NCBI GenBank assembly: GCA_034430695.1
Contig: DAOUEE010000158.1
Location: 1-64,000 of the forward strand
DNA length: 64,000 bases
Origin: Anaerolineales bacterium
GTDB lineage: Bacteria; Chloroflexota; Anaerolineae; Anaerolineales; E44-bin32
Direction: 5' to 3'
Shown: piece by piece, positions 1 to 64,000 of the stretch
Layout: each line of letters starts with the position of its first letter
Position numbering within the stretch: position 1 is the first letter of the stretch
The notes under the pieces: model-generated
Database searches by the model: none
What the model was told of the DNA's origin: nothing
What the model saw: the letters and a program-made list of their open reading frames with translations, nothing else
Translations under genes and position numbers: made by a program

Positions 1-378
1 ATAATCGTCGACGAAGCCAGCTTGATCGCCAGCGACGTCATCGTCGGCACGCAGATCGGCACGACCAACGAAGCCAAGGCGATTGAATTGGTCGGCGAGG
101 ATCGCGTCCAGAGTTACGACACCTTCGACCTGCCCATTCAGGCGCTCATTTCCGGCGACGTCGGTGCGGTCATCATGGACGAGGAAGCGGCTAAAGGATT
201 TGTCGATCAGAATCCGGATAAAATCATGCTCCTTACGAATCCGGTAACCGGAGCCGAGGAGCTCGGTTTCGTCTTCCCGCCGGGAAGCGGACTTGTAGAG
301 CCATTCAACTACGCCATCGCAGAACTCGACGCGAACGGCACGCTGGACATCCTTTACGACAGATATTGGGGTGAATAA
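1..378 (+). CDS. Amino-acid ABC transporter substrate-binding protein, C-terminal fragment (gene starts upstream of window)
   Basis: Frame-1 ORF is open from nt 1 and ends ...YDRYWGE*. It is followed by a cognate permease and ATPase. The type-2 periplasmic-binding-protein-like C-terminus is inferred from operon context. Confidence 0.55.
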   Translation: MIVDEASLIASDVIVGTQIGTTNEAKAIELVGEDRVQSYDTFDLPIQALISGDVGAVIMDEEAAKGFVDQNPDKIMLLTNPVTGAEELGFVFPPGSGLVEPFNYAIAELDANGTLDILYDRYWGE

Positions 379-397
379 GAATTACGAGCGGTACAAA

Positions 398-428
398 GGG
401 GCCGCGGGCTAACCGCGGCCCCTTTTTT
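398..428 (+). terminator. Rho-independent terminator (GGGGCCGCGG-gctaa-CCGCGGCCCC + TTTTTT)
   Basis: Perfect 10-bp GC stem, 5-nt loop and a T6 tract directly after the stop at 378. All seen in sequence. Confidence 0.7.
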
Positions 429-449
429 CTAACATGCTGGAGGGTTTTC

Positions 450-1403
450 TTGTCTGAATCCAATCCAAATTCTGCATACAAGCGGAAAGAACCGGGGATT
501 GTACCCGTCTCGACGCGTTTAAAGAATCTTCCGTGGTGGGCTCTTTTTTTGCTGTTTCTCGGTGTCCTGCTCGTGTATGCAATTATTAATCGCGAAAATT
601 ATCGGGACGCTTTCGAGTTCATCGCCCCGGGTTTACAGGTAACCCTGACGGCCAGTGTGATTGCTTTCGCCATCGCCCTTGTAGTCGGTTTGATCATGGG
701 CATGGGACGCATCTCCTCGAACCCTATTACATACAACATTGCGACTTTCTACGTCGAAGTCGTGCGCGGCATCCCCATGATCGTAATCATTATCTACGTT
801 GCTTTCGTATTGGTGCCGCTCGTCGTTCAGGGAGCGAATGGCCTCGGCAATCTCATCCTCGAAACGAATTGGCTTTCATTTCTCAAAGGATTTGGCACAA
901 CTATGTCCACCCTGGACATCACGCAAATCGATCCGCTCGTGCGCGCAATCGCCGGGTTGGCCTTTGGATACGGCGCATACGAAGCGGAAGTATTCCGAGC
1001 GGGCATCCAATCGATCGAGCGTGGTCAGATGGAGGCGGCGCGTTCGTTGGGCATGAACTATTTCCAGGCGATGCGTCACGTCATCCTCCCGCAAGCCATC
1101 CGTGTGATCCTTCCACCCCTCGGGAACGACCTCATTGCCATGCTGAAAGACTCTTCCCTCATCTCGGTTCTCGCCGTCCGTGACTTGACGCAGTTGGGAA
1201 AGCTGAATCGCTCGCGCACGTTTCGAACCTTCGAAACCTGGAATACGGTCACTTACCTGTACCTCTCCATGACGCTGCTGGGTTCGATGGGAGTGAAGAT
1301 CCTGGAAAAGCGATTACAATCCGGAGAAGCTATCACGACTTCCATCAACAACGTATTTCGCCAGTTAAGACAAAGCCTGACTCGGAAACAAGTCATCGAT
1401 TGA
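450..1403 (+). CDS. Polar amino-acid ABC transporter permease (HisM/GlnP family)
   Basis: TTG start with GGAGGG RBS at 438-443. Multiple TM helices. The EAA-like loop '[26 protein letters not shown]' is typical of the His/Gln/Glu permease family. Confidence 0.85.
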
Positions 1404-1440
1404 AAATTTTCATCCGTCACAGCAAAGGAGTTACCGTACG

Positions 1441-2178
1441 TTGAGCGAAAAGATCATCGAAATTCGGAACGTGTCCAAAAGCTTCAAACACGTCCAAGCC
1501 TTATCGGATATCAGTCTCGACGTCAATCGAGGTGAAGTCGTCTTCATCTTCGGACCGAGTGGCGGGGGAAAATCGACCTTGTTGCGATGCATCAACCGTC
1601 TCGAAACCGTCGACGAAGGCGAAATCATCGTCGATGGAATCCGTGTTACGGATGCGAAACCCGATCTGGATAGTCTGCGGGCTGAAGTGGGAATGGTTTT
1701 CCAATTGTTCAACCTTTTTCCCCACATAACGGTACTCAACAACATAACACTGGCCCAAGAACTGATTCGCAAACGCGATCGCGCAGAGGCGTGTGAAATT
1801 GCCATGAACCTGCTCAAACGCGTTGGCCTGCCCGAGAAGGCGGATGCCTTTCCCGACCAGCTCTCTGGTGGGCAAAAGCAGCGTGTTGCAATCGCTCGCG
1901 CGCTTGCCATGAATCCGAAAATCATGCTCTTCGACGAACCCACTTCAGCGTTGGACGCCGAGATGATACGTGAGGTATTGGACGTGATGATGGTGCTGGC
2001 TCAGGAAGGGATGACGATGGTCGTCGTTTCACACGAGATGGGTTTTGCAAAAGCGGCATCCGATCGGATGATCTTCCTGGCCGAAGGTAAACTCATCGAG
2101 CAAGGTCCGACGGATGAAATTTATGCCCATCCCAAAGAGGCAAGGACTAAAGCGTTTTTCGACCAAATCCTCTATTAG
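1441..2178 (+). CDS. Amino-acid ABC transporter ATP-binding protein (GlnQ/HisP-like)
   Basis: TTG start with AAGGAG RBS at 1425-1430. Walker [10 protein letters not shown], signature [15 protein letters not shown], Walker [12 protein letters not shown]. Confidence 0.9.
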
Positions 2179-2222
2179 GGGAAAAAGTAAGGGGATGCAT
2201 TCTTGCATCCCTCTTGTGAGAG

Positions 2223-2304
2223 TGCGCTGGGCGGGGGTCGAACCCGCACGCCTTGCGGCACATGGCCCTCAACCATGCCTGTCTGCCAGTTCCAGCACCA
2301 GCGC
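2223..2304 (-). tRNA. tRNA-Leu (anticodon GAG), class II with long variable arm; CCA not encoded
   Basis: Reverse complement reads GCGCTGG-TG-CTGGAACTGGCAGACAG-GCATGG-TTGAGGG-CCATG-(variable arm)-GCGGGTTCGACCCCCGC-CCAGCGC-A. The 7-bp acceptor stem pairs perfectly. The T-loop is TTCGACC. The anticodon loop TTGAGGG gives GAG. The D-loop AACTGGCAGA resembles Leu tRNAs. Confidence 0.75.
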
Positions 2305-2458
2305 GTGATCGTAATTTTTTAATTCTGCGGTATTATAGCCCAGGCACGACGATTGTCAACATATGCGCAGGACACCATTATGAATTCCAGCGGTTGTAAT
2401 ATATGTCTGCGCTCATGGAACGATAGATGATTTATATATTGATTGGAGGGTATTCCCG

Positions 2459-3478
2459 ATGCGAATCGTAGTTGACGCGATGGGCAGCGATAATCATCCT
2501 CAACCGGAAATCGATGCCGTGATACAAGCCGCAGAGTACTGGACTGAGCCGATCCTTTTGGTGGGCCAGAAGGAACTCCTCCAGCCGATACTCGACGCTC
2601 GAAAGATACCCTCTGAACTCGTCGAGGTCGTCCATGCACCCGAAGTGCTCGAGATGACCGACAAACCGGCTTCTGCAGCACGCGGCAAATCCACGAATTC
2701 CATGGCCGTTGGAATGGATTTGTTGAAGAGCGGCAAGGCAGACGCATTTGTCACGGCAGGCAACACCGGCGGTGCGATGGCCAATGCGCTGTTTCGCATC
2801 GGCAGGATCCGTGGTGTTAAGCGGCCCGCCGTCACCGGAGGCATTCCCGTCCAAGGTGGTTTCGCCGTCGTACTCGATATCGGCGCAAATGCGGATTGCA
2901 AGCCGGAATACCTGTATCAATTCGCCATCATGGGTGTTGTCTATGCCGAGAAGGTCTTTGGCATCGAGAAACCAAGAGTGGCGCTGCTCTCGAACGGCGA
3001 AGAACCCGGGAAGGGCAATATGCTGATCAAGGAGACGTTTCCAATCCTAGAAGCTTCCGATTTGAATTTCATCGGCAACGTCGAACCAAAAGAAGTCTAT
3101 CGGGGGGAGGCCGACGTTATCGTGAGTGACGGTTTTTCCGGGAACGTGTTCATCAAAACCAGCGAAGCCGTTGCCAGTTTCCTGATCAATACCATTCGCT
3201 CCGAGATCAAACAATCACCGGTCTCTTCCGTCGGAGGTCTGTTGGCAAAACCCGCCTTCAGCCGGGTTGGAAAGAAGCTCGATTCCTCCGAGTACGGGGC
3301 TGCACTGCTTCTCGGCGTGGATGCGTTGGTTTTCATCGGCCATGGCCGATCGGATAAAAAAGCGATGTTCAACGCAATTCGCATGGCCAGGCAAGCCGTT
3401 CAAAAAGACGTTCTTGAGGCCGTTCGGAAGGCGATTCAATCCCGTCTCGATGTCGTGCGCAATAAGGAGACAGAATGA
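2459..3478 (+). CDS. plsX: Phosphate acyltransferase PlsX
   Basis: MRIVVDAMGSDNHP... is a hallmark PlsX N-terminus. It is 339 aa and overlaps the fabF start (ATGA). Confidence 0.9.
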   Translation: MRIVVDAMGSDNHPQPEIDAVIQAAEYWTEPILLVGQKELLQPILDARKIPSELVEVVHAPEVLEMTDKPASAARGKSTNSMAVGMDLLKSGKADAFVTAGNTGGAMANALFRIGRIRGVKRPAVTGGIPVQGGFAVVLDIGANADCKPEYLYQFAIMGVVYAEKVFGIEKPRVALLSNGEEPGKGNMLIKETFPILEASDLNFIGNVEPKEVYRGEADVIVSDGFSGNVFIKTSEAVASFLINTIRSEIKQSPVSSVGGLLAKPAFSRVGKKLDSSEYGAALLLGVDALVFIGHGRSDKKAMFNAIRMARQAVQKDVLEAVRKAIQSRLDVVRNKETE

Positions 3479-4728
3479 TTACTGGCCGCCGCCGTGTAGC
3501 AGTTACCGGATTGGGGGTGGTTACGTGTCTTGGTTCGGATGTCGAACAATTCTGGCAAGCGCTGCTCAAGGGTGAATCCGGCGTTCGACGCATCAACACA
3601 TTCGATACTTCAGATTTACCCTGCCAGATCGCCGGCCAGATACAAGATTTCGACCCGGGGGATTTCATTCCCGTAAAACAAGCGCGACGAATGTCGAGAG
3701 TATCTAAATTGTCTTTGGTCGCCGCGCATAAGGCCGTTACCGATTCCAAACTGCCTCTGCCCCTGGAGAATCCCGAGCGCGTGGGAGTATATTTCGGCAC
3801 GGCGATTGGCGGGCTGGAACGCGCAGATGAAGGTCTCCAACAGATGCGAAGCACGGGATGGTCACACGTAAATCCTTTCATCATCCCCTCCGCACTGCCT
3901 AACATGCCTGCATTCCATGTCACGTTGCATTACGGTGCATATGGTCCCAACTGTACCTACACCACGGCTTGCGCGACGGGAACCCAGGCCGTCGGTGAAG
4001 CCGCACACGCCATTCGCTATGGCAAGGCAGATGCCGTGATCGCAGGTGGTGCAGAAGGCATGATCCAGCGCTACACTGTCGCCGGATTCGCAAACATGCG
4101 GGCTTTACCTACAAGTTACAACGATGATCCGGAACGTGCGTCCCGGCCGTTCGACGCCAAGCGGGAAGGATTCGTGTTCTCTGAAGGCGCTGCATTTCTC
4201 GTTCTCGAGAGTCTGGAACACGCACGTGAGCGTAATGCAAAAATCTACGCAGAATTAGCTGGATATGCTTGTTCCAATGACGCCTATCACGTCGCAGCAC
4301 CGGATCCCTCTGCCGCCGGCGCCACGCGCACCATGGAGTGGGCGATCCGGGATGCGGGCATCCTACCCGAACAGATCAGTTATATCAACGCGCATGGCAC
4401 GTCGACGCCTGCCAACGACGCCATGGAGACGAAAGCGATCAAGAAGTTGTTCGGTGAACACGCCTATCGGTTGCCGATCTCTTCGACGAAATCGATGATC
4501 GGTCACGCCATGGGAGGCTCCGGAGCCATCGAAGCCGTGGTCTGCGCGCTGAGCATCGACCGGGGCAAGATTCATGGTACGCTGAATTACGAGTACCCGG
4601 ATCCGGAACTCGATCTGGATTACGTGACGGATGGCATGCGGGAATTAAACTACCTCGATTCTGCGCTTTCAAACTCCTTTGGTTTGGGAGGCCAAAATGC
4701 TTGCATCGTGCTTCGTCGCATCGATTGA
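3475..4728 (+). CDS. fabF: 3-oxoacyl-ACP synthase II (KAS II)
   Basis: Has the N-terminal VAVTGLGVVTCLG motif. The active-site Cys sits in YTTACATG. Catalytic His residues sit in HGTSTPAND and MIGHAMGGSG. Length is 417 aa. Confidence 0.9.
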   Translation: MITGRRRVAVTGLGVVTCLGSDVEQFWQALLKGESGVRRINTFDTSDLPCQIAGQIQDFDPGDFIPVKQARRMSRVSKLSLVAAHKAVTDSKLPLPLENPERVGVYFGTAIGGLERADEGLQQMRSTGWSHVNPFIIPSALPNMPAFHVTLHYGAYGPNCTYTTACATGTQAVGEAAHAIRYGKADAVIAGGAEGMIQRYTVAGFANMRALPTSYNDDPERASRPFDAKREGFVFSEGAAFLVLESLEHARERNAKIYAELAGYACSNDAYHVAAPDPSAAGATRTMEWAIRDAGILPEQISYINAHGTSTPANDAMETKAIKKLFGEHAYRLPISSTKSMIGHAMGGSGAIEAVVCALSIDRGKIHGTLNYEYPDPELDLDYVTDGMRELNYLDSALSNSFGLGGQNACIVLRRID

Positions 4729-4776
4729 GGTATCGTCCTTTCCAGGAGACAGTATGTGTCAGGAGGCACCTGAGAC

Positions 4777-6069
4777 GTGACGAAAAACCGTAGCGCCCAT
4801 TCTGGAGCTTCACCAAGTACGACAAATCGCCGGGTCGTGATCACCGGTCTGGGCATGATCACCCCGGTCGGCCTCAATATGGAGGACACATGGACCGCAT
4901 TCAAGGCCGGAAGATCCGGCGTGGTCCGCATCACTTCGCTGGACGCCAGCAAATACCCATGTCAGATCGCAGGCGAACTCAAGGGATTTGATCCCCTTAA
5001 TTACATACCGGCCAAGAAAACGCGTAACATGGCTTCCTCCAGCCAACTTGCAGTGGCTGTGGCCACGGAAGCGCTCGAAGATTCATTCCTGGATCTCGAT
5101 CGCATCAATCGCGACGACGTCGCCGTAATCCTCGGTCACGCCGGTGGAATGAGCGTCGAAGAAACTGAAAAATCAATCCAACAGTTGGCTTCGAGCCGTC
5201 TGGGACGTTTATCTCCTTTCCAAATTTTAAAGGGCTGGCCGAATACACCCTCGTACTTTATTGCCGAGAAATATCAATTCCGCGGCTACAACAGTACCGT
5301 GACCACGGCCTGCGCCGCGGCGACACAGGCGATCGGTGACGCAATGCGTCTCATTCGTTTGGGGGAATTCGATGTTGCCGTCACCGGCGGCGCGGAATAC
5401 ATGGTATCCGAGATCGCGCTGGCCGGCTTTTGTGCCATGCGTGCTTTGGCGACGAATTACAACGACGATCCCCCAAAAGCCATGCGGCCGTTCGATGCCG
5501 ACCGGGAAGGCTTTGTTTCCGCCGGTGGAGCCGGCATTTTGATTCTCGAAGAGTTGGAGCACGCACTTGCTCGTGACGCTCGTATCTATGCGGAAATTCT
5601 CGGCGCGGGGGTTTCCAACGACGCCTTTCACATGATCATACCGGATCCGGATGGCACTGGCGCAGCACTTGCGATTCAGCGCAGTCTCGAAGATGCCCGC
5701 CTATCGATTGAGGCTATCGACTACATCAACGCTCACGGCACTTCAACACCTGTTGGGGACATTGCCGAGACAAAAGCGATCAAGCAGGTGTTTGGGGAAA
5801 GAGCCTACGACATCCCCATTAGTTCAACCAAATCCATGATCGGACATGCCATGGGAGCTTCGGGCTCGATCGAGGCGATCGCTTGTGCGCTCACCATCCG
5901 CGACGAAATCATCCATCCCACCATCAATTACGAAACGCCGGATCCCGAGTGCGATCTGGATTATGTCCCCAATCAAGCACGCGAAGCCAGGATCGACGTC
6001 GCCCTATCCAATTCATTCGGCCTCGGCGGTCAAAACGCTTGTCTGCTGATAGGCCGTTTCGAAGGTTAA
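4777..6069 (+). CDS. Second 3-oxoacyl-ACP synthase II paralogue (FabF-like)
   Basis: GTG start. Has VVITGLGMITPVG, TTACAAATQAIGD (Cys), HGTSTPVGD and MIGHAMGASG. The full Cys-His-His triad is retained. It carries a 17-aa N-terminal extension. Confidence 0.85.
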   Translation: MTKNRSAHSGASPSTTNRRVVITGLGMITPVGLNMEDTWTAFKAGRSGVVRITSLDASKYPCQIAGELKGFDPLNYIPAKKTRNMASSSQLAVAVATEALEDSFLDLDRINRDDVAVILGHAGGMSVEETEKSIQQLASSRLGRLSPFQILKGWPNTPSYFIAEKYQFRGYNSTVTTACAAATQAIGDAMRLIRLGEFDVAVTGGAEYMVSEIALAGFCAMRALATNYNDDPPKAMRPFDADREGFVSAGGAGILILEELEHALARDARIYAEILGAGVSNDAFHMIIPDPDGTGAALAIQRSLEDARLSIEAIDYINAHGTSTPVGDIAETKAIKQVFGERAYDIPISSTKSMIGHAMGASGSIEAIACALTIRDEIIHPTINYETPDPECDLDYVPNQAREARIDVALSNSFGLGGQNACLLIGRFEG

Positions 6070-6112
6070 CTCCCAGAAGCGAATTCCAACAGGCTACAGA
6101 CACGAAAAGAAA

Positions 6113-6134
6113 GCGCCGGGCAAATGCCCGGCGC
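6113..6134. terminator. Bidirectional terminator hairpin (GCGCCGGGC-aaat-GCCCGGCGC) between convergent fabF' and SPFH genes
   Basis: A 9-bp perfect GC stem. It is flanked by a T-rich run on the minus strand (TTTCTTTTC) and CGTCGTTTATGTT on the plus strand. Confidence 0.6.
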
Positions 6135-6157
6135 CGTCGTTTATGTTAGTCGGAAAT

Positions 6158-7192
6158 TCACTCACTCAGAAAGCCGTCCAGGGCTTCTTTGCTGATGCGG
6201 TACGCTTTGCCAATCTTCTTGGCCTTCAAATCCCCCGCTTCGATGGCGGCGATCACGTCCTCTTCTGCGACCTTCAAGTACGCTGCCGCTTCCGAGGGAG
6301 TCATCACGTCCGGCACACTCGCGGCTCCACCACCTTGCTCCGCACCTGCATTTCGTCCACGGATCGCGTCCGACAGTGCGTCCCCGATGCCCATTCCTGC
6401 ACCGATCCCGGCGGTCAGGCCTGCACCACCGGAAGGATTCTGCGCCGCATCGCGCATGGCGTCAGCAGCTTGAAGTTGGGTGTACGTCGCCATGTCGAGC
6501 ATGCCCATTGCGCGCAGCTCTTCGGCGGATTTATCCGAAGGTTTGAGGCTTTCGATGTAAAAAGACTTCAAAGTCAAACCAAGCGCCTTGAAATCATCTT
6601 GAGCTTTGGCCCGTACTCCAGCGCCGAGCTCCTCCACCAATCCGATCAGTTCCGGGACTGTCTTGGCGCTTGTCGTCTCGCCGAGCAGATCCTGCAGCTT
6701 TGAGAGCAGCATGGATCGCAGCCGGCCTTGAATTTCCTTCGTTGAGTAGATACCTGCCGTACCCACGACTTGTGTGACAAATTGCTGCGCATCGAAGATT
6801 TGAAAACTGTAGGTGCCGTATCCCTGAAGCAGCGCTACGCCCAAAGCCATGCCTGGATTGCGAACCAGAATGGGTTGCGGCGTACCCCACTTTTGATCCA
6901 CGAATTCACGCATTGATACGAAGTAGACCTCTGCTGTGAATGGTGAACGTCCCTTGAAGGCCGTCCCCAGCAGATCGATGAGCAAGGGGATGTTTGCCGT
7001 ACTTATCGTGTGGCGTCCTGCGCTAAAAGTATCCAACGCCTTCCCGTCTCGGAAGAACACCGCATTCTGTGCTTCCCTCACGATGACCTGACTGCCAATA
7101 CGGAAATCCCCCGCTCCACTATCCGGTATGCGATGAACGATCTCATCGCGCATTTCATCCGGGTTTTCAACAACGTCGAATATCCGAGCCAT
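6158..7192 (-). CDS. SPFH/Band-7-like (PF13421-type) protein with Gly-rich linker and C-terminal excisionase-type HTH (HTH_17-like)
   Basis: The N-terminal 250 aa resemble the SPFH 'Band_7_1' family (YdjI-like). The C-terminus 'MTPSEAAAYLKVAEEDVIAAIEAGDLKAKKIGKAYRISKEALDGFL' matches the excisionase/MerR-like HTH pattern. Confidence 0.65.
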   Translation of the reverse strand: MARIFDVVENPDEMRDEIVHRIPDSGAGDFRIGSQVIVREAQNAVFFRDGKALDTFSAGRHTISTANIPLLIDLLGTAFKGRSPFTAEVYFVSMREFVDQKWGTPQPILVRNPGMALGVALLQGYGTYSFQIFDAQQFVTQVVGTAGIYSTKEIQGRLRSMLLSKLQDLLGETTSAKTVPELIGLVEELGAGVRAKAQDDFKALGLTLKSFYIESLKPSDKSAEELRAMGMLDMATYTQLQAADAMRDAAQNPSGGAGLTAGIGAGMGIGDALSDAIRGRNAGAEQGGGAASVPDVMTPSEAAAYLKVAEEDVIAAIEAGDLKAKKIGKAYRISKEALDGFLSE

Positions 7193-7208
7193 GTTATTCT
7201 CTCCTCAT

Positions 7209-7736
7209 TTATTCAAGTTCGCCGGCTTCGAGGATGACCTCGTCGCGTCGATCATACGCAGCGATTGCTTGCTGGCAAACGGTAACCAGATTGTGAATGG
7301 AATCCGGCAGCTCTTCTGTGTCCATTGCGGATGTGAGCCCGTCGATAGCTGCAGATACTTCATTCACACCTTCCAGCAACGCGAGATCAAACTGGTAGAG
7401 TCTGTCCAATTCTTCTTGATTGATGCGAACCGCATCGAAAAATCCCGCATATCCATACGACGAACCAGCGATGCGATCGATAAATCCACGAAGTTTGACG
7501 GCCGCCGATTCGATATCATCGACGTACTCGAGTTTTCCTTCGGAGACCAGTTGCCTTTGCAGCTCCGAAATGCGGCTCCACTGTTCCTCATAGCGTTCAG
7601 CGACAGTTTCGCGCAGCATTTTATCGGCATCTCTTCGCCGTTCCCTATCGTAATACCCGAAAAAGCCTGCAATGAAATTCTGGATTTTACCGACTAAATC
7701 TTTTCCCTCCGTGGCTTTCTCCATGGGATCGCCCAT
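7209..7736 (-). CDS. Hypothetical acidic helical protein, operonic with the SPFH-HTH gene
   Basis: 175-aa ORF lying 17 nt upstream of the SPFH gene on the same strand. I recognised no motif. Confidence 0.45.
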   Translation of the reverse strand: MGDPMEKATEGKDLVGKIQNFIAGFFGYYDRERRRDADKMLRETVAERYEEQWSRISELQRQLVSEGKLEYVDDIESAAVKLRGFIDRIAGSSYGYAGFFDAVRINQEELDRLYQFDLALLEGVNEVSAAIDGLTSAMDTEELPDSIHNLVTVCQQAIAAYDRRDEVILEAGELE

Positions 7737-7982
7737 GATTCACTCCTTGTAGCTTTATGCATCTTCCAAGCGGTCTGATCAGATTATAGCTTGTCCCAGT
7801 TCGAGCAGCAACCGAAACCATCTTACCCGATATTCACGAGAGCTTACATAGTACTTCGATATGCGCCCATCCCGAGTATAATCTACGCAATCTGGGTGTC
7901 GGCGTTGTGAGAAATCGGATGTTGCAGATATCGTCTGCAGCATCGTTCTACCATCACCATCCGCAGTAGATGAGTCTACGAA

Positions 7983-8486
7983 ATGCCGTTATCTGACCAG
8001 AACATCCAACCCGGGCGCTATTCCATCGTCCCGCGCACCCTCTGCTTCCTCCTGAAAGATGAGCAGCTGCTTCTGCTGCGTATCGCAGCAGATCGAGGGG
8101 CGTGGAGTGGAAAGCTCAACGGAATCGGCGGACACATTCAACGCGGCGAAGATCCACTGACTTCAGCCAAGCGTGAAATCCAGGAGGAAACCGGTCTGAA
8201 GCCCTCGACTTTACGCCTGTGTGGCGTAGTGATTGTCGACGTGCAAGAGGAAACCGGTATTGGTCTTTACGTCTTCGTCGGGGAAAGTCCATCCGCAGAG
8301 ATTCGACCCAGCCCGGAAGGCGAACCGCTTTGGTTTCCGTTGAAGTCCCTCCACGATCTGGATTTGGTGGAGGACCTGCCCATAATAATCCCGCGGGCGC
8401 TTGACTGCTACCGATCGGGGGAGCCATTTTCTGCCGCGTACCGCTACGACGAAGAGGGGAAACTAACTATCGATTTGATGCCGTGA
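7983..8486 (+). CDS. NUDIX hydrolase
   Basis: Nudix box GGHIQRGEDPLTSAKREIQEETGL (GX5EX7REUXEEXGU). Confidence 0.8.
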   Translation: MPLSDQNIQPGRYSIVPRTLCFLLKDEQLLLLRIAADRGAWSGKLNGIGGHIQRGEDPLTSAKREIQEETGLKPSTLRLCGVVIVDVQEETGIGLYVFVGESPSAEIRPSPEGEPLWFPLKSLHDLDLVEDLPIIIPRALDCYRSGEPFSAAYRYDEEGKLTIDLMP

Positions 8487-8490
8487 GCGA

Positions 8491-9054
8491 TCATTCGTCC
8501 CCGCGTAGATAGAAAATCAAAAGTGTATTCCCGTACTTCCTTCGATCGAACTCCGCAAGATGCTGTAAATCAAGTGCTTCAGCTTCCTTCGGGTGCATTT
8601 GGGCGATCACCCAGGCATCCGGATTGAGTAAACTTGGGTTGGAGTCAATCGTTTTTACGGCCCGCAACCAGAGCCCTTTGTACTGCGGCGGCGCAACGTA
8701 CACGTAGTCGAACGGTTCTTCAACGTTACGAGAGAGAAGCGATAATGCGTCGGTGTGTAAAACCCGCGCTTTCGATTGAAATCCAGTCAGCTCTAGATTC
8801 TTTTCGACGGTTTCGATTGCGCGGCGGTTGTTATCCACGAATACGACTTGCCGTGCCCCCCGGCTGATCGCCTCGATGCCGACACTTCCCGTTCCCGCAA
8901 ACAGATCTAAAAATGTGCTTCCATCAATTTCAAGGCCGATAATGTTGAAAAGCGCTTCTTTTACTCGATCACCAATAGGACGCACCCCTCGATCCGGAAC
9001 GCGGAGTAATTTGCGCCCTTTTGCCTCCCCGGCAATCACACGGATTCCACTCAT
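8491..9054 (-). CDS. rsmD: 16S rRNA (guanine966-N2)-methyltransferase RsmD
   Basis: The 187-aa size, the start MSGIRVIAGEAKGRKL..., the SAM-binding motif FLDLFAGTGSVGIEA and the VAPPQY motif are typical of RsmD. Confidence 0.8.
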   Translation of the reverse strand: MSGIRVIAGEAKGRKLLRVPDRGVRPIGDRVKEALFNIIGLEIDGSTFLDLFAGTGSVGIEAISRGARQVVFVDNNRRAIETVEKNLELTGFQSKARVLHTDALSLLSRNVEEPFDYVYVAPPQYKGLWLRAVKTIDSNPSLLNPDAWVIAQMHPKEAEALDLQHLAEFDRRKYGNTLLIFYLRGDE

Positions 9055-9076
9055 CCTATATTATCTCGTATTATGG

Positions 9077-10057
9077 CTACACGCAATCTACTGCGTTGCG
9101 AACGGCTAAGATGTTTGCGTGCGGCGCGATGACGGGAACCACACAACCGGTCCCGAGAACCAGGCCGCGACCGTCCGTCGACGTAAATGCATCCCGCGCC
9201 TCCTCCGCTATCGCAGTCGCATCTTTATACACCATCGATGCCCGGCGCACGCCACCACACACTGCGCCTCGAACGTGGGATTTCCCCGTGCCTAGGTCCG
9301 GCCAGGTCTCTCGATCGTGCCAATTCACGACTTGAACCGGATATTCCTGCGCCAGGTCGAAAATGAGCGCCTCACCATGCAAATGAAGCACGTTGCACCA
9401 CCCACTCGCAGTTCGTTCCAAGATCCGTTGATCGTAAATCCTTCCAAAACGATCGTACGATTCCGAGTCAAAATAGCGATACGATGCGTGTTGAATCGCA
9501 TAGAAAATCCCATCGATGCCCATCTCGAAAACCGCATCAACGAAGGCGACCGTGCTCTCGGTAATGACCTCAAGCCCCGCTTCGACTTTCTTTGGGTCAC
9601 GATGAATATCGGCTAACAAAAGATCGATCCCGGCCAGATTCTTCGCTTGTGCCAGCGGGTTGAATATCGTTTGAATGACGGGAACATCTGCGTCTAGATT
9701 CGTTTTGAGGTGTTCCAGACAACGCAGCTGGTTGCCGAGGAAACCCTTTCGAGGATCGAGCTTTGGCAACTTCGGCCAGTCATCGGGGGATTGAATCACT
9801 CGCTGTGTGTAATCCCGCGTACCTTCCGTCGCGCCTCGCCACTCGTCATTCACCCCCCAATCCTTTAGACAATAAGAGGACGCCGGTGTGACCTTCACGA
9901 AATCAAAGTCGTACGTCTTCTGAAACAGCGCGGCCGCTTTGGCAAGTAGTTCAGGGTCCTGGTCATCAACCGGGAAATGACGCCATAAAGCGACCGGAGG
10001 CCGGTCTGCCACCTCCCCAGCGAATGCTGCTTCCAACCGCTCCCGTTTTGTTGTCAT
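9077..10057 (-). CDS. Uroporphyrinogen-decarboxylase (URO-D) family protein (MtaA/CmuA-like methyltransferase fold)
   Basis: 326 aa. The N-terminus 'RLEAAFAGEVADRPPVALWRHF' and overall composition resemble the URO-D/MtaA family. The assignment is by family only. Confidence 0.6.
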   Translation of the reverse strand: MTTKRERLEAAFAGEVADRPPVALWRHFPVDDQDPELLAKAAALFQKTYDFDFVKVTPASSYCLKDWGVNDEWRGATEGTRDYTQRVIQSPDDWPKLPKLDPRKGFLGNQLRCLEHLKTNLDADVPVIQTIFNPLAQAKNLAGIDLLLADIHRDPKKVEAGLEVITESTVAFVDAVFEMGIDGIFYAIQHASYRYFDSESYDRFGRIYDQRILERTASGWCNVLHLHGEALIFDLAQEYPVQVVNWHDRETWPDLGTGKSHVRGAVCGGVRRASMVYKDATAIAEEARDAFTSTDGRGLVLGTGCVVPVIAPHANILAVRNAVDCV

Positions 10058-10112
10058 TTAACTCCCTCGATCACCACACCTACAGTTCGTCGAAAATAGA
10101 ATATTGACCGGA

Positions 10113-10973
10113 TCACAACAAGGCCGGTATCGCTTCAGGTTGATCCGCTACAATCACCCCGGCGGATTCCAGTGCTTGAATTTTATCGACCGCCAACCCA
10201 GAACCACCCTCCACGATCGCTCCGGCATGCCCCATGCGCTTCCCGGGCGGCGCAGATTGTCCCGCGATGAAGGCTACCACGGGTTTCGTCATGTGATCGC
10301 TGATATATTCCGCGGCGAGTTCCTCATCCTTGCCGCCAATTTCTCCGATCATCACAACCTTATCGGTATGCGGATCGGCCTGGAACATGCCCAACACATC
10401 GATAAAGGACGTCCCGTTGATCGGATCTCCGCCAATTCCGACGCAAGTCGACGTGCCGATGCCTGCCAGCTTCAACGCATAAAGAACTTCGTAGGTTAAC
10501 GTTCCCGATCGAGAGACGAGACCCACCGAGCCAGGCTGTGTGATGTGACCGGGAATGATGCCGGCCTTGCACTCTCCCGGAGTGAGGATTCCCGGACAAT
10601 TCGGGCCAACCAAGCGTACACCCTTCTGGTCGATGTACTGCCGGACTCGCATCATGTCCTGAACTGGAATGCCTTCCGTAATGCAGATACACAACCCTAT
10701 TCCGGCGTCTGCTGCTTCGAGCATCGCGTCGACGGCAAACCTGGCCGGCACGAAAATCACGCTGGTGTCGGCGCCGGTCGTCTCCACCGCGCTTTTCACC
10801 GTGTCGAAAACCGGGATCTTCCCTTCGTAAACCCACTCTCCGCCCTTGCCGGGTGTGACACCCGCCACGATCTTCGATCCGTACTCGATCATCCGTACGG
10901 TATGGAAGAAACCTTCACGGCCCGTGATTCCCTGTACCAGAAGATTCGTGCTCGCATCAATGAGAACGCTCAT
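10113..10973 (-). CDS. sucD: Succinyl-CoA synthetase alpha subunit
   Basis: [45 protein letters not shown] plus the catalytic-His region 'GHAGAIV'. Confidence 0.95.
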
Positions 10974-12115
10974 ACTGACTTCCCCTCCGACGCTAACTGA
11001 ATGGCCTTTTGTGCGGCATCGCCAAGGGAAGTCGCCACAACCATATCCGCATTGCGCAGCAAGTGCCGTCCCTCTTCCTCGTTGGTTCCTACCAGCCGGA
11101 CGACCATGGGAAGATTTCCTTCGACTTCTTTCATCGCCGCGAGTATCCCGCGCGCCACTTCATCGCAGCGCGTGATGCCGCCAAAGATGTTGATCAATAC
11201 CGCATGCACGCTTTCATCCCTCAATATCAGGTTGAACGCCGCAGCGACTTTATCTGCGCCGGCGCCTCCACCGATGTCCAGAAAGTTTGCCGGCTCTCCA
11301 CCGTAAAGCTTGATCACGTCCATCGTCGCCATGGCCAATCCCGCGCCGTTGACCATGCAGCCAATGCTTCCGTCCAATTTCACGTAGGACAGGCTGAATC
11401 GCCGCGCTTCCCGTTCGGTCGGTTCCTCCTCATCCAGATCCCGCATCTCCGCCAATTCAGGGCGGCGAAACAACGCGTTGTCGTCGATGATCATCTTTCC
11501 ATCCAGGGCGAGCAAGCGGTCATCACCGGAGATTACCAGGGGGTTGATTTCTGCCAGGGTCGCGTCGGTGTTAACATACGTGTCGTACAGCCCGCAGACG
11601 ATGGTCCCGAACTGCTGCCAATATTCCCGAGACAATTCAATCGATGCCGCAAGTTGACGCGCCTGGTACTGGCGCATACCCAACAACGGATCGACGTGAA
11701 CCCGCACGATTTTCTCGGGCTTCGTTCGCGCCACTTCTTCGATGTCTACACCGCCTTCAGCAGAGGCGATGATCACCGGACAACGCCGGCCGCGATCGTT
11801 CGTGACGCTGAGATAAATTTCCGACTGAATGTCAGCTGCCTCGTCGACCAGGACTCGCCGTACGGGCAAGCCTTTCACGTGCATCCCCAGCACGTGCGTG
11901 GCGATCTCTTCCGCTTCCTCTGGCGAATCGACCAGGCGGATTCCTCCTGCTTTACCTCGTCCGCCAACCAGTACTTGCGCCTTGATCACCACACGGCTCC
12001 CCAATTCCTGCGCCACAACCTTCGCTTCCTGGGCCGTCATGGCAACCCGGCCACGCGGGATCGGGATGCCGTGTTGAGAAAATAACTGCTTGGATCGGTA
12101 CTCATGAAGCTTCAT
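10970..12115 (-). CDS. sucC: Succinyl-CoA synthetase beta subunit
   Basis: [22 protein letters not shown], an ATP-grasp domain, and overlap with the sucD start. Confidence 0.95.
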
Positions 12116-12123
12116 TCAGACTC

Positions 12124-12918
12124 CTATTCCCCTGCCTGTTGGTTTTTACTCCCTGCTCCAGACCCTCCAGGATTGCGTGTCCGACGGGTGGAAGGTTGTT
12201 TTTCCATCAGCAAGCGCCGCAGCACTTTTTGCTCGGATTTCGATAGAAAGCGCCACGTTCCAGGCCGCAGGTTTCCCAGTTGAATTGGGCCAATACGCAC
12301 ACGGATCAATCTTCGAACTTCCAATCCCAACGTGCGCATCATCTCGCGAATCTGCCGCTTACGACCCTGGCGGATGACAATGCGCACCCAGGATGTGTTC
12401 GTAGACGAGTTTTCCCGCCAGACCCGCGCCGGTAAAGATTTTACCCCTTCTGGAAGTGTCACGCCGTGTGCCAAGACGGATAACTGAACGTCATCCGGAA
12501 TTCGGTCCAACAAAACGCGATATTCTTTTTCATGTTCGTAACGAGGGTGGAGCAGAAGGTTGGCCAGTTCGCCGTCATTGGTGAGCAGGATTAAACCCTC
12601 ACTGTCCAGATCGAGTCTTCCCACGATGAAGGTGCGTTGAGGGATGTCCACCAGATCGAAAATCGTGCCGTTTCCGCCCTGAGAACGATGCGACGAAAGC
12701 ACGCCCCGAGGTTTGTACACAGCAACGTATACAGGCTTCTCACTGGCATCGATACGTTCACCGTCTACTCGAATCTCATCCACATCTGCGTCCGCTTTCA
12801 TCCCGATCGTGGCGACACGTCCGTTTACCGTCACACGGCCATCACGGATAAAAGTCTCACAGGCACGTCGAGAGCCAATCCCCGTTCTGGCAAGTATCTT
12901 TTGCAATCTTTCCGACAT
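12124..12918 (-). CDS. rluB: Pseudouridine synthase, RsuA/RluB family (S4 domain N-terminus)
   Basis: The S4-like start 'LQKILARTGIGSRRACETFIRDGRVTVNG' and the catalytic-Asp region 'VGRLDLDSEGLILLTNDGE'. Confidence 0.85.
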   Translation of the reverse strand: MSERLQKILARTGIGSRRACETFIRDGRVTVNGRVATIGMKADADVDEIRVDGERIDASEKPVYVAVYKPRGVLSSHRSQGGNGTIFDLVDIPQRTFIVGRLDLDSEGLILLTNDGELANLLLHPRYEHEKEYRVLLDRIPDDVQLSVLAHGVTLPEGVKSLPARVWRENSSTNTSWVRIVIRQGRKRQIREMMRTLGLEVRRLIRVRIGPIQLGNLRPGTWRFLSKSEQKVLRRLLMEKQPSTRRTRNPGGSGAGSKNQQAGE

Positions 12919-13568
12919 CAGACTTCCGATTGGGTTTCCCCTTGATCCTCCGAAGCAGTGGACTCTTCAGTCGAAGGAAGTGATTCGAGATTCAATGGAG
13001 GAAGCTGATCCAGAGATTCGATTCCGAATTGCTGGAGAAATTCCGTAGTCGTCGCATAGAGGATCGGTCTGCCGGGGCTTTCACTTCTGCCGGTCTCTTC
13101 GATGAGACCATAACGCAGCAAAGTCCGCAGCACGCTGTCCGAATTGACGCCGCGTACGGCATCGATCTGTGGACGAGTGACAGGCTGCTGGTAGGCGATT
13201 ATAGATATCACCTCCAACGCCGCCGGGGTTAGACGCGAGGTGCTGTCCAACTGAAGGAATCGTTCCACATCTTCCGATAGTTCGGGCGCTGTAGTCAGTT
13301 GGAAAAGAGACCGGTGGTGCTGCAGCCTCAACCCCCGTCGCTTCAGGTCCTCATCCAACGTATCCAAGGCTTTCTGTATCAAACGAGGCGAGACGTCGAG
13401 TGCGGTCGCCAATTGTGAAACGGAAACCGGCGCAGGCGCAACGAAAAGCAACGCTTCGACGCGCGCGGCCAGATGATTCGTATTTTCCTCGGAAGCGGAC
13501 GGACGAACAGCCGTGCTATAATCACCTTCGGATTCTTTTTCTGGAGTGGATGTTTTTGTTGTCACCAA
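12918..13568 (-). CDS. scpB: Segregation and condensation protein B
   Basis: LEALLFVAPAPVSVSQLATALDVSPRLIQKALDTL... winged-helix repeats typical of ScpB. Confidence 0.8.
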   Translation of the reverse strand: MVTTKTSTPEKESEGDYSTAVRPSASEENTNHLAARVEALLFVAPAPVSVSQLATALDVSPRLIQKALDTLDEDLKRRGLRLQHHRSLFQLTTAPELSEDVERFLQLDSTSRLTPAALEVISIIAYQQPVTRPQIDAVRGVNSDSVLRTLLRYGLIEETGRSESPGRPILYATTTEFLQQFGIESLDQLPPLNLESLPSTEESTASEDQGETQSEV

Positions 13569-14143
13569 ACCTGCTCACCAAGAGTCGAATTTATACGCTT
13601 GCGGCTGCGATCATGATCCTGATTGCAAATCTCGCCTGCCAGTTGAACTTGGGCGGGCCCGAACCCCCCGGAGATCCGATTCCCACACAGGAAAACGCCG
13701 CCTTCAATCTCACAGAAATGTGGCAGTCTGCACTGCAGGATGCCGTTGAATCCGGCCAGGTCATCGTTATACTGAACGAAATTCAGCTCACGTCACTGCT
13801 CGGCCAGCGGATGGCGCAGAAAGAAAATCCGCTCTTGCTCGAACCACAAGTCTTTTTGCGTGACAAAATGATCCAAATTTACGGCACGACGAAAAACGGA
13901 CCCTTCACCGCCAATGTGCTGATCGGCATAACGCCGGTCATTAACGCTGATGGCGAGCTTTCTTTCGACCTCACCCGAGCCGAGTTTGGCCCAATCCCTG
14001 CACCATCAGCTCTCAAAGAAACCGTTTCCGCCATTCTCACCGAAGCCTTTACAGGCACGATCGGTTCTCTGGCGACGGGGATCAGAATTAGTTCGATCGC
14101 AATCTCCGACGGGGAGATGGGAATTGTCGGTGAGATACGCTAA
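13550..14143 (+). CDS. Hypothetical lipoprotein (internal start chosen over the ORF-track 13400 start)
   Basis: A signal peptide and lipobox-like 'IANLAC' follow the Met at 13550. The upstream 150 nt of the track ORF lie antisense inside scpB. Confidence 0.45.
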   Translation: MFLLSPNLLTKSRIYTLAAAIMILIANLACQLNLGGPEPPGDPIPTQENAAFNLTEMWQSALQDAVESGQVIVILNEIQLTSLLGQRMAQKENPLLLEPQVFLRDKMIQIYGTTKNGPFTANVLIGITPVINADGELSFDLTRAEFGPIPAPSALKETVSAILTEAFTGTIGSLATGIRISSIAISDGEMGIVGEIR

Positions 14144-14185
14144 TCGTCAAGTTTGACATTATACCAGTGCGAAGAATGACCAGCA

Positions 14186-15781
14186 ATGAAACCTGAGCAG
14201 AGACTGTTAAAAACCCTTCAAATCGCGTTCTCGGTCGCCTTCTTGATCGCTTCCTGTTCCGGTCCCCAAACGACAGCGGAGCAGATACAGGTCTCGATCG
14301 TCGTCGACGGCGAAGAAACCAAGTTGTCGATCCCGTCCGGATCGACGGTTCAAAATGCCATCGATATCAGCGGCATTACATTGGGGTCGCTCGACCGCCT
14401 CGACCCGCCGGGTTATACCCTACTCGACGCCGGTTCGACGATCATGATTACGCGCGTCGGCGAACGCTTCGAAATCGAACAAATCGAAATCCCCTTCGAA
14501 CGTCAAACCTTGCGCAACGAAGCCCTTCCGATCGGCGAATCCCACCTGCTGCAACCGGGATCGAACGGGCTGCAAGAGATCACCTACCGCATTTTGGAAG
14601 AAGGCGGCGTGGAAATTTCACGAACTCCGGTCAAGAACACGATCCTGGTCGAACCCATCCCGGAAATTGTCATGGTCGGGATCCAATCGGCTTACACACC
14701 GGTCTCCATCGAGGGGAGATTGGCTTACATATCGGGACAAAATGCCTGGATCGTCCAGGGCGACACCGGCAACCGCCGGCCGCTCGTGCTGACGGGCGAT
14801 CTGGACGGCTACATATTCAAACTCTCCGACGACGGGCGTTTCTTGCTCTTCACCCGCCAGGTCGAGGACGATGAGGATACGATCAATCGCTTATGGGCCG
14901 TTTCCACTACGGATGCAAACGCTGAACTCATCGATCTGAAAGTGGAGAACATCGTCCACTTCGCGGATTGGATGCCCGGCATCGATTCCCGTATCGTTGC
15001 CTATTCGACCGTCGAACCCAGCCCCGCCGCACCCGGCTGGCAGGCCAACAACGACTTGTTCACGGTTCGATTCACGGAATCGGGAGTTGTCTTCCGTCCA
15101 GAAACGGTGATCGAACCCAACGCCGGCGGCCAGTATGGATGGTGGGGGACGATGTTCGTCTGGGGCGAAGACCACCTTCACCTGGCGTACGCACAGGCGG
15201 ACAGCATCGGTTTCGTTGATTTCGACACCGCCAGCTTCGTCCCGGTTCAAGAGATTACGCCCTATCGAACGCTGAGTGATTGGGTTTGGGTTCCCGGGCT
15301 CACCTGGGGACGTGACAATCGGACTCTCTTTTTCATCGATCACGGAGCTCCGATCGCACTCGAAAATCCGGACGCCTCACCAGTATTCGACCTCGTGGCA
15401 CTCAGCGGTCAGGGCGGCTTGCGTCTGCCGCTTGCGGAAAGAACGGGGATGTTCGCCTTCCCGACGGTCTCCCCGGCCAGCCTGCTGGATACCGGCGAAA
15501 TCGAATACAAGCTGGCATTTTTACAGGCAATCTCACCGCTGGAAAGCGATACGAGCAATTACCGATTGACCGTCTTGGATCGAGACGGCAGCAACCTTCA
15601 GGGAATTTTTCCCCCGCTTGGTGAAAGCGGTTTAGAACCGCAGCCCGTCGTATGGTCACCAGGAGCCAATCAAATTGCCGTCATTTACCGTGGAGATCTC
15701 TGGATCGTGGATGTCGCCAGTGAACTGGGGCAAAGGATCACCGCGGAAGGCCTGACGCTCTCGATGGATTGGAGTCCCTGA
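14186..15781 (+). CDS. Lipoprotein with DUF348-like + G5 domains and a C-terminal TolB-like beta-propeller
   Basis: Lipobox LIASC. A YabE/RpfB-like segment 'VSIVVDGEETKLSIPSGSTVQNAI' is followed by a G5-like '...ISRTPVKNTILVEPIPEIVMVG'. The C-terminal propeller repeat is 'WSPGANQIAVIYRGDLWIVDV'. Confidence 0.55.
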   Translation: MKPEQRLLKTLQIAFSVAFLIASCSGPQTTAEQIQVSIVVDGEETKLSIPSGSTVQNAIDISGITLGSLDRLDPPGYTLLDAGSTIMITRVGERFEIEQIEIPFERQTLRNEALPIGESHLLQPGSNGLQEITYRILEEGGVEISRTPVKNTILVEPIPEIVMVGIQSAYTPVSIEGRLAYISGQNAWIVQGDTGNRRPLVLTGDLDGYIFKLSDDGRFLLFTRQVEDDEDTINRLWAVSTTDANAELIDLKVENIVHFADWMPGIDSRIVAYSTVEPSPAAPGWQANNDLFTVRFTESGVVFRPETVIEPNAGGQYGWWGTMFVWGEDHLHLAYAQADSIGFVDFDTASFVPVQEITPYRTLSDWVWVPGLTWGRDNRTLFFIDHGAPIALENPDASPVFDLVALSGQGGLRLPLAERTGMFAFPTVSPASLLDTGEIEYKLAFLQAISPLESDTSNYRLTVLDRDGSNLQGIFPPLGESGLEPQPVVWSPGANQIAVIYRGDLWIVDVASELGQRITAEGLTLSMDWSP

Positions 15782-15784
15782 AGA

Positions 15785-16750
15785 ATGCCCAAAGCGCGAA
15801 TGCGAATCGTTGTGACCGGTGGAGCCGGGTTTATCGGTTCACATCTCTGCGATTACCTGCTTCAAAGAGGTCATCAAGTCGTCATCATCGACAATCTCCT
15901 CACGGGCAGCCTGGAAAATATTGCCCATTTCGAAGGAAATGGAGACGTACTATTCATCGAGCAGGACGTATCGGAGCACATCTCCGTTCCGGGCAGGATC
16001 GACGCTGTGATGCATCTCGCATCACCGGCCAGTCCGAACCAATCGTCGCCGTACGGCTATCCGCAATTATCGATTCAGACATTGAAGGTCGGCTCGCTAG
16101 GCACACACAACGCTCTCGGGGTCGCGCGGGCACACGATGCAGCGTTTCTGCTCGCCTCGACTTCTGAAATCTACGGCGATCCGGAAGTCCATCCGCAGTA
16201 TGAAGAGTACTTCGGCCATGTGAACCCCGTAGGAATCCGCTCCGTGTACGATGAAGCGAAGCGCTTTGCGGAGGCCATAACGATGGCCTACCACCGCAAA
16301 CACGGCTTGCGCACGCACATCGCTCGGATCTTCAACACCTTCGGCCCTCGCATGCGCCTCGACGACGGTCGCGTCGTACCCAACTTCATCGGCCAAGCTC
16401 TTCAAAATAAACCGTTAACGGTGTACGGCGATGGCAAGCAGACCCGTAGTTTTTGCTACGTAAGCGACACCGTCGAAGGCCTTTATCGTTTACTTCAAAG
16501 CGACTACAATCTGCCGGTCAACATCGGGAATCCGGTCGAAATGACGATCATGCAATTGGCCGAGTTGATCAACCGCCTGACGAAAAACCAGGCCGGAATT
16601 GAAACCCTGCCCGACTCACGCGCGCCGGCCGATCCACAACGCCGGCAACCGGACATTTCACGCGCGCGGGAGATTCTCGATTGGACACCGCAGGTAGACA
16701 TCGAAGCAGGATTGGAACGGACCATAAAGGATTTTCAAAGCCGCTTATGA
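15785..16750 (+). CDS. UDP-glucuronate decarboxylase-like NAD-dependent epimerase/dehydratase
   Basis: Rossmann motif [12 protein letters not shown], YxxxK motif YDEAKRFAE, and a UXS-like C-terminus. Confidence 0.8.
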
Positions 16751-17241
16751 ACGCAACTACAAGAAGACGTCGGGAAATCATACGCTTTGTCAAGTTTTCA
16801 GTCGTTGGGACGATCGGAGCCGTCGTCGATTTCGGCACCTTCAACCTGTTGAATTCCGTTGTTGGCCTGGACAGCCTGCCGTCCAGTGTGTGCTCCTTCA
16901 CGGCTGCAATCATCAGTAATTTCATCTGGAATCGCTATTGGACCTACCCGGATTCGCGTTCCAAACCCATCCCCCATCAAGCCACGCAGTTCTTTGGCGT
17001 AAATCTGATCGGCCTGCTGATCCGCACTCCGATATTTGCTTTTTCGGAGGACCCCATGACTCGGCTTGCAGAATGGCTGCTCGCCAACATCCCTTCCACG
17101 TTTCCACCCGGCGATGCTTCGTTCCTTCCGATCGAGAGCGCAGTCCTGGGCAGCAATCTGGCACTCGCCACGGCGGTCATCGTCGTCCTGTTCTGGAATT
17201 TCACGGTAAACCGCATTTGGACCTATTCAGACGTCTCCTAG
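16747..17241 (+). CDS. GtrA-family membrane protein
   Basis: ATGA overlap with the upstream gene. '[23 protein letters not shown]' is a GtrA-like N-terminus. Four TM helices. Confidence 0.7.
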
Positions 17242-17306
17242 AATAGATCAAGCAATCATGCGTAATTGAGGATCACCTGGCTGTACAGATACGGGTTCGA
17301 CGAAGT

Positions 17307-17322
17307 GTAAGTTTAAACTTAC
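17307..17322. promoter_or_regulatory. Perfect 16-bp palindrome GTAAGTTTAAACTTAC with TGTATAAT -10-like box (17360-17367) upstream of gene at 17398
   Basis: Seen directly in sequence. The palindrome lies about 40 nt upstream of the -10-like element and about 75 nt upstream of the ATG. Confidence 0.3.
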
Positions 17323-17397
17323 GATGTAATTACAAAACTTTCGAACAATTTCGTGGGCTTGTATAATGGATCACACCTCAACGGAGCTTGACAATCG

Positions 17398-17778
17398 ATG
17401 ACCAAGAAATTGAGAAAGCCGATCCCGATTTATACTACCCCCGGAGATTGGTCCGCCTTACTCGTTTTCCCGTATATCTACAACACGCTGGGCGAATGGA
17501 TCGGTTGGGTGACACCGAATAAAGAGGTTTTCGATGTCAACGGGGTATACGTCGGATGGCTGACGAAAGACCCCCGCATACTCACCAAACGCATCCCACA
17601 ACGTCCGCTCGTTCGTAGAGATCCGCCCGTAGAACCCCAACGCATCCGGCCCCCCGCGACCGTCCCGCTGCCACCAATGATGTCCGATCTTCCCTTCGAA
17701 ATCATCGATGTACTCGACGAAGCCCCGGACCGTCTGCACACGACGGATGCCGCTGGATACCGGGAGGACATGGATTAA
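17398..17778 (+). CDS. Hypothetical small protein with internal repeats (GEWIGWVT / GVYVGWLT) and Pro-rich C-terminus
   Basis: 126-aa ORF with a promoter-like element upstream. No recognised family. Confidence 0.45.
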   Translation: MTKKLRKPIPIYTTPGDWSALLVFPYIYNTLGEWIGWVTPNKEVFDVNGVYVGWLTKDPRILTKRIPQRPLVRRDPPVEPQRIRPPATVPLPPMMSDLPFEIIDVLDEAPDRLHTTDAAGYREDMD

Positions 17779-17782
17779 CCGA

Positions 17783-18283
17783 ATGCCGCACGATGAAATC
17801 GAAGCCAAACCCGTGCACGCCTCCAGGGTCGTACTCAGTCAACTCATGCAACCGGGACAAGCCAACTCTCGAGGGGACGTACACGGAGGGTGGATCATGA
17901 AGTTGGTCGACGAAGCGGGCGCGCTGGCAGCCATGCGTCATGCGCAATGCAGAGTCGTTACCGTCGCCATCGATCAGATGTACTTCCTCGAACCCATCCG
18001 TATCGGCGATTTGGTCATCCTGGAAGCGGAAGTAACTTATGTCGGCCGGACGTCCGTCGAGACGCGCGTGCAGGTACATGCGGAGAATCCCGTAACCGGT
18101 CAAAGGACGCACACCAACACCGGCTTCCTGGTCTATGTGGCACTCGACGACGACCGCAATCCGAAGACCGTCCCCAGACTGATTGCGGAGACGGAAGACG
18201 AAAAGCGGCTTTTGGCCGGCGGGAAACAACGTCAAGCTCATCGACTTGCCCAGCGAAAGCAAGATATACGCGAAGGCACCTGA
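17783..18283 (+). CDS. Acyl-CoA thioesterase, hotdog fold (YciA-like)
   Basis: 'SRGDVHGGWIMKLVDEAGALAAMRHAQCRVVTVAIDQMYFLEPIRIGDLV' is typical of YciA/Acot-type hotdog thioesterases. Start chosen at ATG 17783. Confidence 0.75.
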   Translation: MPHDEIEAKPVHASRVVLSQLMQPGQANSRGDVHGGWIMKLVDEAGALAAMRHAQCRVVTVAIDQMYFLEPIRIGDLVILEAEVTYVGRTSVETRVQVHAENPVTGQRTHTNTGFLVYVALDDDRNPKTVPRLIAETEDEKRLLAGGKQRQAHRLAQRKQDIREGT

Positions 18284-19449
18284 TGACGACCAACTTGAAA
18301 TCTCTCAACGAATTAATCGAACAAGCAAGTGCAAAACGGTTTCTCGATGTCGAACCCGCGGAGGATAAAGGGCTGGCGGAGCCGCTGGTCTTTCCGTATC
18401 TATCCCTTGTCGGACAACAAGACATGAAAGTCGCTTTGCTTCTCGCACTGATCAACCCCCACATTGGCGGCGTGCTGCTCATCGGGCCCAGAGGCACGGG
18501 CAAGACGACGGCCGTGCGAAGCTTGATCGATTTGATGCCGGACATTCAACGCAGCCGCTGCGAATATGGCTGCACGCCCGAAGATATCGAAACCAGCGGC
18601 ATCGACTCGGTTTGTCCGAACTGTGCACAGCGCTACGCCCAGGGAGAACCCCTGACGTACACAGACCGGGTTCGTCTCTTCGAACTTCCCCTCAATGCCG
18701 GCCTGGAGGACGTAGTCGGCGGCATCGACGAGCGCGCCGCGGTACATCAGAGATTACGCCTGCGCCGGGGAATCCTCGCCCGTGCGGATCAGAACGTGCT
18801 CTACGTCGATGAAATCAATTTACTCGATGACGACATCATCGATGCCATACTCGATGCTGCTGCACAAGGTACCTACTCGGTCCATCGCGGCGCCCTCGTG
18901 GCGACGTACCGCGCCAGATTTGTACTCATCGGTTCGATGAATCCGGAGGAAGGACGGCTGCGCCCGCAGATCCTCGATCGTTTCGGGCTGCGCGTGATCG
19001 TTCGCGGTTTGGAACACCGCAGCGACCGGCTTGAGGCTTATCGGCGCACAATCGCCTTCCGCAACAACCCGCGAGAAGTGATCCGGGACTACGCAGAAGC
19101 CACGACCTTGTTCCGGGAAGAACTGGAAATCGCAAGACAGCATCTTCCGGAAGTGGCGCTCACGAAACAGGCAGAAACTCTAGGACTGAAATTGGTCCAG
19201 GAATTGGGAGTGGATTCCTTGCGTGCGGAGATAACGCTCTTCGAAGCCGCCAAAGCTCATGCAATCGCGGATGGCCGGGAACGCGCCAATCCACAGGACA
19301 TTCGCACCGTCGCACCGATGAGCCTGCGTCTGCGGCGTTCACAGTTTATGCAAGATTACATCTCTTCAGTTTCCAAGGAAGAAGAAGAGATACAAGCGTT
19401 GTTGAAAACGAAGAAACGATCCCCTGCAAGAAAATCGAAGAATAAGTAG
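18283..19449 (+). CDS. ChlI/BchI-like AAA+ ATPase (Mg-chelatase subunit I family) with Cys4 zinc-ribbon insert
   Basis: Walker A GPRGTGKTT, Walker B LYVDEINLLDD, sensor/Arg-finger 'GSMNPEEGRLRPQILDRFG'. The insert is CEYGC...CPNC. Start at 18283 (TGATG overlap). The ORF-track N-terminal extension is rejected. Confidence 0.8.
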   Translation: MTTNLKSLNELIEQASAKRFLDVEPAEDKGLAEPLVFPYLSLVGQQDMKVALLLALINPHIGGVLLIGPRGTGKTTAVRSLIDLMPDIQRSRCEYGCTPEDIETSGIDSVCPNCAQRYAQGEPLTYTDRVRLFELPLNAGLEDVVGGIDERAAVHQRLRLRRGILARADQNVLYVDEINLLDDDIIDAILDAAAQGTYSVHRGALVATYRARFVLIGSMNPEEGRLRPQILDRFGLRVIVRGLEHRSDRLEAYRRTIAFRNNPREVIRDYAEATTLFREELEIARQHLPEVALTKQAETLGLKLVQELGVDSLRAEITLFEAAKAHAIADGRERANPQDIRTVAPMSLRLRRSQFMQDYISSVSKEEEEIQALLKTKKRSPARKSKNK

Positions 19450-19490
19450 TCAGACACGCCCGAGGAAAGTACAGTAGAGATAGAAAACGA

Positions 19491-19517
19491 AATAGGCCGG
19501 GTTTCCGCCGGCCTATT
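19491..19517. terminator. Terminator hairpin AATAGGCCGG-gtttccg-CCGGCCTATT downstream of acpP (minus) and ChlI-like gene (plus)
   Basis: A 10-bp stem. T-rich flank on the minus strand (TCGTTTTCTA). Confidence 0.55.
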
Positions 19518-19538
19518 CTTACATGATAATCGAAATGG

Positions 19539-19802
19539 TTATTTCAGTTTGGCGTCGATGTAATCCACTGCCTCGCCGACAGTCGTGATCTTCTGCGCAT
19601 CCTCATCAGAAATCTCGCCGCCGAATTTTTCCTCGAACGCCATGATCAATTCGACGAGGTCGAGTGAGTCTGCCTCGAGATCTTCACGAAATCTCGATTC
19701 CTTTTTTACTTTGGATTCGTCGATTCCGAGTAACTCTACAATAATTCCTTTTACATCTTCAAAAGTGTCGGACATCAGGAGCCTCCTTGATTCTATGCTC
19801 AC
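19539..19802 (-). CDS. acpP: Acyl carrier protein
   Basis: 87 aa with the phosphopantetheine-attachment motif [11 protein letters not shown]. Confidence 0.9.
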
Positions 19803-19924
19803 CTATGAGGATAATGGGGATTGTAAAACAGTCGCGTCCGCTATACAAGGTCTCTTTTTCAGATATACTCAGCCTTAAAATGCGCTCGCTATTTTAAGCG
19901 CTCTCAACCTAGGAACACTTTGAT

Positions 19925-20956
19925 ATGACCAAAGTTACGCCGACTTCAGAACGCAAAGAAGACCACATCCGCATCAACCTCGAACAGGATACGAGATCGG
20001 GTCTGACCACAAATCTGGAAAATTTCCACTTCAAACACAATGCCATCCCAGAATTGAATCTCGACGAGATCGCCACTTCGACAACGTTCCTCGGAAAGCC
20101 ACTGACCTACCCACTGCTGATTTCGTCCATGACCGGAGGAACGCTGCAGGCGGCGGAGATCAACGCCGCGCTCGCCGAAGCGGCGCAACAACATGGTATC
20201 GCCATCGGATTGGGATCGCAGCGCGCCGCGATCGAAAACCCCGAACTTGCGGACACCTATCGCATAAGGAAGATTGCACCGGACATCGTCATCCTGGCCA
20301 ACCTCGGCGCAGTGCAGCTCAATTACGGTTACGGTATCGATGCCTGTCGCCGAGCTGTCGAGATGGTGGAAGCCGATGCCTTGATCCTGCACCTCAACGC
20401 GCTGCAGGAAGCCCTCCAGCCGAATGGCGACATCCGTTTTGCCGGCTTGCTGAAGCGAATCGAAGTGGTCTGCCAGAACCTCGAGGTTCCGGTCGTCGCT
20501 AAAGAAGTCGGCTGGGGAATATCCGCCGACGCAGCCAAGCGGCTCGTCGATGCCGGCGTCTCCGCCATCGATGTGGCAGGAGCCGGCGGAACATCCTGGT
20601 CTCAAGTGGAACGGCATCGCGCCGAAACAAAAGCGCAGGAAACGCAGGCGGCGATCTTCAAGACGTGGGGAATTCCAACCGCCGATGCTGTCGTCCAGGT
20701 CCACGAAGCGCTGCCCGATGTGCCTTTGATCGCCTCGGGAGGCTTGCGATCCGGCATCGATATCGCCAAATGCGTCGCACTCGGTGCAGACTTGTGTGGT
20801 ATCGCAGGACCATTCTTAAAAGCCGCCACGCATTCAGCCGAACGCGTATCCGAATGCATCCGGCAGTATGTCGACGAACTGCGTGTCTGCATGTTCGCAG
20901 CGGGTGCCGCTGACCTGCACGCCCTCGGGGATAAAATCCTGCGGATTGATTCATGA
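19925..20956 (+). CDS. fni: Isopentenyl-diphosphate delta-isomerase type 2 (FMN-dependent)
   Basis: [15 protein letters not shown] and a TIM-barrel FMN site '[10 protein letters not shown]...ASGGLRSG'. Confidence 0.85.
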
Positions 20957-21963
20957 AACCAACCTACGCCACCCTTCAAGAACAGATGCTGGCCGCAATC
21001 GAAGAGGATTTACAGCGATCTGTTGCATTCCTCGACACGCCGACTTACGCCGAAATGCACCGCATGATCTCCTACCACATGGGATGGTCTGAAACGCCCC
21101 ATGCTCGAGGAAAGCGTGTGCGCCCGCTATTGACTTTGCTATCCTGCGCAGGCGTGGAGGGAATCTGGCAGACAGCTCTTCCCGCCGCATCGGCGATCGA
21201 ACTGCTGCACAACTTTTCCCTGATCCACGATGATATCGAAGACCGAAGTGAGATGCGTCGAGGGCGCCCAACATTGTGGTCGAAATGGGGGATAGAACAA
21301 GCGATCAACACTGGCGACGCAGTGTTCACACTCGCTCATCTTTCAATGCTGCGCATGGGGGAGAAAACAACTTCGAGCGACCTCATCCAGGACCTCATGC
21401 TGCAGTTCGATCGTGCATGCCTGTCGTTGACGCAGGGACAGCATCTCGACATCGGCTTCGAGACCCGATCCACGGTGAGCAGTAGCGAGTATTTGAACAT
21501 GATTGACGGGAAGACGGCTGCGTTATTGGCTGCCTCCACCGCCATCGGTGCGCGTGTCGGGCAAGCGGAAGAAGGACGCGTAGCCCATTTTCATGAGTTC
21601 GGCCGTCACCTGGGATTGGCGTTTCAAATTCTCGACGACGTGCTGGGAATCTGGGGTGAACCGGCACGCACCGGCAAATCCCAGCAAGACGATATTCGCT
21701 CCCGAAAAAAGACCTTGCCGGTCTTATACGCCATGGAAGCCTCGCCTGATATCGCCGAATTGTGGCATCAGGGCAATGAACTGGATCGTACCGAGGACAT
21801 CGTAGATGCGTTCGAAAAAACTGGAGCACGTGAATATTCGCACACGCAAGCAAGAGAGCACACCCGACTTGCGCTTGCCGCGCTCGAAGCCGGCTCACCC
21901 ACCGGGCCGCCAGCCGAGGCGCTGCGTAATCTGACCCACGAATTATTATCGCGCGATCAGTGA
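20953..21963 (+). CDS. Polyprenyl diphosphate synthase (trans-isoprenyl, GGPP/longer-chain type)
   Basis: FARM '[18 protein letters not shown]' and SARM 'FQILDDVLG'. ATGA-coupled to idi-2. Confidence 0.85.
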
Positions 21964-22031
21964 AAAACGAGACCAGAGAGAGACTCTACTAGTTCATTAG
22001 TCCTTCAGCACGTTGCGCGTCTAAGCTCTCA

Positions 22032-22040
22032 TGCTATAAT
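22032..22040 (+). promoter_or_regulatory. Extended -10 element TGCTATAAT upstream of the kinase operon
   Basis: TGnTATAAT lies about 28 nt upstream of ATG 22068. RBS GGGAAGCGAGG. Confidence 0.3.
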
Positions 22041-22067
22041 TTTCGAATAATAAGGGAAGCGAGGTTA

Positions 22068-23942
22068 ATGCGGAAAAGTACGAAAGCGCTCGAGGGACAA
22101 ACCGAGCATCTTGAACGCATCCAGCCCGGTACGACTCTTCAAGATCGTTATTTGATTCTTGGATTGCTCGGCGCGGGCGGTATGAGCAATGTGTATAAAG
22201 GTCGAGATCTCCATTTTCCGAACGTCCAAAAGCTGGTGGCCATCAAAGAAATGACCAGCATGGTCTCGGACCAGACCATGCATGAAATGATCGTCACGAA
22301 CTTTGAACGAGAGGCAGATCTCCTGGCCACGCTCTCGCACCCCGCAATCCCTCGAATTTACGACTACTTCATCCATAACAACAGCCTATACCTGGTGATG
22401 GAGTTCATCGATGGCCTGGACCTAGAAGCCTTACTCGCCGAGAGTGAGGAATTTTTATCGGAACAACAAGTCGTCGAATGGGCCATCGAACTGTGTGATG
22501 TGCTGAGCTACCTGCACAACCATCAACCGGAACCCGTCGTCTTTCGCGACATGAAACCGTCCAACATCATGATCGACCAGCATGGTCACATTCGGCTGAT
22601 CGACTTCGGCATCGCCAGGGTGTTTCAACCCGGTCAGAAAGGAACCATGATCGGTACCGAAGGATATTCGCCACCCGAACAATATCGTGGTGAAGCTTCA
22701 CCGCCTGGCGACATCTACGCGCTGGGCGCTACACTCCATCATTTGTTGACCAGGCGTGATCCGCGCATCGAACCTCCCTTTTCGTTTGCAGAACGACCGA
22801 TTCGCGAGATCAATGCGGACGTGTCACCTGAGCTCGAAGCCGTGATCAGTGCCTCACTTGCCTACGATCCCAAAAACCGCTATCCAAGTGCGGAACAGAT
22901 GAAGCAGGCGCTGATGGGCGTCGTACAAGAAACCGGCATTCTGGTGAAACCCCGCACAGCAGCCATCGTCAGCACGGGAGATTCCGTCGAACCGGTCTGG
23001 ACCTTCGAATGCGAGGATGAAATCCGCGGCACGCCCCTCATCCATGACGGGACGGTGTACATCGGCTGTTATGACAACAATTTATATGCGCTGAACGCCG
23101 AAACCGGTGAATTCCTGTGGAAGTACGCTACCGAGGGAGGCATCACGGGAAAACCGGCCATTGAAGCCGATATGATCTTCATCGGTTCAGAAGACAATCG
23201 ACTGCATGCAATATCTGCGGACCACGGCAAACTCATTTGGATGTACTACGCCGAGGGACCCATCCGCTCATCCCCTGTCGTATCGGACGGACACGTTTTC
23301 TTCGGAGCAGATGACAGCCGCATACACGTGGTCAACATGATTACCGGGCGCAGAGCGTGGAGAGAGAATACAAGCGGACCCATTTGGTCCTCTCCCGCCG
23401 TACACGAAGAGCGCGTGTACTTTGGATGCGAAAGCGGCGATTTTTACTGCTACGATTTTCGCGGCGAGCAGAAATGGCGCAAAAAAATTAAGCGGGCAGT
23501 AACCTCCTCACCGGTGATCGCCAACGGAATGGTCTATTTCGGATCGAAAGACTGGACGCTCTACGCGCTCGAAATCGAAAACGGTTGGCAGGTATGGCGC
23601 TTCAGGATGGGCGGACCTACGATTTCGTCCCCCGCCTACGCGGACGGGAAAATTTTCATCGGCTGTGGCGATAACAACATCTACGCCATTCAGGCCAAAC
23701 ATGCCCGAGAGGCTTGGCGTTTTGCCACGGAGCATCAAGTAACGGGATCTCCTATTGCACATGAAGATTCGATCTATTGTGGCTCCGTAGATGGTTCACT
23801 TTACTGTTTGGAATTTCGCTCGGGACGTTTGCGCTGGCGTTTCGATACCGGCGGTGCGATAACGGGTACCCCAGCCATTTCGAACAACATGGTTTACATC
23901 GGATCGACCGACCATAAAATTTACTCGCTGTTGATTGTGTAA
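22068..23942 (+). CDS. Hanks-type Ser/Thr protein kinase with C-terminal PQQ-repeat beta-propeller
   Basis: Gly-loop LGAGGMSNVY, VAIK, catalytic loop HRDMKPSNIM, DFGIA, SPPE. The C-terminal 300 aa carry repeated 'G.VY.GS.D..LYAL....G...W' PQQ-type blades. No TM segment. Confidence 0.85.
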   Translation: MRKSTKALEGQTEHLERIQPGTTLQDRYLILGLLGAGGMSNVYKGRDLHFPNVQKLVAIKEMTSMVSDQTMHEMIVTNFEREADLLATLSHPAIPRIYDYFIHNNSLYLVMEFIDGLDLEALLAESEEFLSEQQVVEWAIELCDVLSYLHNHQPEPVVFRDMKPSNIMIDQHGHIRLIDFGIARVFQPGQKGTMIGTEGYSPPEQYRGEASPPGDIYALGATLHHLLTRRDPRIEPPFSFAERPIREINADVSPELEAVISASLAYDPKNRYPSAEQMKQALMGVVQETGILVKPRTAAIVSTGDSVEPVWTFECEDEIRGTPLIHDGTVYIGCYDNNLYALNAETGEFLWKYATEGGITGKPAIEADMIFIGSEDNRLHAISADHGKLIWMYYAEGPIRSSPVVSDGHVFFGADDSRIHVVNMITGRRAWRENTSGPIWSSPAVHEERVYFGCESGDFYCYDFRGEQKWRKKIKRAVTSSPVIANGMVYFGSKDWTLYALEIENGWQVWRFRMGGPTISSPAYADGKIFIGCGDNNIYAIQAKHAREAWRFATEHQVTGSPIAHEDSIYCGSVDGSLYCLEFRSGRLRWRFDTGGAITGTPAISNNMVYIGSTDHKIYSLLIV

Positions 23943-23974
23943 TACATTTTAGCTAGACAGGACAGAGATAGCGG

Positions 23975-24871
23975 ATGCAATTTCTAAAGAAGACATTCAA
24001 GGGGTTATTTGGAACTCTCGGGCGATCCGGCTCAACGAGATCTATGTCCGCTGCGCGACGCGGCTCGTCCACGTCTACTGCATGGTCATTGACCTGCGAG
24101 CAATCGATTCAAGTCGGTACGGGCCATTCCACCGGCATTGTCCGTTCACACAACGAGGATGCCCTCTTCGTCTTGACCGGGAATTCATTCGGCGACGATC
24201 CGCTAGATGGATTCGGCCTGTTTCTTGTCGCTGACGGCATGGGAGGCCATCGCGCAGGAGAAGTCGCCAGTGCCGTTTCCGTACGAACCGTCGCCAGAAG
24301 GTTGACGGAAGACACGATCATCGACCTGTTGGCACAAGAACCTCAAAACGACGCCGATTCCATCCAGGACATTCTGCGCCTTGCACTACAGGATGCAAAT
24401 CAAGCCGTGGTAAATAAAGTGCCCGGCGGCGGTACGACGCTGACGGCGGCGCTCGTTCTCGACGGCCAGGTGGTCATCGGTCACGTCGGTGACAGCCGGG
24501 CTTACGTCATTGAAAACGATTCGATGAAAGCGATCACGCGAGATCATTCGCTCGTGGAGCGTCTGCGGGAACTTGGACAACTCACGGAAGAGGAAGCGGC
24601 TGTACATCCACAACGCAACGTTCTCTACCGGGCGATCGGCCAGGGTGCAAATCTCGAGATCGACACGTTAACCCATCCCGTTCCGAAGGGCGGTTATCTA
24701 CTCCTCTGCTCGGATGGCCTGTGGGGAGAAGTCTCCGAAGATGTGATACATCGCATCATTTCCGGCTCCAACCATCCACAAGAGGCCTGTGAAGCCTTGG
24801 TCAGAGCCGCCAACGCTGCAGGCGGACCGGACAACATAACGGCGGTATTGGTGCAATTTCCGAAGGGGTAA
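23975..24871 (+). CDS. PP2C-family Ser/Thr phosphatase
   Basis: Metal-binding motifs 'FLVADGMGGHRAGEVAS' and 'LLCSDGLWG'. Ends ...GGPDNITAVLV. Confidence 0.85.
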   Translation: MQFLKKTFKGLFGTLGRSGSTRSMSAARRGSSTSTAWSLTCEQSIQVGTGHSTGIVRSHNEDALFVLTGNSFGDDPLDGFGLFLVADGMGGHRAGEVASAVSVRTVARRLTEDTIIDLLAQEPQNDADSIQDILRLALQDANQAVVNKVPGGGTTLTAALVLDGQVVIGHVGDSRAYVIENDSMKAITRDHSLVERLRELGQLTEEEAAVHPQRNVLYRAIGQGANLEIDTLTHPVPKGGYLLLCSDGLWGEVSEDVIHRIISGSNHPQEACEALVRAANAAGGPDNITAVLVQFPKG

Positions 24872-24882
24872 AAGGCGGACCA

Positions 24883-26364
24883 GTGTCTAGTGAGAGGGAT
24901 TATTACTCAATTCTCGGGGTACCGAGAAACGCGACGCTGACTCAAATCAAGCATGCGTATCGTCAAGCGGCGTCCCGTCTCCATCCAGACAAGAATGTCG
25001 CTCCGGGTGAAACGGAGCTATTCCTCGACGTCAGCCGCGCTTACGAAGTTCTAAGTGACCCGGATCAAAGAGCGGCGTACGATGAAGAACTGCAAAGCAT
25101 CGAAGAAAAACTAGCCGAGGAATCGGTTTTCCGCTGCAGCATAACCCACAGCCGCTCTCAGATCCTGCGCTTGGACGAACCCCAGGTACATTACGTTCTG
25201 ATGGACATAGAAGCCACCGCTGATCTGCCGGCCTCACGTCCGCCGGTCAACATGGCCATCGTCGTCGACCAATCCACATCGATGCGAGGGCAGCGTCTGG
25301 ATCGTGTTCGTGCAGCGACGCTTACCATCCTGGACGACATGCAACCTGAAGACGATGTTTCCGTCATTACGTTCAGCGATCGCGCTGAAGTCATCATATC
25401 CCCGGAACAAGCAAAGGATATCAAAACCGCGCGTGCCCGCCTCAGTCTCCTGCAGGCAGGAGGCGGTACGGAAATCGCGCAGGGTATGGAAGCGGGCCTG
25501 GCGGAAATCGAAAACAACCTGCGTAAAGAAGCCGTCAATCAGATGGTGCTGCTCACCGATGGCCGCACCTATGGCGACGAAGATCAATGTATCGCACTGG
25601 CAACAAAGGCGGCCGAGCAAGGGATTTCGATCAATTGCATTGGGATCGGATCTGACTGGAGCGACCGCCTGTTGGATGATTTGGCCACTCGCAGCGGAGG
25701 AAGCGTCGTATTCCTCAATTCCCCCAAGGCCGTTCAGGAACTGCTCGAAGAGATATTCACTTCCCTCGGCATGGTCGTTGCCAGTCGTATGCGTATCGAG
25801 GGCGCGATTGGACAACAGGTCGATCTGCGCTCAGCCTTTCGCATCCAACCTAACCCCATGCCGCTGGGTGACGTTCTGCCAATGTCCTTGGGACACCTCA
25901 TGCGGGACTCTCAAATTCGCGTGATCCTCGAGTTGGTTGTCCATCCGATCGGAGATATGCAGACGCTGCAGCTTACCCACACAAAAATCACCGGAGACAT
26001 TCTCTCCGGCGAATCGGAAACGACCTCCCTTCCCGTGAACCTGCAGATCCCCGTATCCCGGGATCCTGACCTGGAGCCCCCGCCCGATACAATCGTGGAT
26101 GCACTGAATTTGATCGCCTTGTATCGCATGCAGGAAATGGCACGGCACGAATCTGAATTGGGCCAATCGGTGCAAGCTGCGAAGCGATTGGAAAACCTGG
26201 CCACCCACCTGATCGCCTCGGGTGAGCGGGATCTCGCAAAAGCGGCTCTTAGTGAAGCCGTGCGACTTTCTCGTACCGAGCGATTATCCAGCGAGGGTGA
26301 GAAAATCCTGAAATACGGCACCCGTGCCCTGCTTTTACCGCCCTCCGAGAAGATGAGGCAATGA
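24883..26364 (+). CDS. J-domain (DnaJ-like) + von Willebrand factor A domain protein
   Basis: J-domain 'DYYSILGVPRNATLTQIKHAYRQAASRLHPDKN' with HPD. The vWA domain has MIDAS DQSTSM...T...D (res ~118-290). Confidence 0.75.
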   Translation: MSSERDYYSILGVPRNATLTQIKHAYRQAASRLHPDKNVAPGETELFLDVSRAYEVLSDPDQRAAYDEELQSIEEKLAEESVFRCSITHSRSQILRLDEPQVHYVLMDIEATADLPASRPPVNMAIVVDQSTSMRGQRLDRVRAATLTILDDMQPEDDVSVITFSDRAEVIISPEQAKDIKTARARLSLLQAGGGTEIAQGMEAGLAEIENNLRKEAVNQMVLLTDGRTYGDEDQCIALATKAAEQGISINCIGIGSDWSDRLLDDLATRSGGSVVFLNSPKAVQELLEEIFTSLGMVVASRMRIEGAIGQQVDLRSAFRIQPNPMPLGDVLPMSLGHLMRDSQIRVILELVVHPIGDMQTLQLTHTKITGDILSGESETTSLPVNLQIPVSRDPDLEPPPDTIVDALNLIALYRMQEMARHESELGQSVQAAKRLENLATHLIASGERDLAKAALSEAVRLSRTERLSSEGEKILKYGTRALLLPPSEKMRQ

Positions 26365-26876
26365 TCGAATGCCCCTCTTGTAAGCACCAGCATTTTGTCG
26401 GTACGCTATACTGCAGCGAATGCGGGACGAGACTCGCCCCTTCAAATCCTGCACCGACAATGACCGGAGCGAGGCAGCAAGCGAGAGAAGATCCAGCCGT
26501 AACCAAGCCACATATTCCTGAAGGACCGGAACTGCACACGGGTGCCTTGATGGGATTACGGGTTCTTGCCACTGGCGACGTCGTTTCACTTCTGGGGAGA
26601 TCCAATTACACACTCGGTCGATCCATAAAGGAGCAGGCTGTCGTCCCCGATATCGATCTGGCGAATTACGATGCATACGAATACGGCGTGTCCCGACTGC
26701 ATGCAGAGATGAAAATCGAAAAAGACGGCGTGTACGTCGTCGATCTCGAAAGTGCAAACGGCACCTTAATCAACGGACAACGATTGGAATCGTTAAGGCC
26801 ATCTCCCTTGCTCCATGGAGACGTTCTCCAACTCGGTCGGATGCAGCTGCAACTCATTTCAAGGTACCATAGATAG
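26361..26876 (+). CDS. Zinc-ribbon + FHA domain protein
   Basis: N-terminal CPSC...CSEC ribbon. FHA core 'YTLGRS...VSRLHAEM...GVYVVDLESANGTLINGQRL'. ATGA overlap with the vWA gene. Confidence 0.8.
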   Translation: MIECPSCKHQHFVGTLYCSECGTRLAPSNPAPTMTGARQQAREDPAVTKPHIPEGPELHTGALMGLRVLATGDVVSLLGRSNYTLGRSIKEQAVVPDIDLANYDAYEYGVSRLHAEMKIEKDGVYVVDLESANGTLINGQRLESLRPSPLLHGDVLQLGRMQLQLISRYHR

Positions 26877-26885
26877 AGGTGAAGA

Positions 26886-27128
26886 ATGCCCATCAGTGTT
26901 TTGGTCCATTTGAGTGGTGAGGATCCCGTACTCGGTGAGATCGAAGACCTTCCCGGCACGACGGACACAACCATTATCATCAATAACCCACGTAAACGAG
27001 ACGAGAAAGATTTACCCTATCTGGCGGAAACGGTCGTGAGCGTCATGTGGCCGATGCACCGGATCAACTTCATTGAGATCCTGCCAACGCGAGAAGAAGA
27101 AGAGCTGATCGGCTTCGTGAGAGAATGA
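26886..27128 (+). CDS. Small acidic hypothetical protein (80 aa)
   Basis: GAGGTG RBS 8 nt upstream. It fills the gap between the FHA and RR genes. No recognised motif. Confidence 0.35.
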   Translation: MPISVLVHLSGEDPVLGEIEDLPGTTDTTIIINNPRKRDEKDLPYLAETVVSVMWPMHRINFIEILPTREEEELIGFVRE

Positions 27129-27134
27129 GCGATC

Positions 27135-27857
27135 ATGACTCTTGATCCCTCTGGACGTCGACGAATCCTGGTCGTCGATGACGAGCCTCGAATGATTCAG
27201 GTCATTCGTATGAATCTCGAACACGATGGCTTCGAAGTATTCGAGGCACCATCCGGCACGAAGGCACTCGAGAAATTGCGCGATCAAATCCCCGATCTCA
27301 TCATCCTGGACGTGATGATGCCGGATCTGGATGGTTTCGAGACTTTGCGTTTGATTCGTGAAATATCCACTGTCCCCGTCATCATGTTGACAGCGAAAGG
27401 GGAGGAGGACGATCGTGTGCGCGGTCTCGAACTGGGCGCAGATGATTACATCACGAAGCCCTTCAGTCCCCGCGAATTGGTCAGCCGAGTTCGCGCCGTA
27501 CTGCGTCGAACTGAAATGCCCAGCATGCCGACGCACGAGGTCATCCAGGTCGACGATCGCTTGAAATTGGATTTCGACCGGCGGGAAGTGTGGGTGGATG
27601 GAGAACTCGTTAATCTCAGGCCGACCGAATATCGGCTTCTTTACCACCTGGTACAAAATGCGGGCTGGGTCGTTCCCCACGAACAGCTCCTCGCCAAGGT
27701 GTGGGGCTACGAGTACCGGGATGAGACTCACTACCTTCGCCTTTATATCAACTATCTACGCAAGAAGCTGGAAAAAGACCCCTCGAATCCAAAATACATC
27801 CTCACCGAACGCAGCGTTGGCTACCGCTTCGTAGACTACAAAAGAGACAAGGAATAA
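27135..27857 (+). CDS. OmpR-family response regulator (REC + winged helix)
   Basis: REC with the phospho-Asp in 'LIILDVMMP'. The C-terminal '[31 protein letters not shown]' is a trans_reg_C domain. Confidence 0.9.
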
Positions 27858-27914
27858 CGCTCCCCTGAAACTCCCTCAACGTAGCTCAAGAATGCATCGA
27901 GTAAAGATATCGGC

Positions 27915-28622
27915 TTGTTATCCCATCTCGACTCGGATAGAATCATATTGAAAGGGGAAAGTATATTTGTGACGCGTCAAAGAATTCTCGTTGTTGATGA
28001 TCATGAAGTAGTTCGACTTGGACTGCGTGCACTGCTCGATGAACATCCAAATTTCGAGGTCGTCGCAGAAGCTGCGACGGCTCGTGAGGCGATCGAAAAG
28101 ACCGAATCATACGAACCAGACGTGGTCGTAATGGACATCCGCCTGAAAGGCGGCTCCGGAATCGAAGCCTGCCAGGAAATCAAATCCTCCTCCCCGGATA
28201 CCAAAGTCATCATGCTGACGTCTTACGCCGAAGATGAGATGCTGTTTTCCGCCATCCGTGCCGGAGCGGCCGGATATGTCCTCAAACAGATCGGCGGAGA
28301 CGACCTCGTGCGGGCAATTGAAGCGGTCGGCCGCGGAGAGGCGCTGCTGGATCCCACCGTGACCCAGCGTGTCTTTCAAGAGGTTCGAAAAGCGGCACGC
28401 GAAGAAGAAGCTTCTGCGTTCGCCGAATTGACCCAGCAGGAGATGCACGTTTTACAGCTCGTATCAGAGGGGCGCACCAATCGCCAGATCGCTGAAATGC
28501 TTTACCTGGGGGAAGGAACGGTACGCAATTACGTCAGCAGCATCTTGTCTAAACTGAACGTACGCAACCGTGCAGAAGCTGCCGCGTATGCCGTGGAACA
28601 CAATCTGAAAGATTATCTCTGA
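27915..28622 (+). CDS. NarL/LuxR-family response regulator (REC + HTH LuxR)
   Basis: REC '[18 protein letters not shown]...DVVVMDIRL'. LuxR HTH '[43 protein letters not shown]'. The true start may be a GTG/TTG near 27966. Confidence 0.85.
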
Positions 28623-28673
28623 CGTTCGACGATCTCGCTTCGACAGACCTGGACTCGGTCGCCGTCGTAAAAC

Positions 28674-29228
28674 TCAATGCTCCGGTAAGCCTCGCTCGTC
28701 GAGGTGCCTCACATCGAAATCGTGCGCGTGTTCGTAAACCAAGCCGTAAATCCAATCTTGAACGGCGTGCTCCAATTCCTCTACAAGTACAAGCCTGCCG
28801 GTCAATTCAGAGACCTTGTCGCCGGTCTCATTACAAATTTCTTCGACCAGCACAGCCCGGCTCTGCCCTAATTCCAGGGCAGCTGCTTGCGCTTCGCGAG
28901 CGAGGTCTTGATCCCGCCACCAGGATTCGAGATTGCTGGTGAAAATCACGTCCGGCAAGCGGACGCCGAAATCCGATAGCGCCTGCTTGAAATCCTGGCG
29001 AACGTCTAGACTCTCCTGATTCAATTTCGATTTCAATATACGGACGGTCTGCTGCAAGTCTCGGAGTATGAAGAGAGACGCTGGTCCGGCCGATACCAGT
29101 TCGTGAAGTAATTCGTTGATCGGGGACAGATCGCCGTCGTGAACACAGGAAGCGATCAGCAATTCCGCTTCCATGCGAATATACGACTGCTCTGCCAGGC
29201 GGAGAAGATTGTCAAGCTTTCGACTCAT
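28674..29228 (-). CDS. Hypothetical helical protein (possible DinB/YfiT-like metal-binding four-helix bundle)
   Basis: 184 aa with His-rich motifs (HELVSAG, EHAVQDW, EHAHDFDVRH). The family call is tentative. Confidence 0.4.
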   Translation of the reverse strand: MSRKLDNLLRLAEQSYIRMEAELLIASCVHDGDLSPINELLHELVSAGPASLFILRDLQQTVRILKSKLNQESLDVRQDFKQALSDFGVRLPDVIFTSNLESWWRDQDLAREAQAAALELGQSRAVLVEEICNETGDKVSELTGRLVLVEELEHAVQDWIYGLVYEHAHDFDVRHLDERGLPEH

Positions 29229-29569
29229 CGCCGTCTATCCTCTGCCGGCTCCCCGGGAGATAAAGCCTTCAGGTAATCCCACGAGTAGATCCCATACGCA
29301 TGCCCATCATCCCAGATCAAACGAAGTGCGTAATTGCCTACCTTCTCGACGCTGCGGAGGTCCGCCGACGCTCCGGGCGGAAGATGCACCTCGAGGGAAA
29401 TCGGTGATGCTGCGGCATCTTTCTCATCGCGCCTCAGTCGACATTCGGCACATGGGCATGCTGCCCGCAAGCCAGCAAGCGGGTACGCCACCCGCTGCCC
29501 ATCATCCCACTCGATAACGAGTACGGCTTCGGATCGCCGCACGGTTATACTAATTGGTTTAGACCCCAT
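29225..29569 (-). CDS. DUF971 (gamma-butyrobetaine hydroxylase-like N-terminal domain) protein
   Basis: 'IEWDDGQRVAYPLAGLRAACPCAEC' and 'VGNYALRLIWDDGHAYGIYSWDYL' match the DUF971 signature. An internal Met start was chosen (the ORF-track start is 29842). Confidence 0.6.
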   Translation of the reverse strand: MGSKPISITVRRSEAVLVIEWDDGQRVAYPLAGLRAACPCAECRLRRDEKDAAASPISLEVHLPPGASADLRSVEKVGNYALRLIWDDGHAYGIYSWDYLKALSPGEPAEDRRR

Positions 29570-29627
29570 CCAACCTCGCCGAACAACAAAGGCGGACCAC
29601 TGCTCTCTTTCATCAGCAGGTGTCCGC

Positions 29628-30197
29628 TCAAGGATTCTCCATCCTGCGCAGATAGTTCTCCACCGCCCATCCCGATTTTGAGCCGTCATACGGATTGACG
29701 AGGTACCACCAGACATAACCGTCCCGGTCCTCGGGTCCACCTTCGATCTGAAAGACATCGTTTTCGTAGGCCAGAAATTCGATTTCACTCGATAGACCCG
29801 GCTGCGTTCGTATTCTGAGGCGGTCCCCCTCCGTGCCGGCAACGATGACCCATTCCCCGACGTCGATCTCCGCTTCCGCCGAAGGGAGCAAAGTGGGTGA
29901 TTGCGTGGCCGTCGAAGCTTGCGTCGCCTGGGACGTTGGATCGGGCAGCGTATCGGTCGGAATGGCCACGACTGTCAAAGCCGGCAACACGGATACCTGA
30001 CCCATGTTCGAAATCCGCGAGATGTAACCCTGGATCAGCGCAGCGACGAACACGAGCATGCCCAAACCCATCCCCAATGCAAACCAGCGCCAATTTCGCA
30101 AGAGATGTTGCTTGAATTCGAGGAAGTAACGATTTCGCATCGAAACTAACGCCTGACCAACGTTTGACGAACGCTGAGTAGAATGACGTCCCATCAT
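29628..30197 (-). CDS. Membrane-anchored protein with C-terminal bacterial SH3 (SH3b) domain
   Basis: A TM helix 'WFALGMGLGMLVFVAALI' and an SH3_3-like 'GEWVIVAGTEGDRLRIRTQPG...YVWWYLVNPYDGSKSGWAVENYL'. The start is uncertain. Confidence 0.5.
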   Translation of the reverse strand: MMGRHSTQRSSNVGQALVSMRNRYFLEFKQHLLRNWRWFALGMGLGMLVFVAALIQGYISRISNMGQVSVLPALTVVAIPTDTLPDPTSQATQASTATQSPTLLPSAEAEIDVGEWVIVAGTEGDRLRIRTQPGLSSEIEFLAYENDVFQIEGGPEDRDGYVWWYLVNPYDGSKSGWAVENYLRRMENP

Positions 30198-30289
30198 CGG
30201 ATGAGCAAGATTATAACCCGAACGTAATGGTTCGCCACGATGGTTGCCGAAAGTGAGCGGCGTGGTTAGAATTCCCAGCGGGAGAGACA

Positions 30290-31333
30290 ATGATCAACAG
30301 CTATGGAGCACCATTGGGAGGAAGGTACGAAATCGTCGGCTCGCTCGGCCGTGGAGGCATGGCCGAAGTCTACCGCGCCCGTGATTTGAGCCTCCAACGG
30401 GAAGTCGCTATCAAACTGCTGCGAGACGATTTCACTTCCGACCCCGCCTTCCAGGCAAGCTTTCTTCACGAGGCGCGAGCAGCAGCCAACCTGGCCCACC
30501 CCAACATTGTCACGATATTCGATTTCGGTATTGACTCGGGTCGATACTTCATCGTATTGGAATTGGTTCCCGGTACGGACCTGAAGACCCTCATCCGGCG
30601 ACGAGGCGCCCTGCCCATTCCGGAAGCGGTGGACTTGATGATCCAAATCTGCGCCGGGGTTGGCTATGCGCACCGAGCAGGTCTCATCCATTGCGATCTC
30701 AAACCTCAAAACGTGCTGGTGGGCAACGACGGCGTAGCCAAAATAACCGATTTCGGCATTGCCCGGGCATTCGCATCCATCCAGCCGGACGAACACAGCG
30801 AGGTCGTTTGGGGTAGCCCCCTGTATTTCGCCCCGGAGCAGGCTGCTGGCCGTCCTCCGACATTCGCTTCCGACGTGTATGCACTCGGCATCACGTTCTT
30901 CGAAATCCTGACCGGCCGCACTCCCTTCCAGGCGGACGATGCCGACGAACTTGCCCTTCTGCATCAGACTGCAAAGCCTCCACGCATGAGTCAGTTCCGT
31001 CCGGACATCCCCGAAATACTCGAGCAAATTACTGCGAAAGTGCTTTCAAAAGAACCTTCCGCACGCTATCGTACTGCAGATCAATTCGGCCGTGTTTTAA
31101 TGACCTGTGCCGAACAACTGCAATCGCTCCCCGTTCGATCCTACCAGATGCCGCCTCCAGCCGAAAACGACCCCGATGCGTCCACTTCGGCCATGGCATT
31201 TCCCTCGCCTGTACGTATCGATTGGGTTGCCGTCATCCTCGCCCTTCTCGCCTTTATCGCCGTCGGCGGCTTGATACCGCTATGGTTGTGGGTATGTTTG
31301 CTCTATCCTTCCTGTCCGCTCAATTCACCATAG
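30290..31333 (+). CDS. Hanks-type Ser/Thr protein kinase with C-terminal TM anchor
   Basis: LGRGGMAEVY, VAIK, HCDLKPQNVL, DFGIA, APE. The C-terminus 'VAVILALLAFIAVGGLIPLWLWVCLL' is a TM segment. Confidence 0.85.
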   Translation: MINSYGAPLGGRYEIVGSLGRGGMAEVYRARDLSLQREVAIKLLRDDFTSDPAFQASFLHEARAAANLAHPNIVTIFDFGIDSGRYFIVLELVPGTDLKTLIRRRGALPIPEAVDLMIQICAGVGYAHRAGLIHCDLKPQNVLVGNDGVAKITDFGIARAFASIQPDEHSEVVWGSPLYFAPEQAAGRPPTFASDVYALGITFFEILTGRTPFQADDADELALLHQTAKPPRMSQFRPDIPEILEQITAKVLSKEPSARYRTADQFGRVLMTCAEQLQSLPVRSYQMPPPAENDPDASTSAMAFPSPVRIDWVAVILALLAFIAVGGLIPLWLWVCLLYPSCPLNSP

Positions 31334-31485
31334 TGCCGGGTACTTGTACTTCATTCCGGATAAGTCATCGAATTTCAATTTCTGCTCCACGTGTCCCGCA
31401 CGCATCCACGCACGAATCGATAGATGATATAATTCGGAAGAACTGGGTTTGTACAAGTTCGTGTCGTTTTATTTAGGAGGTTGAT

Positions 31486-33360
31486 GTGAATGCTCCCCGA
31501 AGCAGGAATTCTGTTTTTTTTATACTCCTGCTGCTGAGTATTGTCGTATTGCTTTTTTTCATGCGTGACAGCGCCAACCAACCAGAGCGGTTGTCGTTCA
31601 ATGAACTGGTCGATAAGATCAAAGCCGGTGAGGTCTCCAAAATCGTCGTCAATGACAACGATCTCGAGGTGGAATACAACCAACCGGGAAAGACGGCCAT
31701 TAGCCGTAAAGAGCCCACGAAGACTCTCGTGGGACAGTTGATCGATTTCGGACTCACACCCGAATATCTGGCTCAGAATCCCTTCGAACTCGAGATCAAA
31801 GAACCGAGTGATTGGAACACGGTCCTTAGCCTGATAACGTACATCCTGCCAGCGCTGCTCGTTGTGGGATTGATTTGGTTCATGCTGCGCCAGGCGCAAG
31901 GCAGCAACAACCAGGCGCTTTCGTTTGGCAAGAGTCGGGCGCGCATGTTCACCGGTGATCAACCGACGATCACTTTCGAGGACGTTGCCGGCGTCGAGGA
32001 AGCCAAGGAAGAGCTGCAGGAGGTCGTAGAATTCCTCAAGGAACCCGAAAAATTCATAACCCTCGGCGCACGGATCCCTAAAGGCGTTCTTCTGATTGGC
32101 GCCCCAGGCACCGGGAAAACCATGATGGCGAAAGCGGTGTCCGGTGAAGCGGGCGTGCCTTTCTTCTCGATCTCGGGTTCAGAATTCGTCGAGATGTTCG
32201 TCGGCGTTGGCGCAAGCCGTGTGCGCGATCTTTTCGATCAGGCCAAACGTCACTCACCATGCATCGTCTTCGTCGATGAAATCGACGCCGTCGGGCGCCA
32301 TCGCGGTGCGGGTCTCGGCGGCAGCCACGATGAGCGAGAACAAACGCTGAATCAAATGTTGGTCGAAATGGACGGCTTCGACACCGACACCAATGTGATC
32401 ATCATGGCGGCGACCAACCGGCCCGACATTCTGGACCCCGCCTTGCTCCGCCCGGGCAGGTTCGACCGGCGTGTCGTTCTCGATCGTCCGGACATGCGAG
32501 GACGCGAGGCGATTCTCAAGGTCCACACGAAGGGTAAACCGTTGGAAGTCGATGTGGATCTCAGTATTATCGCCAAATCCACTCCCGGTTTCGTCGGCGC
32601 CGATCTCGAGAATCTGGTCAACGAGGCTGCGATCCTCGCCGCTCGACGAGACAAGCGTACGATTGGACAATCGGAGTTCGAAGAGTCGATCGAACGCGTC
32701 ATCGCCGGCCCTGAAAGGAAAAGCCGCATCATCAGCGAGGAAGAGAAACGCATCGTCGCTTATCACGAGGCGGGGCACGCCATCATCGCACACGTCATCC
32801 CGGAAGCAGATCCCGTGCACAAGGTGAGCATCATTGCGCGAGGCATGATGGGCGGATATACCCTGGCCTTACCGGAAGATGACCGTACGCTAACGTCGAG
32901 AAATAAAATGAAGGCAGACCTCGCCTTCGGACTCGGTGGTCGCGCCGCGGAGGAGATCGTCTTTAACGACATCACTTCCGGGGCGTCCAACGATCTCGAA
33001 CGAGTCACCAAGCTGGCCCGCTCGATGGTCACCCGCCTGGGGATGAGCGATTCTCTCGGCCCGATGGTCTATGGCCAGAAAGAGGAATTGGTATTCCTTG
33101 GACGCGAGATCGGCGAGCAGCGCGACTATTCCGAAAACATTGCCGAATTGATCGATGATGAAGTGCGGCAACTGGTTCAGGAGGCACACGCTCGGGCGCG
33201 CGACATTCTCACAAAATACCGGGATCAGCTCGAAACCATAGCGCAGCGTCTCATCGAGGTGGAAACACTCGACCGCGATGAGTTTGCGCAGATGTTCGCG
33301 GAACCGGTTCAGCCAAAGAACAGCGGAACCCCAATACCCTTGCCCACTGCCGGTGACTAG
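31486..33360 (+). CDS. ftsH: ATP-dependent zinc metalloprotease FtsH
   Basis: Two N-terminal TM helices. AAA module with Walker A GAPGTGKT and second region of homology. Zn site HEAGHAI. Confidence 0.95.
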
Positions 33361-33385
33361 GTTAAAAGCAGCCAATGGAAATGAA

Positions 33386-33415
33386 GGGCTGTCCGACGAT
33401 CCAGACGGACAGCCC
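33386..33415. terminator. Hairpin GGGCTGTCCG-acgatccaga-CGGACAGCCC between convergent ftsH and fadD
   Basis: A 10-bp perfect stem seen in sequence. The flanks are only weakly T-rich. Confidence 0.45.
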
Positions 33416-33459
33416 CTATCATTATTCGTTGAGGGTCGAAAGCTAAAGCGTAAGCCAGG

Positions 33460-35157
33460 CTACGTTTCTTTTTCACTTTCCCGGTGCTGGCGTACCAACT
33501 CACGGCGCAGGATCTTCCCGACCGTCGTTTTGGGCAGTTCTTCCCGAAATTCTACTTGTGTGGGTACCTTGTACGCCGCCATCCTCTCCTTGCACCAGGC
33601 ACGAATGTCATCGACCGAAGCCGTCTCGCCGGGTTTGAGTACGACCCAAGCCTTGACGGTTTCTCCCCGATAGGCGTCCGGAATACCCGCCACGCCAACT
33701 TCCAAGACGGCCGGGTTCTCGGAAATGACTTCCTCGACCTCACGCGGCCACACCTGGTATCCACTCGGTTTAATCAGCTCCTTCTTGCGGTCGACGATGA
33801 AGAAATATCCATCCTCATCCATGCGGGCGATGTCGCCGGTATACAACCAACCATCCCGCAGCGCGTTCGCCGTCTCTGTGGGCATGTTGTGATAGCCCTT
33901 CATGACCTGAGGTCCCTGGATCACCAACTCGCCAACCTCGCCGGGGCCGAGCACCGTTGTTTCATCGTCGAGGGAAATGATGCGCGCATCGACATCGGGC
34001 AGCGGCAGTCCAATCGAACCTTCCTTATTCAGCCCGTACAGCGGATTGCAATGCGTTGCCGTCGGCGCCTCCGAGAGGCCGTAACCCTCGACCAGTTTCC
34101 CGCCGGTCTGTTTCTCGAAAAGCGTCTTGGTCTCGCGCATCAAAGGTGCCGATCCCGAGATACATGCCTGGATCGAACTCACGTCCGTCTTACCTGCCTG
34201 CACATCGGGATGGTTGTTGATAGCGTTGTACATCGCGGGTACGCCCGGGTAGATCGTGGGCTTGTATTTGGATATCAAAGCAAGTATTTCATCAGTTTCA
34301 CGCGGATCGGGTTGGATCACCAGCGTGGCGCCCGATGAAATGCCGAACGTCATGCCCGCCACCAATCCGTAGACGTGGAACATCGGGATGGCCATCAATA
34401 CGACTTCTTCTCCCATCCTCAAATTGGGATTGAAAGCCCGGATTTGGAGCGTGTTTGCGACGAGATTGCGGTGCAAGGCGATGGCCGCTTTGGAAAGGCC
34501 GGTGGTGCCTCCACTGTACTGAAACAGGGCAATATCTTCCGGACCAACATCCAGCTGCGGGACATCATCAGGAGTGTGTTTATCGATCATGTCGCGCATC
34601 CAGACATCCTGTTCGTCGAGAGTGACCCGATGTCCGCCCTTCTTTTCCATGGTCAGCGTAAAAAGGAACCGCAGTAATCCGGGCAGCGCTTCTTTCAAAT
34701 TGGTGACCACTAGGGTTTTCAGGGTCGTCTGTTCTCGGACGGCCTTGATTTTCTCGTAGAACATGCTCGCGGCGATCATGATCTCGATTCCGGAATCGTT
34801 GACCTGATGCACGATCTCGCGTGCCTTATACAGCGGATTAAACGCGACGACAACGCCACCCGCTTTCAGAATGGCGTAGAAGGCAAGCACGAACTGCGGA
34901 AGGTTCACCATGAACATACCGACAGGGGTGCCTTTCCTGACGCCAAGATCAGCCAGACCTGCAGCGAGTCGATCCGAAAGGGCATCCATTTCAGCGTAGG
35001 TGATTTCCGCACCTTTGAAAATTGTACAGGGCCGTTGCGGATACGCTTGCGCCGATTCTGTAAGCATGTGGTGGAGATTGATCTTTGGGTATTCAATATG
35101 TTTAGGGACCCCCTCATCATAAAATTTAAACCAAGGATGTTCTTTCATCATCACCAC
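33460..35157 (-). CDS. fadD: Long-chain fatty acid-CoA ligase (AMP-dependent synthetase)
   Basis: AMP-binding motif 'LFQYSGGTTGLSKAA'. The size (565 aa) and C-terminal 'GKILRREL' are typical of FadD/ACSL. Confidence 0.9.
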   Translation of the reverse strand: MVMMKEHPWFKFYDEGVPKHIEYPKINLHHMLTESAQAYPQRPCTIFKGAEITYAEMDALSDRLAAGLADLGVRKGTPVGMFMVNLPQFVLAFYAILKAGGVVVAFNPLYKAREIVHQVNDSGIEIMIAASMFYEKIKAVREQTTLKTLVVTNLKEALPGLLRFLFTLTMEKKGGHRVTLDEQDVWMRDMIDKHTPDDVPQLDVGPEDIALFQYSGGTTGLSKAAIALHRNLVANTLQIRAFNPNLRMGEEVVLMAIPMFHVYGLVAGMTFGISSGATLVIQPDPRETDEILALISKYKPTIYPGVPAMYNAINNHPDVQAGKTDVSSIQACISGSAPLMRETKTLFEKQTGGKLVEGYGLSEAPTATHCNPLYGLNKEGSIGLPLPDVDARIISLDDETTVLGPGEVGELVIQGPQVMKGYHNMPTETANALRDGWLYTGDIARMDEDGYFFIVDRKKELIKPSGYQVWPREVEEVISENPAVLEVGVAGIPDAYRGETVKAWVVLKPGETASVDDIRAWCKERMAAYKVPTQVEFREELPKTTVGKILRRELVRQHRESEKET

Positions 35158-35334
35158 TCTCCTTTAGGTACTCACACTTGAAGAGACGGCTCCTCTACAC
35201 TCTTTATACATCGGATTTGAACGCACGCAAAATCCGAATGATATAATTACGAAAACAAACCCGATTCCTTTCTGGAGAAACCATCCGTACCACATAAATC
35301 GTTTGAGCATAATTCCACCCGGAGGCGAAAAAGG

Positions 35335-36657
35335 ATGCGAAATCTTTCTGTACCAGGAAAGAATGCAAAACGATATCTTAAACGCGACGAGAACGTGATT
35401 TCTCCTTCCTATCCACGTGTTTACCCGTTCATGATGGATCATGGTTCGGGCTCCGAAGTCTGGGACATAGACGGTAATCGTTACATCGACTTTACTGCTG
35501 GCATTGCCGTCTGCTCCACCGGGCACAGCCATCCGAAAGTGGTCGAGGCGATCCAAAAACAAGCAGAACGGTATATACACATTTCTTCCGACTTCTACCA
35601 CCCGATCTGGATTGAGTTTTCGGAAAAACTCGCCTCTACTGCCCCTTTCAAAGAGAACGCAAAAATCTTTCTGGGAAATTCCGGAACGGAAGCCGTTGAA
35701 GCGGCCATAAAATTGGCCCGGTTTCACACCGGTCGTCAACAATTTATCGGCTTCCTTGGCGGTTTTCACGGCCGGACGTTGGGTTCATTGGCCTTCACCG
35801 CCAGCAAACCCACCTACCGGCACGGATTCTTCCCGATCCTAAATGGTGTGACGCATGTCCCTTATCCGAACCCCTATCGGCCGCTGCTTGCATCGACGCA
35901 CGAGGATTACGGCGAGAGCGTGGTCCAATACATCCGTGACGTCATCTTTCAAAAGGTGCTGCCGGTGGAGGATTGCGCCGGTATCCTCGTTGAACCGATC
36001 CAAGGCGAAGGCGGCTATGTCGTGCCAACCGACGGATTCTTCCCGGCATTACGTGAATTGTGCGATCAACACGGCATCCTGCTCATCGTGGATGAAGTTC
36101 AATCGGGCGTCGGTCGAACGGGCAAATGGTGGGCGATCGAGCATTGGAACGTCGAGCCGGACATTGTCTGCACGGCGAAAGGCATCGCCTCGGGCATTCC
36201 GCTCGGAGGGATCATCGCCAGGGAAAGCGTCATGGATTGGCCCAGCGGAGCCCACGGAAACACCTATGGGGGCAACCCAATTGCATGCGCTGCCGCTCTG
36301 GCGACGTTCGAATTGATCGAGAATGGCATGATGCAGAACGCTGCGGAAGTCGGCCAGTATACGCTGGACGCACTTGCTGAATTGCAGGCTCACCATCCGA
36401 GCATCGGACATGTTCGAGGCAAAGGTTTGATGATCGGCGTTGAGTTCGTTCAGGACCGTGAGACTCGCACGCCGGCGAAATCTCTACGCAAACGCGTCGA
36501 GCAGCACGCCTTCCACAAGGGATTGTTGACGCTGGGATGCGGTGAAAGCACGCTGCGCATAGCGCCCGCGCTCAACATCACGACCTCGCTGATCGACGAG
36601 GGGCTAGAGATTCTCGATCACGCCATTAATGAAGCCGAGCAAGAAGAGCTAGACTGA
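35335..36657 (+). CDS. Class-III PLP-dependent aminotransferase (GabT/ArgD-like)
   Basis: 'LIVDEVQSGVGRTGKWWAIEHW' and the PLP-Lys region 'DIVCTAKGIASGIPLGG'. Confidence 0.9.
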   Translation: MRNLSVPGKNAKRYLKRDENVISPSYPRVYPFMMDHGSGSEVWDIDGNRYIDFTAGIAVCSTGHSHPKVVEAIQKQAERYIHISSDFYHPIWIEFSEKLASTAPFKENAKIFLGNSGTEAVEAAIKLARFHTGRQQFIGFLGGFHGRTLGSLAFTASKPTYRHGFFPILNGVTHVPYPNPYRPLLASTHEDYGESVVQYIRDVIFQKVLPVEDCAGILVEPIQGEGGYVVPTDGFFPALRELCDQHGILLIVDEVQSGVGRTGKWWAIEHWNVEPDIVCTAKGIASGIPLGGIIARESVMDWPSGAHGNTYGGNPIACAAALATFELIENGMMQNAAEVGQYTLDALAELQAHHPSIGHVRGKGLMIGVEFVQDRETRTPAKSLRKRVEQHAFHKGLLTLGCGESTLRIAPALNITTSLIDEGLEILDHAINEAEQEELD

Positions 36658-38220
36658 ATGCTGCCCGATTTTCGTGTTCGCCAACGCGATTACCTGCTTG
36701 AGATATCGCGTGTCATTACGGAAGAACTCGAACTCAATCGCGTGCTCACACGGATCGTACGCGTGTCCGCCGAGCTCCTCGCGGGCCACGCCGGCATCAT
36801 TGCACTGCGCGACGAGGGCGGCTGGCGAATCGCTTCTTCGTACGGCATTAATGCGGAATTCCTGAAGAACCTCGAACCCTTGCTCGCCGACATCCCCGAT
36901 CAAGGTGATCCTGCCCGTTTCGCCCTCCCGGAAATTAACCGCCGGCTGCAACGTATCACAGCCGCGACGAGCATGGGATTATTGACCGGCGTCGGTTTGC
37001 CGATGATTGCCCATTCGGAGGTCGTAGGCGTCATTTTCGTCTTTCGTTCTTACCCGGGTCGGTTTTCCAACGAGGATCGGAAGCTGCTGCAGGCATTTGC
37101 CTCGCAAGCCGCGATAGCGGTTCACAACGCAAGGCTCTATACAGAACTCTCGCAGCAAAAACAGCACATCGATGCGGTGCTCGAATCCTCGGCCGATGGC
37201 ATCTTTATTCTCGACCCGAGTTTCTGCTTCGTTCGTTTTAATCGTGCCTGTGCACGACTCACCGGATACGAACCTGAGGAAACGACCGGGATACCCCACG
37301 CGAAAATCATCCGCTGGCTGCGGCGCGAGCCTGGTTTGTCTTTGGAAGAGGCTGAAGCCGGTGGCTGGCCGCTTTCTGCCCAGGCCGTGCTCTATGTCGA
37401 AGGTGATCTAATCAAGAAAAACGAAGAGGCAATTAGTGTGGGCATCCGCTATGCACCTACGATCTCCCCGGAAGGGAAATTGAGGAGTATCGTCGCTAAC
37501 GTGCGCGATATTACCAAATTTCGGGAAGCCGAAGAACTGAAGGACACTTTCATCTCCATCATCAGCCACGAATTGCGGACGCCCGTGGCCTTGATCAAAG
37601 GGTATGTAGGCACGTTGCGGAGAGAGGATGCGGAGTGGGATCCAGACACCGTACGCGATAGTTTAGCGGTGATCGAAGAAGAATCCGATCGACTCGCGGA
37701 CCTGATCGACGATCTGCTCGATGCCTCACGGCTCGCTGCTGGTGCACTGTCCTTGAACTTTTCCGAGGTGGGGATTAAGGAGTTGGCCGAAAGATTGGCG
37801 AAGCGATTTACAACCCAATCCGCTGCGCACAAGTTCGTCGTCGATTTCCCCGGCGACTTCCCCACGGTACTCGCGGATGAAGACCGATTGACACAAGTCC
37901 TGACCAACCTTCTATCGAACGCCGTCAAATACTCGCCCGATGGCGGCCAGGTGACGATCCATGGACGGGCGCTCAAAGACGACATCGTAGTCTGCGTGCA
38001 GGACGAAGGCTCGGGTATCGCCATGGAAGACGTGCCGCACGTGTTCGATCGTTTCTATCGGTCGAAAGAAGCCTCGCGGAAAACGAAGGGAGCTGGATTG
38101 GGACTCTTCCTGGCCAAAGCGGTGGTCAAAGCCCACAAAGGACGGATCTGGGTAGACGAAGAAGTCAAGCACGGCACAAGAATCTGTTTCGCCCTTCCTC
38201 GACATCACACACGAGAATGA
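36658..38220 (+). CDS. GAF-PAS sensor histidine kinase
   Basis: HisKA 'ISHELRTPVALIKGY'. HATPase N/G boxes 'LTNLLSNAVKYSP', 'QDEGSGIA', 'GAGLGLFLAK'. TGA-ATG abutting the upstream gene. Confidence 0.85.
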   Translation: MLPDFRVRQRDYLLEISRVITEELELNRVLTRIVRVSAELLAGHAGIIALRDEGGWRIASSYGINAEFLKNLEPLLADIPDQGDPARFALPEINRRLQRITAATSMGLLTGVGLPMIAHSEVVGVIFVFRSYPGRFSNEDRKLLQAFASQAAIAVHNARLYTELSQQKQHIDAVLESSADGIFILDPSFCFVRFNRACARLTGYEPEETTGIPHAKIIRWLRREPGLSLEEAEAGGWPLSAQAVLYVEGDLIKKNEEAISVGIRYAPTISPEGKLRSIVANVRDITKFREAEELKDTFISIISHELRTPVALIKGYVGTLRREDAEWDPDTVRDSLAVIEEESDRLADLIDDLLDASRLAAGALSLNFSEVGIKELAERLAKRFTTQSAAHKFVVDFPGDFPTVLADEDRLTQVLTNLLSNAVKYSPDGGQVTIHGRALKDDIVVCVQDEGSGIAMEDVPHVFDRFYRSKEASRKTKGAGLGLFLAKAVVKAHKGRIWVDEEVKHGTRICFALPRHHTRE

Positions 38221-38242
38221 CTGTAAAGGATAAAAATTTTCC

Positions 38243-39610
38243 ATGACCCAAGCGATGACTCAAATTCAATGCCCCAACTGCAAAGCGCCGATCATGGCCT
38301 CCATCGAACAGCTCATCGATGTCGGCCAGGATCCGGGCGCAAAGGCCAGGCTACTTTCCGGAAGTATAAACCGCATCAAGTGCCCTTCCTGTGGCTTCGA
38401 AGGCCAGATCGCGGCGCCGCTCGTGTATCACGATCCCGAAAAGGAACTGCTGCTGACGTTCATGCCCGTCGAACTCAACATTTCCAAAGACGAACAAGAA
38501 CGTGTAATTGGCAAGATGATCAATAGAATCACGGAGAGTCTGCCGCCGGAACAACGAAAGGCATACCTGTTTCAGCCCCAGACTACGCTCACGATGCAGG
38601 GAATGTTGGAACGAATATTAGAGCAGGACGGTATATCCAAAGAAGAAATCGAAGAGCAGCGCGCTCGAATGCGCCTCTTCGAAGAATTGATTCAAATCCG
38701 CGATGAGGATCTCGACGATTTCATCAAGGAACATGACGAAGAAATGGACTCTGCATTCTTCCAGATCGCCGCTATGGCGATTGGTTCGATAACGGATGCG
38801 GACATGAAGCAAGCCGTTACCCAACGCTACGAAAAGGCCGTTCAACAAAGCGCGTTTGGACGCAGGATCCAGGCCCAAGAGGATGAATTCAAACAGGCCA
38901 TCGAAAGCATCAACGAGCTCGGGAAGGACGTGACCCGCGAAAACATCCTGGATTTACTGATCCAGGCTCCCAACGACGACCGCGTGCTCGCCATCGTCAA
39001 TCTCCTGCGGCCAGCGTTGGATTATAGTTTTTTTCAACTGCTAACGGACCGCATGGAGTCGAGCGATGCAGAACAACAAGAGAAGCTTTCTGTGCTCCGG
39101 GATCGCATACTCGAAATTTGCCAGGAGATCGACAAAGTCCAGGAAGCCCGCGCCACGCAAGCGGCCTCTTTACTGCAATCGCTGATGCAAGCGGATGACC
39201 TCGATCAGGCGATTAGAAACGCACTGCCCATCGTGGACGACTATTTCCTGGGGATTTTGCAGGCAAATATCCAGGCAGCAGAAGAACGGAATAATGCGGA
39301 AGCCCTCAAGAAACTCGACGAGATTCGGGACAAATTGCAGACCATTGCCGAAGAAACCGTCCCTGAAGAACTCCGTTTTGCTCAACAGCTCATTAACATC
39401 GAAGACGACGAGGAAGCGCTCCGCCTCCTGGAGACGTCAATTAAGCAGATCAACGACCAGGTATTGTCTGCATTGATGGCCACCGCGGATCGACTGGCGG
39501 AAAACGGCGATCAAGAAAATGCCGATCGCGTGCGTAAGCGGTATCGTCAGGCGCTGAAATTAGCGATGAAGGCAAAGATGAGCGCCGATGAAACGGACGA
39601 GAAAACCTAA
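38243..39610 (+). CDS. CpXC-domain protein with long C-terminal helical region
   Basis: N-terminal 'CPNCKAP...CPSCGF' (CpXC). Otherwise an acidic coiled-coil-like sequence. Confidence 0.55.
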   Translation: MTQAMTQIQCPNCKAPIMASIEQLIDVGQDPGAKARLLSGSINRIKCPSCGFEGQIAAPLVYHDPEKELLLTFMPVELNISKDEQERVIGKMINRITESLPPEQRKAYLFQPQTTLTMQGMLERILEQDGISKEEIEEQRARMRLFEELIQIRDEDLDDFIKEHDEEMDSAFFQIAAMAIGSITDADMKQAVTQRYEKAVQQSAFGRRIQAQEDEFKQAIESINELGKDVTRENILDLLIQAPNDDRVLAIVNLLRPALDYSFFQLLTDRMESSDAEQQEKLSVLRDRILEICQEIDKVQEARATQAASLLQSLMQADDLDQAIRNALPIVDDYFLGILQANIQAAEERNNAEALKKLDEIRDKLQTIAEETVPEELRFAQQLINIEDDEEALRLLETSIKQINDQVLSALMATADRLAENGDQENADRVRKRYRQALKLAMKAKMSADETDEKT

Positions 39611-39711
39611 CCAAGACGGAGCTCGAACACAGCGTAGATCATCGGGAGCAACTGAACTCGAACCCCGTGTCCATGATGGCATAGGGTTCTTTATAGTGAC
39701 CCGTGATGAAA

Positions 39712-40071
39712 TTATTCGAGCAATTCCTTGATACTATCCCGCGTGTCCATGGCTTGACCGAGCATGAAGCCCAGAATCGCGAGAAATATTATCGCTCCAA
39801 ATCCGATGACCTCCCCCCACGGAGGCTGGACGAAGTCGGGCACGACGATTAACACCACGACCCCGATCGTCAGCCCCAGGACGAGACCCAAGAACTTGTT
39901 CGGTGTCTCCTCGATCATCGTACGCAAAGAGAAGCGCGTCACGGACTTTTTCCGACGCCTGGCAATCGAATGTTGAAGATCGTTGACTTTCTTTTGAGGG
40001 TCACGAAGTTGGATCTGCCGGTCGCGAATCCTTTTTAACCGCTCTTGCTCCGAATTTTGTGAACTCATCAC
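39712..40071 (-). CDS. Small membrane protein (2 TM), hypothetical
   Basis: Basic N-terminus followed by two hydrophobic helices. Confidence 0.4.
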   Translation of the reverse strand: MMSSQNSEQERLKRIRDRQIQLRDPQKKVNDLQHSIARRRKKSVTRFSLRTMIEETPNKFLGLVLGLTIGVVVLIVVPDFVQPPWGEVIGFGAIIFLAILGFMLGQAMDTRDSIKELLE

Positions 40072-40123
40072 ACACCTCCAAGTCTCGGGATCGCGCGATC
40101 CGATATCGTTCGATGGCCGAATT

Positions 40124-40648
40124 CTATTTATCGAAATCCAGCCAAAGATCGTGGACGAAATCCGGGCAGTAATCTTTCAGACTGCGCTCGTTTGCCCACT
40201 TGATGACGCCGGAATTCTTCGCTGCAGGCGTACACAGCCGCTGCGGATCGACACGGATACCCGCTCGTGCCAAATCCAAACGATCTGCGTCATAGCACGT
40301 TTGAACGGTAAGGTTGTTGTGATTGCGTTCATCGGTGTGATTGGCGCACGCAGCGTAGAGTAATGCATACTCCTCATCCAAAATCCCGAAATAAGATCCC
40401 CGCAATGTCTGCATGAATTCCGCAGCACGTTTGCCGTGGCCCGGATCAATGCCTTCGTTTACCCGCCGTGAGTCGTGGAATACTGCAAACAAGCCTACGA
40501 CCGTCAAATTGGCCCCGTTTTGCTTGCCCAATTTCATGCCGTTTTCATACACACGCGCCCAATGCCGAATCCCATGGATGCCGAAGAGCGGCAGGGTGTA
40601 GCTTTCGAGAATTTTCGCCACCAATACAGGGTTGATGCTGTCGATCAT
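40124..40648 (-). CDS. Putative HD-domain phosphohydrolase-like protein
   Basis: H...HD...D pattern (GIRHWARV ... AVFHDSRR ... CYDADRLD). The family assignment is tentative. Confidence 0.45.
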   Translation of the reverse strand: MIDSINPVLVAKILESYTLPLFGIHGIRHWARVYENGMKLGKQNGANLTVVGLFAVFHDSRRVNEGIDPGHGKRAAEFMQTLRGSYFGILDEEYALLYAACANHTDERNHNNLTVQTCYDADRLDLARAGIRVDPQRLCTPAAKNSGVIKWANERSLKDYCPDFVHDLWLDFDK

Positions 40649-40681
40649 TCCCTCACTCAGCGCAAAACTCAGGATCGCCTG

Positions 40682-41041
40682 CTATGCTTTCCCCTCGGTC
40701 TCACCAACCGGCTCGAGGTACGTCCGCAGCGATACACGCTCATCCTTGGGCGACCAGGCGATGTATATCGGTTTTTCATTCCGCAGCGTATCGAGAACGG
40801 ACACAATTTCGTCCGTGGACAAATGACACATCAAGGTCGGTTTGGGACCAGACGGAGTACGCAACGAATCCTTTTTCGTCCATAATTTTTGGGGTTGGTA
40901 AAAGCGTAGTTCTGCCGCAACGCCCTTGACATCCTCACTGAAGAGCATGATCCGAGCACGTAAATCCCGATCCTCCGCGGATTCACTGTTCCCAAAGAAT
41001 TCAATGGCGTAGTTGAAAACTTTATAGCTGATCTCTTCCAT
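40682..41041 (-). CDS. Hypothetical protein
   Basis: 119-aa ORF co-directional with the HD-like gene. No motif recognised. Confidence 0.35.
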   Translation of the reverse strand: MEEISYKVFNYAIEFFGNSESAEDRDLRARIMLFSEDVKGVAAELRFYQPQKLWTKKDSLRTPSGPKPTLMCHLSTDEIVSVLDTLRNEKPIYIAWSPKDERVSLRTYLEPVGETEGKA

Positions 41042-41216
41042 TGATACACCTCGATCAAGTGGGGTGTCGTTTCGTTAGGCAGCGCATGAGGGTAGTGTAT
41101 ATGCGAAAATGCAAATTCACAACGAGGTGACTTCAGATTGCCATTCTTGACATTGATTAATTCACGGCCAAACAGAAATTCTTACCTGATCTGTGGATTC
41201 TCCGATTGGTGAAACT

Positions 41217-41531
41217 TCAATGCGAGGCGCAGACAGCGAGGCGAAAAGGAAACAACTCCGGAACCATGACACCTTCCGCCACGGCAGGATCCGACTGCAC
41301 GATCTTGAGTGCATCGTTTTCGGATCGAGCTTGAAACACAACGATGCCGAAAGTTCGCTCGTCGTCTGTATCCGTGCGGCCTGCGAATTCTACAACACCT
41401 TGAGCCGCCAATTCAGAGAGATAATCAAAATGCTGAGTGATAATTTCAGTTTCCCGATCCGTGGGACCTTCGGTCAGCATCTCGATCCGGATAGGTCGAA
41501 TTGTGTACAGAAACTGCTGATCATCTGGCAT
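41217..41531 (-). CDS. YciI-like (YCII-related) small protein
   Basis: 104 aa. 'FLYTIRPIR...HFDYLSELAAQGVVEFAGRTDTDDERTFGIVVFQARSENDALKIVQSDPAV' matches the YciI-family fold pattern. Confidence 0.65.
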   Translation of the reverse strand: MPDDQQFLYTIRPIRIEMLTEGPTDRETEIITQHFDYLSELAAQGVVEFAGRTDTDDERTFGIVVFQARSENDALKIVQSDPAVAEGVMVPELFPFRLAVCASH

Positions 41532-41543
41532 GGGCTTCCACTT

Positions 41544-42707
41544 TCACACGAGCTGCGGTTGAATCGATCGCACGCGCCTCTTCGTGTTTCGAGAGAAAAG
41601 GTGAATTTCAGTTGGCACCATTTGCAGTTCCGAACCGATGCGCAGGATTCTGTTATCGGGAATTCTGGCAACGATTTGTTCATCTCCGATACGCAGCGTA
41701 ACGATGTTTACCCCCTTGACCGGCATTTCGAGAATGTCGTTCACTGTAGCTTTGAGCGTATATTCTGGAGTTCCAACGTCAGCTAACAAAAGAGCTTCCG
41801 GCCGAATGCCGATCAGATAACGATCAATCGGCGGCGAGACCAATGAGCCATCGATAATGTTGATCGCCGGCGTATCCATGTCCATGTTCAGGAAATTCGC
41901 CACAAAAGTATTTACCGGATTCCGGTAAATACGGTCGTAGGTTGCCACTTGTTCTATGGTACCGATATTCATGATCGCCACCAGATCGGCCATCATTATC
42001 GCTTCTTGTTGATCGTGCGTTACGTACACAGCCGTAACCCCGTAACGTTGCAGCAACTTTTTCAGTTCGACTCGATAGCGCAAACGCAGTTGTTGATCGA
42101 GATTCGAAATCGGCTCATCCAGAAGAATGACCCTGGGGTCTCTGGTGATGCAGCGTCCCAACGCCACCCTTTGTTTCTCTCCCTGAGAAAGGCTATCCGG
42201 TTTACGATCCAATAGATATTCGATTTCCACACCTAAAAGCTGGCTCGTTTGCTCGAATTTCTCCTGTGCGATTTTGTTCAATTCGGGGGTCTGCTTCTTG
42301 AAGAAGAAATACGACAGGATGTTTTGCTTCGCCGTTAGCGGTGGATAGAGTGCGAACTGCTGGAAAACGATCCCGATCTTTCGCTCTCCCGGCGACGTGC
42401 CTTGCATGTCGACGCCGTCGTAGCGAACGCTGCCCGAATCCGGCTTTGTCAAACCGGCGATAATTCGAAGTAGAGTGGTCTTGCCGCATCCACTCGGCCC
42501 AAGGAGCACGACGGTTTTCTTGTCCGGAATGATCAGATTCAGGTTATTCATTTCGAAATCAATTTTCCGCGCTCCTTTATTGGATGAAGTCTTACTCTCC
42601 TCACCTTTATCTTCACCTGACTCCTCAAACACGAAAACGTCCCTGGAGACTTTTCGGCGGCGATTCCTGAATGTCTTCGAAATTTCTGTTAACTCTATGG
42701 TTGCCAT
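41544..42707 (-). CDS. Orphan ABC transporter ATP-binding protein (MalK/PotA-like with C-terminal TOBE-like domain)
   Basis: Walker A GPSGCGKTT, signature LSQGEKQRVALGRC, Walker B ILLDEPISNLD. A ~40-aa Glu/Lys-rich insert precedes Walker A. No permease or SBP gene is adjacent. Confidence 0.8.
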   Translation of the reverse strand: MATIELTEISKTFRNRRRKVSRDVFVFEESGEDKGEESKTSSNKGARKIDFEMNNLNLIIPDKKTVVLLGPSGCGKTTLLRIIAGLTKPDSGSVRYDGVDMQGTSPGERKIGIVFQQFALYPPLTAKQNILSYFFFKKQTPELNKIAQEKFEQTSQLLGVEIEYLLDRKPDSLSQGEKQRVALGRCITRDPRVILLDEPISNLDQQLRLRYRVELKKLLQRYGVTAVYVTHDQQEAIMMADLVAIMNIGTIEQVATYDRIYRNPVNTFVANFLNMDMDTPAINIIDGSLVSPPIDRYLIGIRPEALLLADVGTPEYTLKATVNDILEMPVKGVNIVTLRIGDEQIVARIPDNRILRIGSELQMVPTEIHLFSRNTKRRVRSIQPQLV

Positions 42708-42814
42708 CCAACGCTCCCCAAGCTTGAGTGAAATGGATTCGAGAGAGTCACCCCAACCTTCATTATACGAGACGTTCGAGCGTCAACTCAAAGCAAGCGC
42801 TTCGGTCGTGCCCC

Positions 42815-43699
42815 TCAATTCGATAGCATCATGCAATCGGTGTCACCGTATTCGATGTCGATCGTGATGTGAGAGATGTTCATTTCTTTTACGAGATTGC
42901 GAATATCTTGTTTGACACATTTCACGCTTTCTCTTGGCGTATCCTCGCGGACGACGACGTGGGTTGTCAGGACGTGGTGAACGCCGTCCAACGACCAGAT
43001 GTGCGTGTGATGAACCGACTCGACGTTCTCGATTTGAAGTAAGCGCTTGTCGATGTTTTCAATTTCATATCGTGCGGGAACAGCTTGAAGAAAGAGGCTT
43101 AGGGTCTGTCTCAAGTTTTTTATTACATTGTACAGCACGTAAATGGAGATCAATATCGACAGCAATGGATCGAGAATATAAAGATCGGAAAACAAGAGAA
43201 CGATGCTGACAACGAGTACGGCGATCCAACCGAGTACGTCTTCGATAAAATGCCAGCCGATCGTTCTGGCGTTGTAAGTTCCATCCCGCCGAAGCCGAAG
43301 TGCTGCGATCCCATTCACGAGAATACCGCCCAGAGCCAGAATTGCCATCCCCTGCGCATTGGGCCTTTCCGGCGAGAACAGCCTTGGAATCGCTTCGAGT
43401 GAAATGTAGAGCGCCCCCACGATGAGAATGATCGTGTTGATCAGCGCGCCAAGAAGCGAAAACCTCCGATACCCGTAGGTATATCGTCGATCGCTTTCCT
43501 TTTGGGAGTAGTGTTCTAAATACCATCCCAGTCCAAGAGAGACTGCGTCACCGAGATCGTGCATGGCATCCGACAAGATCGCCAGGCTGTTGGTCAAAAC
43601 GCCACCGACGATTTCGATGACGGTGAAAGCCAGATTCAGAAAAAAAGCCGTTCGCAGACCGGCAGTCGTATGGTGATTATGTCGATGCTGATTCCCCAT
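42815..43699 (-). CDS. Cation diffusion facilitator (CzcD-like) transporter
   Basis: His-rich N-terminus and the motif 'LAILSDAMHDLGDAVSL' in TM2. Six TM segments. Confidence 0.85.
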   Translation of the reverse strand: MGNQHRHNHHTTAGLRTAFFLNLAFTVIEIVGGVLTNSLAILSDAMHDLGDAVSLGLGWYLEHYSQKESDRRYTYGYRRFSLLGALINTIILIVGALYISLEAIPRLFSPERPNAQGMAILALGGILVNGIAALRLRRDGTYNARTIGWHFIEDVLGWIAVLVVSIVLLFSDLYILDPLLSILISIYVLYNVIKNLRQTLSLFLQAVPARYEIENIDKRLLQIENVESVHHTHIWSLDGVHHVLTTHVVVREDTPRESVKCVKQDIRNLVKEMNISHITIDIEYGDTDCMMLSN

Positions 43700-43807
43700 T
43701 GAAACCCTTCTTCCATCCCAAAGTCACATTATCTATTATATTCGCTCCCTCATCGCTTCTCGAAGACCTGCAACTGGTGACATGAAGTTATCCCCGGTCA
43801 GACTGCT

Positions 43808-44590
43808 TCATTCCGCTGACCTCCGCTGCGTGAAGCGCAAACCGGACCAGACCGGGTCGATCGAGCAAATCTTGTAATCGACCATTTCGGATGCCAAACC
43901 AACCTTGCGGACAACGTTCTGTGAGACGTCGCTCTTCACTCCGGAGGACTTCTTGGGCCAGATGATCCAAAGTCCCCCATTGAGGGAATACGGAGTCATC
44001 TCTCCGATACTCCGCTCGAGTCGATCTCTGGAGCGAACAAACCAAAGCGTGATATCCGCCGAAGGGAGATCGCCTCGCTGAATTCGCACGCCTTCCGGCA
44101 GCTTCCCCAGCGTGCATTCGAATTCCTCCGGTGCATCGATCAGAAGTATGCTTGAATTGGATTCGATCCCCAATTTCTTGGGCAGCGGAGTTCCTTTGTA
44201 CGCTTCGAACACACTTTCAGGAACGGCCGGCGATTCCGGCTGATTGGCGACCGCTTTTTCGATCGCCGGTAGAACCGTATCCCACGAAGAGAACACTGCG
44301 TCCGGGAAATGGTCTTGGATTTTCTCGACCTTCTCCGGTGATCCCGCACAGAACACGAGTGGAACGTGCCTCGTCACCTTTGCCTTCCGCAGCACAAACC
44401 CCATGTCGCGACCTTGTGAGGGCAATCGGCTTAGATCGATTACGATCACATCCGGAATATTTTCCTGGATCTTGCGCAAAGTATTTCGAGAGAATTTCTC
44501 GAATTCGGGTTCGAACCCACCCTCTCGTATCCGCTCCAGGCACGCTTGCGCTTCAATTTCGTTCCAATGGATCAAACACACACGTTGCAT
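43808..44590 (-). CDS. DUF3052-like protein with receiver-like N-terminal domain
   Basis: The C-terminal 'LWIIWPKK...VDYKICSIDPVWSGLRF' resembles DUF3052. The N-terminus looks like a flavodoxin/CheY-like fold. Tentative. Confidence 0.4.
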   Translation of the reverse strand: MQRVCLIHWNEIEAQACLERIREGGFEPEFEKFSRNTLRKIQENIPDVIVIDLSRLPSQGRDMGFVLRKAKVTRHVPLVFCAGSPEKVEKIQDHFPDAVFSSWDTVLPAIEKAVANQPESPAVPESVFEAYKGTPLPKKLGIESNSSILLIDAPEEFECTLGKLPEGVRIQRGDLPSADITLWFVRSRDRLERSIGEMTPYSLNGGLWIIWPKKSSGVKSDVSQNVVRKVGLASEMVDYKICSIDPVWSGLRFTQRRSAE

Positions 44591-44644
44591 TTCCTATACC
44601 TTTGAACTGCATAATGCATCTCGCCATATTGGCTATGCGCAATG

Positions 44645-45631
44645 CTAGATGCGAAGCTCCACAACGTCGCCATCCTGCAAGACATAATCACGTCCGACCA
44701 TGATGCCGTCGTGTTCGGCGCTGCCCCACACGCGCGCGCTTTTGAGTTGCTTATAAAAGTCTTGATGCACTTTACCGGCAAACGCCTCCACCGTACATCC
44801 GCGTTCCAGGATGAACGGCGAATCATAATCGGGTTCCCTTCCAGGCGCTTTCGAATAAACGCGAATGATGTCCAATCGCTCGAAAATGATCTCCTTCAAG
44901 CGCTTCAGATTCCTTCCCGTCTTCGCCGAAATGGGCAGGAGCGGCCAATCCTGCTCGAGTAAGGCCTTGAAGATCTCGAAGTTTTCGTCTGTACCCTCAT
45001 CGTCGTTTTTATTGGCCAGGACGAGAACGGGCTTTACTGAAAGGGCTTGATTGGCGGCATCCTCTTGGGAATGATGCACCGGGACGATTCTGTTTTCCCG
45101 TAACAGATCAGCGACGGAGTGTAATTGTGACAGGGGATCTGCCCGAATATCCACCACGATGAGAATGAGATCAGCCCGGCGGATGAGTTCGATCAATTCC
45201 GGTTCGATAAATTCACGATTGGTTGGAGGAGTGTCGATCAGTTGAAATTGCACGTCGTCGTAGCGCATCATCCCGGGGGTTGGTTTCCTCGTTGTGAAAG
45301 GATAATCAGCGACTTCGGGTTTGGCGTTGGTGAGTGTAGACACGAGCATGGATTTGCCAACGTTGGCATGCCCGATCACAGCGATTTGTCCCGCGCCTTC
45401 CTTATCGATGTGAAACGCAGATTCCTGTCTGCTGACAGATTTTCGAGCTTGTGCAGTCGATTTCAATTTGGATAATTTCTTGCGCAGATCACCGCGAAGT
45501 CTGTCGGTTCCCTTGTGTTTGGGAATCTTGGTGAGCATTTCCTCGAGGCAGGCCGCCTTCTCCTCCGGCGTGCTCGCCGATCGATATCGCGCTTCAACCT
45601 CGAAATAGTCAGGGGGGAGATTTGTCGGCAT
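44645..45631 (-). CDS. Obg/DRG-family GTPase with C-terminal TGS domain
   Basis: G1 GHANVGKS, G2 FTT, G4 NKND. The TGS-like C-terminus is 'VEAFAGKVHQDFYKQLKSARVWG...DGDVVELRI'. Confidence 0.7.
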   Translation of the reverse strand: MPTNLPPDYFEVEARYRSASTPEEKAACLEEMLTKIPKHKGTDRLRGDLRKKLSKLKSTAQARKSVSRQESAFHIDKEGAGQIAVIGHANVGKSMLVSTLTNAKPEVADYPFTTRKPTPGMMRYDDVQFQLIDTPPTNREFIEPELIELIRRADLILIVVDIRADPLSQLHSVADLLRENRIVPVHHSQEDAANQALSVKPVLVLANKNDDEGTDENFEIFKALLEQDWPLLPISAKTGRNLKRLKEIIFERLDIIRVYSKAPGREPDYDSPFILERGCTVEAFAGKVHQDFYKQLKSARVWGSAEHDGIMVGRDYVLQDGDVVELRI

Positions 45632-45875
45632 CGCAATTCAATCTAATCACAATGAACGTTACGGAACTGTACAGAAGCCTCGAAGTCGATTCACGCATCG
45701 GTTCAGGCCAACTTCGCCTTATGATTATATACGCATTCGGTCGTTGAAATTAACCAACGTTTCAGGTGTATCAATCGACATTCATTCGATGTCGAGCCCC
45801 GCAGGGAAAACGAGAAATAGACGAAGCGATGTATTTCGAGATAAAATTAATACGTACATAAAAGGAGATAGATGA

Positions 45876-46751
45876 ATGGCACCTGGATTTAAAGAACAAG
45901 TATCCCAATTGCGGGATCAAGTCATCAAGGAATCCCTGAGGTTCCTGCATCTTTCCCACGACACCGTGTCCGGGAAAATCATCGGCGGCGTGCTTGCATC
46001 GCCCGCAATGCGGCTCGCCGAGCTGGTGCAGTCCTTCGATCAACTCGTTGCGGGGTCCGGGTTACACGAAGCATCCCGGCGAATGCTCGATCGCTTCGTC
46101 CGTTATTTCGTAGTCGAGGGGCTCGAAAACGTGCCGAAGAGCGGTCCCTTGCTCATCGCTTCCAATCATCCCGGAATGGTTGATGGCTTGTTGGTCGCTG
46201 CAAGCCTGCCGCGTCCTGACTTGAAGATCGTAGCCAGCGCCATGCCCCTTTTCGCTGACCTGAAGGCGATGCGAAACCATTTCATTCTCGTCTCGCGTAA
46301 CACGTTCGAACGCCTCGCCGTCGTACGTGAAGTGATTCGCCATCTGCAAGAAGGTGGTGCCGTACTGATATTCCCGCGCGGTTTAATCGAGCCCGACCCG
46401 CAGGTATTGAGTGGCGCGACAGAATCCCTGTCGCGCTGGTCCCCCAGCCTCGAAGTCATATTGCGGCGTGTTCCACAAGCGCACATCTCGGTCACCATCA
46501 TTCGTGGCGTGTTGTCATCCCGGTCGATCAAGAACCCGCTTACCCGCCTTCGCAGAAGCATACACGACAAGCAGGTGATTGCCGAAATCAGTCAGGCCGT
46601 TCAACATCTGTTCCTCCCCCGTACACTAGCAATTGCACCGAGACTCAATTACGCACCCCCGATGACGTTCAATGACATCATCGATAGATATCGTGGATCG
46701 AATCCAATGGACGTCATTCGCCAGACCGCAGCTCGATTGATCGACAATTAA
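45876..46751 (+). CDS. Lysophospholipid acyltransferase (PlsC/LPLAT family)
   Basis: HX4D motif 'SNHPGMVDG' and an 'IFPRG' block. Confidence 0.7.
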   Translation: MAPGFKEQVSQLRDQVIKESLRFLHLSHDTVSGKIIGGVLASPAMRLAELVQSFDQLVAGSGLHEASRRMLDRFVRYFVVEGLENVPKSGPLLIASNHPGMVDGLLVAASLPRPDLKIVASAMPLFADLKAMRNHFILVSRNTFERLAVVREVIRHLQEGGAVLIFPRGLIEPDPQVLSGATESLSRWSPSLEVILRRVPQAHISVTIIRGVLSSRSIKNPLTRLRRSIHDKQVIAEISQAVQHLFLPRTLAIAPRLNYAPPMTFNDIIDRYRGSNPMDVIRQTAARLIDN

Positions 46752-46800
46752 TCGAGAAACGACGCACTCAGATAACTCGCTGCGTATCCATCGAAAAGAA

Positions 46801-46836
46801 AAGATCCACCCGAACGCGGGGAGGATCTTTTTTATT
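46801..46836 (+). terminator. Rho-independent terminator (AAGATCCACCC-gaacgcg-GGGAGGATCTT + T-tract)
   Basis: Imperfect 10-bp stem followed by TTTTTTATT, directly after the stop at 46751. Confidence 0.6.
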
Positions 46837-46854
46837 GATGTTTACAGGAATGGT

Positions 46855-47526
46855 TCAGTGCGAATCTACACCGACGAGGTCGCGCCCATAGTGGATGGAA
46901 GTGCTTATAAACAACGTGAACAACAGCAGTGCAATGACGAGAATCAGTGTATCGAAGGCCGTGATTGTTAAGCCCAGAATTTCGTACCCCGGATTGCCGA
47001 AGAAGAAGATCAGCGTGTTGGCGATGATGGCGATCAACCGCACCTCAGTGGGACCAATCTTTGCGTACGATATACGAAAGACGCCGGTGACAAATGCATA
47101 GACGTACGCCAAGATCGAAAGCAGCAAGTAGCCACTCAACGCAAGGCAGGCGATGTCCAGGCGAGCATAGGACGACACGCCGAGGCCGGTGAAGACCACC
47201 ACCTGACTGAAAGCATCGACGATGTGATCGATGTAGAAGCCAAATTTCGGCCTCTCGATCTTGCGATAGCGCGCCAGCGTCCCGTCCAGGCTGTCGCCGT
47301 ACCAATTGAGGACGAACCCGAGACTCGCCAGCCACAAAAAAGCCGGCGACGCTTTCGTGAGTGCGTATCCCACGAAGATAACCAACGATCCGATGATGCC
47401 AATAATCGTCAAGGTATCCGGCGTAAACCGCTGCGGTAACCTCTCCGCGAACCAGTGTAAAACGCGTCGTTCGATGGGATCCAAGATGCTGTTTTGTACG
47501 CGGGTTTGTGATTCTACGTCTGGCAT
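46855..47526 (-). CDS. CDP-alcohol phosphatidyltransferase family protein
   Basis: Signature DG(x)2AR(x)8G(x)3G(x)3D in 'GDSLDGTLARYRKIERPKFGFYIDHIVD'. Multi-pass membrane protein. Confidence 0.8.
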   Translation of the reverse strand: MPDVESQTRVQNSILDPIERRVLHWFAERLPQRFTPDTLTIIGIIGSLVIFVGYALTKASPAFLWLASLGFVLNWYGDSLDGTLARYRKIERPKFGFYIDHIVDAFSQVVVFTGLGVSSYARLDIACLALSGYLLLSILAYVYAFVTGVFRISYAKIGPTEVRLIAIIANTLIFFFGNPGYEILGLTITAFDTLILVIALLLFTLFISTSIHYGRDLVGVDSH

Positions 47527-47598
47527 ATCATTCCTCCTGCTGTTTCATCCATGAAAACCCAAAACCGAGGACTTCGATGTGCCATATCTACCGAGTAA

Positions 47599-48192
47599 TC
47601 ATTCGAACTGTTCGAGCTGCGGACTTTTTATCCAGCTTTTCGGAAACTGTCGATTGGGATCCATAAGCAGATTCAGCGCCTGACGGACCTTCGTTCGGAT
47701 GGCAACGCTCTCGCTTTGCTTTAAGTGCTCGATCTTTGCCAGGACCTCACTACAGAACTGGGGATATTTACGGGCCACGATGCACAGACTGACGATCGAC
47801 CAGGATTGAACGAAGGCGCTCTCATCACCGAGAAGGTGGTACAGCGTGTCCGTGATTTTTTCGACGTGGGACGTATAAATCGACAGATAACCGAGGATCA
47901 TCGCCAGATGCCAACGAACCATGGCGACTTCATCATACTTCGCTATGTCCACCATCGAATCGACATGATCGACGATTAACTCTGGCGAAGAACGCGCAAC
48001 TTTCTCTATTGCATCCGCCGCATGGCCGCGTACGACTTTATCGTCGTGACGTAATCCCGCTAACAAATCTGCGATCAAGTCCGGGTGCTGCAGTACGAGT
48101 TCGGCGACTTCGTTCGCCGAACCATCGGAACGCAAATCACCGTCTGAAAGCCACTCTGCAATTGAACTCACGATGCACTTGCCTTCATGCAA
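47599..48192 (-). CDS. HEAT-repeat protein (DNA alkylation repair AlkD-like fold)
   Basis: Helical repeats with 'VRGHAADAIEKVA' and 'VAMVRWHLAMILG', typical of HEAT/AlkD-like proteins. Tentative. Confidence 0.4.
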   Translation of the reverse strand: MHEGKCIVSSIAEWLSDGDLRSDGSANEVAELVLQHPDLIADLLAGLRHDDKVVRGHAADAIEKVARSSPELIVDHVDSMVDIAKYDEVAMVRWHLAMILGYLSIYTSHVEKITDTLYHLLGDESAFVQSWSIVSLCIVARKYPQFCSEVLAKIEHLKQSESVAIRTKVRQALNLLMDPNRQFPKSWIKSPQLEQFE

Positions 48193-48243
48193 CCTGACCA
48201 GCCGATTGGATTCGTGACATCTCGTGCGATACTAAATTATCAA

Positions 48244-48816
48244 TTATTGCTTTAACTTTTCGGCGAACTTTGCGCGGAACTTGACGACCTTGGGAGATAT
48301 CACGGCGCGGCAGTATCCCGCAAAAGGATTCTTTTTAAAGTAATTTTGATGGTAGTCCTCAGCCGGATAAAAATGCATCAACGGCTCCAGCTGTGTTACG
48401 ATGGGCCGTTCCCAAATTCCCTCATCTCCAATTTCTTGAATCTTTCGTTTGGCGGCCTCTTCCTGCTGCTCAGTGTGATAGAAAATCACAGAGCGGTATT
48501 GCGTACCGACGTCTGCGCCCTGACGATTCAACGTCGTCGGATCGTGGATACTGAAGAAAACGTCCAACAGGAAATCGTAGCCGATCTGTTGCGGGTCGTA
48601 CGTGATTTGAACGACCTCGGCGTGACCCGTAGAACCCGTACAGACTTGCTCGTACGTCGGATCGGCGACTTCACCTCCCGCATACCCGGAAACGACCTGC
48701 TTTACACCCTCCAGGTCTTGAAACACAGCTTCCAAACACCAGAAACATCCTCCGCCAAACGTGGCGATTTCATCATCCTTCGACTCACCCTGCCTAGCAG
48801 AACGATCCTTCACCAT
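48244..48816 (-). CDS. msrA: Peptide-methionine (S)-S-oxide reductase
   Basis: Active site '[15 protein letters not shown]'. Confidence 0.9.
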
Positions 48817-49010
48817 AGCATACCTCTCCCATCATAAATTGAAACCAATGCTTCTCTATTATCATAATACCGCACAGGCCAAGGTCTTTCTATCGAAACA
48901 CGGTCAAACATGGTCGACTCATGCTCTTTCGAAGGTCGTATGGACTCTATACCTCCGCACTGCTTGAGTACGGAAACGCGGCCCTTATTCATGCGCTGAC
49001 TAACGGGCAC

Positions 49011-49547
49011 TCACAGATCCTCGTCGAATCTTGCGGGTACGGTCAATGCAAATTCCGGATTCGGCGTATGCGGCTCATCCATTTGCAGGCAGGGATTGCG
49101 GCCCGCATTCGCAGTAAATTCATCTCGCAGATGCGCTTTCACTGCCGCCTCAAGCGCATACGCCGTCGCCTCGATGTCTATCTCCTTCCCGTAGCCATGC
49201 CGGATGAATCCCCACAGGTATTTGGCATAGAACTTGACAGGCTTGTATCTTTCGTACTGTTCGACGTGTTTTAGTTCATGTGCGATCAGGGCCAAGCCTT
49301 TCGCATTATGCGGTTGGAACTGATCCGCATCGCAGAAGTGAATGGTTCTTCCAAGCGTGATCGCTTTTGTCTTCACTTTCGAAACTCGCTCGCTGCTCAA
49401 AAATGCAGCCAATCCACTCGCCAACTTGAGTTTCGTCCGGCGCACGACTCCGGGATCCGCATACCACTCACCCCGGGCCAGAAGGCGTTCCGCGCAATCC
49501 GGGATTCTCTCCGGGATTAATTCACTCATCGCATCCTCCCTCAACAC
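49011..49547 (-). CDS. Stand-alone DUF4157-like zincin (HExxH) domain protein
   Basis: 'LALIAHELKHVEQY' contains HELxH. The domain is 178 aa with no extension, resembling the DUF4157 'eCIS-associated' metallopeptidase-like domain. Confidence 0.55.
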   Translation of the reverse strand: MLREDAMSELIPERIPDCAERLLARGEWYADPGVVRRTKLKLASGLAAFLSSERVSKVKTKAITLGRTIHFCDADQFQPHNAKGLALIAHELKHVEQYERYKPVKFYAKYLWGFIRHGYGKEIDIEATAYALEAAVKAHLRDEFTANAGRNPCLQMDEPHTPNPEFALTVPARFDEDL

Positions 49548-49584
49548 GCATTATGGCTTCGACGCACTAACTGCTGAATCCATA

Positions 49585-50715
49585 TCATGGCAACGCGATC
49601 TGCGCGACGTCTCTTGCGGAGGTCAGGACCCAAACGGAACTCCCGGGCACTGCCCAGTCGATCATGCCATCCACCTCGCCCAGCAGTATGCCGTCCGTGA
49701 GTTCCAGCGAATCTCGATCGAGACGATAGTACACAAGCGGACTCGGTCCATCCATTTCCCTCGACGCCATTGTGGAGAGAGTCAGCAAATGCGATCCATC
49801 GATGTCCCAAATGACGCCGGTGAGTGCGATCGTGGCCCACCATTCATCCGCCAATGCTTCGTCCAGGGCCAGGTCGAAGGCGCCGCTTCCGTCTGCCATT
49901 GCCAGGATCAAACGTGGTTCGTCCGGTCCTCCCCAATGCGAGAGAATCAGTTCCCTGCCGTCGGGAGACCAGTAAGGTCGATCGGTTACGCTTCCCGTTC
50001 CGGAATTATCCACGTCGGCGATCAACCTTTCTTCCCCGGAAGCAACATCGACGACATAAAGTCCCGCTTCGATATCGAGCCCATATCCGGATTCTCGTGT
50101 AAAAGCAACAGCCCCTCCAGACGGCGCTATACTCCAGGTGAAGGTCACATCGTACGCTAAAATGCGATCGACGGCGTCAGTCGTACGCCAGTGCAGTTCA
50201 TACGTCCGATCGGTGGCCAGGATGTAGGCGATAGCAGCTCCATCCGGAGACCACAGCGCTTTTACGACGTCATCCCCAAGTAATACTTCCACGGTGCCGT
50301 TCTCGAGATCCAAAATCGATAAATCGCTGACGGACACCCCGGCCGGGCCGGCCCCTCGATCCGGGAAATCTCGCGCCATAAGGATCTGGTCCGTTTGCGG
50401 GTTGTATCCGTAATACTCGCCCATGCTTACCGGGAGATCAAGCGTAGATGCTTGTGCTTCTTCCAGCACAAAGACTTGGCCGCCCGATGACTGATAAAAA
50501 GCCCAGAGGATTTTAGAATGAAGTTGAGATGTGGGTGCAATAGACGTATCTTCCCATCGGGGTGTGTTCGGTACTGCTGCGCGTGTGGCAGTTGCGCTAT
50601 GAATTGGAAACTCGTTCTCCACTTTCGAAGCAACCGGGGCGACCGTGCAACACGCCGTGATCAGGACCAGGAAAAGGGCGGCGAGGCCGAACCACTTCTC
50701 ACACCCATCACTCAT
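49585..50715 (-). CDS. Secreted/lipoprotein beta-propeller protein (TolB/WD40-like)
   Basis: Signal peptide with 'LITACCTVA'. Repeated 'WSPDG..IAY', 'YWSPDGRELIL' and 'FTWSIAPSGGAVAF' blades. Confidence 0.55.
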   Translation of the reverse strand: MSDGCEKWFGLAALFLVLITACCTVAPVASKVENEFPIHSATATRAAVPNTPRWEDTSIAPTSQLHSKILWAFYQSSGGQVFVLEEAQASTLDLPVSMGEYYGYNPQTDQILMARDFPDRGAGPAGVSVSDLSILDLENGTVEVLLGDDVVKALWSPDGAAIAYILATDRTYELHWRTTDAVDRILAYDVTFTWSIAPSGGAVAFTRESGYGLDIEAGLYVVDVASGEERLIADVDNSGTGSVTDRPYWSPDGRELILSHWGGPDEPRLILAMADGSGAFDLALDEALADEWWATIALTGVIWDIDGSHLLTLSTMASREMDGPSPLVYYRLDRDSLELTDGILLGEVDGMIDWAVPGSSVWVLTSARDVAQIALP

Positions 50716-50718
50716 GGC

Positions 50719-51702
50719 TCACCACAACTGATGGACGAGGTTGCGAATATCTCTTTGGTAGATTTCGTCCACCTTGCGCATCACGTCATCAGAGAGTTCG
50801 GGCAGGTCGGCGGCGGCCATATTTTCCTCGACTTGTGAGATCCGTTTTGCCCCGGGGATGGTGCACGTTACCGCGTCGAACATCAATATCCAGCGCAAAG
50901 CCATCTGGACCAAGCTCATCCCTTCGGGAACGATTTCCTTCAATTCCTCGACGGCTTTTAGCCCGGTTCGATAATCGACGCCGGAAAATGTCTCGCCGCG
51001 ATCGAACGCCTCTCCGTGACGGTTGAATGCGCGATGATCGTCGCTGTCGAATGTCGTTTTGGCAGTCATCTTGCCGGTCAACAATCCTGACGCCAGAGGA
51101 ACGCGGGCGATGATGCCCACCTGCCGTTTCTGCGCCTGTTCGAAAAACAGCTCCGCAGGCCGATGACGGAACATGTTGAAAATGATCTGGACGCTCTGCA
51201 CGTTCGGAAATTCGATGGCTTTCAGAGCTTCCTCCACCTTTTCCACACTCACGCCGTAATAATGAAGTTTACCGGCTGCGACCATATCGTCGAGGATGCC
51301 AAAGACTTCCGGCATGTAAAAGACTTCCGTAGGCGGACAATGGAGTTGAAGCAAGTCAATCGTATCTACCTGGAGATTCTCCAGACTGCGATCTATAAAT
51401 TCTGTCAGGTTCTTGCGGTTGTATCCGCTGGCTGTATGGGGATCTAATCGACGGCCCGCTTTGGTGGCAATGTATATCCTCTCGTCGCGCTGCTTGCGTA
51501 ATTCCGCGAGCAGACTCTCACTGCGCCCATCCCCATAAACGTCGGCGGTGTCGAAGAAATTCACACCCAGGTCGACGGCTCGATGCAATGCGGCCAACGA
51601 GTCTTGATCATCGACGTGACCCCAGGTCCCTCCGATCGCCCATGCCCCAAAACTTATTACGGACACCTGCCATCCCGTACGGCCCAGATTACGATATTGC
51701 AC
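50719..51702 (-). CDS. Aldo/keto reductase
   Basis: 'MQYRNLGRTGWQVSVISFGAWAIGGTWG' and a catalytic tetrad context (D, Y, K, H). Confidence 0.9.
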   Translation of the reverse strand: MQYRNLGRTGWQVSVISFGAWAIGGTWGHVDDQDSLAALHRAVDLGVNFFDTADVYGDGRSESLLAELRKQRDERIYIATKAGRRLDPHTASGYNRKNLTEFIDRSLENLQVDTIDLLQLHCPPTEVFYMPEVFGILDDMVAAGKLHYYGVSVEKVEEALKAIEFPNVQSVQIIFNMFRHRPAELFFEQAQKRQVGIIARVPLASGLLTGKMTAKTTFDSDDHRAFNRHGEAFDRGETFSGVDYRTGLKAVEELKEIVPEGMSLVQMALRWILMFDAVTCTIPGAKRISQVEENMAAADLPELSDDVMRKVDEIYQRDIRNLVHQLW

Positions 51703-52086
51703 GGCAACACCTCCTCCATCGAATTCTGTATCTCACGAAAGACAGTGAAACATACTGCCTGTTTAATCTACACCACAATGGAAGAACAGTAAATTCCACG
51801 GGCTCAAATTAGATCGGATCCAAACGGTCTAGCCAGGAATGGTCCAGACCATTTTACACAAATCGCGAAGCAGAATATAATGGTGGTTCACTTGCGTCGC
51901 ATTAGAAACCATTGGAATGTGAAGTCGAGCACGTTTCCCGAAATGCCGTCAGGTGTTTTTTCATACCAGGACAGATGTTGAGGTGACTTTGCAAGCCAAA
52001 TGAAAGGTCTACTTTCTCACTTATGATGTACCCTTAGCTTAGATTCAGCGGTAATTCAGGAAGGCAAACGCTTTGGGAGAATCGAC

Positions 52087-53052
52087 TTGACGAATCAAGG
52101 TGCAGATACCAGGCATTTGCTCATCGTTGACGATGAGCATGAAATCTTGAAGGCCCTGACCAATTACCTGAGTAAACTATACGATGCGTATACGGTCGAT
52201 ACGGCAAATAGCGGCGCGGCTGCCCTTGAAAAGATCAAAAAAGGTTCATACGAGCTGATCATAACCGATTACATGATGCCGACCATGAACGGCCTGGAAT
52301 TGGCCAAGGCTGCTCGTGAAATCTCTCCGGATACGAAGGTAGTCCTTATTACAGCATACGGAAATAAGGAGTTGCGTTCGTCCGTCGAAGATTTGAATCT
52401 CGAGGGCTTCATCGATAAACCCTTCAGCATGGCACAGATTCGGGAGATCGTGGAAAAAGCAATTGGCTCGATGAACGGCGACGACCAACCCAACATGCAA
52501 GGTCTTAGCGAACCACTGCGGGACAAATTGAATAAATTGCAGGCCGATTCCGGAGCTTCATGCGTTTTACTGCTGAGCGCAAACGGCTACACGGTCGAAA
52601 CCGCAGGTGTTACGAGCGGTATGGACACTTCAAACATCAGTGCACTCGTGGCAGCGAATTTCGCAGCTTCGTCCGAATTGGCCAGAATCCTGAAGAGTAA
52701 TTCCGTTTTCAAATCCAGTTTCCATGAAGGGCCAGAATACAACATTTACGCTCACGATGTGGATGGCGACTTCCTCCTGGCGGTAATTTTCGGTTCGGAA
52801 ACCAAACCTGGTGCGGTATGGCACTACACCAAACAAACGGCCGTCGAATTGGCGCCATTGATCGCCGATCAGAAGGAAGCGGAAATCGATTCCGACAACC
52901 TGGCGGAAGCGATGAATGCCGAACTCGACAATTTGTTGGATGATGAGATCCTGGTGGACATCGGTACAGGAGAATTAATCACGTTCGAAGACGCCATGAA
53001 TGCCGGACTCGTTCCATCCGAGTTGAAAGAATCAAAGAAGGGCAAAATGTGA
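52087..53052 (+). CDS. Response-regulator receiver fused to Roadblock/LC7 (MglB-like) domain
   Basis: TTG start with GGGAGA RBS. REC 'LLIVDDEHEIL...LIITDYMMPTMNG...VVLITAYG'. The C-terminal 'CVLLLSANGYTVETAGV...FLLAVIFGSE' has a Roadblock pattern. Confidence 0.75.
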   Translation: MTNQGADTRHLLIVDDEHEILKALTNYLSKLYDAYTVDTANSGAAALEKIKKGSYELIITDYMMPTMNGLELAKAAREISPDTKVVLITAYGNKELRSSVEDLNLEGFIDKPFSMAQIREIVEKAIGSMNGDDQPNMQGLSEPLRDKLNKLQADSGASCVLLLSANGYTVETAGVTSGMDTSNISALVAANFAASSELARILKSNSVFKSSFHEGPEYNIYAHDVDGDFLLAVIFGSETKPGAVWHYTKQTAVELAPLIADQKEAEIDSDNLAEAMNAELDNLLDDEILVDIGTGELITFEDAMNAGLVPSELKESKKGKM

Positions 53053-53140
53053 CGTTTTCAAGGGATGAGGTTTGTGTGTAGCGTTTGAAGTGTTGGTGAG
53101 TTGACGTTATATTTCGGCTTATGATGGAGGAACTACCAAG

Positions 53141-53713
53141 ATGTATATTAACCAAAAGCTGGGCGAGTTGCACATCAAAATTGTATACTACGGCCCTGCT
53201 CGCAGTGGAAAAACGACAAACCTGCAATTCATCCACGGACACATCAACCCAAAAGCGCGTGGTGAATTGGTTTCTTTGAAAACGCGCGAAGATCGAACGA
53301 TTTTCTTTGATTTCATGCAATTAGAACTCGGGAAAATCAACGGCCTAAAACCTAAATTCAGCCTGTATACGGTGCCTGGGCAGGTGTATTACGAAGCAAG
53401 CCGAAAACTTGTCCTTCAGGGTTCCGATGGAGTCGTGTTCGTTGCCGACTCGCAGCGCGATCGTTTATCTGATAACATCAGCGATCTCAAGGCGCTGGAA
53501 CAGTACTTGATACAGCTGGGGACGCCGATGGATTCATTCCCGTGCGTCATTCAATTCAACAAGCAGGATCTACCCGACGTGATCGAGCCCGATGATCTAA
53601 AGACGCAGATGAATATCAACGGTGTTCCTTGTATGGGCTCGTCCGCGATCAAGGGCCATGGCGTATTCGATACTTTGAAAACCATCATAAATCTTGTGGT
53701 TAAACAACTATAA
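53141..53713 (+). CDS. mglA: MglA-like Ras-superfamily small GTPase
   Basis: P-loop GPARSGKTT, intrinsic Arg finger 'EDRTIFFDF', switch-II 'TVPGQVYY', G4 'NKQD'. It is collinear with M. xanthus MglA over its full length (190 aa). Confidence 0.85.
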   Translation: MYINQKLGELHIKIVYYGPARSGKTTNLQFIHGHINPKARGELVSLKTREDRTIFFDFMQLELGKINGLKPKFSLYTVPGQVYYEASRKLVLQGSDGVVFVADSQRDRLSDNISDLKALEQYLIQLGTPMDSFPCVIQFNKQDLPDVIEPDDLKTQMNINGVPCMGSSAIKGHGVFDTLKTIINLVVKQL

Positions 53714-53739
53714 ATCTTAGGAAACAAAGGCATTAACCT

Positions 53740-54450
53740 ATGGCAGTTCAGGGGAATCTTATTGACATCAGTCTATCCAGTCTGATTAGCATTAATTGCA
53801 ACGAGATGAATCAAGCACGCCTGCTTGTGAAACATCGGGATCAAGAAGGAACCTTGTTTTTCGATGAAGGGGACATCGTCCATATGACCCTGGGTTCACA
53901 AGAAGGAGAAGACGTGATCTTCGAACTTCTTACCTGGGAAGACGGAACGTTCGAATTAACGAGGGACATACGCGCACCAAAACGCAGCGTCGAGACCAAC
54001 TGGTCCCATTTGCTGTTGGAGGGACTGCGGCGCATCGACGAGCAAACCCTCATGAAAAGCGGTGACGATGACGATGCCAATCGCGAAAAACAGAAATCGG
54101 AACATGAAGCTGCCGAACGCATGGCCAAAGATTTCACGCGGATCAATGGCATCGAAGGTGCACTTGTTACTTCGAAATATGGTGATGTACTAGGTTTCGA
54201 GGCAATGAAAAATCCCAAAGCGACGGCGGCTCTCGCAGCTTTCGCAGGACGACGGGCAGAAGAATTGGGCATCCTGTTGAACGCCGGGGCGCTTCAGCAA
54301 ATCACCATGTCTGGCGATGGCTGGAGAATGATCGTCTTTCCGTCTGAAAAACACTTGACGGCATTATCCATGGATCCCAAAATTTCAGTGAGTGCTACAG
54401 CCAATGCATTACAAGCCACGAAGAGAAGGCATCGAAAGGAAAAAGTTTGA
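53740..54450 (+). CDS. DUF4388 + Roadblock/LC7 two-domain protein
   Basis: The N-terminal 'GNLIDISLSSLISI...GTLFFDEGDIVHMTLG...LTWEDGTFEL' is DUF4388-like. The C-terminal 'INGIEGALVTSKYGDVLGF...WRMIVFPSEKHLTALSMD' is Roadblock. Confidence 0.7.
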   Translation: MAVQGNLIDISLSSLISINCNEMNQARLLVKHRDQEGTLFFDEGDIVHMTLGSQEGEDVIFELLTWEDGTFELTRDIRAPKRSVETNWSHLLLEGLRRIDEQTLMKSGDDDDANREKQKSEHEAAERMAKDFTRINGIEGALVTSKYGDVLGFEAMKNPKATAALAAFAGRRAEELGILLNAGALQQITMSGDGWRMIVFPSEKHLTALSMDPKISVSATANALQATKRRHRKEKV

Positions 54451-54542
54451 TGCATTGAGGACAGACCCGGAAATTTCTATTCGAGCGATCGTCGAAAACG
54501 GAATGCGTTTCGACAAAGATTGGCTCTCATAGGAGAATTGAG

Positions 54543-55553
54543 ATGTTATTACCAAAGGGAAAACCGATCTACGAAAATCTGAACACATCATTTACGAGTT
54601 TCGGCAAGTTGCTGCTGGATCTCAAGTCCAATGGCTTCACCGGATACGTCTACATCAGTTTCTGGGACTACGAAGCCGCTTTGTTCATGGACAACGGCAA
54701 CATCATCAACGCCATCGAAGAAACCGGCGGAAACAGGAAAACCAGCCACGATGCCGTCGGTAGCATCACTGCAAAAGTCAATCAGAAGGATGGTTCCATC
54801 AGCGTGTACAGCCTCTCACCAAAGAAGGTAACCATGCTCGCCAGTACAGTGAGAAGCGAAGTGCGCTACAAGGACCTCAACACTGATTTCACCAGCCTCG
54901 AAAAACTTATTGCAAAACTGAAGAGCGAGGGGCACACCGGTTACATCGAGGTCAGGATGACGGGTGGTGATGGTATAGCCATTGTCTTCCTCGAGAACGG
55001 TGAAGTCGTCGAGAGCATCCTCTCGATGCAGGATGAGGCGATATCCGGTGATGCGATCTTGCCTCACATTATCGAAAACGCTTCGACATTGGGCGCAGAT
55101 TTCAACGTGTACAACGCCGCCATTGAAGCCTCATTCGCCGAAAGTGAGGAAATCGAAGCCGGCTTCGACCTGCCGCGATTGCTGGCCGTGTGGGGCGAAA
55201 CGATAGGTGCGATCGAAAGAATGGCGGACAGCACAATCGGTAGAGGACAATTCCTCGAAGCCTTCAAATATGTCATGATCGAGAAGGCCAATGAATACCC
55301 GTTTCTGGATCCTTTTGCCGGCTTGTTTCAATACAAGGACGGCAGAATCCAATACAGCGGAGATGCGAAGAACCTGAGCAAAGGTCTCAGTGATTGTCTG
55401 AGTACGACAATCGAGCAGCTGGCCTCCCAACCGGCAGCCGCCGATCTGGAACACAGAATCCAGACCGAAATGAAGGCGGTCAAGGACAAATACGACGACA
55501 CGATCAAGCGCTTGGGCTTGGGGCCATTCATCCTTGGTTTCACGGCCGATTAA
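54543..55553 (+). CDS. Protein with two tandem DUF4388-like repeats and helical C-terminal region
   Basis: Internal repeat 'LNTSFTSFGKLLLDLKSNGFTGYVYISF...NGNIINAIE' versus 'LNTDFTSLEKLIAKLKSEGHTGYIEVRM...NGEVVESIL'. Confidence 0.55.
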   Translation: MLLPKGKPIYENLNTSFTSFGKLLLDLKSNGFTGYVYISFWDYEAALFMDNGNIINAIEETGGNRKTSHDAVGSITAKVNQKDGSISVYSLSPKKVTMLASTVRSEVRYKDLNTDFTSLEKLIAKLKSEGHTGYIEVRMTGGDGIAIVFLENGEVVESILSMQDEAISGDAILPHIIENASTLGADFNVYNAAIEASFAESEEIEAGFDLPRLLAVWGETIGAIERMADSTIGRGQFLEAFKYVMIEKANEYPFLDPFAGLFQYKDGRIQYSGDAKNLSKGLSDCLSTTIEQLASQPAAADLEHRIQTEMKAVKDKYDDTIKRLGLGPFILGFTAD

Positions 55554-55562
55554 GAGCAAATC

Positions 55563-56000
55563 ATGGACCAAGTACTCGCAGAAATCAACGCGTTGGACGG
55601 TGTACTCGGATCGTTCATCTGCGATAATCGCGGCAACGTGATCGTGAATGCTGTTCCCGCAAATCTGAACATCGCTGTGCTGCGGGGAATCAGCCGTCAA
55701 GTGACGCAAGCAATCGCTGCCAGGATACAAAACGGCATCCAAGAAATTGACCTAACCTATGAAGGAATCCGGGTGCTGATTCGCGCCCTCAACCAGGCCG
55801 CACTCGTGGTAATCTGCGAATCGAATGTGGACATCGCCCTTCTTCGACTGACATTGAATGTCAGCTTATCCAAGCCGGAATTCGGATCACAGCTTACCAA
55901 CATAGCACCCAAGGAACAGGTTATCCGGATCGTGCAGGAAGTCGATGTCGATGAAATATCCTGGCGCCTATATCGATCCATTAATGAGGGAGTCATGTGA
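55563..56000 (+). CDS. Roadblock/LC7 (MglB-like) domain protein
   Basis: 'INALDGVLGSFICDNRGNVIV...ALVVICESNVDIALLRL' is the classic Roadblock pattern. 145 aa. Confidence 0.7.
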   Translation: MDQVLAEINALDGVLGSFICDNRGNVIVNAVPANLNIAVLRGISRQVTQAIAARIQNGIQEIDLTYEGIRVLIRALNQAALVVICESNVDIALLRLTLNVSLSKPEFGSQLTNIAPKEQVIRIVQEVDVDEISWRLYRSINEGVM

Positions 56001-56788
56001 TGGCAGAAGCTTTACGGGGTGATCTACACCAATTATCACTCCCGAACATTATTCAGTTGTTAAAATCGGGGGGCCAGACGGGAAAAATTGATTTGACGGA
56101 CGGAAACAACACCGGCGAGATTTTCCTCGAGAACGGCAACATCGTCCACGCGATTGCCGGCGTTCTAATTGGGGAAGAAGCCTTCTATTCCCTTTTATCA
56201 TGGTTGCACGGAGATTTCAATTTCGTCAGTGGTATTGAAGCCCCAGAGGAAACGATTTCAACCTCCACAGAGCTGCTCCTCGCCGAGGGAGAAAAACGCA
56301 TCCAGGGATGGTCAGAAATCAAAAACGTAATACCTTCGATGCAGGCGATTTTCAATCTTGCCGAAGGAACAACGGGAGCGATCAACCTCGATCCGAACGA
56401 ATGGAAAGTCCTTGCGCAGGTAAATGGCGTTCGCACGATCAACGATATCGCCGCATCTCTCGGATGGGATGAATTCGAAGCCGCAAGCGTCCTGGCCGCT
56501 CTCGTAAAGACGGGGCTGCTTGAAATAGTTGAAGAATCCAAGTCACCTCCCGTCACGGCCATCGACAACGAGTTTTTCGATCGGCTCAATGATGAATTTA
56601 TTGAGGTAATCGGTCCTGTTGGGCCGGTGATCATCGACGAAAAGATCGCTTCGTTGAATGAAACCAGAGAGTCTTTCCCGCGCAACAAAGTCGCTGACCT
56701 GGTGGAACAAGTAAGTACGGAAATTGAAGACACGGATCAACGCATGCATTTCCAACAGATCATGTTGGATCTGTTGCGAGGAATCTAG
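55997..56788 (+). CDS. DUF4388 domain protein
   Basis: 'LRGDLHQLSLPNIIQLLKSGGQTGKIDLTDGNNTGEIFLENGNIVHAIAG...EEAFYSLLSWLHGDFNF' is a near-consensus DUF4388. ATGTGATG overlap with the upstream gene. Confidence 0.75.
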   Translation: MMAEALRGDLHQLSLPNIIQLLKSGGQTGKIDLTDGNNTGEIFLENGNIVHAIAGVLIGEEAFYSLLSWLHGDFNFVSGIEAPEETISTSTELLLAEGEKRIQGWSEIKNVIPSMQAIFNLAEGTTGAINLDPNEWKVLAQVNGVRTINDIAASLGWDEFEAASVLAALVKTGLLEIVEESKSPPVTAIDNEFFDRLNDEFIEVIGPVGPVIIDEKIASLNETRESFPRNKVADLVEQVSTEIEDTDQRMHFQQIMLDLLRGI

Positions 56789-56872
56789 CCCGGCGATGAA
56801 GGAGTACTTACCACTGTAGCCATCTGCGGTTTGCCGGATTTTGCGATGACGAGTAAGGAGATCTAAACAAAG

Positions 56873-57655
56873 ATGAGATTGACCATCGGTAGAAAATTAG
56901 GACTTGGCTTCGGAATTCCATTGGTCCTGTTGGCTTTGATCGGGATTGCTGTTTTCATCGGATTCAACACGCTTACCAACGCAGCGCGAGATTCAATCGC
57001 AGCTCAGCAAACGATTGAATTCATGGAAAGAGGCATGAAGCTCCTGCTGACGGAACGTATCTTGTTGAGCCATCAATTCGCAACCGGTGAGGAAACAACG
57101 GCGGCTGAATCTCGAAACGACTACATGCAGGAATGGGCGCTCGTCGTAGAAAATACAAGCACTCGATATTCGGATCTAGTGATGGAAATCCAACGAGCGG
57201 TCACGATATATCACCAATATCTAGATAGGGCACAATCAACCTACGAGACCAATCCAAATGACGCCCCCGACGCGTTACGCGAACTGGATGAAGCCGATAT
57301 ATTCTTCATTCAAATTGTACGACCTACCATGGACGATTTACTTTCCACTGCCGTTACAGAAAAATCACAACTCGTCGATGTCCTTGAAAATCAAATTATC
57401 GGCATTACGAGAATCGCGCTCCTCGTCGTCGTCATTGGAATCATTATTTCTGTATTCAGCGCGCTCACAATCCGGCGTGGCCTTACGAACGCGGCCTTGT
57501 ATCTGAGCTCTGCAGCCGAGAGCATCAGCCGCGGCGATTTGGACACTCCCATTATCGCTGAGACTGGTGACGAGATGGAAGATCTTGCCCGCTCGATTGA
57601 GCGCATGAGGGTCAGTCTGAAAGCTGCGATCGAACGATTGCGGAGAAGAACATAA
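56873..57655 (+). CDS. Membrane sensor: TM - four-helix-bundle extracytoplasmic domain - TM - HAMP, no output domain
   Basis: TM1 'LGFGIPLVLLALIGIAVFIGF', TM2 'ITRIALLVVVIGIIISVFSALTI'. The HAMP-like 'RRGLTNAALYLSSAAESISRGDLDTPIIAETGDEMEDLARSIERMRVSL' is followed by the stop. Confidence 0.65.
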   Translation: MRLTIGRKLGLGFGIPLVLLALIGIAVFIGFNTLTNAARDSIAAQQTIEFMERGMKLLLTERILLSHQFATGEETTAAESRNDYMQEWALVVENTSTRYSDLVMEIQRAVTIYHQYLDRAQSTYETNPNDAPDALRELDEADIFFIQIVRPTMDDLLSTAVTEKSQLVDVLENQIIGITRIALLVVVIGIIISVFSALTIRRGLTNAALYLSSAAESISRGDLDTPIIAETGDEMEDLARSIERMRVSLKAAIERLRRRT

Positions 57656-57835
57656 CCATGTGTTACAAGCAAGTTTGTCGGGAAATCAACACCACCCTTC
57701 ACATACCTGACGATGGGACGAGCTTTGAACTCACCCAAAATCCGTCGTTCCAGCGTAAATTCGGCGGGACTTCCAACAACGTCTGCATGATTTCGGACTT
57801 GAAAGTCAACGCCAACCAATTTCGGGAGGTACCCA

Positions 57836-58327
57836 ATGCCAGATAAAGTGGTAATACCCCCAGCTCTGATGACGAAGATCATCAAGATCATGTCGCAATT
57901 GCTGGAGAAAACTCAAGCATGCTGTGTCTTGCTTGCGGACATCAGCGGTCAGCTGATCTGCCAACAAGGGTTTACCAAGACCTTTGATCCGGTCATCTTG
58001 TCTGCTTTAACCGCCAGCAACATGGCTGCAACGGCGGAGATCGCCCGCCAGATCGGTGAGGAAAATCCATTCAAACTCATGTTCCACGAAGGGGACGATC
58101 AGAATATCTACCTTTCGAACGTTGCCGGCAGTTTCCTGCTCGTTGTCCTGTTCAGCACGAAAGTCCAGATCGGTCTTGTACGCCTATTCACCGGGCAGGC
58201 CGTGAAGAACCTCATTCCACTTGCCGCGGAGTTCGAACGCGTACAAAAGGAACAGGGACGCATTGTCGATGATGAATTTGGTCAAGCATTGACCACAGAG
58301 ATTGAGAGTCTGTTTGGCGATAATTAA
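57836..58327 (+). CDS. Roadblock/LC7 domain protein
   Basis: 'ACCVLLADISGQLICQQG...FLLVVLFSTKVQIGLV' has a Roadblock pattern. Confidence 0.65.
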   Translation: MPDKVVIPPALMTKIIKIMSQLLEKTQACCVLLADISGQLICQQGFTKTFDPVILSALTASNMAATAEIARQIGEENPFKLMFHEGDDQNIYLSNVAGSFLLVVLFSTKVQIGLVRLFTGQAVKNLIPLAAEFERVQKEQGRIVDDEFGQALTTEIESLFGDN

Positions 58328-58360
58328 CATTCGATACTTTGTGGCTGAAGGAAGGTTACG

Positions 58361-58753
58361 ATGAATTATCAACAAGTTGATTTGGCCACGTACCAACCGG
58401 TAACACTCGATGAACTTCTGCTCACCTTGCACGAGCAAGGTCAATTCGAGACTGCCGTCCTCGCGAGCGGTGAGGGATTGCCTATCGCGACCGTACCTGC
58501 GAACTTCGATACGGATAAAGCGGCAGCCATGATTGCGATGCTTAAAAGAGTGAGCAAGGAGGCACGTGATCAGTTTCCACTTGCAGAAATTGATGAATTT
58601 TCCATTCTTGATTCCAATCGGATGCGTTTGGTTTGCCGATATTTGAAAGCCGGCGGCGAGGAAATGATTCTTGCGGTCATTGCGCCGCCAGACCACAGCT
58701 ACCGCCGTATGACGAACCAGGCCATTAAACAAATCGTTGAATTCCTTTCTTGA
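58361..58753 (+). CDS. Roadblock/LC7 domain protein
   Basis: 'TAVLASGEGLPIATVPAN...MILAVIAPPD' has a Roadblock pattern. 130 aa. Confidence 0.65.
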   Translation: MNYQQVDLATYQPVTLDELLLTLHEQGQFETAVLASGEGLPIATVPANFDTDKAAAMIAMLKRVSKEARDQFPLAEIDEFSILDSNRMRLVCRYLKAGGEEMILAVIAPPDHSYRRMTNQAIKQIVEFLS

Positions 58754-58780
58754 TTTCGAAGGTTGATCGATCCGTGATTT

Positions 58781-60010
58781 GTGAAATGTATTCAGGTGAT
58801 GAACGGAACAGGCGGAAGTATCTCAGAAGTTGGTATCAAATCTCTCTCGACGATCGACCGATCGTGTGAAAGGAAAGAGTTCGAAGAATTCTTCCATGGT
58901 CAATTCGATCAATATTTCGCGCGTAGCGAGACGCGACAACAAGCCCTGCATTACGTCCAATCACTGCTCTTAGATTCAGATCCCAAATCCAACGGTAAGA
59001 AACCCCCTGCCTATAGGAAATTCTCGAAGTCCGCCCAGAGGTTGTTTTTCGGCGCGCAATGGGACGACGAAGCCGTACACCACCGTCTCCAGGATTTCAT
59101 CGTTGCAGAATTGGGCCATGAAAAAGGCGTATGCCTCATTGGTGTGACGTATTTCTCTAAAAAGGGAGAAAAAACGGTCGGAGTACAGTCGCAATTCAAT
59201 CGCAAACTCAAGAAGGACCAGAATTGTCAGGTTTGCCTGTTCCTGGGGTATGCCTCCCCGAAGGGTTGTACATTTCTCGACCGTCGTCTCTACCTTCCCG
59301 TGCAATGGACGGAAGACCAAAAGCGCAGAGCCGAAGCGAAAATCCCCGAGGACATCGAATATCGAAGCAAGTCCGATCTTGCCTTGGACATGCTTCAATC
59401 GGTCCATGCCATCGGAGCACCCATTCATTGGGTGGTTGGCGGCGAACCATTCTGCAGCGATACGAATTTACGCAACGTCATACAAGCGGCTGGCATGAAT
59501 TACATTCTCTCCGGCCGGGATACGGATTCGAGTTTCCGAAACTTGAATCACAAGCAAACAACGTCTGATCCGAACAACCAGGAAGATGAAGCCTGTGATT
59601 CTTCTATCTTCAAGATCGTAACCAATTGGAACGAGAAGAAATGGAAGCGCGTAATCGATCGTTCGAACGGAGATGAAATCTGTGTCTTCGATTGGGCTTC
59701 GGAGCGTGTTCTCGAGTTCCAGAACGAAACCGATTCCCAGGAAGTCTGGCTGTTGGCTCGCCGGCCGGTGAGTCAGCGATGCGAAACCGCGTATTTCATC
59801 TCCAACGCTTCACAGGACGCAACTCTTTCCAACCTCGCCGAGAAAATCAGCGGCTTGGGGATACTCGATCAGATGGTATCAGAAGCATGCACGAATTTTA
59901 TGATGGACGTGTACGGAGTGCGCCACTGGAACAGCTGGCATCGTCATATCACTCTATCGATGATCGCCCATGCCTGGTGGGTATACAAAGGGAAAAGGAC
60001 GTTACGATGA
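58781..60010 (+). mobile_element. IS701-family DDE transposase homolog with apparently substituted catalytic residues (possible domesticated/decayed transposase)
   Basis: Family blocks recalled from memory: 'F..F...F.R.E.R..A..Y..SLL', 'KKGEKTVGVQSQF...NCQVCLFLGYAS', 'LDRRLYLPVQWTED', 'WVVGGEPF', 'VRHWNSWHRHITLSMIAHA'. At the positions expected for D-D the sequence reads IGVTYF (not DETGF) and GGE (not GDE). It lies 27 nt after the upstream gene and has an ATGA overlap with the downstream gene. Confidence 0.65.
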
Positions 60011-60447
60011 ACCATCCTCCATTTTCGATAGAAGGATGTGATCAGACGCTGCAGGAAGAGCAGACCAATACGTGCGGACAAGGGAAAACCATCCTGTTTG
60101 TAGAAGACAATGACTTGATGCGAGAAATCGGCGCGCAGATATTGGAGGATTTGGGGTATCGAGTCATCTGCGCCGCGAACGGTCAAGAAGCGTTTGACAT
60201 CTTCAATGAGACAGAGCATATCGATTTGATATTCACCGACGTAGTGATGCCTGAGATCAGCGGTGCAGCTTTGCTCCAGAAAATTCGGGCAGCCGGTTCG
60301 CTCGTTAAAGCCGTTGCCGTGACGGGCCACGTCCTGGCGGAGGACCTGGATCGATTACGGGAAGTGGGTGTCACATCGATTATTCGAAAACCCTACGACG
60401 TCGACATCCTGGCTGATGCAGTCCGTGAAGCGTTGGAAAATGGGTAA
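60007..60447 (+). CDS. Stand-alone CheY-like response-regulator receiver
   Basis: 'TILFVEDNDLMREIG...DLIFTDVVMPEISG...AVAVTGHV' with Asp and Lys at the expected receiver positions. Confidence 0.8.
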   Translation: MNHPPFSIEGCDQTLQEEQTNTCGQGKTILFVEDNDLMREIGAQILEDLGYRVICAANGQEAFDIFNETEHIDLIFTDVVMPEISGAALLQKIRAAGSLVKAVAVTGHVLAEDLDRLREVGVTSIIRKPYDVDILADAVREALENG

Positions 60448-60474
60448 TTGCGGTTGAATGGATCGGGAGAAATC

Positions 60475-63400
60475 ATGGCGACTGAGAAGAGCAAGAAGGC
60501 ACATTTATCGCAAGCGGACGACACTCCAACTGCCCGTCCGACACTCGCCTTTCTTACCGCGACCATGGAAGATCACTTCAGCCTGGCCATGTGGACCGCG
60601 ATCGTCGAAGCCGCCCACGAGCGAAATGCAAACGTGATCAGTATCGCGGGTGGGAATTTGAATGACGCAGACGACGATGTCAGCGCAATGAGGTCAATCT
60701 ACCGGGCTGCGAATGAAGACTTTATCGATGCCATCATCATCTACGGATCGAGATTAGGAACCTACGTATCCCCAAAGACGTTTCGTGATTTTTGCGGTCA
60801 ATTCACATCCAAACCGTCTGTCAGCATCGGCCAGCAAGTCGAGGGGATCCCCGCTGTTCTTTCCGATAACTACGTCGGAATGCACCTTTTGGTCCGGCAT
60901 CTCATTCACGACCACGCATATCAACGTATTGCTTTCGTTCGGGGACCAGAAGGACAGATCGAGGCAGAAACACGATTCCAAGCTTATAAAGACGCGCTCA
61001 TTGAATCCGGCCTTGATATCGACCCCGGTTTGATTTCAGAACCTGGTATATGGGAGTCTATATCCGGCGAGGAGGCCGTTCGATCGTTCGTCGACGAGCG
61101 GGATTTAGCTCTCGATGCAATCGTCTGCGCAAACGATACCATGGCCCTCGCAACGATGTGGGCTTTGAAAAACCGAGGCCTGGCTATTCCGGACGATGTT
61201 GCCGTCGTGGGATTCGACAGCCAGGCCATTGCGAAAGCGGCTACACCGCCCCTCTCTACGGTCCGGCAACAATTGAAAGAACAATGTCGGCATGCCGTCG
61301 ACATCGTGTTAACCCAATTGGCGGGCGGCGACGTCCCCGATCGGATCGAAATTCCCACAAAACTCTGCATCCGTCAATCGTGTGGCTGTACCTCGTCCGC
61401 GGTTGGACGCGCGATCACGAAAACAAATCTCGATAACGGCGGCAGGAAAATTTCGGACGCAAAACGGGAAGACATTCTTTCGGAGATCGCGCACATCGTT
61501 GATACGACAGTCGCAGGGTCGGACGCCAAGTGGAGTAATAGATTATTCGATACATTTCTCGCAGATATTGAAAATAATCTCTCGAATTCATTCCTGCGAG
61601 AACTCAAATCTTGTATCGAAGACACGATTTCCCTCGAGACTGAAATTAACGAATGGCAAAGAGTAGTATCGTTGCTTCGCCATTTTACGCGGAGTAAGTA
61701 TGCCGACGAGGCGACCACGGAGCGAATCGAGGAGCTGAGTAATCAAGCACGTGTGCTGATCGGCGATAAAGTCCAACAAATCGAAACGCATCAATCGCTG
61801 ATCTACGATCAACAATACGCCAACCTGCGAGACACGACCAGGGCATTATCGACGGCTCTCGAACTCGACGATTTGCTCGACACCCTCCATCGCAGTTTGC
61901 CCCGCTTTGGAATACGAAGTTGCTACCTATCTCTGTACGAAAAAAACCTTCCATCTATTGAGAGCGAAACAAAAATCGGTTCGTTTCCTTTAAAGATGAT
62001 TCTCGCCTTCGACGACAAAGGCATATTGCCGCTCGAGTCCGAAGCAGCAGACATTTCGACAAACATACTTCCACGGCGAAAAATTTCGACCATTTCCGGC
62101 AAATGGTCTTTCGTAGTCAAAGCACTTGAGCGTGCAGATGATCCACTGGGGATCGTTCTCTTTGAAGTCTATCCTCCGGACGGAAGATCCTGCGACATGC
62201 TGCAAGAACAAATCAGCAGCTCACTCGCCTACGCATTGCTTCTCCAGGAACGACAGCAAGAGCATGAAGTACTCCAACAAGCCTACACGGAAGCTGAGAA
62301 GCAGGCCAGGGAAAAGGAGATCGAGCTGGAGTTTGAGATCGTAGACCGTGAGCAGGCCCAACAAGCACTTCTGCGAGAGCAGCACCTGTTACGCATACTC
62401 ATGGATAACTCCCCGGACGCTATCTATTTCAAGGACAAGGAAAGTCGCTTTATTAAGGTCAACCAGTCGTTTGCCAAAATACACGGCAAAGAAACCTCAG
62501 ACGATCTTCTGGGATTATCCGATTTCGATCTGTTTACCGAGGAACACGCGAGCGAAGCATTCGAAGACGAGATGCGCGTACTCAAGACAGGCGAACCGAT
62601 TGTCGGCAAAGTAGAGAAGGAGACTTGGCCAGACGGCCACGAAACCTGGGTCTCGACGACCAAATTGCCCATGCGGGATGATAAGGGGAACATAACGGGG
62701 ACCTTCGGTATTTCCCGAGATATAACCGAATCCAAACTAGTAGAGCAGGAACTTCGTCGCCATGCCGCCCATCTCGAGGCGATCAACACCATCATAAGCT
62801 CTACTTCGACAGCCGTCGATTTTCAAGATCTGCTGAAAATTTCCCTAGATTTATCTCTCTACGCGGTTGAAATGAATATGGGATTCATCTGGCTTCCGCC
62901 TCACACCGTATCTCGAAAATTGCTGCCGCCAGAGAACGAATTCCCTCACTACGATTTCGATCCCGAAAGTGCCGAACTACCGGAGATTCTCGTTGTCGAT
63001 GATTGGCAAAAAGTGCCGCAAGAAGATTTGCGTTTTCGTTTCTACGAGACATATCTCAAACCGCATGGCGTTCGGGCCTCGATCACAGTTCCGATTAAAG
63101 CCGAGGAAGGGAATCGACTCGGCGGGTTATGTATCGCTTCTCCCCAGGCATTCAAATGGACCACAGAAGAGTCTACACTTTTAGAAGCGGTCGGCTACCA
63201 GATTGGAATTGCAGCCGAGCGGCTGCGGCTGGTCGATCAGATTCGCGAACAGATGCAGCAGGTGCAGCAAATCACGGATACCGTCCCGGATGGTGTTCTC
63301 CTGCTTGATTCGAGCCATCGCGTCATTCTCGTAAATCCGGCAGGAACTCGAGATTTGCATTCGCTGGCGAAAGCTTCTGTTGGGGACGAGATTTCCCATC

Positions 63401-63999
63401 TCGGTGGTTGTTCCATTGCCGACATTCTACAAACCGACACCGATGTCCCCTGGCATGAAGTTCTTGCAAACAATCGGATTTTCGAGATCGTTGCACGACC
63501 CATCGACACCTACGGGTCTTCTGAGAGTTGGGTGATCGTGATCCGGGATGTGACCCAAGAACGGGAGACGCAGCGCCAGGTTCAGCAACAGGAACGGCTT
63601 GCAGCGGTCGGTCAACTCGCCGGCGGAATCGCCCATGACTTCAATAATCTGCTCACGACCATCATGCTCTATGCTCAAATGCCATTACGCAAACAACAGC
63701 TTCCCGAGGAGCTGAAAAAGCCCCTCGAGACGATTCTCAGCGAGTCACGCAAGGCAGCGAGTTTGGTTCAGCAGATCCTCGATTTCAGCCGGCACGCCCC
63801 GATCGAACGACACCCCATAGATCTCGGACCGTTCGTGAAAGAAGCCGTGCGAGTCCTGCAACGGACGATCCCCGAAAATATCTCCTTGTATATCGAGATC
63901 GACCCGAATGAGTACCTCGTCGAAGCCGATCCGACCCGCATTCAACAGGTGTTGATGAACCTGGTTGTGAATGCACGTGACGCCATGCCGGAAGGTGGA
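60475..63999 (+). CDS. Large multi-domain sensor histidine kinase, 3'-truncated by window end: PBP1 (LacI-type sugar-binding fold, no HTH) - GAF/PAS - PAS - GAF - PAS - HisKA - HATPase(start)
   Basis: My own frame-1 translation from ATG 60475 has no stop through nt 63999. It is absent from the ORF track, presumably because no stop falls in the window. PBP1 block 'AIVCANDTMALATMWALKNRGLAIPDDVAVVGFD'. PAS 'LRILMDNSPDAIYFKDKESRFIKVNQSFAKIHG'. HisKA 'ERLAAVGQLAGGIAHDFNNLLTTI'. N-box 'VLMNLVVNARDAMPEGG'. Confidence 0.75.
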   Translation, partial: MATEKSKKAHLSQADDTPTARPTLAFLTATMEDHFSLAMWTAIVEAAHERNANVISIAGGNLNDADDDVSAMRSIYRAANEDFIDAIIIYGSRLGTYVSPKTFRDFCGQFTSKPSVSIGQQVEGIPAVLSDNYVGMHLLVRHLIHDHAYQRIAFVRGPEGQIEAETRFQAYKDALIESGLDIDPGLISEPGIWESISGEEAVRSFVDERDLALDAIVCANDTMALATMWALKNRGLAIPDDVAVVGFDSQAIAKAATPPLSTVRQQLKEQCRHAVDIVLTQLAGGDVPDRIEIPTKLCIRQSCGCTSSAVGRAITKTNLDNGGRKISDAKREDILSEIAHIVDTTVAGSDAKWSNRLFDTFLADIENNLSNSFLRELKSCIEDTISLETEINEWQRVVSLLRHFTRSKYADEATTERIEELSNQARVLIGDKVQQIETHQSLIYDQQYANLRDTTRALSTALELDDLLDTLHRSLPRFGIRSCYLSLYEKNLPSIESETKIGSFPLKMILAFDDKGILPLESEAADISTNILPRRKISTISGKWSFVVKALERADDPLGIVLFEVYPPDGRSCDMLQEQISSSLAYALLLQERQQEHEVLQQAYTEAEKQAREKEIELEFEIVDREQAQQALLREQHLLRILMDNSPDAIYFKDKESRFIKVNQSFAKIHGKETSDDLLGLSDFDLFTEEHASEAFEDEMRVLKTGEPIVGKVEKETWPDGHETWVSTTKLPMRDDKGNITGTFGISRDITESKLVEQELRRHAAHLEAINTIISSTSTAVDFQDLLKISLDLSLYAVEMNMGFIWLPPHTVSRKLLPPENEFPHYDFDPESAELPEILVVDDWQKVPQEDLRFRFYETYLKPHGVRASITVPIKAEEGNRLGGLCIASPQAFKWTTEESTLLEAVGYQIGIAAERLRLVDQIREQMQQVQQITDTVPDGVLLLDSSHRVILVNPAGTRDLHSLAKASVGDEISHLGGCSIADILQTDTDVPWHEVLANNRIFEIVARPIDTYGSSESWVIVIRDVTQERETQRQVQQQERLAAVGQLAGGIAHDFNNLLTTIMLYAQMPLRKQQLPEELKKPLETILSESRKAASLVQQILDFSRHAPIERHPIDLGPFVKEAVRVLQRTIPENISLYIEIDPNEYLVEADPTRIQQVLMNLVVNARDAMPEGG

Positions 64000-64000
64000 G

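Follow-up and report, generated by a model that had tools for sequence, protein, structure and literature searches.

A conserved gene cluster in Anaerolineae packages an MglA-family GTPase with Roadblock, PATAN, receiver and HAMP-only sensor proteins

MglA and MglB genes were reportedly found co-located with PATAN genes by Makarova et al. in 2006. [quoted passage not shown] PATAN-REC regulators bind PilB1 in Synechocystis (bioRxiv 2021.06.11.447907), and PATAN proteins were among the candidates considered in a study of T4aP regulators in M. xanthus (PMC11580455). Two studies (bioRxiv 2021.06.11.447907; PMC4316618) describe mglA and mglB as regularly adjoining PATAN genes, and in Wuichet & Sogaard-Andersen 2014 (PMC4316618) the co-location concerns Group 1/5 MglA.

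Here we describe a gene cluster in a 64-kb stretch of DNA, referred to as the window, from an Anaerolineales MAG. A first-pass annotation of this DNA had suggested an MglA-type G-protein switch in a host that is not a myxobacterium, which agrees with the source of the sequence. All nine ORFs that it had placed between 52087 and 58753 are present on the + strand at the same coordinates, separated by gaps of -4 to 180 bp, which bears out its description of nine same-strand, tightly spaced genes. The features of the locus are as follows.

51853..51881, +, candidate sigma-70-type promoter TTTACA-17-TATAAT within the 384-bp gap 5' of g1; a consensus match only (11/12), in a region whose total number of such sites is not above shuffled expectation
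52087..53052, +, g1, receiver fused to an MglB-type Roadblock domain and a C-terminal extension, 321 aa (Pfam)
53141..53713, +, g2, MglA-family Ras-like GTPase, 190 aa (sequence match to MglA structures)
53740..54450, +, g3, PATAN (DUF4388) domain fused to a divergent Roadblock domain, 236 aa (Pfam, hhalign)
54543..55553, +, g4, two tandem PATAN-like alpha/beta domains and a helical C-terminal domain, 336 aa
55563..56000, +, g5, divergent stand-alone Roadblock/LC7-fold protein, 145 aa
55997..56788, +, g6, PATAN domain and DUF8082 region, 262-263 aa; its start overlaps the stop of g5 (Pfam)
56873..57655, +, g7, TM1, periplasmic part of ~130 aa, TM2 and HAMP, without an output domain, 260 aa (Pfam, hydropathy)
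57836..58327, +, g8, MglB orthologue with a Roadblock domain and C-terminal helix region, 163 aa (Pfam, MglB match)
58361..58753, +, g9, small divergent Roadblock protein, 130 aa (Pfam)
58781..60010, +, g10, IS701-family DDE transposase gene, 409 aa (NCBIfam transpos_IS701)
60007..60447, +, stand-alone receiver, 146 aa (Pfam Response_reg, 79 bits); its start overlaps the stop of g10
60475..64000, +, cytoplasmic hybrid histidine kinase, PBP(LacI-type)-PAS-GAF-HisKA-HATPase-REC, cut by the end of the window

The nine genes thus encode MglA, five Roadblock domains, two solid PATAN (DUF4388) domains, two weak PATAN-like domains, both in g4, a winged-helix-like domain and a sensor with two TM segments and no domain beyond its HAMP. 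Sequence comparisons supported the Roadblock assignments and, in Pfam, the DUF4388 assignments of g3 and g6, whereas the DUF4388 score of g4 lies just under the cut-off. Every component of the cluster is assignable to a known family, and the packaged arrangement is the new element.

The GTPase matches the MglA structures of M. xanthus (E=4e-56) and T. thermophilus (7e-53), with 48% identity across 188 aligned residues. In the alignment to M. xanthus MglA, its P-loop (GxxxxGK[ST]) is G18PARSGKT25 and its guanine-specificity motif is N140KQD143. In the register of 6hjh_A, R52, located in EDRTIFFDF, aligns with the intrinsic arginine finger of switch I (Mx R53), while T77 and Q81, located in YTVPGQ, align with Mx T78, the Thr that stands in place of the Asp of DxxGQ, and Mx Q82, the catalytic Gln. 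The MglA hallmarks first read from the sequence (P-loop, intrinsic Arg, PGQ and NKQD) are therefore confirmed by this alignment. Homologues of g2 number in the thousands, some of those in Anaerolineae MAGs carrying the NCBI label 'gliding-motility protein MglA', and MglB-type Roadblock genes (g8 and the C-terminus of g1) share its operon, as expected for the MglA family. From these alignments, g2 is predicted to be a bona fide MglA with a complete set of catalytic residues.

Two of the five Roadblock domains are MglB-like. The g8 protein scores 41 bits for Robl_LC7 in Pfam, and its residues 9-161 match M. xanthus MglB (6izw_B, E=1.3e-18); the protein also matches Thermus MglB (E=1e-08). The g1 protein scores 92 bits for Response_reg and 30 bits for Robl_LC7; its C-terminal 188 aa match residues 20-157 of the 6izw_B chain (E=3e-14), the receiver residues D15/D16, D61, T89 and K111 are all present, and its dN/dS is 0.065. 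Because g8 falls far below the cut-off of the NCBIfam MglB equivalog of Thermus type (NF052242, 59 bits vs 200) and g1 gives no match to this model, the two are MglB homologues and not certified equivalogs. Both proteins have a Glu at the position aligned to G68 of M. xanthus MglB, which we take to be an interface residue. We presume that g8 is the GAP of MglA, and g1 is predicted to be a second paralogue of MglB, carried on the same chain as an intact phospho-receiver.

The other three Roadblock domains, the C-terminus of g3, g5 and g9, are recognised as Roadblock/LC7 by an alpha-beta-beta-alpha-beta-beta-beta-alpha fold or a match to Pfam PF03259. The g3 region scores 16 bits for Robl_LC7, under the Pfam cut-off, its family aligns to the g9 Roadblock family at 97% in hhalign, and the Calditrichia g3 orthologue scores 66 bits for DUF4388 and 21 bits for Robl. 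The g9 protein scores 29.5 bits for Robl_LC7, over the cut-off of 23, has no sequence match in the PDB and has a dN/dS of 0.03; in other Anaerolineae, g9-like genes are placed after mglA. These three divergent folds are more likely scaffolds than GAPs. The first-pass count of five Roadblock domains, one fused to a receiver (g1) and one to DUF4388 (g3), accordingly stands as two clear MglB homologues and three divergent members, whereas its description of a fivefold expanded GAP/GEF module was overstated, MglB-like sequence being found only in g8 and the g1 C-terminus.

PATAN domains occur at the N-termini of g3 and g6, which score 70.9 and 77.4 bits, respectively, for DUF4388 (PF14332, cut-off 25). 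In g4 the same Pfam model gives 23.4 bits, slightly under the cut-off, and DUF2226 gives 28.1 bits against a cut-off of 22 without any individually significant stretch. The g4 orthologue in L023 reaches 30.7 bits for DUF4388, many g4 homologues carry PF14332, and the PATAN comparison by hhalign gives 76-84%. An AF2 model of g4 (pLDDT 85.5) consists of two tandem alpha/beta domains followed by a helical domain; no solved PATAN structure was found for comparison with it. We regard g4 as a tandem, weakly PATAN-like protein of an uncharacterised family, so that of the four DUF4388 domains first annotated those in g3 and g6 are solid and the two in g4 are only weakly PATAN-like. The remainder of g6 carries the precomputed annotation PF26309 (DUF8082), a winged-helix-like region followed by a conserved helical tail. 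Its C-terminal family gives weak, recurrent winged-helix matches to DnaD_N (19/38 members), HTH_47 (18/38) and TrmB (14/38), and also matches MarR and SNF8. In Calditrichota, this C-terminal part is encoded as a separate gene.

The membrane protein g7 has transmembrane segments at 7-38 and 170-204 by hydropathy, a HAMP domain (37 bits in Pfam) and a weak TarH match (16.7 bits), and its periplasmic domain is probably a four-helix bundle. No HisKA or HATPase domain is present, the protein ending after HAMP at residue 260, in keeping with the first-pass view of a transmembrane HAMP sensor without an output domain. A methyl-accepting chemotaxis protein was rejected as an identity for g7, with no MCP signalling domain after the HAMP, and the cluster contains no MCP, CheA or CheW genes. 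Compared with sister species, HAMP and the tail are 93-98% identical and the periplasmic part is 61-84% identical, and the Calditrichia orthologue has sCache_3_2 instead of the helical bundle. With a conserved HAMP and an exchangeable periplasmic domain (helical bundle or sCache), g7 appears to be a sensor whose output is fixed.

Gene order argues strongly that the cluster is a unit. The nine-gene order is identical in four sister species and is kept in the relatives L091 and L092 at just 33-71% protein identity, and purifying selection acts on each of the nine (dN/dS 0.02-0.19). A permuted core, comprising REC, g3, ±g4, ±g5, the C-terminal part of g6, sensor-HAMP, MglB and MglA, occurs at ~58 loci of Calditrichota type and, among other Anaerolineae, in L085 and L088; therefore, the module is real and old. 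This conservation of order across species and phyla under purifying selection places the cluster far beyond chance, and the gene set is co-inherited across two phyla. In Calditrichota, L085 and L088 the g8 orthologue mglB lies directly 5' of mglA, whereas in the lineage of the window g8 is not adjacent to mglA, which takes the second position. The context of REC also varies, from the REC-MglB fusion in the window to a REC-PATAN fusion in L085 and a stand-alone REC in Calditrichota, and these Rosetta-stone fusions provide a sequence-based link of REC to both partner classes, MglB and PATAN.

Immediately downstream of the nine genes lies g10, which scores 245.8 bits for NF033540 against a family cut-off of 150. 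It is 27-45 bp from g9, shares 4 bp with the gene that follows, has an orthologue at the identical site in four sister species, and has a dN/dS of ~0.1. A typical IS701 insertion sequence was rejected as its identity: no inverted repeats flank the gene, it is single-copy in the 64-kb window, and its site is the same in the four sister species. The gene is missing from L091, which has the nine-gene cluster, and g10 sits wedged into the operon outside the conserved nine-gene unit. The receiver and kinase once described as immediately downstream are in fact separated from the cluster by this gene. The receiver retains D78, T106 and K128. The kinase, whose sensory domains had been read as PBP1-GAF-PAS, has PAS before GAF. 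A full-length copy in L090 is 1417 aa long, including HATPase_c and Response_reg, and is followed by two more paralogous PBP hybrid kinases. All inspected versions of the module have histidine kinases beside it. In L091 the nine genes occur but these downstream kinases do not, and the latter are candidates for the cognate phosphate donors.

Described Anaerolineae isolates are mostly reported to be non-motile and are typically multicellular filaments. We lean, at somewhat better than even confidence, towards an operon-encoded MglA switch that comes with its whole regulatory layer, in which a GAP and scaffold layer would take His-Asp and membrane signals and PATAN adaptors would connect to a target. 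In this process, MglA-GTP would be the 'on' state and the g8 dimer the GAP, as in Myxococcus and Thermus. Neighbouring hybrid kinases could phosphorylate Asp61 of g1 and thereby decide whether its MglB-like domain binds MglA or partners another Roadblock protein, and we propose that, through this change in partner choice, His-Asp signalling would set the strength or location of GAP activity. The g3 C-terminus, g5 and g9 could act as MglC-like scaffolds that stack on MglB dimers, with g7 anchoring the assembly to the membrane. The g7 HAMP would relay a signal from the periplasm straight to soluble partners of the Roadblock, PATAN or winged-helix kind, standing in for the kinase-bearing sensor of the conservon; we infer that the cluster senses the extracellular environment. 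The PATAN domains would be the adaptors that link the switch to its target, so as to position a type IV pilus or another polar surface machine or to control its activity. Such a machine is the most likely target by analogy with PATAN-PilB1 of Synechocystis and MglA of Myxococcus, Thermus and Bdellovibrio, and a motility or polarity output would follow purely from this analogy. In favour of the switch reading are the conserved gene order and purifying selection, the REC fusions, the flanking kinases and the conserved HAMP of g7. No pilus, gliding or other effector genes occur in the 64-kb window or the inspected flanks. This absence weighs against the reading, as do the non-motile habit reported for most described Anaerolineae isolates, the low equivalog score of g8, the Glu at the G68 position in g8 and g1, the separation of g8 from mglA in this lineage, and the occurrence of the nine genes in L091 without the downstream kinases.

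The lack of motility genes nearby would also suit a conservon-like G-protein system with gene expression or development, not cell polarity, as its output, a reading that we consider unlikely. A membrane HAMP sensor, Roadblock protein, small helical/winged-helix protein and GTPase parallel the actinobacterial G protein systems (PMC13343842). In that scheme g7, the Roadblock proteins and MglA would correspond to CvnA, CvnB and CvnD, and the winged-helix-like half of g6 to a DNA-binding or GEF-like analogue of CvnC. The recurrent winged-helix matches of the g6 C-terminal family fit this scheme, as do the Group 3 MglA neighbourhoods of Wuichet & Sogaard-Andersen (PMC4316618), in which a REC-like/wHTH protein is encoded. 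However, the winged-helix matches are weak (best 8.7e-06) and also fit winged helices that bind proteins, SNF8 and DEP among them, and the links of PATAN described so far are with pilus motors and the divisome and none with DNA. In addition, g7 lacks a kinase domain, DUF742 (CvnC) is found in no cluster protein and in none of 38 g6 C-terminal family members (E<=1), and g2 is much closer to motility-type MglA.

A spatial regulator of division, septum or filament organisation, with MglA and PATAN marking poles or septa independently of motility, seems quite improbable to us. It would suit the filamentous habit of Anaerolineae and a module without a linked motility gene, and PatA, the founding PATAN protein, is reported to interact with the divisome in Anabaena (PMC7380572). 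All characterised MglA systems, in contrast, control motility or pili. Calditrichota, which carry the same core, are not known to be filamentous, and this counts against a role in division. Finally, it is extremely improbable that the cluster is a lineage-specific pile-up of decaying paralogues or IS701 cargo without integrated function. An IS701-family transposase gene does abut the cluster, whose G+C of 0.47-0.50 lies below the 0.52-0.57 of most of the window, but no gene exceeds a dN/dS of 0.19, order is preserved at low identity in L091 without the transposase, a second phylum retains the core, and the transposase gene lacks terminal repeats and is itself syntenic.

Read as an MglA switch with its own regulatory layer, the cluster resembles the Myxococcus xanthus polarity module (MglA, MglB, MglC, RomR/RomX, RomY and FrzX/FrzZ) in having an MglA with intrinsic Arg and Gln, an MglB GAP, extra Roadblock scaffold paralogues and receivers that feed phosphorylation into the switch. 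Unlike that module, it is contained in one operon, has a receiver covalently fused to an MglB paralogue, has five Roadblock domains rather than two, and includes PATAN proteins and a HAMP-only sensor as integral parts; the RomR-type architecture (REC, Pro-rich linker and acidic C-terminus) is found by Pfam in none of its proteins. The mglB-mglA pair of Thermus thermophilus has MglB and MglA orthologues that match by sequence but comprises those two genes alone, with no sensor, PATAN or receiver partner. In the actinobacterial conservon/AGPS (CvnA-CvnD; Mfp system), CvnA has the DHp and ATPase domains missing from g7, DUF742/CvnC is present while the cluster lacks it, and there are no PATAN domains or REC fusions; the GTPase of the cluster is instead a motility-type MglA. 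The cyanobacterial PATAN-REC regulators (PixG, PixE, LsiR and PatA) likewise tie PATAN to receivers and two-component or chemotaxis-like input, and the L085 version contains a REC-PATAN fusion. In the window, however, PATAN is never fused to REC, occurring instead with Roadblock (g3), with a winged-helix-like region (g6) or in tandem (g4), and the system includes a GTPase, unlike the PatA-type regulators. The association of mglA/mglB with PATAN is shared with the neighbourhoods of Makarova et al. 2006 and Wuichet & Sogaard-Andersen 2014, although the surveys, in the parts concerned, describe an occasional association and not a fixed 7-9-gene module with a HAMP-only sensor, g4 family, DUF8082 and REC-MglB. 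The composition had been thought undescribed, and we found the module neither characterised nor named in any paper, common as its gene order proves to be in relatives; MglA/MglB-PATAN co-location and multi-Roadblock/receiver logic, in contrast, were already known. The protein families are therefore familiar, and the packaged version, a module uncharacterised in the literature we found, recurs in many Anaerolineae and Calditrichota genomes.

The nine genes at 52087-58753 on the + strand (g1 to g9, with gaps of -4 to 180 bp between ORFs) are a conserved unit. Gene content and order are the same in four sister species, whose MglA is 91-94% identical, and for each gene the pairwise dN/dS lies at 0.02-0.19, dS being close to or above 1. 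On two metagenome contigs, L091 and L092, MglA is 71-73% identical and the other proteins only 33-55%, and the order is kept, with all nine genes present in L091 and the L092 contig cut off inside the seventh. No transposase, receiver or kinase follows the cluster in L091, and it is because the order persists there without them that we define the conserved unit as these nine genes. An identical sequence occurs in GCA_964546785.1, a metagenome-assembled genome of Anaerolineales, and in JGI metagenome contigs, and each of the nearest genomes in the species collection carries the label Anaerolineales or Anaerolineaceae, bearing out the view in the first-pass annotation that the host is not a myxobacterium. 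Its observation of a gene cluster also stands, with corrections, and its interpretation of the cluster is supported in part.

The protein encoded by g2 had been called MglA, and this identity is confirmed by structure matches and by all signature residues. Pfam assigns it as an Arf/Ras-type GTPase, it matches the MglA structures from M. xanthus (E=4e-56; 48% identity) and T. thermophilus (E=7e-53), and the P-loop, intrinsic arginine R52, T77 (Thr-for-Asp), catalytic glutamine Q81, and NKQD motif are in register. Judged by membership criteria, the module holds MglA, an MglB-type Roadblock, and PATAN. Pfam confirms both Response_reg and Robl_LC7 in g1, and Robl_LC7 in g8 and g9. M. xanthus MglB is matched by g8 (E=1e-18) and by the last 188 residues of g1 (E=3e-14), with both alignments extending into the C-terminal helix region, and by these alignments g8 and the C-terminal part of g1 are true MglB homologues; the g8 score is far under the NCBI equivalog threshold for MglB. 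Both domains have a glutamate (g8 E68 and g1 ~E197) aligned to Gly68 of M. xanthus MglB, with A64 conserved. We take Gly68 to be one of two small interface residues (A64/G68) at which mutation abolishes MglA binding, and the shared glutamate possibly reflects a co-evolved interface.

Five Roadblock domains and four DUF4388 domains had been proposed. The five Roadblock domains are present, but only two PATAN domains, as Pfam now names DUF4388 (PatA_N/PATAN), are firm, in g3 and g6, and the other two, both in g4, are PATAN-like only. The C-terminus of g3 scores only 16 bits in Pfam, yet gives a 97% match to the g9 family; PDB sequence searches with g3 and g9 returned nothing useful. The least certain domain assignment of the cluster is g4, which scores 28 bits for DUF2226 and 23 bits for DUF4388. 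Its predicted model, a confident one (pLDDT 85.5), has a tandem pair of alpha/beta domains at residues 1-105 and 106-192, with 88% likeness to each other and 76-84% to PATAN, followed by a helical C-terminal domain, and none of the solved structures compared with the model was similar. An exhaustive search found 1008 representatives of the g4 family at 50% clustering. The C-terminal half of g6 is DUF8082 in precomputed annotation, with winged-helix matches that are weak but recurrent across its family.

The membrane protein g7 has a HAMP domain in Pfam, hydrophobic segments at residues 7-38 and 170-204, and between them a ~130-residue periplasmic stretch with a weak TarH match; it stops ten residues past the HAMP domain. 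Among sister species the HAMP domain and tail keep 93-98% identity and the periplasmic part 61-84%; in L091 the values are 70% and 24%, and the kind of periplasmic domain differs between lineages. In this pattern g7 behaves like a sensor whose output face stays fixed. By membership criteria the module is not an MCP system, and because g7 has neither a kinase nor an MCP domain, its signal would have to pass by protein contact.

A receiver and a kinase had been placed immediately 3′ of the cluster, but a transposase gene that was overlooked lies between:

58781-60010, + strand: IS701-family transposase gene (g10; 409 aa) directly after g9; orthologues at L005:15641-16879, L006:15637-16869 and L007:15634-16866

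The 146-aa receiver follows g10, and then comes the kinase, with the order PBP-PAS-GAF-HisKA-HATPase-REC and 1417 aa in a full-length copy. The transposase gene starts 27-45 bp past g9, and its stop overlaps the ATG of the next gene. It is single-copy in the window, occupies the same site in the four sister species (70-83% identity; dN/dS about 0.1, dS 1.2-1.7), and is found neither in L091 nor in the more distant module versions; a search for terminal inverted repeats around it found none. It looks immobile and under selection, and is a candidate for a domesticated transposase inside a signalling operon. The GCA_964546785.1 assembly breaks exactly in the short g9-g10 spacer: the L001 contig ends ~32 bp after g9, and the L090 contig begins 68 bp before g10. 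From g10 through the receiver to the kinases, GCA_964546785.1 is unbroken; a multi-copy IS would normally break an assembly at both ends, and strain variation or coverage may account for the break. The kinases form a tandem set of three paralogous cytoplasmic hybrid histidine kinases of 1417, 1243, and ~1418 aa (window 60475-64000; L090:1745-11717), each starting with a LacI-type periplasmic-binding-protein fold, which suggests intracellular sensing of small sugars or metabolites.

A terminator scan gave no convincing intergenic terminator within the cluster, and Rfam returned zero matches over the whole window, with no riboswitch 5′ of g1. Small called ORFs at 54404-54532 and 57658-57846 were rejected as genes, neither being conserved in the sister species. 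The g7-g8 spacer (57656-57835) is unusually long at 180 bp and is kept in sister species, with the corresponding Calditrichota gaps at 10-30 bp; the 62-codon ORF called within it is not conserved, Rfam has no match there, and the spacer may hold an internal promoter or a regulatory RNA. G+C over the cluster (52001-60000) is 0.47-0.50 versus 0.52-0.57 for most of the window, and the GC skew flips sign at about 52 kb, at the change of coding strand; this might indicate foreign origin or strand and codon effects only. Just upstream on the opposite strand, an eCIS_core (DUF4157-type) domain protein (49011-49547, - strand) and a neighbouring 376-aa protein with no Pfam match (49585-50715, - strand) appear unrelated to the cluster.

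The core of the module recurs in permuted form at ~58 loci labelled Calditrichota or Calditrichia, in the order stand-alone REC, g3 orthologue (PATAN-Roadblock), optional g4, g5-type Roadblock, a separate gene for the C-terminal part of g6, sensor-HAMP, MglB, and MglA. In the Calditrichia locus taken as representative, the REC gene comes directly after a PAS histidine kinase and the HAMP protein has sCache_3_2 in place of the helical bundle. Two loci from other Anaerolineae, L085 and L088, have the same core with an order ending mglB-mglA, and one of the two has a receiver fused to its g3-type protein. A simpler set in Anaerolineae loci consists of REC-MglB, MglB, MglA, a g9-type Roadblock, and PATAN-Roadblock. 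MglA is 57-66% identical to those of other Anaerolineae and about 60% to those of Calditrichota, and horizontal transfer between the two groups was dropped as an explanation, the identities giving no clear signal. Regions in other Anaerolineae genomes (L085:13311-20066 and L087:15422-20576) have several paralogous MglA genes inside 7 kb, each accompanied by Roadblock genes of the MglB and g9 types, and a PilZ-domain gene directly 5′ of a run of three Roadblock genes hints at c-di-GMP input to some such modules.

With a complete MglA, and an MglB orthologue in all versions, it is reasonably safe to assume that the basic GTPase/GAP cycle operates. In the window the receiver is joined to an MglB paralogue, in L085 its partner is a PATAN protein, and in Calditrichota it stands alone; each module version examined has flanking histidine kinases, with none after the cluster in L091. 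Together, the receiver fusions and flanking kinases argue that phosphorylation would target the Roadblock/PATAN layer. In Myxococcus, the free receivers FrzX, FrzZ, and RomR act on MglB/MglC, and a dimer of MglC lies sandwiched with MglB dimers on one side and RomR on the other (PMC10329633). Because MglC sits between MglB and RomR in that system, g5, g9, and the C-terminal part of g3 may be read as MglC-like scaffolds rather than extra GAPs. The PATAN proteins would be the best candidates to connect the switch with its target, since in Synechocystis the pilus motor PilB1 is bound by PATAN-REC regulators and PATAN genes are known neighbours of mglA/mglB (bioRxiv 2021.06.11.447907). By analogy, the output would most likely be a type IV pilus or a comparable polar machine placed under the control of the switch; no pilus or gliding genes were found in the window or inspected flanks.

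Among rival readings, a conservon-like system acting on gene expression would account for the parallel set of sensor, Roadblock, small protein, and GTPase and for the winged-helix-like tail of g6, but g7 has no kinase domain and DUF742 is missing: the g6 C-terminus was considered as the conservon protein CvnC (DUF742) and rejected, with no DUF742 match. Contacts between PatA and the divisome, reported in PMC7380572, suggest a possible regulator of division or filament organisation. A paralogue pile without function, or transposon cargo, is excluded by the conservation data, and a defence role was rejected, the PADLOC library giving generic REC and winged-helix similarities only. It is rather doubtful that the module works as a kinase-independent, receptor-coupled G-protein pathway, in which g7, the HAMP-only membrane sensor, would itself remodel the Roadblock/PATAN/winged-helix complex on which the nucleotide state of MglA depends, and His-Asp phosphorylation through REC-MglB would be a second, converging input. 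If so, it would be a bacterial counterpart of receptor to GAP/GEF to small GTPase signalling, a third prokaryotic small-GTPase signalling architecture after those of the Myxococcus polarity module and of the actinobacterial conservon, and PATAN, DUF2226-like, and DUF8082 domains would gain their first defined set of partners.

Nearly all detailed work on MglA signalling has been done in Myxococcus, where its regulators are scattered over the genome and were found one by one. Here, in two little-studied phyla, a seemingly complete regulatory layer lies in one co-inherited operon, with the GTPase and a putative GAP, phospho-gated GAP paralogue, Roadblock scaffolds, PATAN adaptors, and membrane sensor forming a compact, reconstitutable set of candidate interaction partners. 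The operon gives functional context to three uncharacterised domains: PATAN/DUF4388, the DUF2226-like g4 family (~1000 clusters at 50% identity), and DUF8082, and the natural REC-MglB fusion hints directly at phosphorylation control of a Roadblock GAP. The association of MglA/MglB with PATAN genes is said to have been reported in 2006 by Makarova et al. and was described again in 2014 (PMC4316618), for MglA neighbourhoods of Group 1 and 5, where it is an occasional feature. How input systems act on the MglA GTPase module is still described as unknown (PMC10329633). Literature searches, with incomplete coverage, found no description of the fixed module or of the HAMP-only sensor, REC-MglB fusion, g4 family, and DUF8082 protein as obligate partners. 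A compact, operon-encoded, widely conserved MglA module with a membrane sensor is of value to specialists and no great surprise. By membership criteria it is not an actinobacterial conservon, control by several Roadblocks and receivers is already established in Myxococcus, and the module is an uncharacterised version of an already known type of system.

Follow-up and report, generated by a model that had tools for sequence, protein, structure and literature searches.

The gene at 52087-53052 of a 64,000-nt stretch of an Anaerolineales contig (GCA_034430695.1, DAOUEE010000158.1; the whole stretch is called the window here) encodes a CheY-like receiver (REC) fused to a Roadblock/LC7 domain that is specifically MglB-like, and a gene for a Group 1 MglA GTPase follows directly downstream. 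We propose that phosphorylation controls this REC-MglB protein, which would serve the neighbouring MglA as an MglB-type GAP in a polarity module with PATAN and multiple Roadblock proteins, a reading to which we give an even chance. The features of the fusion gene are listed below.

51853..51881, + strand: promoter-like site TTTACA-17-TATAAT (11/12), a consensus match only, ~205 nt 5' of the start codon
52087..53052, + strand: REC-MglB fusion gene, ORF of 321 aa
52111..52464, + strand: receiver (REC) domain, aa 9-126 (Pfam, CheY alignment, family conservation, model fold)
52267-52269: codon of the phospho-acceptor D61; the site also comprises the acidic pocket D15/D16, T89 and K111
52465..52497, + strand: inter-domain linker, aa 127-137 (unconserved columns, low model confidence)
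52498..52881, + strand: MglB-like Roadblock/LC7 domain, aa 138-265 (Pfam, phmmer, Foldseek, family alignment)
52900..52947, + strand: motif 1, acidic helix LAEAMNAELDNLLDDE, aa 272-287 (phmmer alignment, model, family pattern)
52975..53016, + strand: motif 2, LITFEDAMNAGLVP, aa 297-310 (family comparison)

The gene starts with TTG, with GGGAG 9 nt upstream, and the gene call is identical on a JGI metagenome contig (L060) carrying the same cluster. The initial annotation had placed it as the first gene of the MglA cluster, and its surroundings agree: a divergently transcribed aldo-keto reductase gene lies 384 bp upstream, and all genes 3' of REC-MglB up to the window end are on the + strand with intergenic gaps of ≤180 bp. 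Promoter-like sites near REC-MglB were no more frequent than the shuffled expectation, and an Rfam search of the 384-bp region returned no leader RNA or riboswitch at E≤1. Comparison with three orthologues gave a dN/dS of 0.06-0.07, indicating strong purifying selection on the whole gene. The family comprises 291 clusters at 90% identity in Chloroflexota and occurs in 50 species genomes; with the dN/dS values, these counts ruled out an artefactual fusion caused by frameshift or mis-assembly.

Receiver and MglB-like halves of the fusion protein

A Pfam search placed both halves above their cut-offs, as expected from the initial description of a receiver fused to Roadblock/LC7. Response_reg (PF00072) covered aa 12-122 (E=3.4e-26, 92 bits; cut-off 30.2), and Robl_LC7 covered aa 148-235 (E=3.7e-7, 30.2 bits against a gathering cut-off of 23). 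In the AlphaFold model (pLDDT 83), the REC part adopted a (beta-alpha)5 fold, with five strand-helix units at aa 9-126 and pLDDT >90. We aligned it with the E. coli CheY sequence, and D15/D16, D61, T89 and K111 matched CheY D12/D13, D57, T87 and K109. Across 121 family members D61 and K111 were invariant, and D15/D16 and T89 were at least 90% conserved. The intact phospho-acceptor context claimed earlier, with its acidic pocket, Asp, Thr and Lys, is thus complete, including the Asp and Lys on which that claim depended, and the alignment and family conservation ruled out a pseudo-receiver on sequence.

We then searched the C-terminal half alone against PDB sequences with phmmer. It matched MglB chains of M. 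xanthus (E=3e-14) and MglB of Thermus (~1e-5), and at E≤1 only MglB chains were returned, with no other significant match and no MglC-named chain. A Foldseek search of the REC-MglB model against the PDB gave MglB chains as the top 21 matches (E=3e-12 to 1e-10), with a target-normalised TM-score of 0.85-0.88 to Myxococcus MglB and an rmsd of ~1.7 A over ~120 residues. These results excluded a generic Roadblock domain and, since the fused domain is 30-32% identical to MglB of M. xanthus and T. thermophilus, an MglC identity. They establish the domain as specifically MglB-like and, with the Robl_LC7 score, put the earlier Roadblock assignment of the C-terminal half well beyond chance. RomR was likewise rejected as an identity: here an 11-residue linker leads from the receiver into a folded Roadblock domain, which RomR lacks.

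The best-conserved stretch of the family is the region of the MglB alpha2 helix. Helix alpha2 (ALVAANFAASSELARIL, aa 186-202) and the segment FKSSFHEG (aa 208-215) were almost invariant. A64 and G68 of Myxococcus MglB are MglA-contacting alpha2 residues, and Thermus MglB has Ala at the equivalent positions. The fusion keeps A64, which agrees with our main reading, whereas Glu replaces G68 in the fusion and likewise in the stand-alone MglB paralogue of the cluster, which counts against it. The NCBIfam MglB model NF052242 was not among the best 25 families listed for the fusion and scored the stand-alone paralogue at 59 bits, far under its cut-off (200), so neither protein is an equivalog by this model.

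The C-terminus carries two further motifs. Motif 1 aligned by phmmer with the C-terminal helix of M. xanthus MglB, residues 147-157 (LAEAMNAELDNLL of the fusion against FAEMSDDDIDNLF of 6izw_B), and the AlphaFold model showed a helix at aa 270-284. An acidic Ct-helix that docks on MglA is a feature of some MglBs only, and that of Myxococcus MglB promotes nucleotide exchange allosterically (PMC6785124). Motif 2, a conserved short C-terminal motif with the consensus LxxFEEAxxxGLxP, was found neither in Myxococcus MglB nor in the stand-alone MglB of the cluster; it matched the Pfam Plectin repeat weakly (E=0.025). This second conserved C-terminal motif is new here, and among family members it tracks with MglA linkage.

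These motifs bear on a reading in which the protein would be mainly a positive regulator or effector of MglA and not a GAP. It could use the Ct-helix-like motif to promote nucleotide exchange or capture MglA-GDP, or use motif 2 to link MglA with a second partner. The exchange activity of the Myxococcus helix and the distribution of motif 2 agree with it, as does the recent re-interpretation of RomR-RomX as an MglA-GTP effector (PMC13408092). Our observations do not separate it from the GAP reading, but we consider it very unlikely, because an MglB-like dimer bound to MglA-GTP would be expected to act as a GAP: the MglB fold alone reportedly stimulates hydrolysis with no catalytic residues supplied by MglB (Miertzschke 2011).

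The mglA cluster and its conservation in Chloroflexota

The genes downstream of REC-MglB are as follows.

53141..53713, + strand: MglA small GTPase, Group 1, 190 aa (phmmer, motifs)
53740..54450, + strand: PATAN (DUF4388) protein with weak Roadblock, 236 aa (Pfam)
54543..55553, + strand: 336-aa protein, DUF2226/PATAN-like (DUF2226 E=1.8e-6; DUF4388 under cut-off)
55563..56000, + strand: 145-aa protein, possibly Roadblock-like (weak signals only)
55997..56788, + strand: PATAN + DUF8082 protein, 263 aa (Pfam)
56873..57655, + strand: membrane protein with HAMP, 260 aa (HAMP E=3.2e-9; weak TarH)
57836..58327, + strand: stand-alone MglB paralogue, 163 aa (phmmer)
58361..58753, + strand: second small Roadblock protein, 130 aa (Robl_LC7 E=6.3e-7)
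58781..60010, + strand: IS701-family transposase-like gene, position conserved
60007..60447, + strand: stand-alone receiver, 146 aa (Pfam E=5e-22; exact gene call on L060/L061)
60475..64000, + strand: hybrid histidine kinase, soluble, 5' part (translation; the window end cuts the gene)

The mglA gene starts 88 nt 3' of REC-MglB, within the four genes used as the criterion of MglA coupling (Wuichet 2014). Its product matched M. xanthus MglA (6hjh) by phmmer at E=4.4e-56 and carries the features that define Group 1: a P-loop (GPARSGKT), an Arg beside the G2 Thr (R52-T53, the intrinsic Arg finger), TVPGQ in G3 (T77VPGQ81) and [NT]KxD in G4 (N140KQD). The neighbour at 53141-53713 is therefore a bona fide Group 1 MglA.

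Other cluster proteins carry PATAN or Roadblock signals. Orthologues of the 236-aa PATAN protein at other loci score both PatA_N and Robl_LC7, and the 336-aa protein shows internal similarity to the PATAN genes of the cluster. The 145-aa protein matched the Roadblock/LC7 chain 7yh1_D almost over its full length and the 163-aa stand-alone MglB by BLASTP, both weakly (E=0.18 and E=0.1), and a relative of the 130-aa Roadblock protein sits after mglA in most related loci. In all, up to five domains of Roadblock type are encoded here. The 260-aa HAMP protein has two hydrophobic segments, as read from the sequence, and no output domain. The idea that a recent IS insertion had cut the receiver and kinase off from the Mgl genes was rejected on four-species synteny, purifying selection and the lack of terminal inverted repeats. 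No motility or chemosensory gene was seen among ten large ORFs scanned elsewhere in the window, and no further copy of mglA or REC-MglB was found within it.

Linkage to mglA is frequent in the family. Among 59 family genes with enough flanking DNA, 32 had mglA ≤5 kb downstream on the same strand; in 12 of these it was immediately adjacent, and in 14 a one-gene-sized gap was present, mostly holding an MglB-like gene. The order REC-MglB, MglB, MglA recurs at many loci. About 45% of family members lie away from mglA, many of them as tandem pairs, which counts against our main reading. The culturable Caldilinea aerophila has a homologue (L032). In a rough NJ tree the REC-fused domains were mostly separate from stand-alone MglBs, so the fusion appears to have been kept through diversification.

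The stand-alone MglB of the cluster matched M. xanthus MglB over its full length (phmmer E=1.3e-18), a better score than that of the fusion. It is 37% identical to the fused MglB domain and has TTEIESLF as a C-terminal motif. The cluster thus has two MglB paralogues, and the fusion need not be "the" GAP; the stand-alone protein, scoring better against Myxococcus MglB, could be the actual one, which counts against our main reading. REC-MglB would then be a phosphorylation-dependent adaptor or scaffold resembling MglC, which binds, recruits or releases other Roadblock proteins (the stand-alone MglB, the 130-aa and 145-aa proteins and the PATAN-Roadblock protein), and the fused domain would not act on MglA. 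The number of Roadblock-type domains and the recurrent gene order are consistent with this, tandem REC-MglB pairs lacking mglA suggest partnerships between Roadblock domains, and the Myxococcus Roadblock paralogue MglC is itself an adaptor between RomR and MglB. We judge it unlikely, however, in view of a fused domain that resembles MglB and not MglC, the retention of the MglA-directed Ct-helix motif, and loci that have no stand-alone MglB near mglA. One such locus (L014) has two REC-MglB and two mglA genes but, over 20 kb, lacks a stand-alone MglB, and the fusion can therefore plausibly act as sole MglB.

Proposed phosphorylation input and mechanism

An intact receiver, an MglB-like domain and an adjacent Group 1 MglA make phosphorylation control of the MglB domain the natural reading. 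In our preferred reading, REC-MglB would be a response regulator with an MglB-type Roadblock as its output domain. It would most likely dimerise through that domain, as MglB does, and most likely bind the GTP form of the adjacent MglA. We infer that it would reposition R52, the Arg finger of MglA itself, and Q81 and so stimulate GTP hydrolysis, and that the acidic helix near its C-terminus would dock on MglA like the Ct-helix of Myxococcus MglB. Phosphorylation of D61 by a histidine kinase may switch its activity, localisation or choice of partner on or off, so that a two-component input would directly set the level of MglA-GTP. Together with the PATAN proteins and the other Roadblock proteins of the cluster, MglA would drive a polarity or motility output, probably through type IV pili. 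PilB1 and PilC, two motor proteins of the Synechocystis pilus, are binding partners of PATAN domains.

The stand-alone receiver at 60007-60447 and the kinase beginning at 60475 had been proposed as partners of the fusion. The kinase is indeed a hybrid: a full-length copy on a second contig (L061), which bears the identical 146-aa receiver, encodes 1417 aa in the order Peripla_BP-PAS-GAF-HisKA-HATPase_c-REC. However, Pfam detected no Hpt domain in this copy or among the cluster genes scanned, the IS701-like gene stands between the kinase and the Mgl genes, and synteny of the kinase is confined to four close relatives, with different kinases nearby in other lineages. No kinase was found conserved beside REC-MglB across the family; at one locus from Caldilineaceae, 33 bp separate REC-MglB from a hybrid kinase gene on its 5' side. 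The local receiver and hybrid kinase are therefore weakly supported as partners. The lack of a family-wide kinase, a local hybrid with no Hpt and the lack of motility genes among the ORFs scanned count against our main reading.

The model does not fix the mode of phospho-control, since it contains no confident REC-Roadblock interface (pTM 0.49) and the linker is disordered, with pLDDT <50 at aa 128-136 and no column conservation. The flexible linker and the lack of a predicted interface would also suit a constitutively active MglB domain, in which the receiver is a phosphate sink or a localisation or dimerisation module and the GAP is not gated. The neighbouring kinase has its own receiver and an extra stand-alone one beside it, and extra receivers in hybrid-kinase layouts often serve as phosphate sinks. 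Against this stand the complete acceptor site kept in 121 diverged homologues, purifying selection over the entire gene, and the position of the REC-fused domains mostly apart from stand-alone MglBs in the NJ tree, and we regard constitutive activity as distinctly unlikely.

Relation to known systems and significance

The fusion shares the Roadblock/LC7 fold, alpha2, the acidic C-terminal helix and an mglA neighbour with MglB of M. xanthus and T. thermophilus (6IZW, 6HJM, 3T12). It differs in its N-terminal receiver, its motif 2 and the presence of a separate stand-alone MglB alongside it, and its GAP activity is predicted. A functional parallel lies with FrzX, a phosphorylatable receiver that gates MglA polarity with MglB in Myxococcus, where FrzX~P is recruited by MglB; the fusion is a covalent version of this pairing. 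FrzX, however, is a separate single-domain receiver fed by the CheA-type FrzE, and no Che-type kinase lies near REC-MglB.

The initial annotation had likened the fusion to RomR plus MglB. RomR, too, contains a receiver and belongs to the MglA polarity module, and its acidic C-terminal helix resembles the MglB Ct-helix (PMC6785124, S7 Fig legend). The analogy is nonetheless loose, because RomR consists of a receiver, a Pro-rich disordered region and a Glu-rich C-terminus without a Roadblock domain, and binds MglC through its C-terminal region and RomX through its receiver. MglC is a divergent Roadblock paralogue of <9% identity, unlike MglB in sequence.

Three other systems are related. Archaeal REC-NitrOD3 (Galperin et al. 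2018) also joins a receiver to a Roadblock/LC7-related output, but it is thaumarchaeal, its relation to Roadblock was found by HHpred only, and a link to MglA was not reported. The Streptomyces conservon (CvnA kinase, CvnB Roadblock, CvnC, CvnD MglA-like GTPase) shares the combination of two-component-type input, Roadblock and GTPase; it has a Group 2 MglA, a membrane kinase and no response regulator, whereas here the MglA is Group 1 and the Roadblock domain carries a fused receiver. Cyanobacterial PatA-type regulators contain PATAN, as does this module, and it is known that genes for PATAN proteins can lie beside mglA and mglB; PatA-type proteins fuse PATAN to REC, whereas here PATAN occurs with Roadblock or alone and the receiver is on MglB.

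The REC-MglB architecture is not novel, as a 2014 paper, Pfam and JGI annotation record such fusions. Wuichet and Sogaard-Andersen (2014) noted, in the methods only, five proteins hit by MglB BLAST that carry Response_reg at the N-terminus, citing Pfam for Response_reg + Robl_LC7, and gave no family description, context or function; the five proteins were not identifiable from the supplementary tables. JGI names homologues 'CheY-like / Roadblock/LC7/MglB', and when we searched the literature for REC-Roadblock or REC-MglB proteins that had been named or characterised, nothing came up apart from the 2014 mention. The surprise for specialists is therefore modest. The fusion is common in filamentous Chloroflexota.

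How two-component and chemosensory signals reach the MglA/MglB switch is debated in Myxococcus, with FrzX, FrzZ and RomR as the routes discussed. With a receiver-MglB beside its own MglA, phospho-control of a bacterial small-GTPase GAP could be measured directly in a simple system of two or three proteins, and it would carry MglA biology into filamentous Chloroflexota. A tentative extension, which we hold with clearly less than even confidence, is that the protein is a self-contained phosphorylation-gated GAP/GEF, uniting the Myxococcus relay (chemosensory kinase to FrzX/RomR to MglB) in one polypeptide with its two C-terminal motifs as separable tethers; the Ct-helix-like motif could tether MglA, and LxxFEEAxxxGLxP a second partner. 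If true, this would be natural 'Rosetta stone' evidence for receivers acting directly on MglB, and a minimal two-component-to-small-GTPase switch for polarity or pilus activity in filamentous Chloroflexota.

The REC-MglB fusion and its MglB-like half

The open reading frame at 52087-53052 (forward strand, 321 aa), termed REC-MglB for its receiver (REC) and MglB-like Roadblock domains, is a real gene. It starts with TTG and has GGGAG ahead of the start, and the identical cluster on JGI metagenome contig L060 has the same gene call. In Pfam searches, Response_reg covered aa 12-122 with E=3.4e-26, and Robl_LC7 covered aa 148-235 with E=3.7e-7 (30.2 bits; gathering score 23), in agreement with the initial annotation, which had read the C-terminal half as Roadblock. 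Its claim of an intact phospho-acceptor context was upheld: D15/D16, D61, T89 and K111 aligned with D12/D13, D57, T87 and K109 of E. coli CheY, and among 121 aligned homologues D61 and K111 were invariant and D15/D16 and T89 at least 90% conserved. Purifying selection on the gene is strong, with a dN/dS of 0.06-0.07 against three orthologues.

The best-supported reading, to which we give an even chance, is a response regulator with an MglB-type GAP output for the adjacent MglA, switched through D61 and serving polarity or pili. Phosphorylation of D61 would switch activity, localisation or partner choice, and the adjacent MglA would be bound as the target of the GAP output. Alternatively, the MglB half may be constitutive, and the conserved receiver would be a sink or localisation module.

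With aa 134-321 as the sole query, a search of all PDB sequences matched MglB chains only (E=3e-14 for Myxococcus xanthus MglB, about 1e-5 for Thermus MglB). The alignment spans the Roadblock domain and continues into the C-terminus, where LAEAMNAELDNLL of the fusion aligned with the Ct-helix-forming sequence of Myxococcus MglB (residues 147-157). That helix docks on an MglA pocket remote from the active site and stimulates nucleotide exchange (PMC6785124). An AlphaFold2 model, built with the 121-sequence alignment as input, had a mean pLDDT of 83 and a pTM of 0.49, at which the relative domain arrangement carries no confidence. It comprised a (beta-alpha)5 receiver (aa 9-126), a low-confidence linker (aa 128-136), a Roadblock domain (aa 138-265), a helix (aa 270-284) and a small hairpin with two short helices (aa 293-316). 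The top 21 Foldseek PDB matches of the model were MglB chains, with target-normalised TM-scores of 0.85-0.88 to Myxococcus MglB (rmsd ~1.7 A over ~120 residues, 30-32% identity). By alignment and model, the C-terminal half is MglB-like, which is more specific than Roadblock. Beside GAP output, a mainly exchange-promoting or tethering role is a rival account of the fusion.

Two C-terminal motifs of the family

Past the Roadblock domain, the family carries two short conserved motifs with variable acidic linkers between them, noted newly here. Motif 1, [DE]x[DE][FL]Dx[LM][FL], is the equivalent of the MglB Ct-helix. Motif 2 is L[IM]xFE[ED]A[VIM]xxGL[VI]P (in short LxxFEEAxxxGLxP; 52975-53016, aa 297-310); it is found neither in Myxococcus MglB nor in the stand-alone MglB paralogue, and in the loci examined was confined to REC-MglB C-termini. 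Its match to the Pfam Plectin repeat was weak (E=0.025). In several homologues motif 2 precedes motif 1, as expected of independent linear motifs. Among genes with at least 3 kb of downstream DNA, mglA lay within 5 kb in 22/22 with strict motif 2 and in 10/31 without it (Fisher p=2.5e-7), an association confounded by phylogeny.

The mglA cluster and the distribution of the family

The gene following the fusion (53141-53713) is, on sequence grounds, a bona fide Group 1 MglA. Its product matched Myxococcus MglA with E=4.4e-56 and carries GPARSGKT, R52-T53 (the intrinsic arginine finger), T77VPGQ81 and NKQD, judged by the Group 1 criteria of Wuichet and Sogaard-Andersen (2014). All genes downstream of the fusion lie on the forward strand with intergenic gaps of at most 180 bp.

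Genes of the cluster beyond mglA
53740-54450, +, PATAN and weak Roadblock protein
54543-55553, +, DUF2226/PATAN-like protein
55563-56000, +, 145-aa protein, possibly Roadblock-like
55997-56788, +, PATAN-DUF8082 protein
56873-57655, +, membrane HAMP-only protein
57836-58327, +, stand-alone MglB; matches Myxococcus MglB at E=1.3e-18 and likewise has an ...IESLF motif at its C-terminus
58361-58753, +, 130-aa Roadblock protein
58781-60010, +, IS701-like gene
60007-60447, +, 146-aa receiver
60475 onward, +, large kinase, truncated at the window end

The fused and stand-alone MglB domains are mutual closest relatives within the window (37% identity, E=1e-27), so the cluster holds two MglB paralogues. 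The 145-aa protein resembles Roadblock faintly, over almost its whole length (7yh1_D, E=0.18); a genuine relationship would bring the Roadblock-type domains of the cluster to five. In a rival to the GAP reading, the fusion would be a phospho-dependent, MglC-like adaptor organising other Roadblock proteins. Under the GAP reading, MglA with the PATAN and Roadblock proteins would give a polarity or pilus output; PATAN genes occur close to Group 1 and Group 5 mglA (Wuichet and Sogaard-Andersen 2014), and in Synechocystis PATAN binds PilB1 and PilC. The 336-aa protein (54543-55553) has an archaeal DUF2226 match and a PATAN match below threshold, and appears to contain two PATAN-like repeats. The HAMP protein has two hydrophobic segments and a weakly TarH-like extracytoplasmic region, and has no kinase, MCP or cyclase output at its end; protein contact may carry its signals to the PATAN/Roadblock proteins.

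Linkage was counted for 59 family genes with at least 1.5 kb of downstream DNA. In 32/59, mglA followed on the same strand within 5 kb: as the very next gene, the arrangement of the window, in 12, across a gap of ~400-750 nt with room for one gene (MglB-like in most cases) in 14, and further off in 6. The other 27 were away from mglA, many as tandem REC-MglB pairs. At eight loci (L035-L037, L039, L040, L043, L044 and L047, near position 10000), pairs of shorter REC-MglB proteins (~260 and ~290 aa) had no mglA within 10 kb; one partner carries motif 1 of the DFxxMFG type, and the other has neither C-terminal motif. Such pairs may be obligate heterodimers acting on a distant GTPase. Three independent long contigs share the order REC-MglB, MglB-like, MglA, small Roadblock-like, PATAN-Roadblock, 157-aa, 430-aa, GATase_6. 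The final trio (L056 13803-16476, L057 14374-17039, L059 12141-14687; Caldilineaceae, Anaerolineae) comprises a 157-aa protein with an RdxA_C match, a 430-aa protein without a Pfam match and a GATase_6 protein, and is not present in the window's cluster. Locus L014 has two REC-MglB and two mglA genes, without a stand-alone MglB in 20 kb. In a rough neighbour-joining tree without support values, REC-fused domains fell largely apart from stand-alone MglBs; this placement is compatible with a single old fusion that later diversified.

Among 5.8 billion proteins searched, 291 clusters matched at E<=1e-5; of the best 120, almost all were REC plus Robl_LC7 proteins of 257-401 aa. The named ones came from MAGs of Anaerolineae or Ardenticatenaceae, and family proteins already bear the JGI label 'CheY-like / Roadblock/LC7/MglB'. 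Contigs from one genome per species yielded 50 full-length relatives, all in Chloroflexota (Anaerolineales, Caldilineaceae, Ardenticatenales, Promineifilaceae), the nearest from an Anaerolineales MAG (92% identity). The MglB-like domain alone gave 987 matches with E<=1e-3, 183 of them with E<=1e-10, in a full HMMER pass over 1.84 billion representatives, with an N-terminal receiver in 93 of the best 150. Eight longer relatives (P0165, P0208, P0226, P0242, P0259, P0227, P0235, P0247; 405-507 aa) have, in some, ~120 additional residues between receiver and MglB domain and, in others, a C-terminal extension of 150-220 residues.

Candidate signalling partners and precedents

The initial annotation had named the downstream receiver and hybrid kinase as partners. 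'Hybrid kinase' is correct: metagenome contig L061 carries the identical receiver gene and a full-length kinase (1417 aa; Peripla_BP, PAS, GAF, HisKA, HATPase_c, REC). This kinase lacks an Hpt domain, and Pfam gave none among the cluster genes scanned. The gene after the kinase (L061 10064-11737, past the window's end) also starts with a LacI-type periplasmic-binding-like domain, suggesting that two paralogous soluble sensor proteins share this unusual N-terminal sensor module. Local adjacency favours the partnership, but it has no further support, and the block of IS701-like gene, receiver and kinase adjoins Mgl genes in no relatives but the four closest to the window. The kinases close by differ in other lineages, among them a hybrid kinase 33 bp upstream at a Caldilineaceae locus. 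The receiver and kinase are possible partners.

Synonymous divergence from the related contig L001 was 0.44-0.64 for the REC-MglB, mglA, stand-alone MglB and 130-aa Roadblock genes, an intermediate 0.93 for the HAMP gene inside the cluster, and 1.5-1.7 for the IS701-like gene and the adjoining receiver on the right, a jump suggesting a different history of the right-hand block. The jump falls at 58753/58781, and the block is closest to contig L004; the sequences suggest a recombination breakpoint at the transposase-like gene. This IS701-family gene (window 58781-60010, L001 16703-17923, L003 16728-17957, L004 16725-17954) lies between the 130-aa Roadblock and receiver genes in each of four Anaerolineales species, with aa identities of 70-80%. 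Its dN/dS is ~0.1, terminal inverted repeats do not flank it, and its stop codon overlaps the start of the receiver gene. It looks old, possibly domesticated, rather than a recent insertion.

The REC-Roadblock architecture was already known. [quoted passage not shown] 2018). The analogy with separate RomR and MglB, drawn earlier, is not the closest known comparison. No named or characterised REC-MglB protein was found in the searchable literature. The observation was correct and well read, and the fusion is a conserved, uncharacterised, already catalogued domain fusion. Its value lies in an easily testable hypothesis, that a bacterial small-GTPase regulator would be under direct phosphorylation control, and also in the newly noted second C-terminal motif.

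Follow-up and report, generated by a model that had tools for sequence, protein, structure and literature searches.

The window, by which we mean the whole 64,000-nucleotide stretch of Anaerolineales DNA analysed here, contains a gene for a 260-residue membrane receptor that ends with its HAMP module; the gene lies among forward-strand genes for an MglA-type small GTPase, an MglB-type protein and several proteins with PATAN (DUF4388) or Roadblock domains (Table 1). The translated GTPase gene carries the MglA-specific YTVPGQ motif and has a threonine in place of the G3 aspartate; together with the Roadblock-fold MglB candidate this amounts, as judged from the sequences, to an MglA/MglB module. 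The MglB-type protein matches Pfam Robl_LC7 and scores 59 bits with the NCBIfam MglB model, which is below the cut-off of that model. The 336-residue protein is a conserved member of the cluster, being syntenic in 39 loci, whilst the 145-residue protein gave no Pfam match and was recognised by a profile search against proteins of known structure (best Roadblock/LC7 match E 0.003). The gene for the latter is translationally coupled to the gene that follows it, hereafter the partner gene, the true start of which is probably the ATG at 56000, overlapping the stop of its predecessor. On the forward strand no terminator-like site was found between the cluster genes, and a scan of the rest of the window detected no type IV pilus or motility genes. 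Chloroflexota homologues share the gene order of the cluster down to about 30% identity.

Table 1. Features of the receptor locus (positions in the window; residue ranges refer to the encoded protein)
Feature	Position	Strand	Evidence
Best promoter-like site 5′ of the cluster, TTTACA-17-TATAAT	51853..51881	+	Consensus scan 11/12, weak
Response-regulator receiver fused to Roadblock; first cluster gene	52087..53052	+	Response_reg 92 bits, Robl_LC7 30 bits
MglA-type small GTPase	53141..53713	+	Full-length E 4e-56 to M. xanthus MglA structures
PATAN/DUF4388 and Roadblock-like protein	53740..54450	+	DUF4388 71 bits; weak Robl_LC7
336-aa protein, DUF2226-like and DUF4388-like halves	54543..55553	+	Weak Pfam matches
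Roadblock/LC7-like protein, 145 aa, unannotated	55563..56000	+	Profile of 14 homologues matches many Roadblock/LC7 structures
Partner gene: PATAN/DUF4388 (residues 7-105), middle region, C-terminal DUF8082	55997..56788	+	Pfam DUF4388 77 bits
STAC/Af1502-like four-helix domain (DUF8082), residues ~191-263	56567..56785	+	
Receptor gene without output domain	56873..57655	+	ATG start, 260 aa; ORF list, Pfam, hydropathy, AF2
TM1, residues ~9-31	56897..56965	+	Kyte-Doolittle 19-residue windows up to 2.7
Periplasmic sensor, residues ~32-174, 4HB_MCP/TarH-like	56966..57394	+	Weak TarH match, AF2 helices, Foldseek
TM2, residues ~175-200, continuous with HAMP AS1	57395..57472	+	Hydropathy up to 2.86; AF2 helix 131-219
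C-terminal HAMP: AS1 ~201-219, connector 220-233, AS2 234-259	57473..57652	+	Pfam, PDB matches, conservation
MglB-type Roadblock protein, candidate GAP, directly 3′ of the receptor gene	57836..58327	+	E 1e-18 to M. xanthus MglB
Second downstream Roadblock protein, 130 aa	58361..58753	+	Robl_LC7 29.5 bits

The receptor comprises, in order, TM1, an all-helical periplasmic domain of ~143 residues, TM2 and one HAMP module, after which the protein stops. Three K/R residues precede TM1 and further K/R residues cluster just past TM2, from which an N-in, loop-out, C-in topology is predicted. The AF2 model (mean pLDDT 88) contains helices 5-71, 77-94, 97-126, 131-219 and 234-259, which in the model represent TM1 and a four-helix bundle, followed by TM2 running into AS1, the connector and AS2; the two predicted HAMP helices and their connector directly follow the last TM helix, and the chain terminates one residue after AS2. 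The Pfam HAMP model (PF00672, cut-off 25 bits) scores 37.4 bits (E 3.2e-9) over residues 210-250, and the only other Pfam match is a weak one to TarH. Structurally, the model is closest to sensor-TM-HAMP fragments of NarQ (5jgp, E 6e-5), with Foldseek matching the sensor to the ligand-binding domains of NarQ, Tsr, Tar and PcaY, and receptor homologues carry PF12729/PF02203 in the sensor region. Searches of the receptor with Pfam and NCBIfam gave no match to MCPsignal (PF00015), HisKA, HATPase or GGDEF; lacking the PF00015 signalling domain and ending at residue 260, it does not belong to the MCP class. Hydropathy, Pfam and the AF2 model thus agree with a preliminary description of the locus, which had two TM helices around a ~140-residue helical extracytoplasmic domain, a single HAMP and a stop, with no MCP, kinase or GGDEF output domain. 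Its account of a receptor flanked by DUF4388 and Roadblock genes in a GTPase cluster is also correct: a DUF4388 gene lies upstream and Roadblock genes downstream, with the GTPase gene further 5′.

The same description named a fused output domain, concealed by a frameshift downstream, as one finding that would contradict it. Such a domain was looked for and is excluded: only 180 nt separate the receptor stop from the next, mglB-like gene, which makes a frameshift-hidden domain impossible, and the stop position is kept in four related species. The spacer gave no Rfam match to an RNA element, and its sole conserved feature is an RBS-like GGGAGG. A filter-free phmmer search with the 64-residue HAMP tail against 1.84 billion representatives returned 515 clusters at 50% identity, and in 140 of the 150 best matches the HAMP is C-terminal; with at least 205 homologues, nearly all of them 258-273 residues long, the architecture is far beyond chance. 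Ninety receptor loci, from at least eight phyla, were compared; in 89 of them between 0 and 10 residues separate the end of the HAMP match from the stop, although the sensors vary (4HB, sCache_3 and Cache_3-Cache_2) and the receptors range from 246 to 621 residues. The receptor family shares the HAMP signature SxSRGDLD...DE..LA.S.ERMR.SLKAA.ERLRR, followed by a basic tail, although the apparent invariance of such motifs is inflated among the 90 loci, which were gathered by HAMP motif patterns. Mean pairwise identity is 0.76 in AS2 compared to 0.24 in the fast-evolving sensor, and the last 22 residues of the receptor have a net charge of +6.

These observations bear directly on whether the receptor could be a decayed or truncated chemoreceptor or kinase pseudogene, as might be supposed from JGI labels that class several homologues as MCP or histidine kinase. 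Length and stop are kept in hundreds of homologues across phyla, the very C-terminus is the most conserved part of the receptor, and neither MCPsignal, HisKA nor HATPase domains nor room for them downstream are present; the chance that this explanation holds is vanishingly small, and we consider it effectively refuted. Many family members tagged ‘methyl-accepting chemotaxis protein’ or ‘histidine kinase’ in databases are mis-annotated. A single protein (locus L037; 734 residues) appeared to place a domain after the HAMP; the extra part is a periplasmic solute-binding domain with its own signal-peptide-like segment, and it looks like a fused neighbouring gene and not an output domain.

The partner protein consists of an N-terminal PATAN domain, a middle region and the C-terminal DUF8082, and its homologues carry PF14332 and PF26309. 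The DUF8082 segment is predicted, from a shallow alignment, to form helix h1, an IGPVG motif, h2, a nine-residue loop, h3 and h4. This agrees with the STAC fold, in which a loop of about nine residues joins two α-hairpins and a GPxA-type motif separates h1 from h2; the consensus motif of DUF8082 is MGPxA, of which IGPVG is the window copy. The best PDB match is Af1502 (E 0.014 over 30 residues). The domain is acidic, with a net charge of -10. DUF8082 segments gave no match in the copy of Pfam used, and any relation to the STAC domains of CbrA and CrbS is therefore remote. Nor does this domain link an SLC5 transporter to a two-component system as those STAC domains do, since the N-terminus of the partner is PATAN and the protein contains neither SLC5 nor kinase domains.

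DUF8082 is present in 79 of the 90 receptor loci, and in 71 its gene immediately precedes that of the receptor on the same strand; frequently the stop codon of the one overlaps the start codon of the other. No DUF8082 was detected in 11 loci, three of which are at contig edges. In three Aquificota-type loci Roadblock and MglA adjoin the receptor but DUF8082 went undetected. It is the sole constant part of the partner proteins, the N-terminus of which may be PATAN, Roadblock-like or an AAA_22 ExeA-like ATPase. What accompanies the receptor from phylum to phylum is this C-terminal segment of ~75 residues, and neither DUF4388/PATAN nor Roadblock. In the reverse direction, downstream of a Syntrophaceae PATAN-DUF8082 homologue comes a 280-residue Tll0287-like protein with a HAMP; a word-indexed search returned two proteins for the DUF8082 profile and 15 for the full partner. 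No Rosetta-stone fusion of DUF8082 to a HAMP receptor was found among the 90 loci. The median net charges of the two elements, -5 for DUF8082 and +4 for the HAMP tail, are complementary. A literature search on PATAN together with HAMP found no description of such a pairing.

The HAMP might nevertheless signal elsewhere, to MglB or another Roadblock dimer, or to a HAMP-containing kinase or chemoreceptor, with DUF8082 co-occurring for some other reason such as transporter regulation. In keeping with this, mglB comes immediately after the receptor gene both here and in the majority of Chloroflexota loci; the Roadblock-receptor-MglA order of the Aquificota-type loci, the link to transporters favoured in the STAC literature (PMC4834066, PMC13022988) and the TRAP transporters that flank the pair in one locus (L091) point the same way. 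However, Roadblock and MglA are absent from the sequenced flanks in all 13 ‘delta’, 18 Binatia and five Deinococcota receptor loci, where DUF8082 still adjoins the receptor, and translational coupling of the DUF8082 and receptor genes is frequent; we regard a target other than DUF8082 as quite unlikely.

Among the known systems closest to the window pair is Af1503/Af1502 of Archaeoglobus fulgidus, reportedly the subject of studies by Hulko in 2006 and Korycinski in 2015. The receptor type itself is already known: the Lupas group described Af1503-like receptors as ‘C-terminally shortened’, with the HAMP as their sole cytosolic part, and coupled to Af1502-like proteins (PMC4834066). In both Af1503 and the window receptor a sensor lies between two TM helices and the HAMP is the only cytosolic part, with no effector, a feature conserved in the receptor family; the AS2 motif SIER(L/M)R.SLK.A.E is common to both. 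The partners, too, are alike in being encoded by an adjoining, often translationally coupled gene and in their four-helix domain, which bears a GPxA-type motif and has nine residues in its central loop. Af1502 is the first PDB match of the window DUF8082 and Af1503 the second for the HAMP, with the Af1503 HAMP structures 4gn0 and 2l7h among the top matches (E 8e-5 to 7e-4), although the HAMP motif is not exclusive to the Af1503 family, since a rhodopsin-transducer chimera scores slightly better. The genomic link described for such receptors, with an Af1502-like (STAC) partner bearing an LGPx(x)A motif, has its counterpart in the 71 loci, the STAC-like domain being PATAN-fused here.

The differences are nonetheless considerable. 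The window pair is bacterial, whereas the family has been described as archaeal (PMC4834066), and its genes stand in the opposite order, the STAC-like one coming first. Af1502-type proteins are stand-alone STAC domains of 60-90 residues, whilst the window domain forms the C-terminus of a PATAN protein; its neighbours are GTPase, Roadblock and PATAN genes and not transporters, which flank only some other loci such as L091. PMC4834066 reports no binding between Af1502 and Af1503 and proposes a role in solute transport.

The reading we favour, and consider somewhat more probable than all others together, is that the window encodes a split receptor, a bacterial one of the shortened Af1503 type, whose HAMP output docks onto the STAC-like domain encoded upstream, acting here on a PATAN/MglA-MglB module. 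In outline, the periplasmic four-helix-bundle sensor would bind a ligand, and the resulting conformational change would pass through TM2 to a dimeric HAMP which is itself the output. The unusually conserved HAMP surface, with its basic distal end, would then dock the acidic DUF8082 of the upstream-encoded protein, and the signalling state of the HAMP would alter the binding or orientation of the partner. The gene for this partner belongs to an operon-like cluster that also encodes MglA and MglB, another four Roadblock domains, two other PATAN-like proteins and a receiver; from its place in the MglA/MglB cluster we therefore propose that the receptor would feed a transmembrane signal into a small-GTPase switch independently of phosphorylation. 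The analysis establishes the architecture, its conservation, the gene pairing and the folds of both proteins, with their likeness to Af1503 and Af1502; that HAMP and STAC bind physically, which way the signal runs and what it does to MglA we infer. The preliminary description had likewise suggested signal transfer by protein-protein contact, which is the best-supported reading, binding itself being deduced. Of the DUF4388 and Roadblock proteins it put forward as partners, the DUF4388 gene is indeed the most tightly linked, but by way of its DUF8082 segment; and the input to a small-GTPase module that it envisaged fits a cluster holding MglA and MglB but is a lineage-specific link.

A simpler role is conceivable for the same pair of genes, in which the receptor is a passive membrane anchor, its HAMP tail constitutively recruiting the PATAN-STAC protein and the Roadblock/MglA module in the absence of any ligand-dependent signal, and its periplasmic domain having a structural role or none. 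Gene pairing and a conserved HAMP surface fit constitutive binding equally well, and PATAN domains of Synechocystis localise to the membrane through unknown partners (bioRxiv 10.1101/2021.06.11.447907). An anchor, however, has no need of a conformational relay such as HAMP, and the family has kept full-size sensors of ligand-binding type (4HB_MCP, sCache_3, Cache_3-Cache_2), which are swapped between lineages and evolve quickly; we judge this role unlikely. Signalling might also run from inside to out, the cytoplasmic state (GTPase, PATAN or receiver) being conveyed via STAC and HAMP to the periplasmic domain and on to an extracytoplasmic target, in the manner of LapD. HAMP relays are bidirectional in principle, and inside-out receptors of the LapD type exist (eLife 2014, PMC4359373); either direction would fit the present data. 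Against this, the periplasmic domains are of ligand-sensor families and differ freely from one another, although conservation would be expected of an effector surface, and no periplasmic partner gene is conserved across loci; an outward signal is very unlikely.

Returning to docking of the HAMP by DUF8082, a precedent is given by the Cache_heme-HAMP receptor of Pseudomonas azotoformans, which binds an operon-encoded Ser/Thr kinase, small helical modules of the kinase contacting the HAMP (bioRxiv 10.64898/2026.05.25.727664). As in the window, a terminal HAMP is uncoupled from any output and an operon partner supplies the output in trans; there, however, Cache_heme takes the place of the four-helix bundle as sensor, a kinase with two helical repeat modules that of the STAC-PATAN protein as partner, and the readout is HAMP phosphorylation (bioRxiv 10.64898/2026.05.25.727664). 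The STAC domains of CbrA and CrbS share with DUF8082 a small fold of two α-hairpins, the nine-residue central loop and the GPxA-type motif, and, as proposed for the window pair, they are cytoplasmic modules that dock on a membrane protein; in CbrA the docking site is on the cytoplasmic side of a membrane domain (PMC13022988). There the STAC domain is an internal linker that joins a 13-TM transporter to kinase domains in a single polypeptide, whereas in the window it is the end of a soluble protein and a separate gene encodes the membrane component. CbrA provides the sole solved STAC complex, in which the contact is with the transporter domain and not with a HAMP (PMC13022988).

Chloroflexota, Nitrospirota and Aquificota are the lineages that show the link to the GTPase. 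In Binatia, ‘Deltaproteobacteria’ and Deinococcota the receptor and DUF8082 genes form a two-gene pair with neither MglA nor MglB in the sequenced flanks, and because these are missing from the flanks of most non-Chloroflexota loci, GTPase coupling is not a general property of the pair. The receptor-plus-STAC pair is common in bacteria, its STAC-like module there being joined to output domains that can be recognised, and in several phyla the pair sits inside MglA/MglB polarity-GTPase operons. Pairing and GTPase context together suggest that a signal could pass from the cell surface to a small GTPase with no phosphorylation step; they also give a whole receptor class a plausible cellular output and a partner that can be tested, its domains and residues being defined. 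We can offer only tentatively, as a possibility with the balance against it, the broader proposal that DUF8082 is a general docking adaptor for terminal HAMPs, in a widespread split-receptor system of at least eight bacterial phyla and the archaeal Af1503/Af1502. If so, interchangeable sensors and outputs (PATAN, Roadblock, ExeA-like ATPase) would be joined non-covalently, and Chloroflexota, Nitrospirota and Aquificota would wire an extracellular signal directly to the Ras-like MglA/MglB system with no phosphorelay. Prokaryotes would then have their own equivalent of receptor-to-small-GTPase signalling, and the target of Af1503 signalling would be explained.

Membrane sensors with a HAMP that are encoded with, or feed, a Roadblock protein and an MglA-family GTPase also occur in the conservons (CvnA-D) and in the Frz-MglA/MglB system of Myxococcus. 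Actinobacterial conservons differ in having the histidine-kinase-like ATPase module of CvnA and the DUF742 protein CvnC, and Pfam searches of ten cluster proteins from the window gave no match to HATPase or DUF742, so that the cluster is not a conservon; Frz is a full chemosensory phosphorelay, whereas the window receptor has no enzymatic or MCP signalling domain. The partner, in turn, resembles the cyanobacterial PATAN regulators PixE, PixG and PatA, in which PATAN is a protein-interaction output that is membrane-localised via unidentified partners. PATAN genes are known near mglA/mglB homologues. Regulators of the PatA type receive their input from a fused receiver, where the window partner has a STAC-like domain instead.

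The receptor carries two clear membrane segments (residues ~9-31 and ~175-200 by hydropathy), with basic residues preceding TM1 and directly trailing TM2, a placement of K/R that predicts a ~143-residue loop outside the cell and a C-terminus inside. Pfam detects a HAMP domain above the cut-off (37.4 against 25 bits) and TarH below its threshold; neither a kinase nor an MCP-signalling or GGDEF domain is among its hits, and NCBIfam matches are confined to the TM2-HAMP portions of assorted kinases and chemoreceptors. An AF2 model made from 31 family members is all-helical (mean pLDDT 88), with a single long helix predicted to run from the sensor through TM2 into AS1, the first HAMP helix, followed by a 14-residue connector and the second helix, AS2; the stop comes one residue past the end of AS2. 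The top structural matches are sensor-TM-HAMP fragments of NarQ, then the ligand-binding domains of Tsr, Tar and PcaY. The preliminary description, of two TM helices flanking an extracytoplasmic helical domain and a terminal HAMP lacking an MCP, kinase or GGDEF output, is accurate in each of these respects.

That description had also raised a frameshift hiding a fused output domain, and none was found. Only 180 nt separate the receptor stop from the next gene, the stop position is identical in four related species, and the spacer is unremarkable apart from a conserved GGGAGG ahead of the following gene's start; the downstream region matches no Rfam family. A search of 5.8 billion proteins returned at least 205 relatives, nearly all of 258-273 residues, with HAMP and often 4HB_MCP/TarH. 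A second survey, using two HAMP motifs on one genome per prokaryotic species, gave 180 relatives, and ORFs were called in 90 loci (80 kept from the motif scan, 10 fetched earlier). Receptors across these loci span 246-621 residues with 4HB, sCache_3, Cache_3-Cache_2 or unknown sensors, and in 89 of them only 0-10 residues follow the HAMP match. The only non-terminal HAMP is in locus L037, where the ORF continues into a signal-peptide-like hydrophobic segment, an NMT1/THI5-like (periplasmic) solute-binding domain and LysM, a continuation that probably reflects read-through into, or fusion with, the neighbouring gene. Since the 90 loci were chosen by motif, a filter-free phmmer run of the receptor's last 64 residues was added, covering 1.84 billion cluster representatives; it matched 515 clusters at E ≤ 1e-3, and in the best 150 of these the HAMP lies at the very C-terminus in 140, the others being giant poly-HAMP proteins (5) or of other kinds (5). 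Judged by its sequence relatives, this HAMP subtype is characteristically terminal. A pseudogene or truncation is excluded by the conserved stop, the family length and the terminal HAMP across homologues. Many output-less members carry labels unsupported by their domains; P0002, P0004, P0016 and P0031, among others, are automatically labelled 'methyl-accepting chemotaxis protein' or 'histidine kinase'.

The receptor gene belongs to a cluster (52087 to 58753) whose genes are all on the + strand and follow each other closely, with small gaps or overlaps between them; the best-matching promoter-like site precedes the first gene, and no convincing terminator was found between cluster genes. The fifth product is predicted to be a divergent Roadblock/LC7 domain; the ATG at which the partner gene probably starts overlaps the stop codon of cluster gene 5 (ATGTGATG), which suggests translational coupling of the two.

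Window features, and features of homologous receptor loci (L-numbers; positions within each locus)
Feature	Position	Strand	Remarks
Cluster gene 1, receiver-Roadblock fusion		+	
Cluster gene 2, MglA-type GTPase		+	full-length M. xanthus MglA match, E 4e-56; MglA-specific YTVPGQ motif
Cluster gene 3, PATAN-Roadblock protein		+	
Cluster gene 4, DUF2226-like and PATAN-like halves		+	336 aa
Cluster gene 5, Roadblock/LC7-like protein	55563-56000	+	145 aa; 14-sequence profile; no Pfam or NCBIfam match
Cluster gene 6, PATAN protein (partner)	55997-56788	+	263 aa; start probably ATG 56000
Cluster gene 7, receptor	56873-57655	+	260 aa; ORF list
Cluster gene 8, MglB homologue		+	E 1e-18
Cluster gene 9, further Roadblock protein		+	Pfam
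IS701-family transposase	58781-60010	+	246 bits, above cut-off (NCBIfam)
CheY-like receiver	~59998-60447	+	overlaps transposase gene end
AAA_22-DUF8082 fusion	L037:8250-9518		
AAA_22-DUF8082 fusion	L040:7500-9524		
AAA_22-DUF8082 fusion	L045:1245-3077		
AAA_22-DUF8082 fusion	L061:5127-6467		
AAA_22-DUF8082 fusion	L068:8157-9392		
Roadblock-like + DUF8082 fusion	L009:3572-4207		209-211 aa
Roadblock-like + DUF8082 fusion	L057:1984-2613		209-211 aa
ORF with non-terminal HAMP	L037:9488-11692		734 aa

In every first-fetched homologous locus (receptor identity 25-71%) the immediate upstream gene encodes PatA_N with DUF8082, a new Pfam family, or, in one locus, DUF8082 alone. An HMM built on the C-terminal ~85 residues of the partner detected DUF8082 in 79 of the 90 loci, directly upstream on the same strand in 71, the gap ranging between -46 and +141 nt and the stop and start codons often overlapping. 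Of the 11 loci that gave no match, three lie at the edge of a contig. In one Anaerolineales subgroup (L019, L020, L023, L024) the receptor gene has relocated to the cluster end, where the mglB, mglA and Roadblock genes precede it and 1.7-2.0 kb separate it from the DUF8082 gene; it has lost adjacency and retained operon membership. A reverse test returned a Syntrophaceae PATAN-DUF8082 gene followed by one for a 280-residue Tll0287-like+HAMP protein; TRAP transporter operons (DctP/Q/M) lie on both sides of this pair (GCA_013388635.1; 625-3703 and 8215-11233 of L091) and recall the published transporter-rich neighbourhoods of Af1503-like receptors.

DUF8082 was always C-terminal in the loci examined, and what precedes it varies, being mostly PATAN. 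In five Binatia or 'Deltaproteobacteria' MAG loci it is an ExeA/GspA-type AAA_22 ATPase, joined through a long low-complexity linker, and the gene is directly 5′ of a terminal-HAMP receptor gene (~250 residues). PATAN binds PilB and PilC, and in combination with the ExeA-like fusions this may point to a connection with type II secretion or type IV pilus machinery. In L009 and L057 the N-terminal domain resembles the cluster gene 5 product, and the fusion genes adjoin the HAMP receptor gene. MglA and MglB occur in most Chloroflexota loci and in Nitrospirota and Aquificota loci, and are absent from the sequenced flanks of all 36 'delta', Binatia and Deinococcota loci. As these 36 keep the receptor, the evolutionary unit is the DUF8082 protein with the terminal-HAMP receptor, and the pair is found in several settings, the GTPase cluster among them. 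In this lineage the HAMP might signal straight to MglB or another Roadblock protein, which would fit the Aquificota loci where DUF8082 was not detected; as a general mechanism this fails, since those genes are missing from most of the sequenced loci.

Among solved structures, the Af1503 HAMP matches that of the receptor with an E of 8e-5, and the match takes in SIER(L/M)R.SLK.A.E; a rhodopsin-transducer chimera alone ranks marginally higher (E 4e-5). Engineered full-length Af1503 likewise has a C-terminal HAMP. The Lupas group described the pairing of Af1503-type receptors with Af1502-type partners, 60-90-residue proteins to which such receptors are often coupled, the Af1502 gene being translationally coupled to Af1503 (PMC4834066). 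An LGPx(x)A motif is common to the Af1502-type proteins; they fold as two hairpins with a nine-residue link, giving a four-helix bundle, and the CbrA STAC domain is a relative (PMC4834066; PMC5715377). Individual DUF8082 scores are each modest; three methods are concordant, and two adjacent window proteins independently match two adjacent Archaeoglobus proteins, so that on the combined evidence we regard homology of this module as well supported.

Mean pairwise identity in the receptor family is 0.24 for the sensor against 0.76 for AS2, and among the conserved HAMP positions are some (S241, E243, R244, R246, S248, K250 and R255) that in a HAMP bundle would face the solvent. This conservation is inflated in part by gathering sequences with HAMP motifs; Af1503, not so gathered, still has most of these positions. 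In each of the 84 distinct sequences the final 22 receptor residues carry a net positive charge (median +4; +6 in the window), and DUF8082 is acidic in 95% of cases (median -5; -10 in the window). A direct precedent is the CHH receptor, whose output-less HAMP is bound by an operon-encoded Ser/Thr kinase via small helical modules (bioRxiv 10.64898/2026.05.25.727664). In the cryo-EM structure of CbrA, STAC docks beneath the membrane domain as a proposed coupling element (PMC13022988), and PATAN is a protein-interaction output domain, membrane-localised via unidentified partners (bioRxiv 10.1101/2021.06.11.447907). On these grounds we propose that ligand binding to the periplasmic bundle would shift the HAMP conformation; we infer that the HAMP holds the STAC-like domain of the partner, whose PATAN, with the Roadblock proteins, may then modulate MglA and MglB. 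That the receptor is a constitutive membrane anchor is compatible with the gene pairing and is unlikely, as it leaves unexplained both the use of HAMP and the genuine sensor domains that are kept and swapped; inside-out signalling through the receptor is improbable.

The receptor type, its coupling to Af1502-like proteins and the general link of PATAN with MglA/MglB neighbourhoods are already published. The searchable literature, whose coverage excludes the primary STAC paper (Korycinski 2015), yielded nothing on the bacterial breadth of the pair, on Pfam DUF8082 as the Af1502/STAC-like partner, on its fusion to PATAN, Roadblock-like or ExeA-like ATPase domains, or on the pair within MglA/MglB operons. 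The DUF8082-receptor pair provides a testable candidate for the signalling target of Af1503-type receptors.

The window comes from an Anaerolineales (Chloroflexota) host and its remaining genes are housekeeping. In four related species, too, the transposase gene immediately follows the Roadblock genes, with 70-83% identity and a divergence about equal to that of its neighbours, which suggests a long-resident or domesticated copy, not a recent insertion. In the orthologous locus L002 a CheY-like receiver precedes a hybrid kinase of 1421 residues that combines periplasmic-binding, PAS and GAF domains; its counterpart here would extend beyond the window end. A Ser/Thr kinase-PQQ-type beta-propeller fusion, a PP2C phosphatase and a DnaJ-VWA protein, encoded in a row at 22068-26364 (+), form a separate signalling cluster unrelated to the receptor.
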